In this document: in pieces, positions 1-42,538 of the stretch
Layout: each line of letters begins with the position of its first letter
Position numbering within the stretch: the stretch's first letter is position 1
Assembly: GCA_030059675.1 (NCBI GenBank)
Contig: JANVYQ010000013.1
Location: 1 to 42,538 of the forward strand
Source of the DNA: Candidatus Pelearchaeum maunauluense
GTDB taxonomy: Archaea; Thermoproteota; Nitrososphaeria_A; Caldarchaeales; Caldarchaeaceae
Direction of reading: 5' to 3'
Length of the DNA: 42,538 bases
Program-made: the position numbers and the translations under genes
The notes under the pieces: model-generated
Database searches by the model: none
What the model was told of the DNA's origin: nothing
The model's input: only the letters and a program-made list of their open reading frames with translations

Positions 1-362
1 AGCTTCTCCAGCTCTGGCAGAGCCGTCTTCTCACCAGCGTCCACCAAGATGGTTTTCCCAGTAGTGTGGTCTCTCAGGGTGGCGGTAGAGCGGCCTCTCC
101 TCCTTATGCGCCACTCAACACTATAATCACGTCCCCCAACCGAGAAGCGGAGATACACCAAGGCGCTATCAGCGCGTCTGTTGATTACATTCTCATCCTT
201 CCCCCTGCTATGCTCTTTGTAGAGCACGTAGGATATTGCGTCTAGTATTGAGGTCTTACCTGAGCCGTTCTCGCCCACTATCACCGTGAGCCCTTCTGTG
301 AATTTCAGCTCGGTATCCCTGTGTGAGATGAAGTTTCTCAGCTTCAGCTCGCGCACTATCAC
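1..362 (-). CDS. rad50: Rad50 SMC-family ATPase, N-terminal part (runs off the window start)
   Basis: Manual translation from GTG at 362: MIVRELKLRNFISHRDTELKFTEGLTVIVGENGSGKTSILDAI. Contains Walker A GENGSGKTS; the start overlaps the mre11 stop (GTGA). Not in the ORF track because it is truncated. Confidence 0.92.
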   Translation of the reverse strand, partial: MIVRELKLRNFISHRDTELKFTEGLTVIVGENGSGKTSILDAISYVLYKEHSRGKDENVINRRADSALVYLRFSVGGRDYSVEWRIRRRGRSTATLRDHTTGKTILVDAGEKTALPELEK

Positions 363-1489
363 TTGCTTGACACCTCACCAGCCTCGCTGAGTATCGTCTC
401 CTCCAGCTCCTCCTCGCCGCCCCTCTTGAAAGCGTCATAGATTCTCAGCGCAAGCTCAATATCACGCTCCCCAAACCCCCTACCCAGCATATATTCCCTG
501 ACTATTGAGCGAATATCAAGCGAGCGCTGTATCTTCTCTAGACTAAACTCGCCTACTTCCTCATGAACCTCAAAACGGTGGTAGAGAACATCCCCGCCCA
601 GCTTCTCCAGCAGTATGCGCGCAACTTTACCAGCATCAACACCACGGCCTGAGACTGCTAGATGTACTATGGGCTTCTTGGCGAGGGTATGCGACCACCG
701 CCTAACCTCATCCAACGCGGCGGAAAGCTCCTCCTCTCTCGTCTCCACCATGCGCTGCGGCCTCACGCAGCTCAGCGTTATCTCGTGTAGTATGGGCTCT
801 TCTTTGGATAGGTCGGCTAAGTAGAAGCCCTTACCCATGCTCTCCCAGTCGGCTATCTCCGCGCGTGAGAGTATCTCCAGGGAGCCTGGGTATGCTGCGA
901 TGGTGTTGTGTATGTTTAGTTGTTGGCGTCTGTGTTCGTGGCCTAGTGCGTAGTAGCTGTAGCCCTTGGGTAGTTTGGCGATTCCAGCCCGTCCCCCGCG
1001 CTCAAGGGGTATGTGCGCTACTAGGACGCGCTTCTTCCCCGTCTCGTCAGCGGGACGCGCTATACTGTTAATGGCTTCCTCAAACATGCTGGGAGGAAGC
1101 TTATCAAGACCAGCAAACACAACAGCGCCCGAGGATAAGGATAGCTCAACTCTCTTCTGGCCTATGTGGATTAAGTTATCAAACAACGCTGTCGGCGGGA
1201 GCTCGTCAAGCCTCCTTGGATAGTCGTGGTCTCCCAACACGTGGAGAACTTTAACGCCCTTCTCCGCGAGCTGTGATAGTATTTTCTTAGCCCATGTCAG
1301 GGCTTTTACAGGCGGCCTAGGCGTGTCAAATAGGTCTCCAGCTATTATCACCGCCTCAACATGCTCGCGTAGTGCGTGTTCCACAGCCTCGGCAAACGCT
1401 TCGTATATGTCGTTCTCCCTCTCACCCAGGCCGTACTGCCTATACCCAAGATGAACATCAGCCATATGTGCGATAAGCGCCATCCCCAA
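359..1489 (-). CDS. mre11: DNA double-strand break repair nuclease Mre11
   Basis: Metallophosphoesterase motifs ADVHLG, AGDLFD, GDHD, ALGHEH and YPGS; translationally coupled to rad50. Confidence 0.92.
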   Translation of the reverse strand: MGMALIAHMADVHLGYRQYGLGERENDIYEAFAEAVEHALREHVEAVIIAGDLFDTPRPPVKALTWAKKILSQLAEKGVKVLHVLGDHDYPRRLDELPPTALFDNLIHIGQKRVELSLSSGAVVFAGLDKLPPSMFEEAINSIARPADETGKKRVLVAHIPLERGGRAGIAKLPKGYSYYALGHEHRRQQLNIHNTIAAYPGSLEILSRAEIADWESMGKGFYLADLSKEEPILHEITLSCVRPQRMVETREEELSAALDEVRRWSHTLAKKPIVHLAVSGRGVDAGKVARILLEKLGGDVLYHRFEVHEEVGEFSLEKIQRSLDIRSIVREYMLGRGFGERDIELALRIYDAFKRGGEEELEETILSEAGEVSSK

Positions 1490-1573
1490 TACCAGCGCGG
1501 CATGGCTGGATTTATCTTACTCTCCCCATCGTGTAGCTTGATATAGCGCTCAAACTACCTGGGAGATACGGTA

Positions 1574-3175
1574 TTGAGCAACAGGGATATTACTACGGCG
1601 CTGGAGTTCCATGAGCTGACCAAACACTCCTACACTAGCGTGAGGACTAGCACGCATAGGCTTGATTTGCATAATAGGCCATATCCGTTCAAGGTGTATC
1701 TTGAGGCTAAGCGCGTGGAGCTTCCCCGCGAGTTCCCCAAGCCCAGCCTCCCCACCTTGGAGGCGTTGGCTGGTAAGAACTTAAGAGAGAAGCGGGGAGA
1801 GCTGGATATAGCGGGGCTCGCTGAGATACTATACTTCTCCGCTGGAATAACACGCGTGCTTCGCAACCCCTTGGGCGAGTTCTATTTCAGAGCAGCGCCA
1901 GCAACAGGGGCTCTCTACCCGATTGAGCTCTACATAGTTTCAGGCGACATCCCTGGGCTTAGAGCGGGTGTTTATCACTTTGACCCAGGCGAGTTTATCC
2001 TCAACACACTACGCGAAGGGGATTATCGCGATTATTTGAGTAGAGCGGCTGGCGAAGAGCAGGCAGTAAGAGATGCGCCCGCGACTGTTGTTATGACATC
2101 AATAGCATGGCGTAATGCTTGGAAGTATCAAGTCCGCTCTTACCGCCACTGGTTCTGGGACTCTGGAGTTATAGCGGCCAACATGCTAGCCGTCTCCGTC
2201 TCTGAGATGATAGGAGCGCGCGTGATTATGGGGTTTGTGGATGAGATGGTGAATAAGCTACTATGCGTCGGCGGCTCGGTTGAGGAGGCAGCTATAGCGC
2301 TCATACCGCTAGCCGCTTCAGCGGGGGAGAAGGCTCCCAAGAAGAGGAGACGCGTATCCCAGGAGGAGCATAAGACGATGCCGCTCTCGCGGTACATCAT
2401 AAACTATCCAGCTATATGGCAGATGCATAAGGTATCGTCGCTAACCTCTGTTGAGGAGGTCAAGGAATGGAGGGGGCAGAGAGTAGAGCAGGTTGAAGAT
2501 AATTATGAGGGAGAGACCTATAAGCTTGAGGGCTGGGATGATGTTTCGTCCCCTCCTCTTTGGGAGACTATACTTAAACGCGGCTCCACGCGGAGGTTCG
2601 CTCAAAAGCCAATAAGCGAGAAACACCTAGCCACTATACTTGGATACTCAACACGCGGCCTGGATGCCGATTTCCTAAATAGTGGAGCAAGCCTCATAGA
2701 TGTTTACCTCATAGCCTCCTCGGTTGACGGCATACCAGCGGGGGCTTACTACTACGATAGGAAAAACAGCACGCTACTCCTACTCAAGCGCGGGGCGTTT
2801 AGAAGGATAGCTGGGTATCTCTGTCTTGAGCAGAAGCTGGGCGAGGACGCCAGTGTGGTCTTCTTCCTCATGACAAGGCTTAATCAAGTCCTACGTAGAC
2901 TGGGTAATCGCGGCTATAGGGCATGCCAATTTGAGGCTGGCGTGGTCGCTGGCAGGATGTACCTGGCGGCATACGCGTTAGGTTTGGGAGCTACTGGGCT
3001 GACTTTCTACGATGACGAGATTACGGAGTTCCTCTCACCCCATGCAAGAGAGAAGAGTAACATGCTGACTGTTGCTGTTGGCTTTCCCGCGTATAAGGCT
3101 AGGAGCGGAGAGATTCTGCTGGGCGTCGTGAAGCATGAGAGAAGGATGGAATACCCGCAGATAGGGAGGGGCTAG
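1574..3175 (+). CDS. SagB/ThcOx-family FMN-dependent dehydrogenase with two tandem nitroreductase-like domains
   Basis: RAAPATGALYPIELY motif, WKYQVRSYRH..WDSG, and a second domain with RGSTRRF and GYRACQFEAG. Confidence 0.8.
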   Translation: MSNRDITTALEFHELTKHSYTSVRTSTHRLDLHNRPYPFKVYLEAKRVELPREFPKPSLPTLEALAGKNLREKRGELDIAGLAEILYFSAGITRVLRNPLGEFYFRAAPATGALYPIELYIVSGDIPGLRAGVYHFDPGEFILNTLREGDYRDYLSRAAGEEQAVRDAPATVVMTSIAWRNAWKYQVRSYRHWFWDSGVIAANMLAVSVSEMIGARVIMGFVDEMVNKLLCVGGSVEEAAIALIPLAASAGEKAPKKRRRVSQEEHKTMPLSRYIINYPAIWQMHKVSSLTSVEEVKEWRGQRVEQVEDNYEGETYKLEGWDDVSSPPLWETILKRGSTRRFAQKPISEKHLATILGYSTRGLDADFLNSGASLIDVYLIASSVDGIPAGAYYYDRKNSTLLLLKRGAFRRIAGYLCLEQKLGEDASVVFFLMTRLNQVLRRLGNRGYRACQFEAGVVAGRMYLAAYALGLGATGLTFYDDEITEFLSPHAREKSNMLTVAVGFPAYKARSGEILLGVVKHERRMEYPQIGRG

Positions 3176-4365
3176 GACTGAGCCAGCTCCCTAGCCAAGA
3201 TATCAACCCCGTCATCGACGGTGCAGCCGAGAGCGCGTAGTGAGCCCGCTAGCGCAGCGATTGTGGGCAGGAGATAACGTGCACTGGCCGTAACGCCCAT
3301 GTGGCCTATTCTTATCACGCGCTTCTCCGAGTCGTTTATCCCGCCAGTTATCATTATTCGGTAGCGCTCAAGCATGAGCTTTACTAGTTCCTCTGCCTTT
3401 CCAGCAGCTTCGCGCGGTAGTTTGAGGGCTGTTACGGTTGGTGATGCGAATTCTTCCTTGGGCAGTATCTCCAGCCCCATGCTCCTCACAGCTTTTCTAA
3501 ACGCGCGCGCAACCCTTTTGTGCCGCGTATAACGTTTTTCCAAGCCCTCCTCCACAGCGGCGCGCGAAGCCTCGCGTAAAGCTAGGACTGAGTAGGTATT
3601 TACCGTTGTTGGGTATGGATGTCCATAGTCGCCCCACATGGAGATATAGTTGCGCCAGACCTCAAGGTTGGTGAACCAGCTGCGCGGCTTCTCGCGTCTC
3701 CTCTCAAAGGCTTTCAGAACCTCGCCGCTTATAGCAACTGGAACCGCGCCAGGCATGGCTGCTAGACACTTATTCGGATAGCCCACGCAGAAGTCTATAC
3801 CCCATCCATCCACATCTATATTCACACCACCGTAGGACGAGATAGCATCAACCAGAGTTAATACTCCATGCCTCCGCGCTATGCGCACATACTCCTCTAC
3901 TGGGCTCAGAGTCGCTGTTGATGTTTCGTTATGAACTAACAAGACCGCCTTGACTTCCTTATGATTTTCTAGAGTATTTTCAAGCTCGTCAGGGCTTACT
4001 ACGGAGCCGATGTCCGATTTGATTGTGATAACGTTAGCACCACAATACCTAGCCACCTCGCCGAACCTATCTCCAAAGAACCCGCTGCTCACGCAGATAA
4101 CAGTATCACCAGGCTCAACCACACTCGCTATACCCAGCTCCAGCGCGAGCGTCCCAGGGCCTGGAACAATTATTACATCACTCTTCTCCGTGTTGAATAT
4201 CTTTCTAGATAGCTCTATGGTCTCGTCGTAGATGGATTTCCACTCCCCGCCATAGTGGGCGTGAGGAGGAGAGCAGAGCACGCGCTGCACATCTGGATGG
4301 AGTTCTGTTGGCCCTGGTATCATCAGTATCCGCCTATCCATGAAGTAGCGCCATTCCTCGGCCAA
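3172..4365 (-). CDS. Class V PLP-dependent aminotransferase (serine-pyruvate/alanine-glyoxylate family)
   Basis: MIPGP N-terminus, VHNETST, VDAISS, PLP lysine in PNKCL, and IRIGHMG. Confidence 0.88.
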   Translation of the reverse strand: MAEEWRYFMDRRILMIPGPTELHPDVQRVLCSPPHAHYGGEWKSIYDETIELSRKIFNTEKSDVIIVPGPGTLALELGIASVVEPGDTVICVSSGFFGDRFGEVARYCGANVITIKSDIGSVVSPDELENTLENHKEVKAVLLVHNETSTATLSPVEEYVRIARRHGVLTLVDAISSYGGVNIDVDGWGIDFCVGYPNKCLAAMPGAVPVAISGEVLKAFERRREKPRSWFTNLEVWRNYISMWGDYGHPYPTTVNTYSVLALREASRAAVEEGLEKRYTRHKRVARAFRKAVRSMGLEILPKEEFASPTVTALKLPREAAGKAEELVKLMLERYRIMITGGINDSEKRVIRIGHMGVTASARYLLPTIAALAGSLRALGCTVDDGVDILARELAQS

Positions 4366-4564
4366 TCTAATACCCCGCCTCCCTGCTTCGTTAGCATCTC
4401 TAAATAACCGTTAATCGCCGATTATACAACGCTTCGCAGATTATCTCCTTTAAGCATCTCCGCCGACTATCGTTAAGCATATTTAGTTGATTATGCGTCT
4501 TGGTCATGAGATATAGTAAAAACCTCACGCGGCGTAATAGCAAATTAAGTTGGGCGGCTCTATG

Positions 4565-4969
4565 TTAGGGAGCTGGCGCGCTGTCTATCGCGTCGTTGGC
4601 CAGCTTATCTGCTCCCCGATTATCCTCCCTCCCCACGTGGATTATCTCAAAACTGTCAAACTCGGAAGCCATCTTGGAGGCCTTCTCAAACAGCTCTCTT
4701 ATGCGCTCGTTCCTCACACGATACTCCCCGCGCATCTGCTTAACCAGCAACTCGCTATCAGAATGCACCACAACATCCCTAACACCCAGCTTATAAACCG
4801 CCTCCAGCGCCATGATTAGAGCATGATACTCGGCTTCATTATTCGTCTTCACGCCCAGATACTTACTTATCCTATGCTCGTCGTCGTTGAGATAGATTAT
4901 AACGCCAGCTCCCGCTGGGCCTGGATTACCACGCGCAGCCCCGTCTATGTAGATGTATGCTTTCTTCAA
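4565..4969 (-). CDS. rnhA: Ribonuclease HI
   Basis: YIDGAARGNPGPAGAG, TNNEAEY, SDSELLVKQ and N..ADKLAN motifs. Probable start is TTG at 4969; the ORF-track start at 5008 overlaps rpl10e. Confidence 0.9.
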   Translation of the reverse strand: MKKAYIYIDGAARGNPGPAGAGVIIYLNDDEHRISKYLGVKTNNEAEYHALIMALEAVYKLGVRDVVVHSDSELLVKQMRGEYRVRNERIRELFEKASKMASEFDSFEIIHVGREDNRGADKLANDAIDSAPAP

Positions 4970-4976
4970 GCCTACA

Positions 4977-5483
4977 TTACTGAGCCTTGGCGAGCACCTG
5001 GCGTTCAACTATGTAATACTTCTTCGGGAGCTTCTTTGCGGCCAGCTCAAGAGCCTCCCTAGCGCGTTGAACGCCGTCGGCATATACTAGAACTCTGAAG
5101 ACAGGCCGACCTGGCTCCACGCGCGCTGCCCTCCCTACTGGCTTGCCGAAGGCGCGGCGCATACCCTCCTGAAGCCTATCCGCGTGAGCTCCGAATATCA
5201 TCTTATTCTCGCGCAGGATATGATGCGGATGCGCCTTAAGCTCTGCGAAGAAGTTCTCACCCAGCTTATCCGTCAGGAACTTGTTAAGCGTAATCCTAGC
5301 AGACTCTAGGGCAACATCCCTAATCTGGAGGCTTGTCTCTGGCATTAGGAGGAGCTCATGCGTGTAATCCTCGCGGTACGTCCCTGCGGAGAACTTTGTT
5401 ATCCTGATGGGTGGTGGTCCGTGGATATACTCGTGCCTAGTGTAGGGCATCCCTTCTATTGCGCGGTAGTTCTTGGCCTTCAA
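4977..5483 (-). CDS. rpl10e: 50S ribosomal protein L10e (uL16)
   Basis: HPHHILRENKM..GAHADRLQEGMRRAFGKPVGRAARV signature. Confidence 0.95.
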   Translation of the reverse strand: MKAKNYRAIEGMPYTRHEYIHGPPPIRITKFSAGTYREDYTHELLLMPETSLQIRDVALESARITLNKFLTDKLGENFFAELKAHPHHILRENKMIFGAHADRLQEGMRRAFGKPVGRAARVEPGRPVFRVLVYADGVQRAREALELAAKKLPKKYYIVERQVLAKAQ

Positions 5484-5528
5484 CGCCTTCTCACCTCACC
5501 AGCCTAACCTACCCCATGGCACCCACAA

Positions 5529-6146
5529 TTAAGGATTTAGCTTATGATGCCTCTCCCCCGTAGGCGCTGGCTCGCGGACGAATATTCGGTATTTCTCCTC
5601 CTTATTCATCAGCTCGTCCAGTATTCTCTTGCTTATTGAGCCTGGGGGGTCTAGTAGCCCTACCCTGTTCTTAACGTCCTCGTAGCTCTCAAAGGGCTTT
5701 GCATCCCGTTCTTCCAGTAGTTTTTGGAGCATCTTCTTCCCAACCCCTGGTATTAGCTCTAGCGCATGTAGCCTGGGCGTTAGTGGGTTGCTCTTGTTGA
5801 AGAAATCCACGAAGCGCTGCTCGTTCTCGTTTACGACCCGCTGTATCGTTGCTTCTAGGTTTAGCCGCGCCGTCTCGGTGAGGTCCTCAATACCTATGCG
5901 CCTGACGATGCGTATAAGCTCGCGGGGGGCGTCTCTTCCTATGTATATGCGCATCCCTATCTTGGGCTTGTATCTCTCGGAGACCGCAGCCTCCAAGAGT
6001 GTGAAGTACTCCTCACCAAGGAGCTGGACGATAAACTCGCTCTTTCCTATAGCGTGGTGGGTTGCCAGGCGCCTTCTCTGGGCTGCGGGAAAAATGTCAA
6101 GCACATAAGCATAATCCTCGTATCGCTTCGGCTTTGTCTTCTGCAT
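5529..6146 (-). CDS. DUF655 family predicted RNA-binding protein
   Basis: EDYAYVLD, GEEYFTLLE, FVDFFN, RLHALELIPGVGKK (HhH); conserved position downstream of rpo4. Confidence 0.88.
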   Translation of the reverse strand: MQKTKPKRYEDYAYVLDIFPAAQRRRLATHHAIGKSEFIVQLLGEEYFTLLEAAVSERYKPKIGMRIYIGRDAPRELIRIVRRIGIEDLTETARLNLEATIQRVVNENEQRFVDFFNKSNPLTPRLHALELIPGVGKKMLQKLLEERDAKPFESYEDVKNRVGLLDPPGSISKRILDELMNKEEKYRIFVREPAPTGERHHKLNP

Positions 6147-6186
6147 GGGATTTCACGTCGCAGCCCATAATGAGCCAAACAGGCCT

Positions 6187-6567
6187 TTACTCCTTAAGCT
6201 CGCCGTCAAGCGCCTGCTTGACCAAGCTCACGATACCCTGCATCTTCTCCTCCGAGAATAGGAGGAACGAGACTAGGCGCTTGTATCCGCTTAGGATTGC
6301 CCGAAGCTCCTCCACGCTTGTCGGGCATGAGTCGGCAACCTGCACGGCCTCCCCGCGTGTGAGGCCGTAGCTTGAGGGGTCCATGAGCTTCTTGATGAGG
6401 AGCTCCGCCTGGTCCGCGCGTAGCCTTGAGTATTTCCTGACGTAGCTTAGGGTGCGCATCTGTAGGGGATTTAGGGCTGTCTCATGCTCAGCCAATATAC
6501 GCTCAACTACCGCAATGGGAACCTCGGTCTTAGATAGGATTTTCCGCGCCACTACGCGCTCACCCAT
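6187..6567 (-). CDS. rpo4: RNA polymerase subunit Rpo4 (F)
   Basis: RTLSYVRKYS and AVQVADSCPTSVEELRAIL; lies between rpl21e and DUF655. Confidence 0.85.
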   Translation of the reverse strand: MGERVVARKILSKTEVPIAVVERILAEHETALNPLQMRTLSYVRKYSRLRADQAELLIKKLMDPSSYGLTRGEAVQVADSCPTSVEELRAILSGYKRLVSFLLFSEEKMQGIVSLVKQALDGELKE

Positions 6568-6848
6568 GGCTTGAGATGGTCTGGGAGAACAGAAATCTCC
6601 TTTGGCTTATCTCCCTGCATCACCCTAACCACGTAACCATGCCCCCTCTTCTCCACGACAGTGCCTATCTTACCATGATAACGGCGGTGGGGCATACCCT
6701 TCTGGACACTTGGCTCTATAACCACCAGAACCTTATCTCCTGGTTTATACTCGGTTAGGTAGATGTCAGGCCGTGGCCCGCTCCGCGCGCCGCGCGGCCT
6801 GGTTGTAAGACTCCTAGTCTTCCTCCTAAATCCCCTAGACCTTGCCAA
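6552..6848 (-). CDS. rpl21e: 50S ribosomal protein L21e
   Basis: SRGFRRKTR and VQKGMPHRRYHGKIG signature. Confidence 0.95.
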   Translation of the reverse strand: MARSRGFRRKTRSLTTRPRGARSGPRPDIYLTEYKPGDKVLVVIEPSVQKGMPHRRYHGKIGTVVEKRGHGYVVRVMQGDKPKEISVLPDHLKPWVSA

Positions 6849-6931
6849 CCGCCTTCACCAATCTCTGGTAATCTTAGTGCCTCTAGCCCCTATATAAAGG
6901 AGGATTACGCACGGCTCTGGCTTATAGCTCT

Positions 6932-8272
6932 TTAGGCCTCCACGACCACGACTGAGAGGTTGATCTTCTGAGGCCTCGCTCCCAGGGCTTCGGCTATGTT
7001 TGGCTTTGTCCTTCCTCCGTCGCCGTCTATCAGCTCCTTTATATACATCCCGCCCTGCGCCCTAATCGTAAAGACCACCTCGCGGGCGCTCCTCTGCTCT
7101 GCGCGGAGCTCGTATAGCGTCTTGTGCCGTAGCTTGTCTGCGCGCCGCGCCAGCACGCGTGTTGGTGTTCTCTGCTCTATCACGATATTCCTAAAACGCT
7201 CCTCAACCTCGCGGAGCTTCCCGCCATCTATATCGCTGTCAAACTCAACCTCAGCGACGTAGGTCTTTGAAGCGTGTGGGGACATGGCCTTAAGCTCCCT
7301 CACCTCCTTACGCGATGCCCTCCTAAGGCCGCGCACCTCAACAGCGCCGGCCGCGTGCTCGTTAATTAGGCGCTCAAGCTCGCTGAAGTCCAGAAGCCTT
7401 CTGCGCGGGCTTTTCAGCTCCAATACGAATGGCCTCCCAGTCCCCTCTACAAGCGCATCCACATCCTCGCGCCCCGCCGCGTGGAATTTGTAATCCAGGG
7501 CCTCGGCGTAGCTTGTTGCGGGTATTCCTATGAGCTCGCTCACGCTTGTCTCATATTCCTTGCCCGTATAGTTGCATGATGGGCATCCACGTCCCCAGCA
7601 TCTACGGCAGTGCCAAACGGCCTGGGGTAGGTCGCGCCTATGTTTTAGGTAAGAGCCGCGTATGAATAGTGGGTTGGACTTAATCTCAAACCTGTCGTTG
7701 AAGAAGTCTATTATCACGGTGATGTCTGGCATGTCGTAGCTGACTTTAGCGTTGGTGGAGGATTGGATTATCTTACCCACCTCGCGGGTTATGTCGTTCT
7801 TTATGTCCTCGCCGCTTGTTATGCCGAACTCGGAGCGTATTCGGTCTTCGCGTTCCCTTACGTCAGGCGGTATAGACGCGCCCAGCAGGAATGAGCCAAA
7901 CTCATACTCGCGTAGCTCTTCTAGTATTTTCTCTGCAAGCTTGTTGAATCTCTCCTCGCTTAGTAGGCCGCCGCAGATATGGCAGGGCTCCGTCTCCACC
8001 TTCACCCCCTTTCTCCTCTCTAGGATGAGCTGAGCCTGGCGCAGGCCGCCTTTTTCGGCCAGGATTCTCAGCTCATCAAAACCCCGTTCATCACCCAGCG
8101 AGGCCGAGGCATCAGCCTCCATCGCGAGAACAGTCTTTAGAGCCGAGCCGCGCTGTTTATTACTCATCCCCTGAGCCAGGCGTGCAAACTGCCGCCCCAA
8201 GCAATAGTCGCAGAGCGGATACTTGGCAAGCAGCTTGAGCGTTTTCTCCAATAAACGCGTCTGCTCAAACAT
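6932..8272 (-). CDS. pus10: tRNA pseudouridine(54/55) synthase Pus10
   Basis: LCDYCLGRQFA zinc site, THUMP-like region, catalytic FHAAGREDVD, QRTP.RV..RR and GMYIKELI. Confidence 0.93.
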   Translation of the reverse strand: MFEQTRLLEKTLKLLAKYPLCDYCLGRQFARLAQGMSNKQRGSALKTVLAMEADASASLGDERGFDELRILAEKGGLRQAQLILERRKGVKVETEPCHICGGLLSEERFNKLAEKILEELREYEFGSFLLGASIPPDVREREDRIRSEFGITSGEDIKNDITREVGKIIQSSTNAKVSYDMPDITVIIDFFNDRFEIKSNPLFIRGSYLKHRRDLPQAVWHCRRCWGRGCPSCNYTGKEYETSVSELIGIPATSYAEALDYKFHAAGREDVDALVEGTGRPFVLELKSPRRRLLDFSELERLINEHAAGAVEVRGLRRASRKEVRELKAMSPHASKTYVAEVEFDSDIDGGKLREVEERFRNIVIEQRTPTRVLARRADKLRHKTLYELRAEQRSAREVVFTIRAQGGMYIKELIDGDGGRTKPNIAEALGARPQKINLSVVVVEA

Positions 8273-8296
8273 TAGAGACCACCAACGATTAGCGTG

Positions 8297-9637
8297 CTAT
8301 TTTTGTAGGAGCTGTTTTGGAAGCTTCCACTGCGCCCTCTTCAAGCTTTTCATCATCTTCTTTGACATCTGATAGTTCTTCAGCAATTCCTTAACATCGC
8401 GCTCAAGCGTCCCAGAGCCGCGGGCTATTCTACGCGCGCGAGAGTCGTCTATTATGCTTGGGTTAGTCTTCTCTTCCTGCGTCATGGATTGTAGTATTGC
8501 GGTCCATTTCTTGATACGCTCCTCCGCTTTCTCCAGCTCTGCTTCAGGCAGGTCGGCCATACCAGGTATGGGCAGCTTGGAGAGTATCTTCCTTAGAGGG
8601 CCTAGCTTACGCATGTCGCGGAGCTGGTTAACCATATCCTCCAGGGTGAACCGCCCGCTCATCAGCGCTTTGATTCTCTCCTCGCTTGTCTCCAGCTCGG
8701 CTAGTTTAACTCGCTCAACCAGGCTCTCTATGTCTGGCATTCCGAGGAGTGAGGCTATGTAGCTTGATGGGCTGAAGGACTCAAAGTCCTCCACGCTCTC
8801 TCCTACGCCTATGAACTTTACCTTAGCGCCTGTGGCCGCTACCGCTGAGAGCGCCCCGCCGCCTTTTGCCGAGGTGTCCAGCTTGGTAACTATTATTGAG
8901 CCGAAGCGTGTTGCTTTGTGGAAAGCCTCGGCGTGGGCGCTGGCCTGCTGGCCTATCGTGCCGTCTATGACCAGCATGGCCTCGTCGGGCTTGATTGCAT
9001 TCTCCATCTCGCGCATCTCCTGCATCAGAGACTCCTGCTCCTTATGCCGCCCCGCCGTGTCTATGATTATCACATCCAGGTTCTGTTTCTTAAGCTCCTC
9101 AACACCTCTGCGCGCTATCCCCACAGCGTCGCCTGAGCCTGGCTCCCCGTATAGCGGTATCTGACGCGGCTCCAGGAGCTGTCTCAACTGCTCATAGGCG
9201 CCTGGCCTATAGGTGTCGGCGCATACAACCCCAACCTTATAGCCGCTCTTCTTCAGGTAGTTGGCAAGCTTGGCCGCTGTCGTGGTCTTCCCAGAGCCCT
9301 GAATGCCCAGAAGCATGATAACATACGGATGCTTACCGCCTGTAGTGAATTTGGGCGGCCTCTCACCTAGGAGAGCGGTAAGCTCCTCATACACTATCTT
9401 GACAATCTGCTCCTTCCTGCTTATCCCCTGCGGTAGCTTCTCCTCCAGCGCGCGCCGCCTAATCCTGTCCGAGAGCTCCTGAACAAGCTCAACGCGAACA
9501 TCCCCCATTATGAGGCCGCGTTGGATACCCCTAACAAGCTCCTCCACAGCCCTCTGGTCAGCCCCTGGGCCTGCGAGGAACTTGCTTATCGCGTCTTTAA
9601 TCGCCTTGCCTATAGCCATCTGAGGGCTCAATCCCAT
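8297..9637 (-). CDS. srp54: Signal recognition particle protein SRP54
   Basis: GIQGSGKTTT, DTAGRH, TKLDTSAKGGGALS and Met-rich M domain with RIARGSG. Confidence 0.95.
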   Translation of the reverse strand: MGLSPQMAIGKAIKDAISKFLAGPGADQRAVEELVRGIQRGLIMGDVRVELVQELSDRIRRRALEEKLPQGISRKEQIVKIVYEELTALLGERPPKFTTGGKHPYVIMLLGIQGSGKTTTAAKLANYLKKSGYKVGVVCADTYRPGAYEQLRQLLEPRQIPLYGEPGSGDAVGIARRGVEELKKQNLDVIIIDTAGRHKEQESLMQEMREMENAIKPDEAMLVIDGTIGQQASAHAEAFHKATRFGSIIVTKLDTSAKGGGALSAVAATGAKVKFIGVGESVEDFESFSPSSYIASLLGMPDIESLVERVKLAELETSEERIKALMSGRFTLEDMVNQLRDMRKLGPLRKILSKLPIPGMADLPEAELEKAEERIKKWTAILQSMTQEEKTNPSIIDDSRARRIARGSGTLERDVKELLKNYQMSKKMMKSLKRAQWKLPKQLLQK

Positions 9638-9735
9638 CTCCCCAACCTATGCTGGCAGTATTAAAGTTAGGGCTCATAATCGCGCGGGTAAAACCTTATT
9701 TCATACCCTACACGCTAATAGCTCCAAGGGGGAGG

Positions 9736-10920
9736 ATGCCCACTCCGCTCACAGCACCGCTTCTTACGATGGCGCTTCTTCTACTGGCTTACCAAAGCCC
9801 ATACACTATAAACACCCCCATAGACGATGGGGAGGTTGATGTCGTAATAGTAACGCCGTATGGTGTTGTGTTTAACCTAACAGCGATAGATGGCGTGTTT
9901 GAAATGAGCCGTCTCGTAAGGGGAGTATATAGCTTAACAGCCTACTGGATGGACATACCCATCGGGTTCTTCGCGGTAGAGCTACGCGATGGTAATAAAG
10001 CCGCTAACGTGAGGCTAGCCATTCTATCGCCCAGCATACAGCTCACCGACCTTAAGAACAGACCCTTAAACCAGGCCATAATACGCTATACAGGCCCAGC
10101 GGGCATAGCTGGCGAGATAAGAACAACAGACGGAACAGCAGCACTGCCACCACTACCAGCAGCAGTCCAATACACGATACAAATCACCTGGAAATCACCA
10201 GCATACAAGACAGAGAGCAGCACAACCATAAGGACATCACTGGACGGCCTAGATAGGATGGGCAGAATCAAGCTCCCCGTGGGCGATGTGTTGTTGAAGG
10301 TTGTGGATACTATGGGAAGACCTATAGCTGGGGCCGCAGTATTCCTGAACGAGGCAAGAGCAAAAACAGACGCGGAAGGCAGGGCTTTATTCGCACAAGT
10401 CCCCCTAGAGAGCGATGGGAAGCCTATAGATTATAGGGTCGTCGTGAGAGACGGAGACGAGATACTGTTTGACGATTTTGTAAGACTCTCAACAACCACA
10501 CCTGAGATAACAATCGTCGTAGGACTACGCGACCTCTCAATATTCGTCAGAGGCTCAGCCGGCCAGCCACTGGCTCATACAATCATCAAGCTATATAGAG
10601 AAGATAAGCTAGTAACGGTAAAAGCAACCGACAGGTCGGGCTTCGCCAAGCTGGAGCAACTAGTCCCAGCTGAATATAGTCTGGAAGTGGATTGGCGCGG
10701 CTATACTGCGCAGAGGAGCATATCACGGGAGGAGCTTATGGCTGGGCGGCCAATAATGATAACCCTACCACCCTACATAGAGATACTAGGAATCCCACTA
10801 ACGTTTGGGACGTTCATAGCGTTCTTAGCTGGAATTATAGCATTGATAATACTCCTAGTCCTAGGAGTTATAGAGCTCCTTCTATGGCGCGGCAGGAGGC
10901 TGGGAATCTACCGCGCATAA
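9736..10920 (+). CDS. Membrane-anchored secreted protein with repeated carboxypeptidase-regulatory-like beta-sandwich domains
   Basis: Hydrophobic N-terminus after the ATG at 9736 (preceded by GGAGG); repeated V.D..GRPI.GA.V...TD..G.A units; C-terminal transmembrane helix and basic tail. Confidence 0.65.
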   Translation: MPTPLTAPLLTMALLLLAYQSPYTINTPIDDGEVDVVIVTPYGVVFNLTAIDGVFEMSRLVRGVYSLTAYWMDIPIGFFAVELRDGNKAANVRLAILSPSIQLTDLKNRPLNQAIIRYTGPAGIAGEIRTTDGTAALPPLPAAVQYTIQITWKSPAYKTESSTTIRTSLDGLDRMGRIKLPVGDVLLKVVDTMGRPIAGAAVFLNEARAKTDAEGRALFAQVPLESDGKPIDYRVVVRDGDEILFDDFVRLSTTTPEITIVVGLRDLSIFVRGSAGQPLAHTIIKLYREDKLVTVKATDRSGFAKLEQLVPAEYSLEVDWRGYTAQRSISREELMAGRPIMITLPPYIEILGIPLTFGTFIAFLAGIIALIILLVLGVIELLLWRGRRLGIYRA

Positions 10921-10962
10921 TTTAAAGCTCAGCCAACACCGCAAACAACCACCGAGCGGAAA

Positions 10963-11886
10963 ATGAAGATACTCATAACAGGCTCAGAGGGCTTCATAGG
11001 CAAGCACCTAACAGAATACCTAAACTCAAGAGGCTACAGCGTCATACGCGTGGATAAAGCCCAGACGGCTGAGATAAGGATAGACCTAACCGAGCCTGAA
11101 GCGGTTTTTAATAGATTGGGAGAGTATTCTTTTGACGCGGTAGTGCACCTAGCTGCCATAGCTGACATACCAGCAACGCTCAAAGACCCCTACACATGCT
11201 ACCGCGTCAATTGCTTCGGCACGCTCAACATGCTTGAGCTGGCTGCACGCAAGTCGGTGAGCCGCTTCATCTACCTATCCTCAGCCAACTACTATGGAGC
11301 GCCCGATAAAGTTCCCGTATCTGAGGAAGACCCGCCAAACCCCAGAACACCATACGACTACTCCAAAGTCGTAGGCGAGAAGCTCGTGGATAGCTACCAC
11401 AAGCATAAGGGACTGCCCACAGCGATACTTAGGCCATGGAAGACCTTCGGCGAATACGAGCAGGAGAACAAGGTTGTTCCTCGCTTTATTAAAGCATGCC
11501 TAATGGGCGAGCCGATACCGCTTTATAACGAGGGACGCGACGCGACAGACCCATACCACGTGGAGAACCTATGCTACGCAATAGAGCTATGCCTCACAAA
11601 AGAAGCGGCAATAGGCAAGGCGTATAACGTTGGAACAGGAAATAGGATAACGATACGCGAGCTGGCAGAAACAATAAAAAGACTAACAAACTCAACATCA
11701 ACCCTCCAACCCCTCCCACCAAGAACAAAAGAAGAAGAAAAACCCCAAGTAAGCATCCCCTCAATCCAAAAAATAACAAAAGAACTAAACTACCAGCCAA
11801 AACTAACCCTAGAACAAGGACTAAACAGAGTCATACAACACATCAAAACTAAAACCTTTAAGAAAAACCAGAACAAACAATTATAG
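10963..11886 (+). CDS. NAD-dependent epimerase/dehydratase (extended SDR)
   Basis: TGSEGFIG, VVHLAA and YDYSK (YxxxK). Confidence 0.9.
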   Translation: MKILITGSEGFIGKHLTEYLNSRGYSVIRVDKAQTAEIRIDLTEPEAVFNRLGEYSFDAVVHLAAIADIPATLKDPYTCYRVNCFGTLNMLELAARKSVSRFIYLSSANYYGAPDKVPVSEEDPPNPRTPYDYSKVVGEKLVDSYHKHKGLPTAILRPWKTFGEYEQENKVVPRFIKACLMGEPIPLYNEGRDATDPYHVENLCYAIELCLTKEAAIGKAYNVGTGNRITIRELAETIKRLTNSTSTLQPLPPRTKEEEKPQVSIPSIQKITKELNYQPKLTLEQGLNRVIQHIKTKTFKKNQNKQL

Positions 11887-11895
11887 AAGATCAAC

Positions 11896-11996
11896 GGGCC
11901 GGTAGATCAGCGGAAGATCGCCCGCCTTGCACGCGGGAGGTCGCGAGTCAGTCCCTGATGGGGCTGGCCGATAAGGTTCAAATCCCGCCCGGTCCA
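11896..11996 (+). tRNA. tRNA-Ala(TGC) with a 29-nt intron (11946-11974) in the T-stem, position 51/52
   Basis: Acceptor GGGCCGG/CCGGTCC with G3:U70; anticodon arm CCCGC-CTTGCAC-GCGGG. The T-arm GCG|GG-TTCAAAT-CCCGC is restored after removing the intron. BHB-type motif: helix GTCG/CGAT, bulges CG|A and AA|G. Confidence 0.92.
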
Positions 11997-12075
11997 TTGG
12001 GGTTTCAAAACCCCCCGGCCCACGTTTAAACAAGCAAGCGTAAAAGGGAAAAAATAGGGAGGAGGTGGCCAGGCA

Positions 12076-12724
12076 TTATCTGACCACCTCAAGTATAGCC
12101 TGCTTCCTGCTAATAGCAAAGCCTACAAGATTTCTGAACCGCTTTATGCTAGCCCTTCTGTAGAATGTATAGTATTATGTTGATAGTCTTTCTACGCCGT
12201 AGTCAGCAGTTTCAAGATAGATAGACTTCAGATGGAGGGGGTTTCCCCAGGCCTAAGGCTCTTCCAAGAGCTCATGGGGGCTTGGGAGGTTCACCCTGAC
12301 AGGTGATGAGGCTGACGAGGGCTCCGATGAACCCATGAGGAGCCCCGAGGTTGATGAATCCCAAGACCTACGTATGCCCATGAAAGACTACGCAGGTCAG
12401 AACCCTTTTGTAACATCTTCTATTGATGGTAAATCGTCGCTTCATTGTTCTTTTGTAAATCTTAGCTTCTATTTCGAGCTTCTTTAGTAACTCGGCTGTA
12501 TATCTAATGATTCTGCAGTTAGCATTTAAAATTCGTATACGTCCAAGATTGGCTGCGTCTTTGGCAACGCTGCCTTCAGCATCTGCTAGTCCTCTTATGA
12601 ACGCGGCCATGCATTCCTTGCAGTGCTCTACGTAAGGCTTAAGCCTCTCTATATCTACAGGCTTCCTCAGCAGCTCGTAAAATTCTCTGCTATATATCTT
12701 GACTATCCATCGCTGAAGACTCAT
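12076..12724 (-). pseudogene. Free-standing LAGLIDADG endonuclease relic: 5'-truncated, interrupted by repeat copy 1, frameshifted
   Basis: AFIRGLADAEGSV motif in the 12368-12724 ORF. The family-like tail YRRASIKRFRNLVGFAISRKQAILEVVR* lies on the far side of the repeat (stop at 12076-12078). Confidence 0.8.
12197..12405 (+). mobile_element. Non-autonomous mini-element, copy 1 (longest; CC...CC bounded; IS607-like)
   Basis: Near-identical to 40005-40175 and 42449-42538 in reverse complement. Removing it plus one CC restores an in-frame TAC AAA AGG CGT AGA AAG in the host gene. Right-end hairpin at 12365-12374/12389-12398. Confidence 0.8.
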
Positions 12725-12885
12725 AAGGGGACAGTTGCAGGGCTACGACCAGCACATGAACCTAGTTCTAGAAGGCGCCGAAGAGCTTCTGGCATAATGG
12801 GCAATCAAATAAGCTAGGCATGATAGTCGTCCGCGGCGACAACATAGTTATGGTTTCTCCTTCTACCATAAAGAAGGAAGAGTAG
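12723..12885 (+). pseudogene. Sm-like protein SmAP1 (Lsm) relic: no N-terminus, one frameshift
   Basis: IRGQLQGYDQHMNLVLEGAEE (Sm1 motif), frame change near 12790, then KLGMIVVRGDNIVMVSP (Sm2 motif); directly upstream of rpl37e, as is typical. Confidence 0.85.
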
Positions 12886-12898
12886 AGGGGATTATTGG

Positions 12899-13039
12899 AT
12901 GGTAAAAGGCACGCCCTCGATGGGTAAATTTCACACACCCACGCATGGACGATGCAGACGATGCGCTCATTGCGGCTTCGGCTCTACGAAGACCTGGCGT
13001 AAATATAGATGGCTCAAAAGCCTCAAAGAAAGAATGTAG
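12899..13039 (+). pseudogene. rpl37e: Ribosomal protein L37e with an in-frame internal deletion in the zinc ribbon
   Basis: [46 protein letters not shown]. Only three Cys remain; about 12 residues between CRRC and CxxC are missing. Confidence 0.8.
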
Positions 13040-13073
13040 CACCTAATTCTCGTAAGCAACACTTGCATCTGTC

Positions 13074-15857
13074 TCACCCAGCTACAAGCTTTCTTATGAC
13101 GTATTGCAGTATCCCTCCATGTTTATAATACTCCACCTCTATCGGCGTTTCTAACCTTGCAATCACGTTAAATGTTATCTCTGTTCCATCATCTTTCTTT
13201 GCTTTTACTTTGAGTTTCTTTCTTGGTGTTAGGCCGTCTGCTATTCCCTCTATGTCGTATGTCTCGTGTCCTGTTAAGCCTAGTGATTTCCAGCTCTGGC
13301 CTTCTTCAAACTGTAGTGGTAGGACGCCCATTCCTACTAGGTTGCTTCTGTGTATTCTTTCGTAGCTCTCTGCTATCACGGCCCTAACGCCTAGGAGGCG
13401 TGTTCCTTTGGCAGCCCAGTCGCGTGAGCTTCCCGCTCCGTATTGCTTTCCTGCCAGGATTATGAGTGGTATGTTCTGCTGCATGTAGCGCATAGCAGCG
13501 TCATAAACGGGCATGACCTCCCCAGTTGGGTGGTAGAGCGTCCACCAGCCCTCCTTATCGGGAACGAGCTGGTTCCTCAGCCTGATGTTGGCGAACGTCC
13601 CCCTTATCATGACCTCGTGATTACCCCGCCGCGCGCCGTATGTGTTAAAATCAACCGGGTCTACACCCATGTCTATGAGGTATCTTCCAGCGGGGCTTGC
13701 TGGCGGTATTGCGCCTGCTGGGGATATGTGGTCTGTTGTTACCCTGTCTCCAAGCAGAACCAGTACCCGCGCCCCCTTTATGTCCGTCGGCGACGGTGGC
13801 TCCAGCTTGATGTCGCTGAAGAATGGGGGCTCGCGTATGTATGTGGAGCGGGTGTCCCACTCGTATATCTCGCCTCTAGGTGATTCTAGGCTCTCCCAAC
13901 GCTCATCACCCCTAAAGACGTCGGCGTATTTACGCTTGAACATCTCTGGGTCTAGAGACTTCCTGATGGTTTCTTTGATTTCTTCCATACTGGGCCATAT
14001 GTCGCGTAGGTAGATTGGGTTGCCGTTTTTGTCGCTTCCTATGGGCTCGTTGAGCAGGTCTATGTCCATACGCCCAGCCAGGCCGTAGGCAACAACCAAG
14101 ATGGGCGACATTAGGAAACTAGCCCTAACCAACGGGTGGATTCTGCCTTCAAAGTTTCTATTACCGCTTAGAACGGCGACGGTGTAGAGGTCGTTATCCT
14201 TTATTGCCTTGGCAACGACTTCGGGAAGCGGGCCGCTATTACCTATGCAGGTAGTGCATCCATAGCCGACGACGTTATACTTAAGGCTCTCAAGATACTT
14301 GGCCAGCCCTGCCCTCTCAAGATATTCTGTTACTACCATGGAGCCTGGCGCTAGGCTTGTTTTGACGTAAGGCTTCACGCTTAGACCTTTTTCCACTGCC
14401 TTCTTGGCTAGGAGGCCAGCTCCTATCATTACTGCAGGGTTTGAGGTGTTTGTGCAGCTTGTTATGGCTGATATGACTACTGCTCCATGCGTTATCTCGG
14501 TCTCTTCACCATCTACACGGAGCTTGACGCTGGGCAGCCCCACTTTGCGGGCTACGGACTGGGCTCCAGCCGCGCCTCCTCCCTCATAAAACCAGACATG
14601 GTCATCCTCCACCTCAACGGATATACCCCTCTGCTTAAGGTAGCTGCTCATTATCTCAATAAACCGCTTCTTCGCCTCGCGTAGTGGTATCCTGTCCTCT
14701 GGATTGGCAGGCCCAGCTATTGAGGGCTCAACCTCGCTCATATCCAGCTCTATGACGGCGCTATACCGCGGCTCGCTGGCCTCGTCGTAGAAGAGGGCCT
14801 GGGTCTTGGCGTATTTCTCAACGAGCTTGATATGCTGCTCCTCGCGGCCTGTGAGTCTGAGGTATGATATTGTCTCCTCGTCTATCGGGAAGAACCCTAC
14901 CGTAGCACCGTATTCTGGGGCCATGTTGGCTACGGTGGCCCTGTCAGCTATGCTGAGCTTCTTGAGGCCTGGGCCGTAGTATTCAACAAACTTGCCTACA
15001 ACTCCGTGTTTTCTGAGCTTCTCGGTTATCGTCAGCACCAGGTCTGTTGCTGTTGAGCCGCGGGGTAGCTCGCCGTCAAGCCTTACCCCCACAACCTCTG
15101 GGATGGGCATGTAGTATGGCTGGCCCAGCATAACCGCTTCTGCCTCAATCCCCCCAACACCCCAGCCGAGAACACCCAGCGCATTAACCATAGGAGTATG
15201 CGAGTCAGTGCCAAGCAGGGTGTCGGGAAAAGCCACACCATCACGAACATCAACAACACGCGCCAAATACTCCAGATTAACCTGATGAACAATACCCCGA
15301 CCAGGTGGCACAACCCTGAAATTCTTGAAAGCCTGCTGAGCCCACTTAAGGAACAGATACCTCTCGCGATTCCTCTCAAACTCCTTCTCAATATTGAGAC
15401 TAAAAGCAGTAGGGGAGCCGAAGAAGTCAACCTGTATTGAGTGGTCTATTACTAGATCAACTGGGACCAGCGGGTTTATCTTGCTTGGGTCGCCTCCCAG
15501 TCTTCGCAGGGCTGAACGCATGGCCGCGAGGTCCACTACCGCGGGCACGCCTGTAAAGTCTTGTAGAAGAACGCGAGTCGGCTTAAATGGGATTTCAGAG
15601 GATTTGGAAGAAACACCAGGCCTCCAAGAAGCCAGACTCCTAACATCATCCTCGGTTACTATCTCATTATCCACGTTGCGCAGAATATTCTCCAGTAAAA
15701 CTCTGATACTATAAGGAAGCTCTGACAGGGTTGTTAAGCCTTTCTTTTCCAGGCTCCTGAGGCTGTAGTATTTTACCTCCAGCCCGTCGGAAGCTAGAGT
15801 AGCCTCTACATGGCTCCTGAGCATCCCACCGCCCTTAAGGCTGCCTGTGAATACCAT
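13074..15857 (-). CDS. acnA: Aconitate hydratase AcnA
   Basis: LQDFTGVP, DSHT, SCTNTSN, GCTTCIGNSG and GSSRDWAAKG. Confidence 0.95.
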   Translation of the reverse strand: MVFTGSLKGGGMLRSHVEATLASDGLEVKYYSLRSLEKKGLTTLSELPYSIRVLLENILRNVDNEIVTEDDVRSLASWRPGVSSKSSEIPFKPTRVLLQDFTGVPAVVDLAAMRSALRRLGGDPSKINPLVPVDLVIDHSIQVDFFGSPTAFSLNIEKEFERNRERYLFLKWAQQAFKNFRVVPPGRGIVHQVNLEYLARVVDVRDGVAFPDTLLGTDSHTPMVNALGVLGWGVGGIEAEAVMLGQPYYMPIPEVVGVRLDGELPRGSTATDLVLTITEKLRKHGVVGKFVEYYGPGLKKLSIADRATVANMAPEYGATVGFFPIDEETISYLRLTGREEQHIKLVEKYAKTQALFYDEASEPRYSAVIELDMSEVEPSIAGPANPEDRIPLREAKKRFIEIMSSYLKQRGISVEVEDDHVWFYEGGGAAGAQSVARKVGLPSVKLRVDGEETEITHGAVVISAITSCTNTSNPAVMIGAGLLAKKAVEKGLSVKPYVKTSLAPGSMVVTEYLERAGLAKYLESLKYNVVGYGCTTCIGNSGPLPEVVAKAIKDNDLYTVAVLSGNRNFEGRIHPLVRASFLMSPILVVAYGLAGRMDIDLLNEPIGSDKNGNPIYLRDIWPSMEEIKETIRKSLDPEMFKRKYADVFRGDERWESLESPRGEIYEWDTRSTYIREPPFFSDIKLEPPSPTDIKGARVLVLLGDRVTTDHISPAGAIPPASPAGRYLIDMGVDPVDFNTYGARRGNHEVMIRGTFANIRLRNQLVPDKEGWWTLYHPTGEVMPVYDAAMRYMQQNIPLIILAGKQYGAGSSRDWAAKGTRLLGVRAVIAESYERIHRSNLVGMGVLPLQFEEGQSWKSLGLTGHETYDIEGIADGLTPRKKLKVKAKKDDGTEITFNVIARLETPIEVEYYKHGGILQYVIRKLVAG

Positions 15858-15892
15858 GATTTAACTCTGTGGCAACAGCTAGATTATGAGGC

Positions 15893-16297
15893 CTAATCTT
15901 CTGAAGGTTCTGGAGAGTAGAGCTCAGCCAGTATATCCCTTACCGATATTACGCCTACCAGCTCCTTATCAGAATTAACCACTACCACATGCCTTATCTT
16001 ATGCTGGTCCATCGTCTTCGCCGCTTCTTCCAGCGTCGCATCCTCATGCAGCGCTATTATATCACGCTTGCACAACGTGCCTACCTTCGCGTCAAGGCCC
16101 TTACCCACAGCCAACGCTCTTATAACATCCCTCTCAGACAGGACGCCGACCATCTTCCCGCCCTCCATAACCACGAGAAAGCCTATGTTCTCAACCGCCA
16201 TCAGCTTGATAACATCATGCACAGTACTATCTCCATCTATGGTTATTGGCTTCTTCCTAACCATATCCTTCAGTCTCATTAAAACCTCAGAATACAT
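15893..16297 (-). CDS. CBS-pair domain protein
   Basis: Two CBS repeats (VGVLSERD, VGVISVRD); the start may be the ATG at 16279. Confidence 0.88.
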   Translation of the reverse strand: MYSEVLMRLKDMVRKKPITIDGDSTVHDVIKLMAVENIGFLVVMEGGKMVGVLSERDVIRALAVGKGLDAKVGTLCKRDIIALHEDATLEEAAKTMDQHKIRHVVVVNSDKELVGVISVRDILAELYSPEPSED

Positions 16298-16328
16298 GAT
16301 GGTGGTATATATCGTCTAACCAGATTAT

Positions 16329-16446
16329 TGGTGCGGGGGGTGGGATTTGAACCCACGAACCCCTTCGGGAGCAGGTCTTGAGCCTGCCGCTTTCAAGGGG
16401 AGCTTTCCTTTGTTGCTCCTCTTTGACCAGGCTCGGCTACCCCCGC
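16329..16446 (-). tRNA. tRNA-Leu(CAA) with encoded CCA and a 30-nt intron (16391-16420) in the D-stem, position 23/24
   Basis: Minus strand: GCGGGGGTAGCCGAGCCTGGTCAAAG|intron|GCGGCAGG-CTCAAGA-CCTGC, long variable arm, GTGGGTTCAAATCCCAC. BHB-type helix TCAA/TTGA with bulges AG|A and AA|G. Confidence 0.92.
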
Positions 16447-16474
16447 CCAGAGTATATTATCCTGCTGCTGGTTT

Positions 16475-16753
16475 TTAGGGTTTTGTTATTGTTCTTAGCT
16501 CTTCGTGTAATGTTGTGAGGGCTTGGGCTAGTTTTGTCTCTCTTCTTAGGGTTATCAGCTTAACGCCTTCCAGGTTTGCCGACTGTATTAAGCCTAGGTT
16601 TTCCAGGTTGGCTGTTACCCGCGCTACTGTTGATGGCGCCAGTCCTGTCATCCTCGCGAGGTGGTTTTGGCTAAATCCCTTGCCGCGGTTCTCTATCAGG
16701 AATTGTATGAGCTTGGCATGTGCTTTTGATGCGAATATCTCGTCAAGCTTCAT
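16475..16753 (-). CDS. Winged helix-turn-helix protein
   Basis: SQNHLARMTGLAPSTVARVTANLENLGLI helix-turn-helix pattern. Confidence 0.75.
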   Translation of the reverse strand: MKLDEIFASKAHAKLIQFLIENRGKGFSQNHLARMTGLAPSTVARVTANLENLGLIQSANLEGVKLITLRRETKLAQALTTLHEELRTITKP

Positions 16754-16756
16754 GCG

Positions 16757-17446
16757 CTATCCCCTTACTATTGTCCCAGCGCTTCTGCCGAGTATAGCCT
16801 CCCTGACCGTCTCCAGCTTGCTGCCATTCACGTAGTAGAGCGGTATCTTGACTCTCTTTAGCATGGCGAGGCCTACGGCATCTATTACTGGATACTCGCC
16901 AGCCCGCTGTGAGAAGCCCTGCATCATGCTCTCCAGCTCCTCGTAGGAGAGCTGCTTTATGAGCCGCGCATCTTTTGAGCGCTTGGGGTCTTCTGTGTAT
17001 ATTCCATCAACGTCTGTCGCGACTACTATCCGCTCCGCTTTTATGAGCGAGGCCGCTAGGGCTGAGACGGCCATGGTTGACTGGCCTGGCTGCATGCCTC
17101 CTGTTATTACTATCTTTCCCCTGCCTGTTAGGGTTTTTAGCTCTTCCATGGATGTTGGTATTGCTTGCTCGGCCGTGTCGCCTAGTGCCAGTGCTAGGAG
17201 CTCCGCGTTGGCTCTTGTGAGCCTTACCGCGAGCATGTCGCATCTTGTTTCATCAGCCCCCAGCTCTCGCGCGGCCCTTACGTAGCGTCTAGCGACATGG
17301 CCGCCGCCGACCACGATAACCCACTTACCAGAGCCATCATAAAGCTCGCGGATGAGCCGCGCATACTCCCTAAGAAGTCCGATATCCACATCCTCACCAA
17401 AGAGGAGGTGCCCGCCCAGCTTGATGACTATGTTCAAAGACCCCAT
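16757..17446 (-). CDS. pyrH: UMP kinase
   Basis: VIKLGGH, VVGGG, GGMQPGQST and TDVDGIYTEDP. Confidence 0.92.
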   Translation of the reverse strand: MGSLNIVIKLGGHLLFGEDVDIGLLREYARLIRELYDGSGKWVIVVGGGHVARRYVRAARELGADETRCDMLAVRLTRANAELLALALGDTAEQAIPTSMEELKTLTGRGKIVITGGMQPGQSTMAVSALAASLIKAERIVVATDVDGIYTEDPKRSKDARLIKQLSYEELESMMQGFSQRAGEYPVIDAVGLAMLKRVKIPLYYVNGSKLETVREAILGRSAGTIVRG

Positions 17447-17611
17447 CCAAGGGTGTTTTGGGTGTATGAGAGGCTTAAAGGGTTAACGTCTCTCGGTGGG
17501 GAAACCTATTTTATTAAGGAGAGGGATTCTTAGGTTTGATTGAGTGGGTTGAAGCTGGCTTTGCATAGCCTATCCTAGTTGGTGGCTCCTTTTCTGCGGG
17601 GTTTCTTAGCC

Positions 17612-18871
17612 ATGAGTTTATCGGGGAGAGATTCGGTTACCCTTTACAAGTTTAGGCGCATGCTGGAGGAGTTGGAGCGGAAGCAGGGCAGGGGGACGGA
17701 GCTGGTAACGCTCTACATACCGCCTGACAAGCAGATATCCGACGTAATCTCTTATCTCAGGCAGGAATACGCAACAGCGTCCAACATCAAGTCAAAGCAG
17801 ACACGAAAGAATGTGCAGGACGCTATTGAGAGCGCCATACAGAGGCTAAAGCTCTTCCCATCACCAGGGAAGACGGGCTTGGTGATATTCAGCGGCGTAA
17901 TACCCCAGAACGGCCCTGGAACCGAGCGTCTAGAGGTTTATCATATAATACCGCCTGAGCCGATATCCATATTCCTATACAGGTGCGACAGCAGGTTTCA
18001 TGTGGAGCATCTGAAAGACCTTTTGAAGGAGAAGGATGTCTACGGCGTTATAGCGATTGATAACGAGGAAGCCGCTATAGCGGTGATTAAGGGGCGTAGC
18101 ATAGCTCAGCTAAAGACATTCACCTCTGGTGTTCCTGGGAAGCACCACGCAGGAGGCCAATCGGCGCGGCGTTTTGAGCGCCTAAGGGAGATGAGCCTAA
18201 ACGAGTTCTACAAACGCGTAGGAGAACACGCCAACGAGATTTTCCTACAATATCATGGGATTAAGGGGATAATAATAGCTGGCCCTGGGCCTACGAAGGA
18301 GATATTCGCTGACGGGGATTATCTCCACTATACTCTCAGGGATAAGATACATATCGTTGATACGGCTTATTCGGGTGAGAGCGGCGTACGCGAGGCTATA
18401 GCTAAGTCTTCAGAGTTTCTACGCGAGCTTAGGCTTGTTGAGGAGCAGAAGCTCATACAGCAGCTTATGTACGAGGTTACGCGGCCAGATAGCCGCGCGG
18501 TGTATGGCGAGAAGTATGTCCGCGAGGCTCTTAGGAAGAATATGCTGGAGAAGCTCTTCATAATTGAAGATTTGGATAAAAACGAGGTAACGCTGACATG
18601 CCAGAACTGCGGCAACACCAGCATCTTCACACTTAGCCAGGAGGAGATGCAGTCCGAGCTTCCCAAGAGGCTTGGGGAGCCGTGCCCCAAATGTAATAAC
18701 TCTACTATGACGATTAAGGAGATTAAGCCGCTTATAGATGTGCTCATCTCGGAAGCGGAGAACATGGGGACGCGTATTGAGCTAATCTCCTCGGAGCATG
18801 AGCAGGGCGAGATGTTTAAGAGAGCGTTCCAGGGGATAGCTGGTCTTCTCCGCCATCGGGGAGGAAACTAG
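17612..18871 (+). CDS. prf1: Peptide chain release factor aRF1
   Basis: GTELVTLYIP, TASNIKS, YRCDSRF and GGQS; CxxC...CxxC in the C domain; ATG at 17612 is the likely start. Confidence 0.95.
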   Translation: MSLSGRDSVTLYKFRRMLEELERKQGRGTELVTLYIPPDKQISDVISYLRQEYATASNIKSKQTRKNVQDAIESAIQRLKLFPSPGKTGLVIFSGVIPQNGPGTERLEVYHIIPPEPISIFLYRCDSRFHVEHLKDLLKEKDVYGVIAIDNEEAAIAVIKGRSIAQLKTFTSGVPGKHHAGGQSARRFERLREMSLNEFYKRVGEHANEIFLQYHGIKGIIIAGPGPTKEIFADGDYLHYTLRDKIHIVDTAYSGESGVREAIAKSSEFLRELRLVEEQKLIQQLMYEVTRPDSRAVYGEKYVREALRKNMLEKLFIIEDLDKNEVTLTCQNCGNTSIFTLSQEEMQSELPKRLGEPCPKCNNSTMTIKEIKPLIDVLISEAENMGTRIELISSEHEQGEMFKRAFQGIAGLLRHRGGN

Positions 18872-18875
18872 CTGT

Positions 18876-19772
18876 ATGGATAAGGCGGCTCTGCTGGGCC
18901 ATTACAGCAGGCCAGATGTGATGGAGAGCATCATAGCATTCTCACGCGGTAGGTGGCTAGCCCTACACTGCGCGGAGCGCGGCAGCGATGGAAAACCAAA
19001 AATGGTTAGATACGAGCCTAATGGCAGAACACCACTAAAAATAAGCAACACGGAAGACTTTAGACGCGTGCTGCTCAGCTGCGACACGCCACGAACATTC
19101 TACGCCTCTATACATAGATACTCTCTGCTGGAGAGGGCTGAGGATGTGCGGGACATGGATAACATAATATCCACTATGCCCACATGGGATATAGACCCTG
19201 TTGATGGATGTTGGGAGGATGTTGTAAGGGCTGCCGTGAGTTTGGTTGGTGTTTTGGAGGAGCTGGGGGTTTCGCGCTCGGTTATTGTGAAGTGGAGCGG
19301 CGAGGGCGCTCATATCCATATACACGGCGAGGCGTTCTCCGAGGATGTTAGGAGGAGATTCCATCCACTAGATATAGCATACGCGGCAACCGAGTATGTC
19401 TTACATAGGGCTGGTGAAATTCCCCTAGGTGTGAAGGTAGAGAATAAGATTGACCCCCAGCGGGTATTCACCTGCCCGCTCTCCCTGCATAGAGAGCTTA
19501 ACCGCGTATGTGTATGCATAAACCCCAGCGAGCTATACTCGTTCAGCGTGGAATGGACTAGCCCAGAAAACTACCGCCATTATCAAGGCTGGCAGGAATA
19601 CGTGGATGGGGAGGCCGACGAGCTGGCCGAGAAAGCGCTACAAGCCATAGGCCCATACCCGCACCACGCGAGACGGAGGCAGCGGCGAAGGCATCCGCCA
19701 CTAGACCAACACATAACAAGAACCCTGCAAAAACTATCAGGAATCGCTGAAGATGATGAAGGAGCTGGGTAG
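18876..19772 (+). CDS. Archaeo-eukaryotic primase (AEP) superfamily protein, stand-alone primase-polymerase-like
   Basis: Motif I WDID, motif II KWSGEGAHIH, motif III region KID..RVF..PLSLH. Confidence 0.65.
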   Translation: MDKAALLGHYSRPDVMESIIAFSRGRWLALHCAERGSDGKPKMVRYEPNGRTPLKISNTEDFRRVLLSCDTPRTFYASIHRYSLLERAEDVRDMDNIISTMPTWDIDPVDGCWEDVVRAAVSLVGVLEELGVSRSVIVKWSGEGAHIHIHGEAFSEDVRRRFHPLDIAYAATEYVLHRAGEIPLGVKVENKIDPQRVFTCPLSLHRELNRVCVCINPSELYSFSVEWTSPENYRHYQGWQEYVDGEADELAEKALQAIGPYPHHARRRQRRRHPPLDQHITRTLQKLSGIAEDDEGAG

Positions 19773-19781
19773 AAACTAGGG

Positions 19782-20981
19782 CTATGTCTCCAGCCCGAAT
19801 TTCGTCTCCCACATCTGTTGCGCCAGCTTCCCCTCGCGGGTGAATAGGTGATATTTTTCCCGCGCCTCCTCCCGCGCCTCCTGATGCCTCTCCAAGAACT
19901 TAACAACCTTCTCTATCAGTATCTCCTTCATCTCACCGCTCAGCAGCTTACCGCTCATATAGTCCTGGCGTAGCTGCTCCACCTTCTTGTCGTCTTCCTC
20001 AAAGAAGTAGTATAGCCACTGGTACGCCACGTCCACGTCTGGGTTTCCACCGTATTTGCGGTGTAGCTCTACCGTGGGCTGCCCACCTGAGAACGCTTGC
20101 CATATCTTCTTCCTCACGCTCTTAGCATCATCATTTAGGAAGATTGCCGTCTCGCGCTGCGATGCGCTCATCTTACCCTCAGGCCCGCTCAGCGGCATCA
20201 GGAACTTACTATGTATAGCGGCCGTCTTGAAGTAGCCTAGGCTCTCAGCTATGTCGCGCTGAACACGCCAGTACGGGTCTTGGTCTATCGCAGCGGGTAT
20301 GAGGCAGCGCCTCCTCTCAAAGAACGCTGGGACTATCTGGATGGCTGGGTAGAATATCATGCCGATGTTCGTCTGGTGGTCAAAGCCGAAGACAGCCCTA
20401 ACCCAGCTAAAATTCACCTTCCGCGCAACCCTGATGGCGAGAGGATACATATTCCCGATGAAGTCAACATCCTGGAAGATGAAAGTCCTGTCTGGGTCAA
20501 AGCCAACAGCTATGATATCCAGTATATTCTCATAAGACCAGCGCCGCGTTTCCTCAAGCGTCAGGCCACGCTTCTCCTCCAAGAACTTCTCGTCATCAGT
20601 TATCTGGATGTATAGGTTGACTTTGAAGCGTTCCTGTAGCCATTTGGTAAAGTGGAAGGGAATTATATGCCCTATGTGCATGGGGCCGCTCGGCCCCCTG
20701 CCCGTGTATAGGAAGAACCCCCTCCCAGCCTCGTAGTCGTCTAGGGCATGGTTTAGGTCGCGGTGGGAGAAGAATATTCTACGCCGCAGCATGTGGTTGC
20801 TTCCGCCCGCCAGGCTCACCAACCGCTGGAGAAGCTCGTCGGTTATCAGCTCCGTCCCAAACTCCTTGACAAGCCGCTCATAATCTACCTGGCCCCTAAC
20901 CTCCCAGGGGGTTACGGTAAAGTCTGTTTCTTGTTTATTGTTTTTGGGCTGTCCAAAGAGAGCCACCTGCCATGCCCTCAC
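19782..20981 (-). CDS. trpS: Tryptophan--tRNA ligase (archaeal/eukaryal type)
   Basis: VTPWEV, LYTGRGPS, HIGH, AIDQDPYWR and KMSAS. Confidence 0.95.
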   Translation of the reverse strand: MRAWQVALFGQPKNNKQETDFTVTPWEVRGQVDYERLVKEFGTELITDELLQRLVSLAGGSNHMLRRRIFFSHRDLNHALDDYEAGRGFFLYTGRGPSGPMHIGHIIPFHFTKWLQERFKVNLYIQITDDEKFLEEKRGLTLEETRRWSYENILDIIAVGFDPDRTFIFQDVDFIGNMYPLAIRVARKVNFSWVRAVFGFDHQTNIGMIFYPAIQIVPAFFERRRCLIPAAIDQDPYWRVQRDIAESLGYFKTAAIHSKFLMPLSGPEGKMSASQRETAIFLNDDAKSVRKKIWQAFSGGQPTVELHRKYGGNPDVDVAYQWLYYFFEEDDKKVEQLRQDYMSGKLLSGEMKEILIEKVVKFLERHQEAREEAREKYHLFTREGKLAQQMWETKFGLET

Positions 20982-21050
20982 CTACCTCTGGCCATCGGGC
21001 TCTGTGTGCGGTTCTTAAAAACGTTTCTAGACGATGGAGGAGACTGATAG

Positions 21051-21437
21051 CTATCGCTCCTCAACCGCCACGCCCTGCTCTCTGAGCAGCTCCAAGACCC
21101 TTTCCAGATGCTCATCCCTGACTAGTATGTGGTCTGTTGAGTAGGATGAGAAGACGAGTATGGGGATTCTCTTCTCTGCCAACATACCCGCGACGCAGGC
21201 TAGGAATCCCACGGTCTCAAACGGGATTACCGCGTCAAACGTCAGGACACGCCAGCCGAGGCTTGCTTCTATAACACTCCCCTCGTCTTATCTAGACTGC
21301 TCAACCACTACGGTTATCTCCCTCTTATCAACTATGTTGGCCAGCGCCTATGGGTGCGGCTTCCTAGATTTTATCACCGCGAACCTCTCCCGCCAGACAT
21401 ACGCCCTAGCATCGCCGAGATAGCTGCTCAGCCCCAC
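21051..21437 (-). pseudogene. ACT-domain protein (COG3603/ACT_7-like) with two in-frame stops
   Basis: One frame from GTG at 21437: ...KPHP*ALANIVDKREITVVVEQSR*DEG...GWRVLTFDAVIPFETVGFLA...SSYSTDHILV. TAG at 21348-21350, TAA at 21288-21290. Confidence 0.8.
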
Positions 21438-21463
21438 ATAATCTTGAGAGGCTCCAGGAAATA

Positions 21464-22387
21464 TTATCCTTGTCTCAGCGTTTCGTAGAGCATCTGCTTA
21501 AAGAGGATGGAATTCGCCTCGCGGCAGATTATCGTATTCGGCTCACGGTGCTTCATGACTACTGACGTGCCTCGCATTATGGTGTCTGCCCTGTCTATAA
21601 CCATGAGCATCTCCTCCTTGCGTGTTATTATCTCTGGGTTTAGGGCTGCCGCCACTGTTAGCGGGTCTGGGAGGTAGATTCCTGGGAAGCCCTGTGTCTT
21701 TGTGAAGCTGAGGAGCTGCCGCGTTATCTTCGTGAAGAACTCCGCGGCCTCAGTCTTCCACCCTCCCACAGCGCTAACCTCCTCCTCATAAAGGCCACCA
21801 TGCCGAACAACCACATCCCAGCCCACTACCAAGGGCTTAAAGCCAGACTGCAACACGATATGCGCGGCCTCAGGGTCAACCCAGAAGTTATACTCAGCGG
21901 TGGGCGTTACGTTCCCCAAGCATGTGGGAGAGCCTCCCATTACGTAGAGCTGCCGTATCTTCTTGGGCAGCTCCTCGTCTAGGCGTAGGGCCAGCGCTAT
22001 GTTGGTGAGCGGCCCTAGGGCTATTAGCGTATACTCTCCTGGGCTTGAGTTGGCCAGCTCCACTATCGCCTGTGCCGCGTGCTTGTTTTCTGGCTGTATT
22101 GTGGGCTGGGGTAGCTGGCTATTACCCATGCCGTCGAGTCCATGAACCTCGTGGGCGTAGCGCCACGTCTTCACCAGTGGGCGGCGGCACCCAGGATAGA
22201 CTGGCACCCTACCCCTGGAGAAGCGCTCAACAACATACAAAGCATTTCTAACCTCATGCTCAAACTCCACATTACCAGCAACCACTGTCACCGCATCAAC
22301 CCTAGCCTCGCGGCTCCTCAAAGCCATCAACAGAGCCACCGCATCATCACTCGCAGTATCAGTATCTATTATGAGCTTAAGCAACAC
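21464..22387 (-). CDS. Nucleoside hydrolase (IU-NH family)
   Basis: DTDTASDDA, VHGLDGMG, LGPLTNIA and AEYNFWVDPEAA. Confidence 0.92.
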   Translation of the reverse strand: MLLKLIIDTDTASDDAVALLMALRSREARVDAVTVVAGNVEFEHEVRNALYVVERFSRGRVPVYPGCRRPLVKTWRYAHEVHGLDGMGNSQLPQPTIQPENKHAAQAIVELANSSPGEYTLIALGPLTNIALALRLDEELPKKIRQLYVMGGSPTCLGNVTPTAEYNFWVDPEAAHIVLQSGFKPLVVGWDVVVRHGGLYEEEVSAVGGWKTEAAEFFTKITRQLLSFTKTQGFPGIYLPDPLTVAAALNPEIITRKEEMLMVIDRADTIMRGTSVVMKHREPNTIICREANSILFKQMLYETLRQG

Positions 22388-22508
22388 CGCACCACCATCA
22401 CACTCTCCTAACTATAGTAATGAATATTTTGTCTAGGGGGAGAGTAGCCATGCTAGATAGCTGCTTATATACAGCCTCCTATTAAAAACTGTTGGAGAGG
22501 ATTCTATC

Positions 22509-22730
22509 TTGTCGGAGGAGCTTCCTGAGATGCTTAAGATTATGCTTGAGCTGCGTAAGGAGATGAAAAGGCCAGAGAAGAGGATAGGCTACATGCGTTT
22601 GAAGAGGTTTGTGGGCGAGATGCATGGCTACGAGGATAAAACGAAGAACGCTCAACTTGAGAACGCGGCTGTTGTAAATACGGGATTTGAGTCATCTGCA
22701 AGGGAATCCGTAATGCCAGAAGTCTGGTAA
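22509..22730 (+). CDS. Short hypothetical protein or gene relic
   Basis: Charged helical ORF with GAGG upstream; no recognisable motif. Confidence 0.3.
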   Translation: MSEELPEMLKIMLELRKEMKRPEKRIGYMRLKRFVGEMHGYEDKTKNAQLENAAVVNTGFESSARESVMPEVW

Positions 22731-22823
22731 GATTCTTAGAAAAGGCGAATATTTTCCAGTTAAGCCTCTTAAGACAATCATAAAAGGGAGCTATGCTCTT
22801 TCTGGCTGGTAGATGAGAGAGGG

Positions 22824-23255
22824 ATGAGTAGCGCCATAGTCAGTAAGCGTTTCTCGGATGAGTTCTCGGCGCTCCTTGACAGAACCGTCAAGGTGGCGAC
22901 TAGTCACGGAACTTACGAGGGCCGCTTGTTGGCTTACAACCCAAGCGATTATAGTGTGTGGCTCTCCGACGCCAGGGACGAGAGGGGCGGGAGCCTTCCA
23001 AAGGTCTTCATCAACGGCCAGAGCATATCAAGGATAGAGCTTCTTGAGGCGGGGCCAGACATGATGAAGCTCGTTGAGCGTCTCAACAGGCTCTTCCCAA
23101 ACCTAGTTACATACCTTAGGGAGAGCGATACCATCCTCGTGATGGATAGGATTCGCGTCACGCGGAGCGGCGTGGTTGGCGAGGGGCCTGCGGCTGAGAA
23201 GGTTAAGCGGGTTTATGAGGAGTTTATGAAGGAGGAGGAGGCGAAGAAGGGCTGA
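22824..23255 (+). CDS. Augmented Sm-like protein (SmAP3 type: Sm domain plus C-terminal domain)
   Basis: Sm fold (YEGRLLAYN..SVWLSDA, KVFING..ISRI) followed by a C-terminal domain (LFPNLV...ILVMDRIRVT..GV.G.GPAAEKV). Confidence 0.82.
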   Translation: MSSAIVSKRFSDEFSALLDRTVKVATSHGTYEGRLLAYNPSDYSVWLSDARDERGGSLPKVFINGQSISRIELLEAGPDMMKLVERLNRLFPNLVTYLRESDTILVMDRIRVTRSGVVGEGPAAEKVKRVYEEFMKEEEAKKG

Positions 23256-23362
23256 AGACAGGCTTCCGACAGCCGTCATACGCGCATACAGTAGCAGCAG
23301 GGCTATTCTAGTCCCTTTATGAATAAATTCTGCTTTCACAGCTTGAAGAGGGCGAGGACTGT

Positions 23363-23998
23363 ATGTCTGAGGCTTTCCGAAAGGCTCTGAACCACATACA
23401 GGAGCAGAAGAAGAAAGGAGTTGAGGATGTGGTTATTCAGGAGAAGCTTCCAGAGTTTAGGGATGGCGCATTCGTGGTTAACCGCTACATACCATCAAAC
23501 CCGCCCCTGCTGGGGATGGCCGCGAAAGACCTCAAGCTGGACATTAACAGGGAGAGTCTACGCCTCGTGGAGAAGTTCGCGAAGAGGAGGGGGCTTACGA
23601 TGAAGGTCTCTGGCGATGATATATTCCTGGTGAATAAGGAGGGCGCGCAGGTTGCGTGGCTTAAGCGCGACACCTATGCGGCGGCCGATCCAGAGTTGTT
23701 CCAGGATATTGGGAAGGTGCTTTACAGGGTTTCGCCTGACCTGCTTAGCGAGCTGGAGCTTATGGATGGATGGCAGGCCGCGGTTGCGCGCCTGCTGGCC
23801 GACCGCCGCCTCCTAGACAAGCTCTTCGTCGCAATCTTCTTCCTAATCTCACCTTTCCTCTGGACTACTCTTGCTCTCTTCCTAACCCCATCGCTGGCGT
23901 TTCCGCGCGAGTTCCTGATAGGCGCTGGCGTTGTAGGGCTTGCGCTAACCGCGTACCTCGTGAGGCTATACCTGCGCGAAAACTTCCCAAAAGGATAG
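23363..23998 (+). CDS. Hypothetical membrane protein with two C-terminal TM helices
   Basis: Long ORF with plausible codon usage and two hydrophobic segments near the C-terminus. Confidence 0.7.
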   Translation: MSEAFRKALNHIQEQKKKGVEDVVIQEKLPEFRDGAFVVNRYIPSNPPLLGMAAKDLKLDINRESLRLVEKFAKRRGLTMKVSGDDIFLVNKEGAQVAWLKRDTYAAADPELFQDIGKVLYRVSPDLLSELELMDGWQAAVARLLADRRLLDKLFVAIFFLISPFLWTTLALFLTPSLAFPREFLIGAGVVGLALTAYLVRLYLRENFPKG

Positions 23999-23999
23999 T

Positions 24000-24620
24000 C
24001 TAGGGAGCGTATCCCAGCGCGGCCTTCTGGTCAAAGAGGGCTGCGCATGAGTTGCAGCATAGGTAGTATTCCCGCTCCTCTATCGTCCTCTTTATCGGGC
24101 GTCCCTCAATCTCCTTGCCGCATACTACGCAGAAGACTCTTATCCCCGCGCCTGGCTTCAGCCTAGGCCCAGGCTCGTCTTTGAGCACGCCTACGACGAT
24201 GTTCGTCCTTATTCCCTGTATCCCGTTGAGGGTTGAGAGCTTCTTGGCTATGAAGTCATCCAGCTCGGCGTAGCTTTGGACTGAGAGTCTCACCAGTAGG
24301 TCGTGCTCGCCTACTGTGCGGTAGACGCCCAGAACCTCCTCGGTGTTCTTCAGCTTCTCCGCAATAGCCGCGAGGTCTGCTGGCTTGGCGCTTATCCCGA
24401 TGAAGATGTCGTAGCCTGTTATGCGTTTGGGGTCTAGGAGTATCGTGAAGCGTTGTATCACGCCCTCCTTCACGAGCCTGTTAATCCTCTGCCTGGCTGT
24501 GGGGACGCTAACCCTAGCCTTACGCGCAAGATTGCTGAGGGAAATCCTACCATCCTCCTGGAGGATGGCGAGGATTCGGTAGTCTATCTGGTCCAGCTCC
24601 AAGGCGCCTACTTGATTCAT
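24000..24620 (-). CDS. Lrp/AsnC-family regulator with C-terminal TRASH domain (CopR-like)
   Basis: LDQIDYRILAILQEDGRIS HTH, RAM-like domain, and CVVCG...YYLCCNSC. The ORF-track extension to 24890 overlaps another gene. Confidence 0.88.
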   Translation of the reverse strand: MNQVGALELDQIDYRILAILQEDGRISLSNLARKARVSVPTARQRINRLVKEGVIQRFTILLDPKRITGYDIFIGISAKPADLAAIAEKLKNTEEVLGVYRTVGEHDLLVRLSVQSYAELDDFIAKKLSTLNGIQGIRTNIVVGVLKDEPGPRLKPGAGIRVFCVVCGKEIEGRPIKRTIEEREYYLCCNSCAALFDQKAALGYAP

Positions 24621-24643
24621 GCCCCATCTCGTATATAGCTTGT

Positions 24644-24865
24644 CTAGCAGCCCAGCATGCGCTTGAGGCGTGGCAGTAGGAGGAGCAGAGAGACGATGAA
24701 GGAGATTGTGAAGAACCATATTGAGCCTATCGCTATGTCCAGCCAGGTGTATGCCCCTACCAGCGTGGCCGCGGCTATGAATAGGGCTGTTATCGCCGTA
24801 GCAGAAGCTAGGCACGAGCCAAGCATGACTAGAGTGCGGTATGCTCTCGCCACCCCCTTCCTCAC
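24644..24865 (-). CDS. Small two-TM membrane protein in the cop operon
   Basis: GTG start overlaps the copA stop (GTGA); two hydrophobic helices. Confidence 0.65.
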
Positions 24866-27399
24866 CCCATCTTACGCTTAACCCTCCCAAGCGTCAGGCT
24901 GTTGAGGGTGACTGACACGCTGCTCAGAGCCATTAGTAGCGCAGCCAGCTCTGGGCTCACTATGAAGCCCGTCGCTGGGTAGAGAGCGCCAACCGCAATC
25001 GGTATAGCAGCAGCATTATACCCGAACGCCCATAGGAGGTTCTGCTTAATCTTCTGCATCGTCTTCTTGCTCAGGTGTATCGCATTAACAACGTCGCGGA
25101 GGTCGTCTTTTACGAGGACTATCTTGCCTGCCTCCATCGCTATATCCGTGCCGCTTCCTAGGGCTATTCCAACGTCAGCCTGGGTGAGCGCTGGTGCGTC
25201 GTTTATCCCGTCTCCCACGAAGCCGACCTTCTTGCCTTCCCGCTGGAGCTTCTTCACCTCCTCGGCCTTCTCGCCTGGAAGCACCTCGGCCAAGACGCGC
25301 GTTATCCCCAGCTGCCTTGCTATTGCGCGCGCAGTCCGCGCGTTGTCTCCCGTTAGCATGGCGACCTCAATACCCATGCGCTGAAGAGCCTTCACCGCCT
25401 CCGCCGAGTTCTCCTTCAGCGTGTCAGCAACAGCCACAAGCCCAAGGGCGGCGCCGTCGTAGGCTACTATCATGACCGTCTTACCCTCATCCTCCAGCTC
25501 GCGTATCTTCTCCTCCAGCTCCGCCACATCCACGTTATACCTCTCCATCAGCTTCCTATTGCCCAGCAGTATCGTCTTCCCACCATAGGTTGCGCGCACG
25601 CCATGTCCTGGGATTGCCTCAAAGTCCTCTGGTTCTGGTACCTCAAGCCCAAGCTCCTTCGCGCGCCGCACTATAGCTTGCGCCAGTGGGTGCTCTGAGC
25701 GTGTCTCCGCTATCGCCGCTATGAGCAGTAGGTCGCGCTCGTCCTCAATTGGTCGCGGGTTGGCCAGCATCTTGATAGCTGGCTTCCGCAACACCAAGTC
25801 GGTTACAGAGGGCTTGCCGCGTGTTAGTGTCCCAGTCTTGTCAAAGATTATCACGTCCAGCTTGTGGCATATCTCCAGAGCCGCTCCGTCACGTATGAGT
25901 ATCCCGTTCTCCGCGGCTTTTCCCGTCCCGACCATCACCGCCGCTGGCGTGGCGATGCCTACAGCGCAGGGGCAGGCTATGACGAGTATTGAGATTGCTA
26001 TTATGAGGGCGAAGATTCCAGCAGTTAAGTCTGGGGCTACGATTCTCCAGAACCCTGCCCACATCTCGCCGCCGCGTGGTATGAAGTAGAGCTGGTAGCC
26101 TGCGAAGAACCAGAATGCGAAAGCCAGCATGGAGATTATGAGCGAGGCTGTTACGAAGTGGCCTGCAACCCAGTCAGCCAGCCTCTGTATCGGGAGCTTC
26201 GTCTGCTGGACCTGCTCCACCAGCTTAACTATCTGCGCCAGCGCCGTGTCCTTCCCGACCTTCGTAGCCCTAACCTTCAGGAACCCTGTCTTATTCACCG
26301 TAGCGCCTATAACCTCGTCCCCAACCTTCTTATCAACGGGGATGCTCTCGCCAGTAATCATGGACTGGTCAACAGATGAGTAGCCCTCTATCACCACACC
26401 ATCCACGGGGACTTTCTCCCCAGGTCTTACGAGGACTGTATCGCCTATCTGCACCTCGTCCGCTGGTATCTCTATCTCCTCGCCGTCCCTTATTACGCGT
26501 GCCGTCTGCGGCTTTAGCGCCATCAGCCTTCTAACGGCCTCGGATGCTCTCCCGCGTACTAGTGTCTCCATCAGCCTACCCAGCACTATGAACGCAACAA
26601 GAAGCGCGGCTGTCTCCAACCATGTTGGGAGGCCTGGGGCTAGTGGGTAGAACGCGTGAACGGAGCTGAAGATGTACGCGGCGCCTATTCCAACAGCGTA
26701 GAGAAGGTTCATGTCAGCCGCCCCGTGCATGAGGCTGCGGGCAGACCTGATGAAGAACTGCCTCGCTGGGCCAGCGACGGCTATCGTTGTGAGTATGAAG
26801 AGGAGCAGCGGGCTCTCCAGGAACTCTGGCAGTGGTATGTATTGGACGATGTATTTCCTGAACTCTCCTAGAACTACCAGCGCCGCTATCGGCGTGGCTA
26901 TTGCCAGGTTAATCATCTGGCTACGTATCTCGCGCTGCCTCTCCTGCTTCTCGCGCTCCGCCGCCGTCTCCGCTGACACCGCCTCGCTGGCCTCGTAGCC
27001 TATGCTCTTAACCGCCTTGATGAGCGCCTGCTTACTGGTGTCGGGGAGAGCATTTACGACAGCCTTCCCAGTCATGAGATTAACCGAGACATCTACAACG
27101 CCCTCAACCTCCTTCAGAGCGTTCTCAACCTTCTGAACACACGAAGCACAGTGCATACCGCGTATGCTCAGCGTTATCTGGTCTTTGAGAACCCTATACC
27201 CTATGTCGTTAATGGCCTTCTCCATATCAGCCAGGCTCACGCGCGTCGGGTCATACTCAACCGACGCCCGCGAAGCAGCGAAGTTAACGCTCACGCTGTG
27301 CACGCCGTCTAGGCTCATGAGCATACTCTCTACGCTCTGCGCACACGAGGCGCAGTGCATACCACCAATCTGAAGAACAACCTTACGATGCTGAGCCAA
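24862..27399 (-). CDS. copA: Cu(I)-translocating P1B ATPase with two HMA domains
   Basis: GMHCASC twice, [28 protein letters not shown], and the YN and MALSS membrane motifs. Confidence 0.95.
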
Positions 27400-27455
27400 T
27401 CAACATCACCTCCAATACGTGATTAACAAAAATAATGGAGAGGGGCTGGAGCACG

Positions 27456-27623
27456 TTAATGGCGGCGCCCCTCCTTCATGTATTTTGTGGGGTCTTTCTC
27501 AAACTTCCTCTTACATCCCTCGGCGCAGAAGTAGTAGACCTTCCCGCCGTGCTCCAACTTGTACTTAGCGGTTGCAGGGTCAACCTTCATACCGCAAACA
27601 GGGTCTATTGCTTTCTCAGCCAT
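27456..27623 (-). CDS. YHS/TRASH-domain metallochaperone (55 aa)
   Basis: MAEKAIDPVCGMKVDPATAKYKLEHGGKVYYFCAEGCKRKFEKDPTKYMKEGRRH*; below the ORF-track cutoff; directly upstream of copA. Confidence 0.9.
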   Translation of the reverse strand: MAEKAIDPVCGMKVDPATAKYKLEHGGKVYYFCAEGCKRKFEKDPTKYMKEGRRH

Positions 27624-27650
27624 ATCGCATCAACCAATAGAGGCTGTTGC

Positions 27651-27741
27651 TGAAATTTCAACATTCACATACTAAGACGGAAAGGAATTAGAGGTTAATC
27701 TTTCTGAAAGAGAAAAACCGTATCAGAAAACCGTATCAGAA
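27651..27741. promoter_or_regulatory. Candidate cop operator region
   Basis: Palindromes TGAAATTTCA (27651-27660) and CTTTCTGAAAG (27700-27710); tandem 13-mer AAAACCGTATCAG x2 (27714-27739) upstream of the YHS gene. Confidence 0.4.
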
Positions 27742-27965
27742 GAGTATTTCATTATATTAGATAAGGAAAAGAGATTGGGCGGCTCTTTCTAAATCGGAAA
27801 CCATGAAGACTACCCCTCTCCCCCTTTTGGGTAGATGCGTGGTGTTCGTGAGAAAATGGGGGGAAAGGGTTAGGGCGTCTATACGCTCCTATAATTCTCC
27901 GCATGGCTCTTGGTGGTTTTGTGAAAACCCTTTAATGATGCGCTGCGTGCTATGGCGCGCTCTAC

Positions 27966-28243
27966 ATGAATAGGCTAGGAGCCTCAAGCTTATCCAAGCC
28001 CAGGCTGAGGGAGAAGCTCTCCGACTTCCTTTTTGGAATGTTCCTCTCTGACCTATACATACATGTAAGGGGGATTTGCGCGGAAGCACTATGACGCGGT
28101 TAATGCTCTCCTGTTCGGAGAGTTTATCGGAATACTGCTGCTTAACGCATATTTCACCGTCAGGCTCACCATACTTCGTTGGGGAGCTGGATATTTGGAG
28201 TAGAAGGAGCTTGCCGATGACGGTCTTCTCCCTCAAAGTCTAG
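27966..28243 (+). pseudogene. Frameshifted small conserved-protein relic
   Basis: Three joined frames: MNRLG..REKLSDFLFGMFLSDLYIHVRG / RKHYDAVNALLFGEFIGILLLNAYFTVRL / PYFVGELDIWSRRSL. From memory, it resembles small proteins with an FG..G.P....Y..LRLLPY....W.RR pattern. Confidence 0.5.
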
Positions 28244-28835
28244 CGTCGGGCTTTCTCCTAAGACACGCGAACGGGACTACTGGCGTCCTCGCCCTATACC
28301 TCCTATACTCATCGCCGAAGAGCTCTTCCAGCTTCCTCTCCTCCATGAATCCAGCCATGTAGAATGCCAGGCTTGTTGAGACAGCATAGACAAGCATCTG
28401 GAGAGTGTTAAACAGAATCGTGGCAGCGAGGGTTCAGAGGAGTATGGAGAAGTACTGTGGGTGTCTCATGTATTTGTACGGCCCCTCAGTTACGAGGCGG
28501 GGAATCTCCATCCCGAATATCCTGCGCATGGTTCTGAATGTCGTGAATGCCCAGAGCGATATTGCGAGGCCAGCAGCCACTAGGATTGCAGCAACCACGC
28601 TCCATGCTGGGCTTGTGAAGAGGAACGGCATGGGGCTCGCTATGCTAAGGTACACTGCCATAACCAGCTTTGCTAGAAGCCAGCCATTACCCAGGACGTT
28701 GAAGAGAATTATGCGGCGCGGGTTGCTGGGTGTGGGCCAGAGGTTTATCCTGAGAAAATAAACAACCAGTACGAAGACCGCGGCCGAGGCGGCGCTTATG
28801 AAATAAGCCTGCTGGAGAGCCTCGTGCATGCTCAT
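28233..28835 (-). pseudogene. Isoprenylcysteine carboxylmethyltransferase/PEMT-family membrane methyltransferase with one in-frame TGA
   Basis: LVTEGPYKYMRHPQY, then TGA (28434-28436); the same frame continues TLAATIL...EERKLEELFGDEYRRYRARTP to the stop at 28233-28235. Confidence 0.82.
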
Positions 28836-29671
28836 CGCTGTCCAGCGGGGGTTCTCAGCAGCGGCATTATTACGTCCTCATCCTCGGCGAGGCGTAGCAG
28901 GTCGCGGGGCTTCGCCATCACGTCAAGCGCATACACGGCGTCCATCTTAGCTGCCTCCTCAACGGTGTCCACCGCGAGCCACTCCTTCGCGCTCCCCCTG
29001 GCGAGGTACCCATAGGCCTTAACCAGCTTCAGGTTGTATTTCTTGAGTATGCTGGCCGCGCGTTGTGCTCTCACAGGATTCCACAACGGAGCATATGCCA
29101 CAGCGTCGGTATCAGGCGAAGACTCGGCCAGCTTCTGTATCCTAGTTAGGTCGCGCTTCCACTCGCGGCCATACCCAACCTTCCCATCAAGCTGCGATAC
29201 GTAGATGTCGCCGTTCTCGTCTATCTCAACCTTCAGCATGGGTAGGGCGTTGGTCGGATAGGGCTGGTAGTACGCTGGGCCGCGTATGGCGACGCCAGTG
29301 TCTGGGTTGTACACGCTTCCATGGCATGGACACTGGCCCTCGTTAAGGTCTGGGATATACTCCCAGAGGCACCAGAGGTGGACGCAAACCCTGCTTAGCG
29401 CCCTCACATCACCAGCAGGCGTTCTGACTAGCATATACTGCCTGAACGGGTCTGAGTCAATCTTGGGGTCTCCAGTCTTGGGGAATGGGAAGTTTATCCG
29501 CGTGTTTGGGGGTAGCTCGCTTATGTTGGCTACCTTCTGCCTTATCTGCTCTCTATCTCTAGTTGTCTCTGGCCTGTATAGGAAACTGCCCCAAGAGAGG
29601 AATGGTGCTATAGTTACTGCGAATGCGGCGCCGAATATTGCTTTGAGCATACCACGCCTTGCGCGCGCCAT
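28832..29671 (-). CDS. Rieske 2Fe-2S protein with Tat-like N-terminus and C-terminal extension
   Basis: ARRGMLK plus hydrophobic helix; CVHLWC and CPCHGSVY boxes; RGPA. Confidence 0.88.
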   Translation of the reverse strand: MARARRGMLKAIFGAAFAVTIAPFLSWGSFLYRPETTRDREQIRQKVANISELPPNTRINFPFPKTGDPKIDSDPFRQYMLVRTPAGDVRALSRVCVHLWCLWEYIPDLNEGQCPCHGSVYNPDTGVAIRGPAYYQPYPTNALPMLKVEIDENGDIYVSQLDGKVGYGREWKRDLTRIQKLAESSPDTDAVAYAPLWNPVRAQRAASILKKYNLKLVKAYGYLARGSAKEWLAVDTVEEAAKMDAVYALDVMAKPRDLLRLAEDEDVIMPLLRTPAGQR

Positions 29672-29881
29672 GCAGCCCACCTCAACGAGATAAGTGGCGG
29701 ATGCCTGGATTTTAGCATGCATCTAACGAGAGTGAAAGCCGCTGGGCTGGGTTTTACATATTCAGAAAGCCAGGCGTAGAGAGCTTATTCAAACATGACA
29801 CCGCGCTTTAGCATAGGACGCTGTTAATACCATCCCTTGGAGGGGAAGTTTTATATGGTTCGCCTAGATAGTATTCTTCCC

Positions 29882-30385
29882 ATGACTAAAAGGGCTTGGA
29901 AAACCCGAAAAAAGCAGAAGCGAAGCAAGAGCCGCTACGCCGCGCTTCTAGCGCTTGTGGCCGCTGTCCCGCTTCTCATAATAGCCTTAAACAACCAGCC
30001 CAGCGACGATGCTGGGAACGGGCTGGTTGCAGAGATATTCTACTCACCATTCTGCGACTGCTGTACGGGGTATGTGAAGTATCTAAGGGGGAATGACGTT
30101 AGGGTTAAGGCGTATGAGGTCAACGACTCCGGCAAGGTGAAGCTGGAGCTGGGTATTCCGCGTAGTATGTGGGCTTGCCACACGCTCAAGATTGGCGGCT
30201 ACTACGTCGAGGGCCACGTCCCCATAGAGGTTGTGTATAAGCTGCTTGAGGAGAAGCCAGATATTGATGGGATAGCCTTGCCTGGAATGCCAGCTGGCTC
30301 GCCTGGCATGGGGGGAGTGAAGACAGAGCCCTTCATAATCTACGCGGTATCAGATGGGAGTGTTTCTGTTTTTGCTGAAGTTTAA
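29882..30385 (+). CDS. DUF411 family metal-binding protein
   Basis: N-terminal TM helix, CDCC, ACHT, YYVEGHVP and PGMPAGSPGM. Confidence 0.85.
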   Translation: MTKRAWKTRKKQKRSKSRYAALLALVAAVPLLIIALNNQPSDDAGNGLVAEIFYSPFCDCCTGYVKYLRGNDVRVKAYEVNDSGKVKLELGIPRSMWACHTLKIGGYYVEGHVPIEVVYKLLEEKPDIDGIALPGMPAGSPGMGGVKTEPFIIYAVSDGSVSVFAEV

Positions 30386-31866
30386 GATGGTGGTAGTAGG
30401 ATTATTGATGCGCGCGCTATTATCCCCAGCAGCGGGGCGTTTAGGAATCCCAGTATGACGACTAGGAACATCAGCACAGCCATAGGGGCGAGGAGCATAG
30501 ACGGCGCCTCGCGGACTTCTGGCTGCTTCTCACCGAAGAAGAGGGCTCTCACAAGCCTTAGGTAATAGCCCACCGTTATCGCTGTGGCGAACACAGCCAC
30601 AGCTACCGAGAGCGTCCATCCCTTTTCTAGGCCGCCTGAGAATATCATCCACTCGCTTATGAACGTGCCTAGGGGAGGTGTTCCAGCCACCGAGAGGCCG
30701 CCTAGGACTACCGCTATCGCCGTTACTGGCATACGCGAGGCTAGGCCGCCTAGCTTCGTCAGGTCGCGCTCACCTAGGCGGTATATGAGCGTGCCAGCAG
30801 CCATGAAGAGCAGGGCCTTTGCAAACCCGTGATTCAAGGTCTGGAATATACCGCCCTGCAAGCCTATCGCCGTGGCGGTGGCTAGGCCGAAGACTATATA
30901 CCCCATCTGGCTTATGCTACTATACGCCAACAAGCGCTTCACATCGTTCTGGACCATGCTCATCATGCCGCCCCAAACCATGTTGATTACAGCTAGGAAG
31001 GCTATCGCCCAGCCTATGTCTTGGAGCGTGAATGGCAGTATCCCAGTTATGAGCCGCGCGAAGGCGTAGACGCCGCTCTTCGTCATAGCCGCGCTGAGCA
31101 TCACGCTAACAGGAGTAGGCGCCTCAGCATAGGCGTCGGGCAGCCAGCTATGGAACGGGAAGACGGCCATCTTAATCCCAACACCTATGAAGATGAGTAT
31201 CGCTATAGTCGTGAGTACTGGCCTAAGCTCGGCGCCAGCGCCAGCCGCCATATCGGCCAGCTCAAACATGTCAAGGTTTCCAAAGAGCGCGGCGAGCCAT
31301 GCTATGCCGATTAGCAGCGAGAGAGCCCCAGCGTGGGTGAAGACAAAGTACTTGAAGCTCACCTGCCTAGTATTCCCCGTCCCCCAATACGCTATCAGCG
31401 CATATGAGGGGATTAGCATAAGCTCCCAGAAGATGTAGAAGAGGAAGAGGTTGGAGACCAGGACGACGCCGAGCATACCAGCCATGAAGAGCTGGTTTAA
31501 CGCCATGTAGGCGTCGAGGCTGTGCTCGCGCTCCATGTATTTGTGGGAGTAGACCGCGGTGAGTATGCCCATCAGGCTAACGAGGAGGGCAAACGGGTAG
31601 CTGAGGCTGTCCAGCACTAGGCTGAACCTCAGCCCGTAGAAGGGAACCCAGTCGTATGACTCGTAGAAGACCGCGCCCTCTATCATGCTGGGGAGGAACC
31701 AGAGCATTATGCCCAGCGGTATGGCGAAGACCGCGTGGCTGAAGACCGAGGCCGCGCGCCATGAGGCTTTACGGCCTATGAGGAAGGTCAGAGGCGTCAG
31801 TGCTAGTGGTAAGAGGACCGCTACTGTGAGGAGCGGAATCTCAAGCTGCTCTCCTACCAAGGCCAT
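30382..31866 (-). CDS. nuoM: NADH-quinone oxidoreductase subunit M-like antiporter subunit
   Basis: FYIFWELMLIP, PFHSWLPDAYAEAPTP and LLAYSSISQMG; follows nuoL. Confidence 0.82.
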   Translation of the reverse strand: MALVGEQLEIPLLTVAVLLPLALTPLTFLIGRKASWRAASVFSHAVFAIPLGIMLWFLPSMIEGAVFYESYDWVPFYGLRFSLVLDSLSYPFALLVSLMGILTAVYSHKYMEREHSLDAYMALNQLFMAGMLGVVLVSNLFLFYIFWELMLIPSYALIAYWGTGNTRQVSFKYFVFTHAGALSLLIGIAWLAALFGNLDMFELADMAAGAGAELRPVLTTIAILIFIGVGIKMAVFPFHSWLPDAYAEAPTPVSVMLSAAMTKSGVYAFARLITGILPFTLQDIGWAIAFLAVINMVWGGMMSMVQNDVKRLLAYSSISQMGYIVFGLATATAIGLQGGIFQTLNHGFAKALLFMAAGTLIYRLGERDLTKLGGLASRMPVTAIAVVLGGLSVAGTPPLGTFISEWMIFSGGLEKGWTLSVAVAVFATAITVGYYLRLVRALFFGEKQPEVREAPSMLLAPMAVLMFLVVILGFLNAPLLGIIARASIILLPPS

Positions 31867-31872
31867 ACTTCA

Positions 31873-33765
31873 TCACCCAAGTATCAGGCTTATGAAGAGC
31901 AGAAGCAGTATCGCTATGCCTATGATGAAGCCGCTGAGGTTGATGTTGCTCTCACCCGTCTGTATGTTTCGGAAGACCTGCACAGCGGCGGTTGTGGCTT
32001 TTGATATTGCGTAGTTAAACCCATCTATCACGCGGAGTTCAACGAAGCGGAGCAAAACGCCTGAGAGCCTATCAAACCCATCAACGAAGACCTTGTAGTA
32101 TATGTCGTCTATGTAGTAGCGGTTCACCAGTAGCTTGTGAAGCGCTCCACCTATCGGCGTAGCCCTAACCTGCTCAGGCCTCACCACGCCACCTATGTAG
32201 AAGAGATAGCCAACACCACCGCCCACTAGGAGTATAGCAGCCGAGGAGAGGAGAGTTACCATGCTTGGCCCAGCTATGTGTATCCCCGTGTAGTCTCCCA
32301 GGAATGGCTCAAAGAAGCCGACGACCAACGTGAGGCCTGCTAGTATTATGAGCGGAATGGTCATCACCTTGGGCGCTTCATGCGCGCCGTGCTCAGCTAT
32401 ATGCGGGCTGGGTGGCGCTAGGAAGACCTTATACAGCCAGCGTAGGCTGTAGATGAACGTGAGTATGGAGGCGCCTACCATAAGGAGGTAGACGGGAACG
32501 TTCCCAGCCTCCAGCGCAGACTCTATCAAGACATCCTTGCTCCAGAAGCCGCTCAGCGGCGGCACGCCTGATAGGGCTAGAACGCCTATCAGGGATGTCC
32601 AGAAGGTTATCGGCATGTAGCGCCTAAGCCCGCCCATCTCGTCCAGGTTGTTGGTATGTACGGCGTGTATCACAGCACCCGCGGCTAGGAAGAGCAGCGC
32701 CTTGAAGATTGAGTGGCTTAGTATGTGGAATATTCCGCCGAACCATCCCACCTCACTCGCCATACCCAGGGCCGCGAACATCAGGGCGAGCTGGCTAATC
32801 GTTGAATAAGCTATCACGCGCTTGATGTCGTTGGAGACCAGCCCCATGGTGGCAGCCATGAAGGCCGTTAACCCGCCTATCAGGGCAATCGTCGTATACC
32901 ACTCAGCCAGCATGGCTGGGCTGAAAGCCTCAAACGGGATTACGGTGAGTATGAGGCGTGCAACGAGATAGACGCCTGCCTTCACCATCGTGGCGGCGTG
33001 GATTAGCGCGCTAACGGGTGTTGGGCCCACCATCGCATCAGGCAGCCAGACATGTAGCGGGAACTGGGCGGACTTGCCCACAGCACCGCCGAAGATGAGC
33101 AGCATACTTAGGAGAACAAACCCTACACCCATGTTCCCAGCTGTTAGAGCCTCGTGGAGACGCTCACCAACCTCAAAATAGTTGAACGTCCCAAGCGACG
33201 TGAAGAGGAGGAGTATCCCAATAAGCATGGCAGCGTCCCCAACGCGGGTTGTTACGAACGCCTTGATACCCGCGTGCGTTGCTTCTTTCTTCTTGTAGTA
33301 GAAGCTGATTAGGCCGTAGGAGCAAAGCCCCACAATCTCCCAGAAGATATACAGCTGGAGGAAGTTCTCGGCCATGACCAGGCCCGTCATCCCGCCTATG
33401 AAGAAGAGCATGAAGAAGTAGTAGCGTGGTAGTCCTTCTTCGCGGGCCATGTAGCCGACTGAGTAGAGTATTATGAGAGCTCCCACGCCTGTGGCTATGC
33501 TGGCCATCATGACGGAGAGGGGGTCTATCAGGATGCTGGCCTCAACCCACGCATCGCCGCCCAGCGGGAGCCATGGGACGCGGATAACCTGCGCAGCCCC
33601 GCCCCAGGCGTCGGGTATCATGGAGATGCTGAAAACCGCCGCAATAGCTACGACAGCGACAGAATACCACTCGCCAACCTTCTTACCAAGCCTGAAGAAG
33701 AGAGGAACGAAAAGGCTACCAACCAGCGGTATAACCCACGAAAGCCACGCCGCATAGGGTAACAT
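31873..33765 (-). CDS. nuoL: NADH-quinone oxidoreductase subunit L
   Basis: FWEIVGLCSY, GKSAQFPLHVWLPDAMVGPTPVSALIHAATMV, and a C-terminal helix ending IQTG. Confidence 0.9.
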   Translation of the reverse strand: MLPYAAWLSWVIPLVGSLFVPLFFRLGKKVGEWYSVAVVAIAAVFSISMIPDAWGGAAQVIRVPWLPLGGDAWVEASILIDPLSVMMASIATGVGALIILYSVGYMAREEGLPRYYFFMLFFIGGMTGLVMAENFLQLYIFWEIVGLCSYGLISFYYKKKEATHAGIKAFVTTRVGDAAMLIGILLLFTSLGTFNYFEVGERLHEALTAGNMGVGFVLLSMLLIFGGAVGKSAQFPLHVWLPDAMVGPTPVSALIHAATMVKAGVYLVARLILTVIPFEAFSPAMLAEWYTTIALIGGLTAFMAATMGLVSNDIKRVIAYSTISQLALMFAALGMASEVGWFGGIFHILSHSIFKALLFLAAGAVIHAVHTNNLDEMGGLRRYMPITFWTSLIGVLALSGVPPLSGFWSKDVLIESALEAGNVPVYLLMVGASILTFIYSLRWLYKVFLAPPSPHIAEHGAHEAPKVMTIPLIILAGLTLVVGFFEPFLGDYTGIHIAGPSMVTLLSSAAILLVGGGVGYLFYIGGVVRPEQVRATPIGGALHKLLVNRYYIDDIYYKVFVDGFDRLSGVLLRFVELRVIDGFNYAISKATTAAVQVFRNIQTGESNINLSGFIIGIAILLLLFISLILG

Positions 33766-33990
33766 AAGGCTCGCAACACCAGCGACTAGCCAAAATATAT
33801 AGAATGGGCCGCCCCCTCCAAGCCCGCCGCCACCACATACGTTATGGCGCTTAGATCAGTTGAGCAGACGCCAACCCCCTCTAATGCCTCAATCACGAAA
33901 TACTAAAAAGAAGCCTATTTAGGAGCACAGCCGCTCAGGCACTATAATTTAGCACAACCAGCGTTGCACAATTCTAATAATCTAGTCTAG

Positions 33991-34977
33991 TTAATAGAAA
34001 ACGGTCAGCACAACCTGCGCAGGCTTCTTGGCGCTGCCCTCACTATATAGCTCGCTGGCCCTCGCGTAGCAGGGCTGATGCTCCTCCATGTCTGGGAAGC
34101 CATAGAGCATGCCCCGCGACCTCACTAGGCGTTCAACGAAATGCAGCACAGCCCTAGTATATTCTTGGTCTGGTAGGTAGTAGTATGCCTGTCTAATAGG
34201 CTTTGTGAAGTATAGTTGCCTAATCTTCGCGATAGCTTCAAGCATTCCGCCGGACTCCAGCAAGCCCCTGAGTCTATCCCAAATGTCGTCGCGGAGCTTG
34301 AGGACGCCAGCTGAGACATAGTCGGCGCCCGCCCCAGCTATTGCTTCAACGAGCTTTTCAAGCATCTCAGGCTCGTCGGTAACTCCTGGGATTATCGGGT
34401 CTATGTTCACACCCACCCTCACGCCCCTACGCCTGAAGAGGCGTATGGCGTATAGGATGCTCTCTGGGTGAGGCGTGTTGGGCTCTATCAACCGCTTAAC
34501 CCGCGCGTCAATCGTGGTTAGGGACCAGACTATCGTGCATCTCTCGCCATAGCGCGCGTGTAGCTCCAAGTCGCGGATTATCGTGCTGGACTTGGTGATT
34601 ATCGTGTATGGTATGCCGAGGCGCTGGAGAATCTCTACGCAGCGCCGCGTAATCCCATACCTGCCCTCTAGCGGCTGGTAGCAGTCTGTAGCCGAGGCCA
34701 TGAAGACCTCTTCAACGGCTCTCCTGCCGAGGCGCGCCAGGTCTGCGGAGAGCACGTCTGGGGCGTTGCTCTTCACAATAACCTTATCATAGAACTCTGG
34801 CGTCCATTCGTAGGTTGCGTAGCAATAGACGCACCTATGAGCGCATCCCTTATACGGGTTGAACGTGAATCCGTAATACTCGCTGCTCCCAGCCTCGGCG
34901 AACCTGTGAAGCAGCGTCCTACACGGCTTCTTAACGCTCTCTGGAACCTCGGCAGACCACCAGCGATACCGCGCCAT
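33991..34977 (-). CDS. Radical SAM protein, SPL-like/Rv2578c-like family
   Basis: NPYKGCAHRCVYCYA, TDCYQPLE, ITKS and IDPIIPG; probable start is ATG at 34977. Confidence 0.82.
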   Translation of the reverse strand: MARYRWWSAEVPESVKKPCRTLLHRFAEAGSSEYYGFTFNPYKGCAHRCVYCYATYEWTPEFYDKVIVKSNAPDVLSADLARLGRRAVEEVFMASATDCYQPLEGRYGITRRCVEILQRLGIPYTIITKSSTIIRDLELHARYGERCTIVWSLTTIDARVKRLIEPNTPHPESILYAIRLFRRRGVRVGVNIDPIIPGVTDEPEMLEKLVEAIAGAGADYVSAGVLKLRDDIWDRLRGLLESGGMLEAIAKIRQLYFTKPIRQAYYYLPDQEYTRAVLHFVERLVRSRGMLYGFPDMEEHQPCYARASELYSEGSAKKPAQVVLTVFY

Positions 34978-35047
34978 ACCCGCGCTAAGCCATGTGAAAG
35001 GGCTTGGTGATAAACCGAGAGAGGGTAGCCCGAAAGTGAAAGGAGAG

Positions 35048-35974
35048 TTATATCGGTATAAACACGGGGCTGTCATCAGACACTATACGGCCACGCTTCT
35101 CCAGGACCTCGTTTAGGTAGGCTGGGATTATGAAGAGCGTTCTATGAAGCTCTGGCGAGTAGAATCTCAGCCCAGAGACTCCCCTTTCTTCTAGGCGTTT
35201 CCTCACCTCCTCCTCGCCCAGCTCACGCGGACTCCCACGCCGCGTAGCTAGAACAAAGCCCCACGCAGAGAGGAATGAGGGAACCCAAACATAATAGGCG
35301 TGGGCATTCCCAAAAACCGACTTTATAGTCCGATAGACCGAGGCGTAGCAGTCAGCGGAGTAGAACGTGGATGTGGCCTGAGTAACTATCACACCATCCC
35401 CGCGGAGTTTGCGCTTTACTATCTCGTAGAACTCGCGCGTATAGAGCAGCGCCGCTGGGCCGCCTTCAATCGGATCTGTCGCATCAACCACTATAACGTC
35501 CAGCGAGTTGTCTGGCTGCGCATCAAGCACGGCCCTGCCGTCGCCTATTACGAGGCGTAGTCTTGGGTTGTCAAAGGAGCCTTGATGAAAACTGCTCAGC
35601 AGGCGTTTACAGAGCTCTATGACCTCCTGGTCTATGTCTATCATCGTGAGGCTCTTGACCGTGTTGTGGCGTAGTATCTCCCTGGCCGTCGCTCCCTCGC
35701 CTCCGCCGATGAGCAGGGCATCCACAGGCCTGGGATGCGTAACCAAGGCTGGGTGGACCAGCGTCTCGTGGTAAATCCACTCATCGGCGGCTGTTGATTG
35801 TATCTGGCCGTCAAGAACGAGGCCCAGCCCATAGTCAAACAACTCAACTACATCAACACGCTGGTATCGCGTCCTGCCAGAGTATAGAACCCTCTTAAGC
35901 CTGTGGAGGACTATCGTATTCTTGGTGCGGCGCTCCTCTAGGAAGAGGGGCGCTATCTCACCCTGGTCCGACAT
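35048..35974 (-). CDS. speE: Polyamine aminopropyltransferase (spermidine synthase family)
   Basis: LVLDGQIQS, DEWIYHETLVHP, LLIGGGEGA and IVVDATDP. Confidence 0.92.
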   Translation of the reverse strand: MSDQGEIAPLFLEERRTKNTIVLHRLKRVLYSGRTRYQRVDVVELFDYGLGLVLDGQIQSTAADEWIYHETLVHPALVTHPRPVDALLIGGGEGATAREILRHNTVKSLTMIDIDQEVIELCKRLLSSFHQGSFDNPRLRLVIGDGRAVLDAQPDNSLDVIVVDATDPIEGGPAALLYTREFYEIVKRKLRGDGVIVTQATSTFYSADCYASVYRTIKSVFGNAHAYYVWVPSFLSAWGFVLATRRGSPRELGEEEVRKRLEERGVSGLRFYSPELHRTLFIIPAYLNEVLEKRGRIVSDDSPVFIPI

Positions 35975-35985
35975 GGCTCCCCCTG

Positions 35986-36375
35986 CTATAGCGCCTCCTG
36001 CTTTATGTCCGCCTCGCTCCGCTCATCCATGAGGCCGCGCCTAATCTCCATCACATTATACCTACGCGGGTTGAACTCCTGCAAGATTACGTTAAACGCC
36101 TTCCAGGGGTCCAGCGAGACGCCGCAGGTGAAGATATCAACAGCGGCGTAGCCGTGCTCTGGCCAGGTATGCGCCGAGACGTGGGATTCGGCGATTATGA
36201 TGAGCGAGGAGATTCCTCCAGAGGCGGGGAACTTATACGTATATTCCCCCTTTATCGTGGCTCCCATCGCCTTAGTGGAGCGAAGCAGTATGTTCTTCAC
36301 CTTCTCCTTATCCATCAGCGTCTCGGGCTTGCAGTTGTAAAGCTCCACTAGGAGATGTCGTCCCAGCTCCTTCAT
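35986..36375 (-). CDS. speD: Pyruvoyl S-adenosylmethionine decarboxylase proenzyme
   Basis: GRHLLVELYNC, AESHVSAHTWPE (E-S cleavage site) and VDIFTCG; adjacent to speE. An arginine decarboxylase paralogue is not excluded. Confidence 0.85.
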   Translation of the reverse strand: MKELGRHLLVELYNCKPETLMDKEKVKNILLRSTKAMGATIKGEYTYKFPASGGISSLIIIAESHVSAHTWPEHGYAAVDIFTCGVSLDPWKAFNVILQEFNPRRYNVMEIRRGLMDERSEADIKQEAL

Positions 36376-36711
36376 AGCCCCACCGCCTCCGCGCACAGAA
36401 GGTAGTCTAGGCAGAATGGCGCGTCCCCCATATCACTATTTATGCAGATGCGGTTTGAATTTAAGCATTATGCGCGACGCTCCGCGAGACGCGGCCGCGC
36501 TCAACATACGCCGCGAGCGGAGAAAGCCAGCAACAGCCCAACGCGCAGAAACCCTAACAAGGCATGGCACGCTCATTAGGCCAAGGGCTGTGAAGACTCC
36601 ATGTTGGGTAAAGATGCCCAGAAGCCCTTTCAAGACGTTGGAGCGGGCCATCACCTTTGACTTTTTATTGTTGCTTGGGTATGGAAATGCGGCTATCCTG
36701 GGTGGTTTGGC

Positions 36712-36954
36712 GTGCTTGAGGGGCTTGAGCTAACCCTGCTCGTGGCGAGCGTTCTCTTCGCAATCCTTGCCGTTGAGCAGCCAAGGCTCTATCGGGCCGT
36801 CATGGGGCTGCTCGGCGTAACTGTGGCGGTTGGTGTTCTCTTCTTCCTGCTGGGAGCTTACCAGCTCGCCGTGCTCCAGCTCCTCGTCTATGCTGGCGGG
36901 ATTATCGCGCTCTTCATGATAGTAATAATGCTCACGCGCGGTGTTGAGGAGTGA
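36712..36954 (+). CDS. nuoJ: NADH-quinone oxidoreductase subunit J, N-terminal half
   Basis: Three TM helices with LAVLQLLVYAGGI. Confidence 0.8.
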   Translation: MLEGLELTLLVASVLFAILAVEQPRLYRAVMGLLGVTVAVGVLFFLLGAYQLAVLQLLVYAGGIIALFMIVIMLTRGVEE

Positions 36955-37211
36955 GGTTAGCGGAGGCTCTAGGCTCTGTTGCAGTCATCTTCTTCGCCAT
37001 CGTGCTATTCTACGCCCTGGCTGGAAACCCGCCCGCGTATAGATACTGGGGCGAGTCGCTGGCCAGGCTCATACCACCAGACTTCATAGCCCTCTCGCGC
37101 GAGATAAGCGGCTACATCTGGGGGAGCCTCTTCCCGCTCTTCATAGCGTTTGGCCTGGTATTGCTAACGCTTGCGCTAGGCTTGACGGCTCTGCTCAGGA
37201 GGGAGGAGTAG
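36951..37211 (+). CDS. Probable NuoJ C-terminal half encoded as a separate gene
   Basis: Two TM helices; GTGA overlap with the N-half; lies directly before nuoK. Confidence 0.65.
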   Translation: MRLAEALGSVAVIFFAIVLFYALAGNPPAYRYWGESLARLIPPDFIALSREISGYIWGSLFPLFIAFGLVLLTLALGLTALLRREE

Positions 37212-37212
37212 C

Positions 37213-37527
37213 ATGGCTCTCGCTGTAATCTACTACAACCTCTTCAGCGCCCTCCTCTTCATAATAGGCGTCTACTGCCTCGCCACGCGGCGTAGCTTGG
37301 TTAAGCAGATTATCGGGCTTGAGATAATGGTGAACGCCGCCCACCTAAACTTCGTGGCCCTCGCGTCGCGCGCACCTGGAGGAATAGACCCCTACGCCCA
37401 GAGCTTCATCATCCTCTCCCTAGGCGTTGGAGCGGCCGTCATAGCCCTAGCCCTGCTACTGAGCGTCCAGGTATACCGAATCTACAGGACGATGGACCTA
37501 GCGAAGCTCAGGCGGCTCAGGAGGTAG
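37213..37527 (+). CDS. nuoK: NADH-quinone oxidoreductase subunit K
   Basis: Three TM helices; IIGLEIMVNAAHLNFV. Confidence 0.82.
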   Translation: MALAVIYYNLFSALLFIIGVYCLATRRSLVKQIIGLEIMVNAAHLNFVALASRAPGGIDPYAQSFIILSLGVGAAVIALALLLSVQVYRIYRTMDLAKLRRLRR

Positions 37528-37556
37528 CTTAATACGCTTGAGCATCATGTAACGCC

Positions 37557-38000
37557 ATGCCAGTAGTGTCTAGGATAGACCACGTAGCGGTTGTTGTTAG
37601 GGACATTAGGAGGGCGCGGCGCCTCTACACGTCGCTTGGCTTCAGGGCTGGAGCAATAGTTCTGGTCAGGGAGAGGTATAGGGAGGAGAGACGCGAGCAT
37701 CTCTACTATGGGTGTAGCCTCAGAGCTGGTGGCCGCAAGCCCTTTATCTGGCTTATGCAGCCGAAGGACAGGTCTGGGCCTCTGGCTAGGTTTCTAAGAG
37801 AGAGGGGCGAGGGGCTGCATCACATAGGGCTCGTTGTAGGTGATGCGGCGAAGTGCTGCAAAGCCCTCAAGAAGCGCGGCGTGAAGCTCATACGCGAGGC
37901 CTGCGAGTTCCCACAAGACAGGGAGGTACGCGCGCTCATCCACCCCAGAAGCTCCTTCGGCACGCTCATAGAGCTCGTCCAGCCCCTGCGCCTAAAGTAA
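37557..38000 (+). CDS. VOC-family protein (methylmalonyl-CoA epimerase-like)
   Basis: IDHVAVVV, RGEGLHHIG and HP...GTLIELV. Confidence 0.8.
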   Translation: MPVVSRIDHVAVVVRDIRRARRLYTSLGFRAGAIVLVRERYREERREHLYYGCSLRAGGRKPFIWLMQPKDRSGPLARFLRERGEGLHHIGLVVGDAAKCCKALKKRGVKLIREACEFPQDREVRALIHPRSSFGTLIELVQPLRLK

Positions 38001-38025
38001 TAGCATAGCGGGCCTCTAGGAATGC

Positions 38026-38994
38026 TTGGATATGAAGCGCGTGTTTGACGTGGTTATCCCGCAGGGATGGAGGCTAGACCTGCCCAACACGGGGGCGGCG
38101 GAGCAGTATGCGCTGATTGAGAGCTTGGCTAAGCGGGCTGAGGAGCTGGGCTTCCAGGCAGCATGGCTCTACGACCACTTCCACACATACCCGAAGATTG
38201 AGCGCTCCTCGGTCTTTGAGGCGTGGACAACGCTCACAGCACTAGCCAAGGCCACGAGCAGCATAAGGCTAGGCGTCCTAGTAACCTGCAACAGCTACCG
38301 AAACCCAGCCCTGCTAGCCAAGATGGCGGCTACGCTAGACGTAATCTCTGGAGGCCGCCTAGAGTTCGGAATAGGCGCGGGCTGGTACGAGGCAGAATAC
38401 AAGGCCTTCGGCTACGACTTCCCAGGCAACGCTACCAGGATAAGGATGCTGGACGAGGCCGTGCAGATAATAAAGCGGATGTGGGTGGAGGATAGCGTAA
38501 CCTTCATCGGCAGGTATTATAGGGTTGAGGGCGCTCTCAACTATCCTAAGCCGCTCCAGAAGCCTAGGCCGCGTGTCTTGATAGGCGGCGCTGGGGAGAG
38601 CCTCACGCTCAGGGTGGTGGCGCGGCACGCGGATAGGTGGAACACTGGAGGAGACCCAGACACATACCAGCGGAAGATGGAGAAGCTCCACAACTACCTT
38701 GAGGAAGCTGGTCGTAAGACCTCTGACGTTGAATGCACCTATCACGGCATCCTCATAGTAGAGGAGAGCGACGAGAAGGCTCTCGCTAGGCTTGACAGGC
38801 TGGGCGCGGAGTGGGGGCTTCAGGAGCCGCGCGAACTGGCTAAACGCAACCCAATAGGAAGCCCCGAGAAAGTAGCAGACTATATCTCAAGACTATACGA
38901 CATAGGAGTAACCCGCTTTATGCTATACCCGCTAGACGCGGCCAACAGCGGAAAGCTGGAATACATAAGCGACGAGGTGCTTAGCCAAGTCTAG
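38026..38994 (+). CDS. Luciferase-like (LLM) flavin/F420-dependent oxidoreductase
   Basis: WLYDHFH, EAWTTL, YRNPALLAKMAATLDVISGGRLEFGIGAGW. Confidence 0.9.
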   Translation: MDMKRVFDVVIPQGWRLDLPNTGAAEQYALIESLAKRAEELGFQAAWLYDHFHTYPKIERSSVFEAWTTLTALAKATSSIRLGVLVTCNSYRNPALLAKMAATLDVISGGRLEFGIGAGWYEAEYKAFGYDFPGNATRIRMLDEAVQIIKRMWVEDSVTFIGRYYRVEGALNYPKPLQKPRPRVLIGGAGESLTLRVVARHADRWNTGGDPDTYQRKMEKLHNYLEEAGRKTSDVECTYHGILIVEESDEKALARLDRLGAEWGLQEPRELAKRNPIGSPEKVADYISRLYDIGVTRFMLYPLDAANSGKLEYISDEVLSQV

Positions 38995-39916
38995 TAGTAT
39001 CACATATCCCCCTCTGGGTTAATGCTATCCATTCTGCTACCCTGACAGCGTCGCGTGTAGCTCCTGGGTTATGCGTCCTTACTATATGAGCTCCGCGCAG
39101 TACTGCGTATGCCTCAGCGGCAAGTGAGGCGTGCATCCTCTCTTCAGGGCTTCTTCTCCCAGTTGGTATTCTGAGGAATGATTTGCGTGAGATTCCCACG
39201 AGGATTGGGCGGCCGAGCTCCCGTAGGGTGTTGAGCCGCGTGAGTAGGAGGAAGTCGCGGACGAACCAGTAAGGCTCGGCTTTGCTGGCCTCGCGTTGTA
39301 GTAGCTCTAGGGGGTTGCGTAGCTCCTCTTCGCTGGGCATCTCGCGCCTGCCGTAGAAGCCGAAAGCTGGGTCTATGACGAGCTTCTCTAGCTTAACACC
39401 AGCCTCAGCCGCCTTGTCTAGGCTACGCCGTAGCGCTGCTATCGTCTGCTCAACGGCGGGAAGCCTATCGCCCAGTCTTGGCCGCGCACCCACAACCGCT
39501 GAGACGCCAGACTCGGCTATGAGCGCTGGCATGGCATCGTCCTCAAACCCATATACATCATTAACGATGCGCGCTCCAGCGTCAAGCGCAGCCCGCGCCA
39601 CCTCGGCGGAGGTTGTGTCTATTGATACTGGCTGGCTGAAGCTCCCCGCCAGTAGCTTAACCGCTGAGACTGCTCTACGAATCTCCTCCTCTACAGGTAT
39701 GCGGGTCTCAAGATAGGGGGCGGTAGACCTCCCACCCACATCTATAACCTCAGCACCCTCGCCCACCATCCGCTCAGCCGTCTCCAGAATCTCACGCTCA
39801 CCAGTCCTGACCGATCCCTTATAGAACGACTCAGGCGAGACGTTAATCACGCCCATAATCCTCACAGGCAGGCCATCGCCGACCCCCAAGCCAGCCAGCG
39901 AAGCGCGAAGCATCAA
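38981..39916 (-). CDS. folP: Dihydropteroate synthase
   Basis: IMGVINVSPESF, IDVGGRSTAP, SIDT, IDPAFGF, GISRKSF and VRTHN. Confidence 0.9.
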   Translation of the reverse strand: MMLRASLAGLGVGDGLPVRIMGVINVSPESFYKGSVRTGEREILETAERMVGEGAEVIDVGGRSTAPYLETRIPVEEEIRRAVSAVKLLAGSFSQPVSIDTTSAEVARAALDAGARIVNDVYGFEDDAMPALIAESGVSAVVGARPRLGDRLPAVEQTIAALRRSLDKAAEAGVKLEKLVIDPAFGFYGRREMPSEEELRNPLELLQREASKAEPYWFVRDFLLLTRLNTLRELGRPILVGISRKSFLRIPTGRRSPEERMHASLAAEAYAVLRGAHIVRTHNPGATRDAVRVAEWIALTQRGICDTTRLG

Positions 39917-40004
39917 GCCTCAGCCGGCAGACCCCTTATATATGCGATTAACTTCCCACCAGCCTTGGGTTTTGTCGGCTCTAAGCCGCTCTTGGCTGCT
40001 CTAA

Positions 40005-40175
40005 GGGTTCTGACCTACGTAGTCTTTCATGGACATACGTAGGTCTTGGGATTCATCAGCCTAGGGCTCCTCATGAGCTCATCGGAGCCCTCATAAGCTC
40101 TTGGAAGAGCCTTAGGCCTGGGGAAACCCCCTCCATTTTAAGTCTATCTATCTTGAAACTGCTGACTACCTACGG
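40005..40175 (-). mobile_element. Non-autonomous mini-element, copy 2
   Basis: Reverse complement of copy 1, lacking a 41-nt internal block and carrying a 4-nt terminal duplication; bounded by GG...GG on the plus strand; perfect 10-bp inverted repeat at 40012-40021/40036-40045. Confidence 0.8.
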
Positions 40176-40225
40176 CAGATACATAAATACCCCAGCCACG
40201 AATAACGATACGAAGGCAGCCAGTC

Positions 40226-42373
40226 ATGACAACCACCCTAGGGAAAGAAGCAACCCTATACCGCGAACAGGACAACAGAATAATATGCACAGCCTGCGCC
40301 CGCTACTGCAGGCTCGCAGACGGCCAGATAGGACTATGCGGAATACGCGGCGTAGTAAACGGAAAACTACACCTCCTAGTCTACGGCAAAGTCATAACAG
40401 GCCACGTAGACCCAATCGAGAAAAAGCCAGTAACACACTACATGCCAGGAACTAAGATCTTCAGCATAGCGACTACTGGCTGCAACTGGCTCTGCCATCC
40501 AGCGGGGACAGAGATACTGATGTCCGACGGAAGTAGGAAGAGGGTCGAGGATATAGTACCCGGAGACGTGTTATGGTCGTATGATATAGATGGCGGTGTG
40601 GCGATTAGGCCAAGCGTAGTTACTCACGTGGGTATGCGAACGGCTAGGTTATTAGAGATTAGGTATGGGAGCAGGGGAGAGGGTAGAATACTTCTTACGG
40701 AGGAACACCCAGTCTATACTAAGAGCGGCTGGAAGATGGCATCAGAGCTAAAGAGTGGCGACTACATAGTGAAAGTCTGGTATCAGAATACACAGAAATC
40801 GAGGGAGAAGCGTAAGATAAGCATCAAGAACGCCGTTTTCCGCTGTAAGGTATGTGGTAAGGAGGTTAAGGGACTAGACGAGTGGAATAAGCATAGGGGA
40901 GAATGCTATACAGAGGGATTAAAGAAGCCAGTCGAGGCAATAAAAGCGGCTAGGCTCAGAATGCTCTTTAATAACCCTATGAAGGATCCCGAAATAGCAC
41001 GTAAAGCCTTAGAGAATAACAAGGCAAGGTTTCTCCACGACCCAACGCATGGGTGGCATAGAAACGCAGAACGCTTAAGGGAGTGGCTCCATAGGCACCC
41101 CTCGGCAGCCCAGCTCAAGCTTTACGAGCTATTAGACGAGCTAGGAATACCCTACGAGCAGGAATACAAAATAATCCCTGAGAGAAAAATAGAGGGTTCT
41201 AAGTCATGCTATATAGCAGACGCAGCAATACCTGAGGCAAAGCTGGTCATAGAGGTGGATGGCTATTGGCATTTCTATAACGAGAGAGTCAAAGAGTACG
41301 ATAGGATTAAGGACGAGACGCTTAGAGCTAACGGCTGGGACGTGCTGCGTATATCAGGCAGCTATCTATTCAATCACCCTGAGGAAGTCAAACAGCTAAT
41401 ACTCAGCCGGGCTATGCGCCCAGTCATGGTCAACAAGAAGAAATGGCTCGTAGTTAAGAGCGTTAAACCGCTAGACCATATGGAGACTGTTTATAGCCTA
41501 GAATGTATACCGCACCACAACTACGTGGCAGACGGGATCTTAGTACATAACTGTCAATATTGCCAGAACTTCGACATAAGCCAGCGGCGCAAGGTTGAGG
41601 GGTTTGATGCCTCGCCTGAGGATGTGGTGAGGCTTGCCAAGCGTTATCGTAGTGAGGGTATCGCATACACGTATAACGAGCCGACCATTTTTATGGAGTA
41701 TGCGCATGATATCGGCGTTATAGCGCGCCGCGAGGGTTTGATTAACATCTTCGTTACGAATGGTTTCTGGACTCCTGACTCGGTTAAGCTTGCCGCAGAT
41801 TTTCTAGATTGCGCTACCGTTGATTTTAAGGGGAACGCCGAGCCTGGTTTTGTTCAGCGCTATATTGGGATTCCAAGCCCTGAGCCAATCTTCCAAACGC
41901 TGCTGGAGATACGGGATAAGACGAAGATACATATTGAGATTACCGACCTGGTTGTTCCGCAGATTGGGGATAATCTAGAGTATGCGCGCCGCCTCGCTAG
42001 GTGGGTTTACGAGAACCTAGGCCCAGATACGCCGATACACTTCCTCCGCTTCCACCCTGATTATAGGTTGATGAACCTGCCTTGGACGCCTGTGGAGACC
42101 CTTGAACGGCACTGGAAGATAGCCAGGGAGGAGGGGCTGCGCTACGTATACGTGGGGAACGTTCCAGGGCATCCTTACGAGAATACCTACTGCCCTGGCT
42201 GTGGTGTTGTCGTGGTTGAGCGGCACGGCTTCGACATAATAAACTGGCGGCTAGACGGGAAGAACCGATGCCTGGAGTGCGGGTATCCAGTGGCGATAAT
42301 AGGCAGGCCGCCTCAAAGATACGTGCCGAGTAGGAGCAGGTTTATCCCAGTCGTATGGGAGAAGCAGCCTTAA
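40226..42373 (+). CDS. AmmeMemoRadiSam-type (PFL-AE-like) radical SAM enzyme containing an intein
   Basis: CTACARYC...GLCGIR, VDPIEKKP, GCNWL[intein]CQYCQN, AYTYNEP, FHPDY and YVYVGNVPGH. Confidence 0.9.
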   Translation: MTTTLGKEATLYREQDNRIICTACARYCRLADGQIGLCGIRGVVNGKLHLLVYGKVITGHVDPIEKKPVTHYMPGTKIFSIATTGCNWLCHPAGTEILMSDGSRKRVEDIVPGDVLWSYDIDGGVAIRPSVVTHVGMRTARLLEIRYGSRGEGRILLTEEHPVYTKSGWKMASELKSGDYIVKVWYQNTQKSREKRKISIKNAVFRCKVCGKEVKGLDEWNKHRGECYTEGLKKPVEAIKAARLRMLFNNPMKDPEIARKALENNKARFLHDPTHGWHRNAERLREWLHRHPSAAQLKLYELLDELGIPYEQEYKIIPERKIEGSKSCYIADAAIPEAKLVIEVDGYWHFYNERVKEYDRIKDETLRANGWDVLRISGSYLFNHPEEVKQLILSRAMRPVMVNKKKWLVVKSVKPLDHMETVYSLECIPHHNYVADGILVHNCQYCQNFDISQRRKVEGFDASPEDVVRLAKRYRSEGIAYTYNEPTIFMEYAHDIGVIARREGLINIFVTNGFWTPDSVKLAADFLDCATVDFKGNAEPGFVQRYIGIPSPEPIFQTLLEIRDKTKIHIEITDLVVPQIGDNLEYARRLARWVYENLGPDTPIHFLRFHPDYRLMNLPWTPVETLERHWKIAREEGLRYVYVGNVPGHPYENTYCPGCGVVVVERHGFDIINWRLDGKNRCLECGYPVAIIGRPPQRYVPSRSRFIPVVWEKQP
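40493..41551 (+). mobile_element. Intein (353 aa) with internal Zn-finger-like segment and Vsr/DUF559-type endonuclease
   Basis: Block A CHPAGTEILMSDG, block B LTEEHPVY, blocks F/G VYSLEC..HHNYVADGILVHN followed by Cys(+1); internal YIADAAI...VIEVDGYWH...D..KDETL...GWDVLRI. Confidence 0.92.
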
Positions 42374-42448
42374 GTTTTAAATTTCTGATTTATGAGGAGA
42401 ATGGATATTTAAACATCTTCAGCATAATACAACCAATCCCCTGTTAAA

Positions 42449-42538
42449 GGGTTCTGACCTGCGTAGTCTTTCATGGGCATACGTAGGTCTTGGGATTCAT
42501 TAGCCTAGGGCTCCTCATGGGTTCATCGGAGCCCTCAT
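42449..42538 (-). mobile_element. Non-autonomous mini-element, copy 3 (cut by the window end)
   Basis: GGGTTCTGACCTGCGTAGTCTTTCATGGGCATACGTAGGTCTTGGGATTCAT... matches copies 1 and 2. Confidence 0.8.

Follow-up and report, generated by a model that had tools for sequence, protein, structure and literature searches.

A non-coding sequence of roughly 170-210 bp recurs in the window, that is, the whole 42.5-kb contig (42,538 nucleotides) analyzed here, and the locus at 12199-12405 raises the question of what this repeat is and what multiplied it. An earlier note on the DNA regarded the repeat as a non-autonomous, IS607-like element. This reading gained support from the TnpA and TnpB of the full-length parents and from an empty site, albeit the partners were found only in other genomes. 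Altogether, the repeat is very probably a protein-less, non-autonomous deletion derivative of an insertion sequence (IS) of the IS607 family, carrying TnpA(Ser) and TnpB, of thermophilic archaea. Of the parent, approximately 30 bp at the left end and the final 135-177 bp are retained, and each junction bears a CC (=GG) crossover dinucleotide.

Distribution of the repeat

The window contains three copies. Copy 1 (12199-12405, plus strand) is a protein-less IS607-derived mini-element of the long form (207 bp), and its sense strand corresponds to that of the lost tnpB. Copy 2 (40005-40173, minus strand) is of the short form (169 bp), with the 4 nt GTAG duplicated at the left end. Copy 3 (42449-42538, minus strand) comprises only the right-end 90 nt as the contig breaks inside the repeat, and is thus listed without a form (short, long, or full-length). 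The copies previously placed at 12197-12405 (plus), 40005-40175 (minus), and from 42449 to beyond 42538 (minus) were therefore present at these sites, with the core dinucleotide adjoining each of them.

The window is one of the 21 contigs of an assembly of 1.79 Mb that is 94% complete. When copy 1 was subjected to BLASTN against the whole assembly, 12 matching pieces were detected with E values from 1e-112 to 1e-5, far beyond chance. They comprise seven complete copies (two on C15 and one each on C2, C8, C20, C18, and C14), an internal right-end fragment of 80 nt (C8:53310-53389), and contig-end pieces at the start of C8, the start of C13, and the end of C15. A further piece, the last 12 nt of C11, was recognized separately, and the assembly holds seven complete copies and five pieces, four of which lie at contig ends. 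The pieces at the end of C15 and the start of C8 overlap but differ in a polymorphic loop, and cannot be joined as one copy. Furthermore, related copies were found in 11 of the 60 relatives searched and in metagenome contigs, while the same search gave no copy in the same-genus genome G001. In four public DNA runs, 6-8% of the sampled words matched, as contigs of relatives only. Additional copies thus exist as the earlier note had anticipated, but its "large family" is an overstatement for approximately 10-11 copies per 1.79 Mb, three of which happen to fall in the window.

The copies in this genome diverge from each other by 2-7%, and thus give no sign of very recent activity. The mini-elements are 166-207 bp long in this genome and 275-291 bp long in the relatives and metagenomes, and the 3' breakpoint of the two size classes coincides to within a few nt. 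Within this genome, the long form differs from the short form by a 41-nt segment (12273-12313, plus strand, in copy 1), which the short forms lost by a deletion between direct repeats GCTNATGRGGGC and which is also absent from a tnpB-bearing relative (L015). Copy 1 is 98.2% identical to the short copy on C8 but 95.1% identical to the other long copy; judged from such comparisons, the difference between the two forms looks recurrent.

Boundaries, target motif, and insertion sites

On the strand used in the earlier note, all complete copies read flank-GG-GTTCTGACC...CTAC-GG-C-flank; on the strand that carried tnpB, this corresponds to ..GCC/GTAGTC...CAGAACCC/N (slashes mark the boundaries). The claim that both complete copies are bounded by GG on each side holds, as CC on the tnpB strand at both junctions, and the junctions GCC/..ACCC/ are found in all copies of this genome and most relatives. 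As had been noted, no clear terminal inverted repeat is present: the sole one is a 7-nt subterminal pair, CGTAGTC/GACTACG, in copy 1, and the family members differ in the initial 6 nt of their left ends, so that this complement is not conserved. Neither does any copy of this genome carry a target duplication beyond the dinucleotide, which agrees with the earlier statement that long ones are lacking.

In copy 1, the target-side CC core of the left junction occupies 12197-12198 (plus strand) and is immediately preceded by a conserved G at 12196, and the three nucleotides belong to an (A)YGCC motif, the target or putative TAM. The element-side CC core of the right junction occupies 12404-12405 (plus strand), and right ends in ..GAACCC account for 24 of the 29 listed distinct ones. 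The left-flank profile was drawn from 26 raw distinct flanks across the family, including approximately four offset or false rows; on the sense strand, G was found at -3 in 21 of the 26, and C at -2 and at -1 in 22 of the 26 each. On the right flank, T occupies +1 in 15/29 and T or A occupies +2 in 24/29. The AAGG(C) preference proposed previously thus holds loosely: the C after GG is nearly invariant (the sense G at -3), but AA is a weak trend.

The flanks in the two empty sites predicted earlier, ACAAAA-GG-CGTAG and CTCTAA-GG-CAGAT, had been read correctly, and the predicted collapse to a single dinucleotide was recovered at another locus. The ortholog of the C2 site in G001 is empty and has a single CC/GG (G001:C72, ..TTCG-CC-GTCC..), in contrast to two in the occupied site (G000:C2, ..TTCG-CC-[GTAGTC..CAGAAC]-CC-GTCC..), albeit the empty site departs from the prediction by an additional TTCGCC repeat unit beside the junction. 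For copy 2, the homology of the flank to G001 and to the contig of a relative resumes exactly at 40174 (GGC..). The other sites in G001 were left aside, since only one flank was conserved (C8), the flanks lay on two contigs and far from the junction (C20), the match was of 129 nt only (C14), or the region from the tRNA to ~13090 was not colinear (copy 1). In-silico removal of the C18 copy at the boundaries described above restores a frame of 264 codons, with the junction on a codon boundary.

The copies lie in intergenic DNA and, among other sites, in two homing-endonuclease remnants, of which one is situated within a 16S rRNA intron. Copy 1 was inserted in the 3' end of a LAGLIDADG ORF, of which the remnant (12406-12724, minus strand; Pfam LAGLIDADG_3, 1.1e-12) lies outside the element, and in-silico removal of the copy extends the frame by 15 codons. 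Copy 2 resides between a pterin-binding-enzyme gene and a radical-SAM gene, in the intergenic region from which the two diverge. The copy in the 16S rRNA intron is co-oriented with it and thus surely transcribed; Pfam gave nothing for the first half of the ORF interrupted there and an E value of 0.0029, below the cut-off, for the second half.

The empty site alone cannot separate a crossover at CC from an insertion 3' of GCC by another mechanism. We assign the CC crossover of IS607 because the transposase of the parents, described below, is a serine recombinase.

Full-length relatives and the probable transposition mechanism

Longer elements with homologous ends enclosing both tnpA and tnpB, which the earlier note had envisaged, were found in other archaeal genomes. 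These parent elements are 1.4-1.9 kb in length, and three of them (L053, L057, and L056) share the order of the left end, an intact TnpA of 201-202 aa, TnpB, and the right end. In the L053 TnpA (202 aa), Pfam detected MerR (PF00376, residues 6-41, 1.3e-10), Resolvase (PF00239, residues 59-191, 2.3e-22), and HTH_17 (4.4e-11); a GYARVSS motif was spotted in TnpA by eye. The parent TnpBs bear the TNB domain (PF07282, 1.2e-13) and are encoded by ORFs of 418-439 aa downstream of tnpA that end near the right end. L014/L052 (1.44 kb) represent a decayed state with a tnpA remnant and a 418-aa TnpB. No Y1 or DEDD transposase was found in L053, L057, or L056. Separately, an IS110-like (DEDD) mechanism was rejected, as no such gene is present in any parent.

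The IS607 family includes IS607 of Helicobacter pylori, IS1535, ISC1926, and the IS607-type IStron of C. botulinum. The parents found here resemble the family in having a TnpA with a MerR-type HTH and a serine recombinase domain followed by TnpB, as well as in lacking terminal inverted repeats and target duplications and in sharing one dinucleotide between both termini and the target. The latter features accord with the account of IS607 in PMC6188088, in which the element has no inverted repeats, makes no duplication, and bears GG at the termini and target.

An IS200/IS605-type origin (PATE-like) was weighed against this assignment. Under such an origin, single-stranded DNA would be moved by a Y1 HUH transposase and inserted 3' of a target ending in GCC, and the hairpin at the right end would act as a DNA hairpin. 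In its favor are the absence of a duplication, a motif conserved on the left flank only, a strong right-end subterminal hairpin, and a body derived from tnpB; the empty site fits it equally with a CC crossover, and PATEs carrying omega-RNA are described for IS605 in PMC10055086. However, the three full-length relatives have a MerR-HTH/serine recombinase, and none has Y1, between the left end and tnpB, Y1_Tnp is absent from the genome, the left end does not form a hairpin, CC is present at either junction, and G-U pairs in the right-end hairpin fit an RNA of the sense strand. Neither hairpins at both ends nor a Y1 HUH transposase, the marks of IS200/IS605 PATEs, were found. We thus regard this origin, to which we give scarcely any probability, as close to refuted.

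In the assembly of interest, no autonomous partner was detected by the searches for DNA, TnpB protein, PF07282, PF01797, and PF00239 or by tblastn. Pfam found no serine recombinase of any kind (PF00239), the best tblastn match to TnpA(Ser) had an E value of 0.54, and there was no Y1_Tnp (PF01797). The sole other TnpB-like ORF in the assembly is short at its N-terminus and 26% identical over 94 aa, and not cognate; upstream of the C8:53310 fragment are glycosyltransferase and methyltransferase-like ORFs and no tnpB. As neither protein is in the assembly, neither mobilization in trans nor the use of a guide is possible with the assembled genes. The partner could be unassembled or unbinned, as the assembly is 94% complete and at least four contig ends lie in copies. 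The partner ends found elsewhere are 82-93% identical to the ends of the type found in this genome, and none is identical. An exact-pattern search for a left end of this type with an intact promoter found none in the genome contigs and none in the metagenome contigs. With a looser left-end pattern, nine metagenome loci were retrieved, namely six mini-elements of 275-291 bp and three cut by the locus end, with no full-length element among them.

Protein-less derivatives of this kind have precedents. The IS607 element of C. botulinum (Cbo) has been reduced to a mini-IS without both genes that is excised in trans by TnpA(S), for which left and right ends of 40 bp and 60 bp, respectively, are sufficient according to PMC10690162. 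Unlike this experimental construct, the mini-elements studied here are natural and protein-less and come from uncultured thermophilic archaea; unlike the C. botulinum IStron, they have no group I intron, and their left end is approximately 30 bp in contrast to the 40 bp described as critical for Cbo. In Sulfolobus, ISC1733 consists of a resolvase-type orfA and an orfB, and SMN1 is not known to have inverted repeats or duplications. SMN1 of Sulfolobus islandicus is described in PMC3718332 as a 320-bp ORF-less element, the transposition of which depends on a separate IS, ISC1733. SMN1 is alike in being a short, ORF-less archaeal element moved by the transposase of another IS, a likeness drawn from its description. 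The PATE-like minimal IS200/IS605 elements of Geobacillus stearothermophilus (Meers et al.) retain both ends and often an omega-RNA, which would have to be used in trans by the TnpB of other copies, as described in PMC10055086. PATEs likewise encode no protein, but they involve a Y1 transposase, single-stranded DNA, and hairpins at both ends, in contrast to the serine recombinase of the parents and the hairpin-free left end found here. The mini-element also works like a MITE, as a short ORF-less derivative moved in trans, with both marks of a strict MITE, terminal inverted repeats and a target-site duplication, missing.

The retained body and its possible roles

The body of the mini-element consists of the left end (approximately 30 bp) joined to the terminal ~180 bp of the parent, that is, the 3' end of tnpB and the right end. 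Positions 6-30 of copy 1 correspond to the left end of L053 (92% identity) and positions 28-207 to its last 181 nt (82%); mapped on L053, the mini-elements comprise 6-30 of the left end and 1716-1896 of 1896. The left-end remnant (12199-12228, plus strand) consists of GTAGTC and a conserved AGCAGTTTC..GATAGACTT block recognized in the left-end alignment of the family. It folds into no hairpin as DNA (-0.8 kcal/mol, z +1.18). Immediately 3' of this remnant, the TATA-like CTTAAATAGA of the parent and the start of tnpA were deleted, and the copies of this genome are thus without the TATA-like box. IS607 elements have short, directly repeated subterminal motifs to which TnpA binds, and candidates for them were seen by eye: AWAGAC in the left end (ATAGACT) and the right end (AAAGACT and CAAGAC), and GTAGNY..CAG at both ends. 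The earlier note had not recognized that what the repeat keeps is the omega-RNA module at the 3' end of tnpB.

The deletion junction GACTT/CAGATGG is common to all copies of this genome. The junction ..GATAGACTT/CAGATGGAGGGG (CTTAAAATGG in copy 2) was found in 7/7 complete copies and two contig-end pieces, at unrelated loci. The sharing of one junction among unrelated loci indicates that the deletion preceded the amplification and that the mini-element itself multiplied. The copies could alternatively be separate full-length insertions that decayed individually, or be spread by segmental duplication, and the relatives do hold many decayed forms, namely tnpA remnants, copies with tnpB only, and truncated ends such as the one at C8:53310. 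However, all complete copies share the same internal deletion junction and their flanks are unrelated; independent decay would give differing junctions and duplication would copy the flanks, so that we consider this alternative extremely unlikely. Segmental duplication was rejected in its own right on the unrelated flanks of the copies.

The retained body (12229-12405, plus strand) contains a remnant of the last ~56 tnpB codons and the right end, and ends with ..CAGAACCC; tblastn recovered a 56-aa C-terminal remnant of TnpB in this region. The region lies on the tnpB strand, overlaps the 3' end of the ORF, and ends at the right boundary, which is the layout of an omega-RNA (reRNA). The predicted RNA has an MFE of -69.8 kcal/mol (z -2.2). 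The consensus fold of 23 family members has 23 pairs, with 97.5% of the cells paired and 9 pairs showing compensatory changes. None of 500 shuffled alignments scored as high on four of the five measures, and 75/500 did so on "further pair types"; slid controls had 23-51% of the cells paired. The central hairpin, GGGCUCC..GGAGCCC (12319-12345, plus strand; helix 3), has 7 pairs, of which 4 are changed on both sides. The terminal hairpin (12365-12398, plus strand; helix 5) has 7 pairs, of which 3 are changed on both sides, including GC<->CG (14:8) and CG<->UA (18:5), and closes 7 nt before the right boundary. In the parents, the stop codon of tnpB is located in the 3' arm of the terminal hairpin, and in L014 it lies 10 nt before the boundary. 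The cells with G-U on the sense strand (e.g., GU in 12 versus AU in 10 at pair 76-91) fit an RNA of the tnpB strand. Thus, the retained body is, as far as covariation in the alignment tells, the folded omega-RNA scaffold of the lost TnpB, and a role as a guide may be inferred.

Alternatively, the copies might form a small-RNA family recruited by the host, either a domesticated omega-RNA or a structured RNA with C-box-like GAUGA, serving a cellular function free of TnpB. The fold has persisted in this genome, where the cognate proteins are absent, and among the seven complete copies, 2/45 paired columns vary (both C>U, with G-U pairing kept) in contrast to 16/88 unpaired columns (Fisher p 0.03, the copies not being independent). 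Three conserved GAUGA motifs are visible in the alignment, and the copy co-oriented in the 16S rRNA intron is surely transcribed. On the other hand, the same-genus genome G001 has no copy, the insertion sites are junk-like, the stems may vary little because the master copies from which they derive were under selection elsewhere, and no C/D-box or other family of Rfam matched above chance, all of which make such a recruitment very unlikely. In the Rfam search of the copy 1 region, only chance-level matches appeared at E values up to 10, and RAGATH-18 was not matched; across the window, the gathering score was reached only by two intron-bearing tRNAs. Likewise, these chance-level matches gave no support to an identity as a hammerhead ribozyme or a C/D-box sRNA.

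Structured RNAs at the 3' end of IS607 tnpB are known from bacteria. RAGATH-18-derived reRNAs of bacterial IS607 TnpBs (ISFba1) are encoded at or downstream of the 3' end of tnpB and guide the cleavage of TAM-adjacent DNA, as described in PMC11061315. The archaeal scaffold shares this position, but differs in the absence of an Rfam match and in the composition of the putative TAM. In the C. botulinum element, the TAM equals the target and the omega-RNA ends at the core dinucleotide, with ..UCGG as the end of the CboIStron omega-RNA, according to PMC10690162. Our family is alike in that the left-flank motif (the putative TAM) coincides with the preferred target, the core dinucleotide marks the end of the scaffold, and the base at -3 is G in the target but C at the right end, comparable to TGGG versus UCGG in the description of Cbo. 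By analogy to the CboIStron omega-RNA, the flank from 12406 onward would be the guide, and the flanks suggest (A)YGCC as the TAM. The IS607 TnpB TAMs characterized in PMC10690162 and PMC11061315 are G-rich on the sense strand (TGGG, AGGAG, and GAGGG), in contrast to the core CC and the C-rich (A)YGCC inferred here.

The mini-elements may have moved as follows. TnpA supplied in trans would bind the end motifs and exchange strands at the CC/GG dinucleotide, the mini-element would be excised as a small double-stranded circle, and the circle would be pasted into 5'-(A)(C/T)G-CC-(T)-3' sites, with no duplication. An omega-RNA would result if the scaffold were transcribed together with ~20 nt of right-flank DNA; a cognate TnpB acting in trans could use it to cut the vacated site, in which a TAM of ~YGCC precedes the right flank, and recombination would restore the element. 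The difference at -3 between the right end (ACCC) and the target (YGCC) may shield sites that are occupied, as is the case for the IS607 element of C. botulinum.

As neither TnpA nor a cognate TnpB was found in the assembly, the present copies were most likely left stranded by a burst that this lineage underwent in the past. It is conceivable, though rather unlikely in our estimate, that the mini-elements are self-propagating, "guide-RNA-only" hyperparasites of IS607, which were selected to keep exactly the omega-RNA scaffold and would take from full elements or incoming mobile DNA both the TnpA needed to move and the TnpB needed for homing-type retention. The retained right part, which far exceeds the ~60 bp of right end needed by TnpA in the Cbo element, fits such a hyperparasite. 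We also observed that the breakpoint shared by the mini-elements and the intact stems in a genome without both proteins fit it.

The kind of element described here is already known from the IS607 mini-IS, the omega-RNA-bearing PATEs, and SMN1 of Sulfolobus, and no new mechanism is involved. A non-exhaustive literature search found no description of natural IS607-derived omega-RNA mini-elements in archaea, and supplementary tables (e.g., those of PMC10690162, PMC10055086, and PMC3718332) may list some. The identity of the recurrent 170-210 bp repeat can be regarded as settled, and several contig breaks and gene disruptions in this genome are explained by it. For the studies on TnpB, the family offers a natural archaeal IS607 element pared down to its ends and a guide-RNA scaffold, and L053, L056, and L057 provide TnpA, TnpB, and the scaffold for testing. 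If the mini-elements were indeed hyperparasites, the family would define a clade of archaeal IS607 TnpB with a C-rich (YGCC) TAM, the polarity of which is opposite to that of the known G-rich ones.

Copies of the mini-element and their common origin

By exact string search, the three stretches of the protein-less mini-element (170-210 bp) described in the earlier note were found at the places reported there, the earlier coordinates counting in the flanking dinucleotide. Copy 1 spans 12199-12405 (+, 207 bp), copy 2 spans 40005-40173 (-, 169 bp), and copy 3 (42449-42538, -) comprises the right-end 90 nt only, as the contig end cuts the element. A BLASTN search of the whole assembly (1.79 Mb, 21 contigs, 94% complete) matched 12 pieces with E values of 1e-112 to 1e-5, including seven complete copies (two on C15, the 42,538-bp contig making up the window, and one each on C2, C8, C20, C18, and C14), an internal right-end fragment of 80 nt (C8:53310-53389), and pieces where C8 and C13 begin and where C15 ends. 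C11, too, closes with the right end of the mini-element (its last 12 nt). Copies are thus cut by four contig ends (the starts of C8 and C13 and the ends of C11 and C15, the last at window 42449-42538), and the mini-element has contributed to the breaking up of this assembly.

The complete copies, 92.6-98.2% identical to one another, come in a long form (207-208 bp; n = 2) and a short form (164-169 bp; n = 5), the latter without 41 nt located between direct repeats. The end inverted repeat is 7 nt long, subterminal, and the only one, the duplication is the dinucleotide alone, and different copies have unrelated flanks. All copies share the junction ..GATAGACTT/CAGATGGAGGGG (slashes mark boundaries here and below), and therefore a single deletion product was multiplied; separate decay of each copy is ruled out by this common junction. 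The mini-element is neither a MITE in the strict sense nor a PATE.

The 41-nt loss (window 12273-12313) seems to be recurrent in the family. Copy 1, which is long, is 98.2% identical to a short copy but 95.1% identical to the other long copy, and a tnpB-bearing relative (L015, G007:C13) lacks the same segment, a loss that would cost the TnpB tail ~14 codons.

Parent elements, boundaries, and core

The mini-element was matched in 11 of the 60 relatives searched, but not in the one same-genus genome (G001); we thus place the burst of copies in the lineage of Candidatus Pelearchaeum maunauluense, after the split from G001. In several of the relatives, 1.3-1.5 kb separated the match to the left end from that to the right end. 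The contig G039:C9 carries a 1.44-kb element with the same ends (..ACGCC/GTAGCTAGCAGTTTC ... CTCAGAACCC/TT), whose 418-aa ORF carries the TnpB TNB domain and is preceded by both ends of a deleted tnpA. A search with this TnpB, covering one genome per species, yielded 13 loci, in MAGs labelled Nitrososphaeria/Caldarchaeales, Bathyarchaeia, and Methanomethylicales, together with one distant haloarchaeal match and one short match. In three of the 13 (L053, L057, and L056), an ORF of 201-202 aa separates the left end from tnpB, and in the L053 ORF, Pfam detected a MerR-type HTH followed by a Resolvase domain. This domain order is the hallmark of IS607-family TnpA (PMC6188088), and the parent shows the defining features of IS607 that were tested. 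On the 1896-bp L053 element, the mini-element maps to the left-end positions 6-30 plus positions 1716-1896, the latter block being the right end with the last ~56 codons of tnpB, and translated searches detected the TnpB C-terminal remnant in every copy. Altogether, the feature is real and the reading of the earlier note, a non-autonomous IS607-like element, is correct: longer elements with homologous ends hold a serine-recombinase TnpA along with TnpB.

On the tnpB-sense strand, every copy in this genome reads ..GCC/GTAGTC...CAGAACCC/N, and the CC at both junctions is the GG core that had been read on the opposite strand. In a raw set of 26 distinct left flanks, drawn from this genome and others and including ~4 offset or false rows, G occurs at -3 in 21, C at -2 in 22 and at -1 in 22, C or T at -4 in 20, and A at -5 in 15. 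Among the 29 distinct right flanks, T occupies +1 in 15, and T or A occupies +2 in 24. The first six bases after the core vary freely (GTAGTC, GTAGCT, GTTGAC, GTCGCC, TTCCTC, ATATCC..; e.g., window 12199-12204) and are loosely like the GTAGCT preceding CAGAAC at the right end, and the following ~30 bases are conserved in the family.

The prediction that an empty site collapses to a single GG (= CC) was borne out at the G001 ortholog of the C2-copy site, which reads ..TTCG-CC-GTCC.. against the occupied ..TTCG-CC-[element]-CC-GTCC.., albeit with one additional TTCGCC repeat unit alongside. Removing the C18 copy in silico at the same boundaries restored a 264-codon frame with the joint at a codon boundary. 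At copy 2, the sequence is again homologous to G001 and to a contig of a relative from exactly 40174 onward, starting with the first G of GGC; the flank on the opposite side has diverged. These boundaries, read from sequence comparison, fit an exchange at a two-base core, and by themselves they would also fit insertion 3' of GCC by another enzyme. We assign the exchange at the two-base core because the parents encode a serine recombinase, no Y1 gene was found in the assembly, and the left end does not fold.

The putative guide-RNA module

An alignment of the 3'-terminal ~177 nt was built from 23 family members (the seven complete copies and 16 from other genomes), and RNAalifold predicted five helices with 23 pairs, nine of them with compensatory changes. 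The proportion of paired cells was 97.5%, compared with 91.6% in shuffled alignments and 23-51% in the control with partners slid by 1-3 columns. None of 500 shuffles reached the observed values for paired cells, the covariation score, or the numbers of pairs and of cells with changes on both sides, and 75 of 500 reached that for further pair types. The sense strand shows many G-U pairs, as an RNA of that strand would be expected to. In the parents, the last hairpin carries the tnpB stop codon in its 3' arm, and 7 nt separate the end of the structure from the boundary. The predicted module corresponds in position, strand, and architecture to a TnpB omega-RNA. The mini-element matched no Rfam family. 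Among the seven copies, variation is confined to 2 of 45 paired columns (C to U in each, preserving G-U) and 16 of 88 unpaired columns, a contrast that is at most suggestive, as the copies are related.

Relatives and metagenome contigs possess minis of 275-291 bp, comprising a left end with a TATA-like CTTAAATAGA, a conserved ~60-nt module, and the same 3' ~181 nt, and a further form is 475 bp long. As the right-hand breakpoint lies within a few nt of one place in all mini forms, a bolder reading would be that the guide-RNA module itself is what the minis keep. The ~60-nt module (AAGCGCGGAC..GGATGATGCG), located between the left end and the scaffold in L034 (1320-1599), L038 (-), and L101-L108, had no match in the full L053 element; it might contribute a 5' portion of the RNA or form a k-turn-like motif. 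In the metagenome contigs L103, L104, and L108, a 275-bp mini immediately follows a second right end (..CTAGAACCC-G-CC/). Because the GCC target is regenerated when G follows a right end, tandem insertions may be favoured.

Genomic neighbourhood, present state, and proposed mechanism

The C18 copy resides in a 16S rRNA gene (L005; SSU_rRNA_archaea model positions 830-1478 over 1401 nt, Rfam). This gene holds a 754-bp insertion (L005 213-966) missing from G001, presumably an rRNA intron, with a LAGLIDADG-like ORF (YWMAGIWAADKG.. and YLAGLFDGDGSV motifs by eye; Pfam E of only 0.003) that the mini-element (L005 431-596, in the orientation of the rRNA) splits: selfish DNA nested in selfish DNA within an rRNA gene. 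Around copy 1, the region from mid-tRNA gene to ~13090 (window 11943-13090) is not colinear with G001, whose counterpart measures ~1.7 kb versus 1.15 kb, and the copy interrupts the 3' end of a LAGLIDADG_3 remnant ORF (12368-12724, -). Two tRNA genes, at 11896-11996 (+; not called by ARAGORN) and 16332-16446 (-), are interrupted at non-canonical positions by long insertions (of 35 nt, T arm region, and 38 nt, D arm region, respectively; Rfam alignment); these non-canonical introns mark the window as archaeal. Near copy 2, contigs of relatives in three public runs skip 1059-1065 bp at 40496-41554 within the ORF 40226-42373 (+). This stretch, whose 1059 bp is an in-frame length, carries an intein splicing domain and a DUF559/restriction-endonuclease-like domain inside a radical-SAM protein (Pfam), and has the appearance of an intein equipped with an unusual endonuclease, which the relatives lack.

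Neither a serine recombinase nor a Y1 transposase was found in the assembly, nor was a cognate TnpB. The only other TnpB trace, on C13 (~4540-6280; L050 434-2166), consists of two oppositely oriented pieces: one is a 152-aa ORF that is N-terminal-like, and the other, of 297 aa, bears the TNB zinc-finger domain and is just 26% identical to the TnpB of the family. This trace is a rearranged remnant of a different element. The copies thus look stranded now, albeit a partner may lie in assembly gaps or have been lost at binning. Relatives with many copies do possess IS607-type TnpA genes, of which the intact ones are 57-58% identical to the L053 TnpA and the closer ones are fragments or contain stops.

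According to PMC10690162, TnpA(S) of the C. botulinum IS607-type element excises as a circle a construct devoid of both genes, given matching core dinucleotides and end segments of just 40 bp (left) and 60 bp (right); integration occurs at TGGG sites, which are also the TAM (the motif beside the TnpB target), and the omega-RNA ends in ..UCGG. By analogy, TnpA acting in trans would have moved the mini-element between (A)YG-CC-T sites, and a cognate TnpB would be directed to the site left empty by the scaffold together with the right flank acting as guide. The element itself would be avoided through a mismatch at -3 between the target GCC and the right end CCC; TGGG and TCGG of the C. botulinum element likewise differ at -3. 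The sense strand is C-rich in the mini-element, in contrast to the G-rich strand of the characterised IS607 TnpB systems. The literature describes minimal protein-less IS605 elements that 'often encode omega-RNAs' for use in trans (PMC10055086), an engineered IS607 mini-IS (PMC10690162), and the ISC1733-dependent SMN1 of Sulfolobus (PMC3718332). The concept is already in print, and the mini-element adds another example.

Follow-up and report, generated by a model that had tools for sequence, protein, structure and literature searches.

A gene-less repeat of Candidatus Pelearchaeum maunauluense, probably an IS607-type deletion derivative that keeps features of a TnpB guide-RNA scaffold

The best overall explanation of a 207-base repeat in the genome of Candidatus Pelearchaeum maunauluense, and one that we hold to be probable, is that it derives by deletion from an IS607 element, has kept the features of an omega-RNA scaffold and lies dormant in this cell. 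Very likely it arose by internal deletion, as a non-autonomous, MITE-like derivative, from an element of the IS607 family, i.e., one with a serine-recombinase tnpA and a tnpB. The repeat was studied in a window of 42,538 nt (the whole stretch of DNA that was analysed) and in the source assembly (G000; 1.79 Mb, 21 contigs, 94.4% complete). An earlier note on this DNA had proposed that each copy is a mobile guide cassette that gains a new spacer on insertion and programs a TnpB encoded elsewhere. This idea was largely right as to the TnpB-type right end and the copy-specific flank, whereas no TnpB acting in trans was found in the assembly.

Within the window, positions 12199-12408 match 40003-40169 and 42446-42538 on the opposite strand. 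Genome-wide, blastn and nhmmer searches of the source assembly yielded about 11 copies with sharp borders and differing flanks; the similarity among them is 94-98%. By nhmmer, 10 bodies belong to the repeat's own (A) subfamily and two to a sister (B) subfamily of about 270 nt, the termini of which are identical to those of the A subfamily. The A subfamily comprises seven complete bodies (two on contig C15 and one each on C2, C8, C20, C18 and C14), three partial bodies and a lone left-end fragment (C13:1-45), as located by blastn and nhmmer. The long form of about 207 nt is represented by the window copy and the C2 copy, the short form of about 169 nt, with 41-43 nt fewer, by five copies. Contig ends coincide with three copies (ends of C8, C13 and C15). 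All strings quoted in the earlier note sit where it had placed them, the repeat is real, and the 3' flanks of the copies diverge, as had been said, directly after ...CAGAACCC. The features of the window copy and the positions of the other copies in the window are summarized in Table 1.

Table 1. Features of the repeat and its copies in the window.
Feature	Positions	Strand	Remarks
Window copy	12199..12405	+	long form; 30-nt left end joined to last ~177 nt
Target motif CGCC, TAM-like, host-derived	12195..12198	+	directly 5' of element; empty site G001:C72
Left-end remnant, 30 nt, GTAGTCAGCAGTTTCAAGATAGATAGACTT	12199..12228	+	matches positions 1-31 of the full-length G039:C9 element
Deletion joint	12228/12229	+	left-end remnant meets body
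Body	12229..12405	+	former tnpB 3' coding end and right end; probable omega-RNA scaffold homologue
Optional segment with pseudoknot 5' arm	12274..12314	+	missing from short form
Pseudoknot 5' arm AGGTTC (consensus GGGTTC)	12287..12292	+	pairing counts
K-loop hairpin GGGCTCC - GAT - GA - ACCCAT - GA - GGAGCCC	12319..12345	+	paired and covarying
Right-end terminal hairpin, 10-bp stem GACCTACGTA/TACGCAGGTC	12365..12398	+	covarying; one A-C mismatch here
Terminus GAACCC, pseudoknot 3' arm; last CC putative crossover dinucleotide	12400..12405	+
Copy-specific flank TTTTGTAACATCTTCTATTG	12406..12425	+	would-be guide if RNA is made
Second copy	40005..40173	-	short form, without pseudoknot arm; left end with extra GTAG
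Target GCC of second copy	40174-40176	-	G001:C20 keeps GGC on the left-end side
Third copy	42449..42538	-	right half alone, ended by contig end

The optional segment corresponds to columns 46-88 of the alignment A2 (20 sequences from six genomes), is gapped in six of the 20 sequences and is bounded by the direct repeat GCTNATGAG. A TATA-like sequence, TTAAATAG, follows the left end in full-length elements and in copies of the B subfamily and is gone from the A subfamily. The window copy itself carries a mismatch in the pseudoknot 5' arm in addition to the A-C mismatch in the terminal stem.

The borders of the element were read from an empty site. In a sister species of the same genus (G001), in which a DNA search gave no match to the element, the counterpart of the C2 locus (G001:C72) reads ...CTTCGCC|GTCCTAAA..., and the filled locus reads ...CTTCGCC, then the element (GTAGTCAG...CAGAACCC), then GTCCTAAA..., i.e., a precise insertion without target duplication. 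From this comparison the element starts at G12199 and ends at C12405, with nothing duplicated. A precise empty site was found for this one locus only. Regarding the copy at 40005..40173, comparison with G001:C20 showed GGC kept on the left-end side and the other flank diverged. No usable empty site was found for the window copy in G001 (where homology ends at position 11942) or in four further genomes, for the C8, C20 and C14 copies in G001, or for the element on G039:C9 in four congeners.

The motif HGCC precedes the element at 18 of 18 left junctions read, 24 of 27 right ends finish in AACCC, and terminal inverted repeats are absent from the copy alignment. The target (HGCC) and the terminus (ACCC) have CC in common and differ at -3. 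For IS607, a GG core and a two-base exchange by IS607 transposases are described in the accessible part of PMC6188088, and for the IS607-type CboIStron a TAM of TGGG and a scaffold end of TCGG are given in that of bioRxiv 10.1101/2023.11.20.567912. By analogy, the CC common to target and terminus fits an exchange by a serine recombinase.

A DNA search of 61 relatives gave matches in 13 genomes, the source assembly included. On contig G039:C9, about 1.2 kb separates the counterparts of the repeat's left 30 nt and right ~180 nt, both being parts of an element of about 1.44 kb that has the same ends as the repeat and contains a TnpB ORF of 418 aa. This ORF matches Cas12f1-like_TNB (E 5.3e-13); against OrfB_IS605 it scores 20.8 bits, under the curated cut-off of 30.5. 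The body of the repeat is 82% identical to positions 1262-1443 of the G039:C9 element and corresponds to the last 55 codons of its tnpB plus the right end, in the sense of tnpB, the stop codon of which lies 14 nt ahead of the element end. In the parent, the stretch retained in the body codes for the C-terminal tail of TnpB, which is under little constraint. The earlier note had taken the body for the right end of a TnpB element and had proposed to compare it with the 3' ends of tnpB loci; the comparison with G039:C9 bears this out. Full-length or differently deleted forms are present in further relatives, and in G007, which has the only full-length element of the short form, the tnpB of that element is split.

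Resolvase-type genes (PF00239) adjoin the upstream side of the same tnpB family at two places: on G031:C7, where a PF00239 match at 35115-35504 is followed by tnpB at 35521-36756, and on G031:C5, where the recombinase gene is itself preceded by the left end (AGCC|GTAGG...). Because these genes adjoin tnpB and the left end lies upstream of them (G031:C5), the parent is assigned to the IS607 type. Sister tnpB families also have a PF00239 gene upstream (G031:C4, G039:C28, G024:C55 and G031:C22). Matches to PF00239 occur in seven of the 76 genomes of the order. The TnpB-linked origin stands, and the IS607-type serine-recombinase parent adds a family that the earlier note had not named. Among the deletion joints compared (own A and B subfamilies, G039:C131 and G038:C54), those with four different upstream sequences cluster within about 10 nt, just 5' of CAGATGG, which suggests that what persists is a unit of this length.

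The stems of the body were assessed in A2. A 31-pair structure was 93.6% paired, compared with 21.6-48.7% for slid partners, a measure of cells paired that is biased in favour of the structure since it was drawn by hand from the same sequences. Five pairs changed on both sides, and all of them are confined to two stems, GGGCTCC/GGAGCCC and the one at the right end. The former (helix 4), which closes the GATGA...ATGA loop, is 96.4% paired with two double-changed pairs and is a covarying stem; the latter, the 10-bp hairpin (helix 5), has strong support from three. Covariation in the stems had been named beforehand as a test, and it was found in these two and not as double changes in the remaining ones. 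GCTCT/AGAGC is kept (96.9% paired) without double changes, and GGGG/CCCC is kept in part (87.5%) and not fully conserved. Two of the pairings proposed earlier did not survive: the central A-U pair of TCACC/GGTGA is present in one of 14 sequences, and the long-range pair CTTGGGA/TCCCAAG is 76.2% paired, shows no covariation and lacks its 5' arm in six of the 20 sequences. RNAalifold gave a weak consensus (-8.12 kcal/mol) for a mixed alignment, and folding z-scores of -2.38 (+ strand) and -2.48 (- strand) are modestly unusual and alike on both strands. Cells with G-U (29) and with A-C (36) are about balanced, and pair counts therefore tell neither the strand nor RNA from DNA. That the structure would act as RNA, and from which strand, is argued from the TnpB homology and from the strand asymmetry of the K-turn described below.

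The long-range contact that is conserved instead joins (G)GGTTC (12287-12292) to GAACCC (12400-12405); its arms lie about 115 nt apart and are 97.6% paired within the family. It was also sought in 62 tnpB 3' regions (18 from the order, 40 from other families of the phylum and four from the own family). In 42 of the 62, the terminal hexamer has its reverse complement 74-204 nt further upstream, a count obtained with preset terminal motifs only, hence biased, and including a few internal, spurious matches. Five covarying versions were seen (GGGTTC/GAACCC, GGGGTT/AACCCC, GGGTTT/AAACCC, CCGTTG/CAACGG and CCGTTC/GAACGG), and the upstream arm usually lies within the loop of a GGGG...CCCC hairpin. 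The position of the contact matches that of the ISDra2 pseudoknot, which, in the text of PMC10097598 available to us, pairs -5..-3 with -103..-105 next to the guide. From these likenesses the body is probably homologous to an omega-RNA scaffold.

Several K-turn motifs had been proposed for the body; one of them, at 12319-12345, holds up, and the others do not. It has the C stem, the 3-nt bulge, the G.A and A.G positions and the loop of a K-turn. Within the own family the bulge is NAT, the first base being free (D, N, H or Y codons), the stems compensate (GGGGTTC/GGGCCCC, GGGGTCC/GGGCTCC), and 18 of 20 sequences retain the motif under strict rules. The whole K-loop hairpin is held by nine copies in the source assembly, all of which keep the GA...GA core and the stem pairing. 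Distant tnpB families (30-48% protein identity) have the same motif in the same place with other stems: CCCTC-NAT-GA-N7-GA-GAGGG; CCGCC/GGTGG and CCATC/GATGG, in both of which the GA pairs are followed by a second stem (GGCC/GGCC, AGCC/GGCT); CCCACAGC/GCTGTGGG; and, in family f20, GGAG/CTCT with a 7-bp second stem. The second (NC) stems compensate as well (GGC/GCC, GGCC/GGCC, AGCC/GGCT).

A scan of the 62 tnpB 3' regions for a stem of at least 5 bp, a 3-nt bulge, GA...GA and a stem gave matches in 48 regions in sense (30 with a NAT bulge) and in 12 in antisense (one with a NAT bulge), compared with 19.3 +/- 3.9 (maximum 29; NAT bulge 1.8 +/- 1.3) in 100 dinucleotide shuffles; the sequences counted share ancestry, and the NAT rule was set with the data in view. 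A looser scan (4-bp stem, NAY bulge) matched 56 of 78 sequences in about 20 stem classes, a few of them at a non-homologous site. These some 20 different C stems all pair, and the bulge codon is NAT in all stem classes except one. Since NAT makes up only 49% of the NAY codons in 15 tnpB ORFs, the fixed T in the bulge speaks for a constraint on RNA. The pattern points to conservation of the K-turn by selection on RNA beyond protein coding.

Archaeal L7Ae binds K-turns and K-loops, among them box C'/D' motifs, RNase P RNA and the l7ae leader, according to the accessible parts of PMC3884654, PMC4245976 and PMC5539422. A gene of the L7Ae family is present in the source assembly (C9:42230-42499). 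We tentatively put forward, as possible rather than probable, that the K-turn is a conserved omega-RNA module of IS607-type and related TnpB systems across the Thermoproteota, with the pseudoknot hairpin on one side and the terminal one on the other, and that L7Ae is a third component of the RNP. L7Ae might, for example, lock the fold of the scaffold at high temperature, the mini-elements would carry the same predicted L7Ae site, and the crossover dinucleotide (CC or GG) would be tied to the RNA as part of the pseudoknot. Archaeal TnpBs do not in general need L7Ae, since the RNP of SisTnpB1, from an IS605-type element, is functional when purified from E. coli. A search of the literature outside subscription journals and bioRxiv supplements brought up no account of an omega-RNA with a natural K-turn. 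PMC5539422, a RIP-seq study of L7Ae, makes no mention of transposase, IS200, orfB, transposon or insertion, and the paper on archaeal circular omega-RNAs (PMC12558985) none of L7Ae, k-turn or kink.

For the IS607 derivative with retained scaffold features, the following course of events is proposed. A serine transposase supplied in trans would insert the element at HGCC, with exchange at CC and without duplication. The scaffold, if transcribed, would run into the host flank and so acquire a guide of 16-20 nt; by analogy with TnpB biology, the flank at 12406..12425 would have this role in the window copy. A cognate TnpB, also supplied in trans, would cut a vacated site (HGCC plus flank), repair of which would restore the element, and the occupied site would be spared because the element ends in ACCC and not in HGCC.

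The source assembly contains no intact cognate tnpB. Among 10 candidates, one matched Cas12f1-like_TNB, namely a truncated ORF of 297 aa on C13, which lacks the N-terminal half, has no relation to the repeat and is neighboured by a 152-aa fragment on the opposite strand. It was rejected as the cognate nuclease, as no similarity to the repeat is found downstream of it. A tblastn search of the assembly with the cognate TnpB gave mini-element remnants and one N-terminal fragment of 36% identity only, so that the TnpB supposed to be encoded elsewhere did not turn up in the assembly. Neither a serine recombinase (PF00239) nor a Y1 transposase (PF01797) was matched in it. Among sequencing runs, a search listed a single one, of a DNA metagenome (word share 0.06), and none of RNA. 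As neither TnpB nor transposase is present in the assembly, the copies are read as dormant passengers, and the window copy is unlikely to make a working guide in this cell.

An active stand-alone cassette, in which each copy is transcribed, programs a TnpB encoded elsewhere in the cell and is kept by homing, is a rival to dormancy that we regard as unlikely. The scaffold features are retained, down to the core and pairing of the nine whole K-loop copies, and from the similarity of the copies and their absence from G001 their spread is fairly recent. The assembly is broken at three copies, so that a full-length copy could be unassembled, and omega-RNAs that depend on a TnpB supplied in trans are frequently encoded by PATEs, as stated in the accessible part of bioRxiv 10.1101/2023.03.14.532601. 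Besides the absence of an intact cognate TnpB from the assembly, the missing left-end TATA-like box of the A subfamily and the deletion of the pseudoknot 5' arm from five of the seven complete copies speak against activity.

The equal folding of both strands and the balance of G-U and A-C departures would also suit a role at the DNA level, with the hairpins and motifs as sites of serine-transposase binding and synapsis at the right end and RNA function never selected; the ends of IS607 bear several subterminal transposase-binding repeats, as the available text of PMC6188088 has it. This explanation is improbable in view of the strand specificity of the K-turn signature (48 of 62 in sense against 12 of 62 in antisense), the complement of the last six bases at the position of the omega-RNA pseudoknot, and the origin of the retained stretch (134-177 nt), which is a former tnpB 3' end.

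An assignment to IS200/IS605 (IS1341 group) was dropped after the resolvase search. Movement as an IS200/IS605-type PATE, in single-stranded form by a Y1 (HUH) TnpA, is very improbable, since serine-recombinase and not Y1 genes lie directly upstream of the tnpB family, the single Y1 gene in the neighbourhood of a relative (on G031:C22) is about 1 kb past the right end of the element, the left end has no matching hairpin and the terminal dinucleotide fits serine exchange. This holds even though duplication-free insertion on the 3' side of a constant short motif, the subterminal right-end hairpin, a full-length form with tnpB only (G039:C9) and the Y1 transposases in two of five element-holding relatives tested, where they lie outside the elements, would agree with it.

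At the gathering score, Rfam found two tRNAs in the window and nothing else, and the element region gave noise at E up to 10. An independent, L7Ae-dependent box C/D-like small RNA that is repeated by chance is the least credible reading. Strings resembling UGAUGA and CUGA and the one well-formed K-loop would agree with it, but the body equals the tnpB coding end in relatives, has no terminal C/D stem and scores 8.8-12.8 bits (E 7-9.5) with Rfam C/D models whose thresholds are 40-45. The C and D boxes of the earlier note lack comparative support, the C-box-like GTGATGA being private to the window copy in A2.

The kinds of element to which the dormant IS607 derivative belongs are already known, namely PATEs with omega-RNAs and archaeal IS607 MITEs. 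As a mini-element it is ordinary, and it adds an archaeal IS607-type case to the gene-less derivatives that hold a guide-RNA module. No earlier description was found of the conserved K-turn or of the coupling between crossover dinucleotide and pseudoknot, both of which may be new. The last six bases seem to serve the transposase, self/non-self discrimination by the nuclease and RNA folding together, because they hold the recombination dinucleotide, mimic the target and covary with an internal site. If L7Ae binds, archaeal TnpB complexes have a host protein as a subunit; for the action of these nucleases in the heat, and for their application as compact genome editors, this would matter.

Regarding known systems, the repeat shares with IS607, IS1535, ISC1926 and CboIStron the lack of inverted repeats and of target duplication and the dinucleotide exchange. 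As in the IS607 family, TAM and terminus have the last two bases in common and differ at -3, and the autonomous relatives have the tnpA(Ser)-tnpB order. The core is CC here (HGCC/ACCC) and GG in bacterial IS607 members, both genes have been lost, and the host is a thermophilic archaeon. The PATE-like elements of Geobacillus stearothermophilus, as presented in the accessible text of bioRxiv 10.1101/2023.03.14.532601, are likewise gene-less, keep transposon ends and omega-RNA and need proteins in trans; they are of the IS200/IS605 type, use Y1 and have intact TnpB alongside, whereas the repeat is IS607-type and has no cognate TnpB in its assembly.

The crenarchaeon Staphylothermus marinus has tnpB-only elements of the IS607 family and 14 copies of a related MITE of about 260 nt, according to the available part of PMC2678158. 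These are archaeal IS607-linked short repeats, as here, a likeness drawn from their description alone; in that part of the source they have inverted repeats and resemble sequence that precedes the transposase ORF, and an RNA scaffold is not considered. With ISDra2, as far as the accessible text of PMC10097598 goes, the repeat shares a scaffold that overlaps the 3' end of tnpB, a pseudoknot site about 100 nt upstream and a flank that is the guide. There is no sequence similarity, the scaffold here is longer (~177 nt), and that text mentions no kink-turn and uses 'kink' once, of a protein. The hairpin at 12319-12345 has in common with the L7Ae-bound K-turns of the literature consulted in part a canonical stem with C-G as its last pair, a bulge of 3 nt, tandem sheared G.A/A.G positions and, beyond them, a short loop or second stem; it differs from them in being embedded in a protein-coding, transposon-borne scaffold, where its L7Ae site is a predicted one.

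A tRNA gene with an intron was detected upstream of the mini-element, from window positions 11896-11996 onward (Rfam tRNA, 43.8 bits). The sister genome of the same genus aligns with the window at 97% identity up to position 11942, where homology ends within this tRNA gene; the DNA downstream may therefore represent an integrated or rearranged block. Further downstream, the stop codon and the final approximately 12 codons of a LAGLIDADG_3 ORF fall within the mini-element, so that the present 3' end of this ORF comes from the insertion. The copies at window positions 40005-40173 and 42449-42538 flank a radical-SAM gene that bears an intein.

Coordinates of genes at mini-element copies and of related TnpB and transposase loci
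Feature	Position	Strand	Remarks
118-aa ORF, LAGLIDADG_3 homing-endonuclease domain	window 12368-12724	-	domain match E 1.1e-12
Radical-SAM gene split by intein with DUF559/endonuclease insert	window 40226-42373	+	
Truncated TnpB-like 297-aa ORF facing 152-aa TnpB N-terminal fragment	G000:C13:4544-6276		locus L013
Serine-recombinase fragment, tnpB and Y1 transposase gene	G031:C22:98741-101557		

Three contigs of the source genome (G000) terminate within mini-element copies (C8:1-115, C13:1-45 and C15:42449-42538), and the repeat is thus one cause of the fragmentation of this assembly. Contig C13 also carries the truncated TnpB-like ORF, which has an intact-looking RuvC triad and forms with the facing fragment a pair adjoined by a tRNA gene.

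The segment that separates the long and short forms (window 12274-12314; alignment columns 46-88) has the direct repeat GCTNATGAG at its borders and resembles an incomplete second copy of the TGGAG-GGG...CCC module that precedes it.

Among the other archaeal genomes, contig C22 of G031 encodes a TnpB with 43% identity to the TnpB of G039, and the Y1 transposase gene lies approximately 1 kb past the right end of the tnpB-bearing element; two transposon types are placed side by side. A sister IS607-type family (loci L073, L076, L078, L110 and L113; G024, G031, G039, G125 and G321) has the terminus ...GACAACGG and a GG core, with one left junction (G039:C28) reading ATGGG|TTCGAG. Its internal pseudoknot partner is CCGTTG, so that core dinucleotide and pseudoknot change together between the families.
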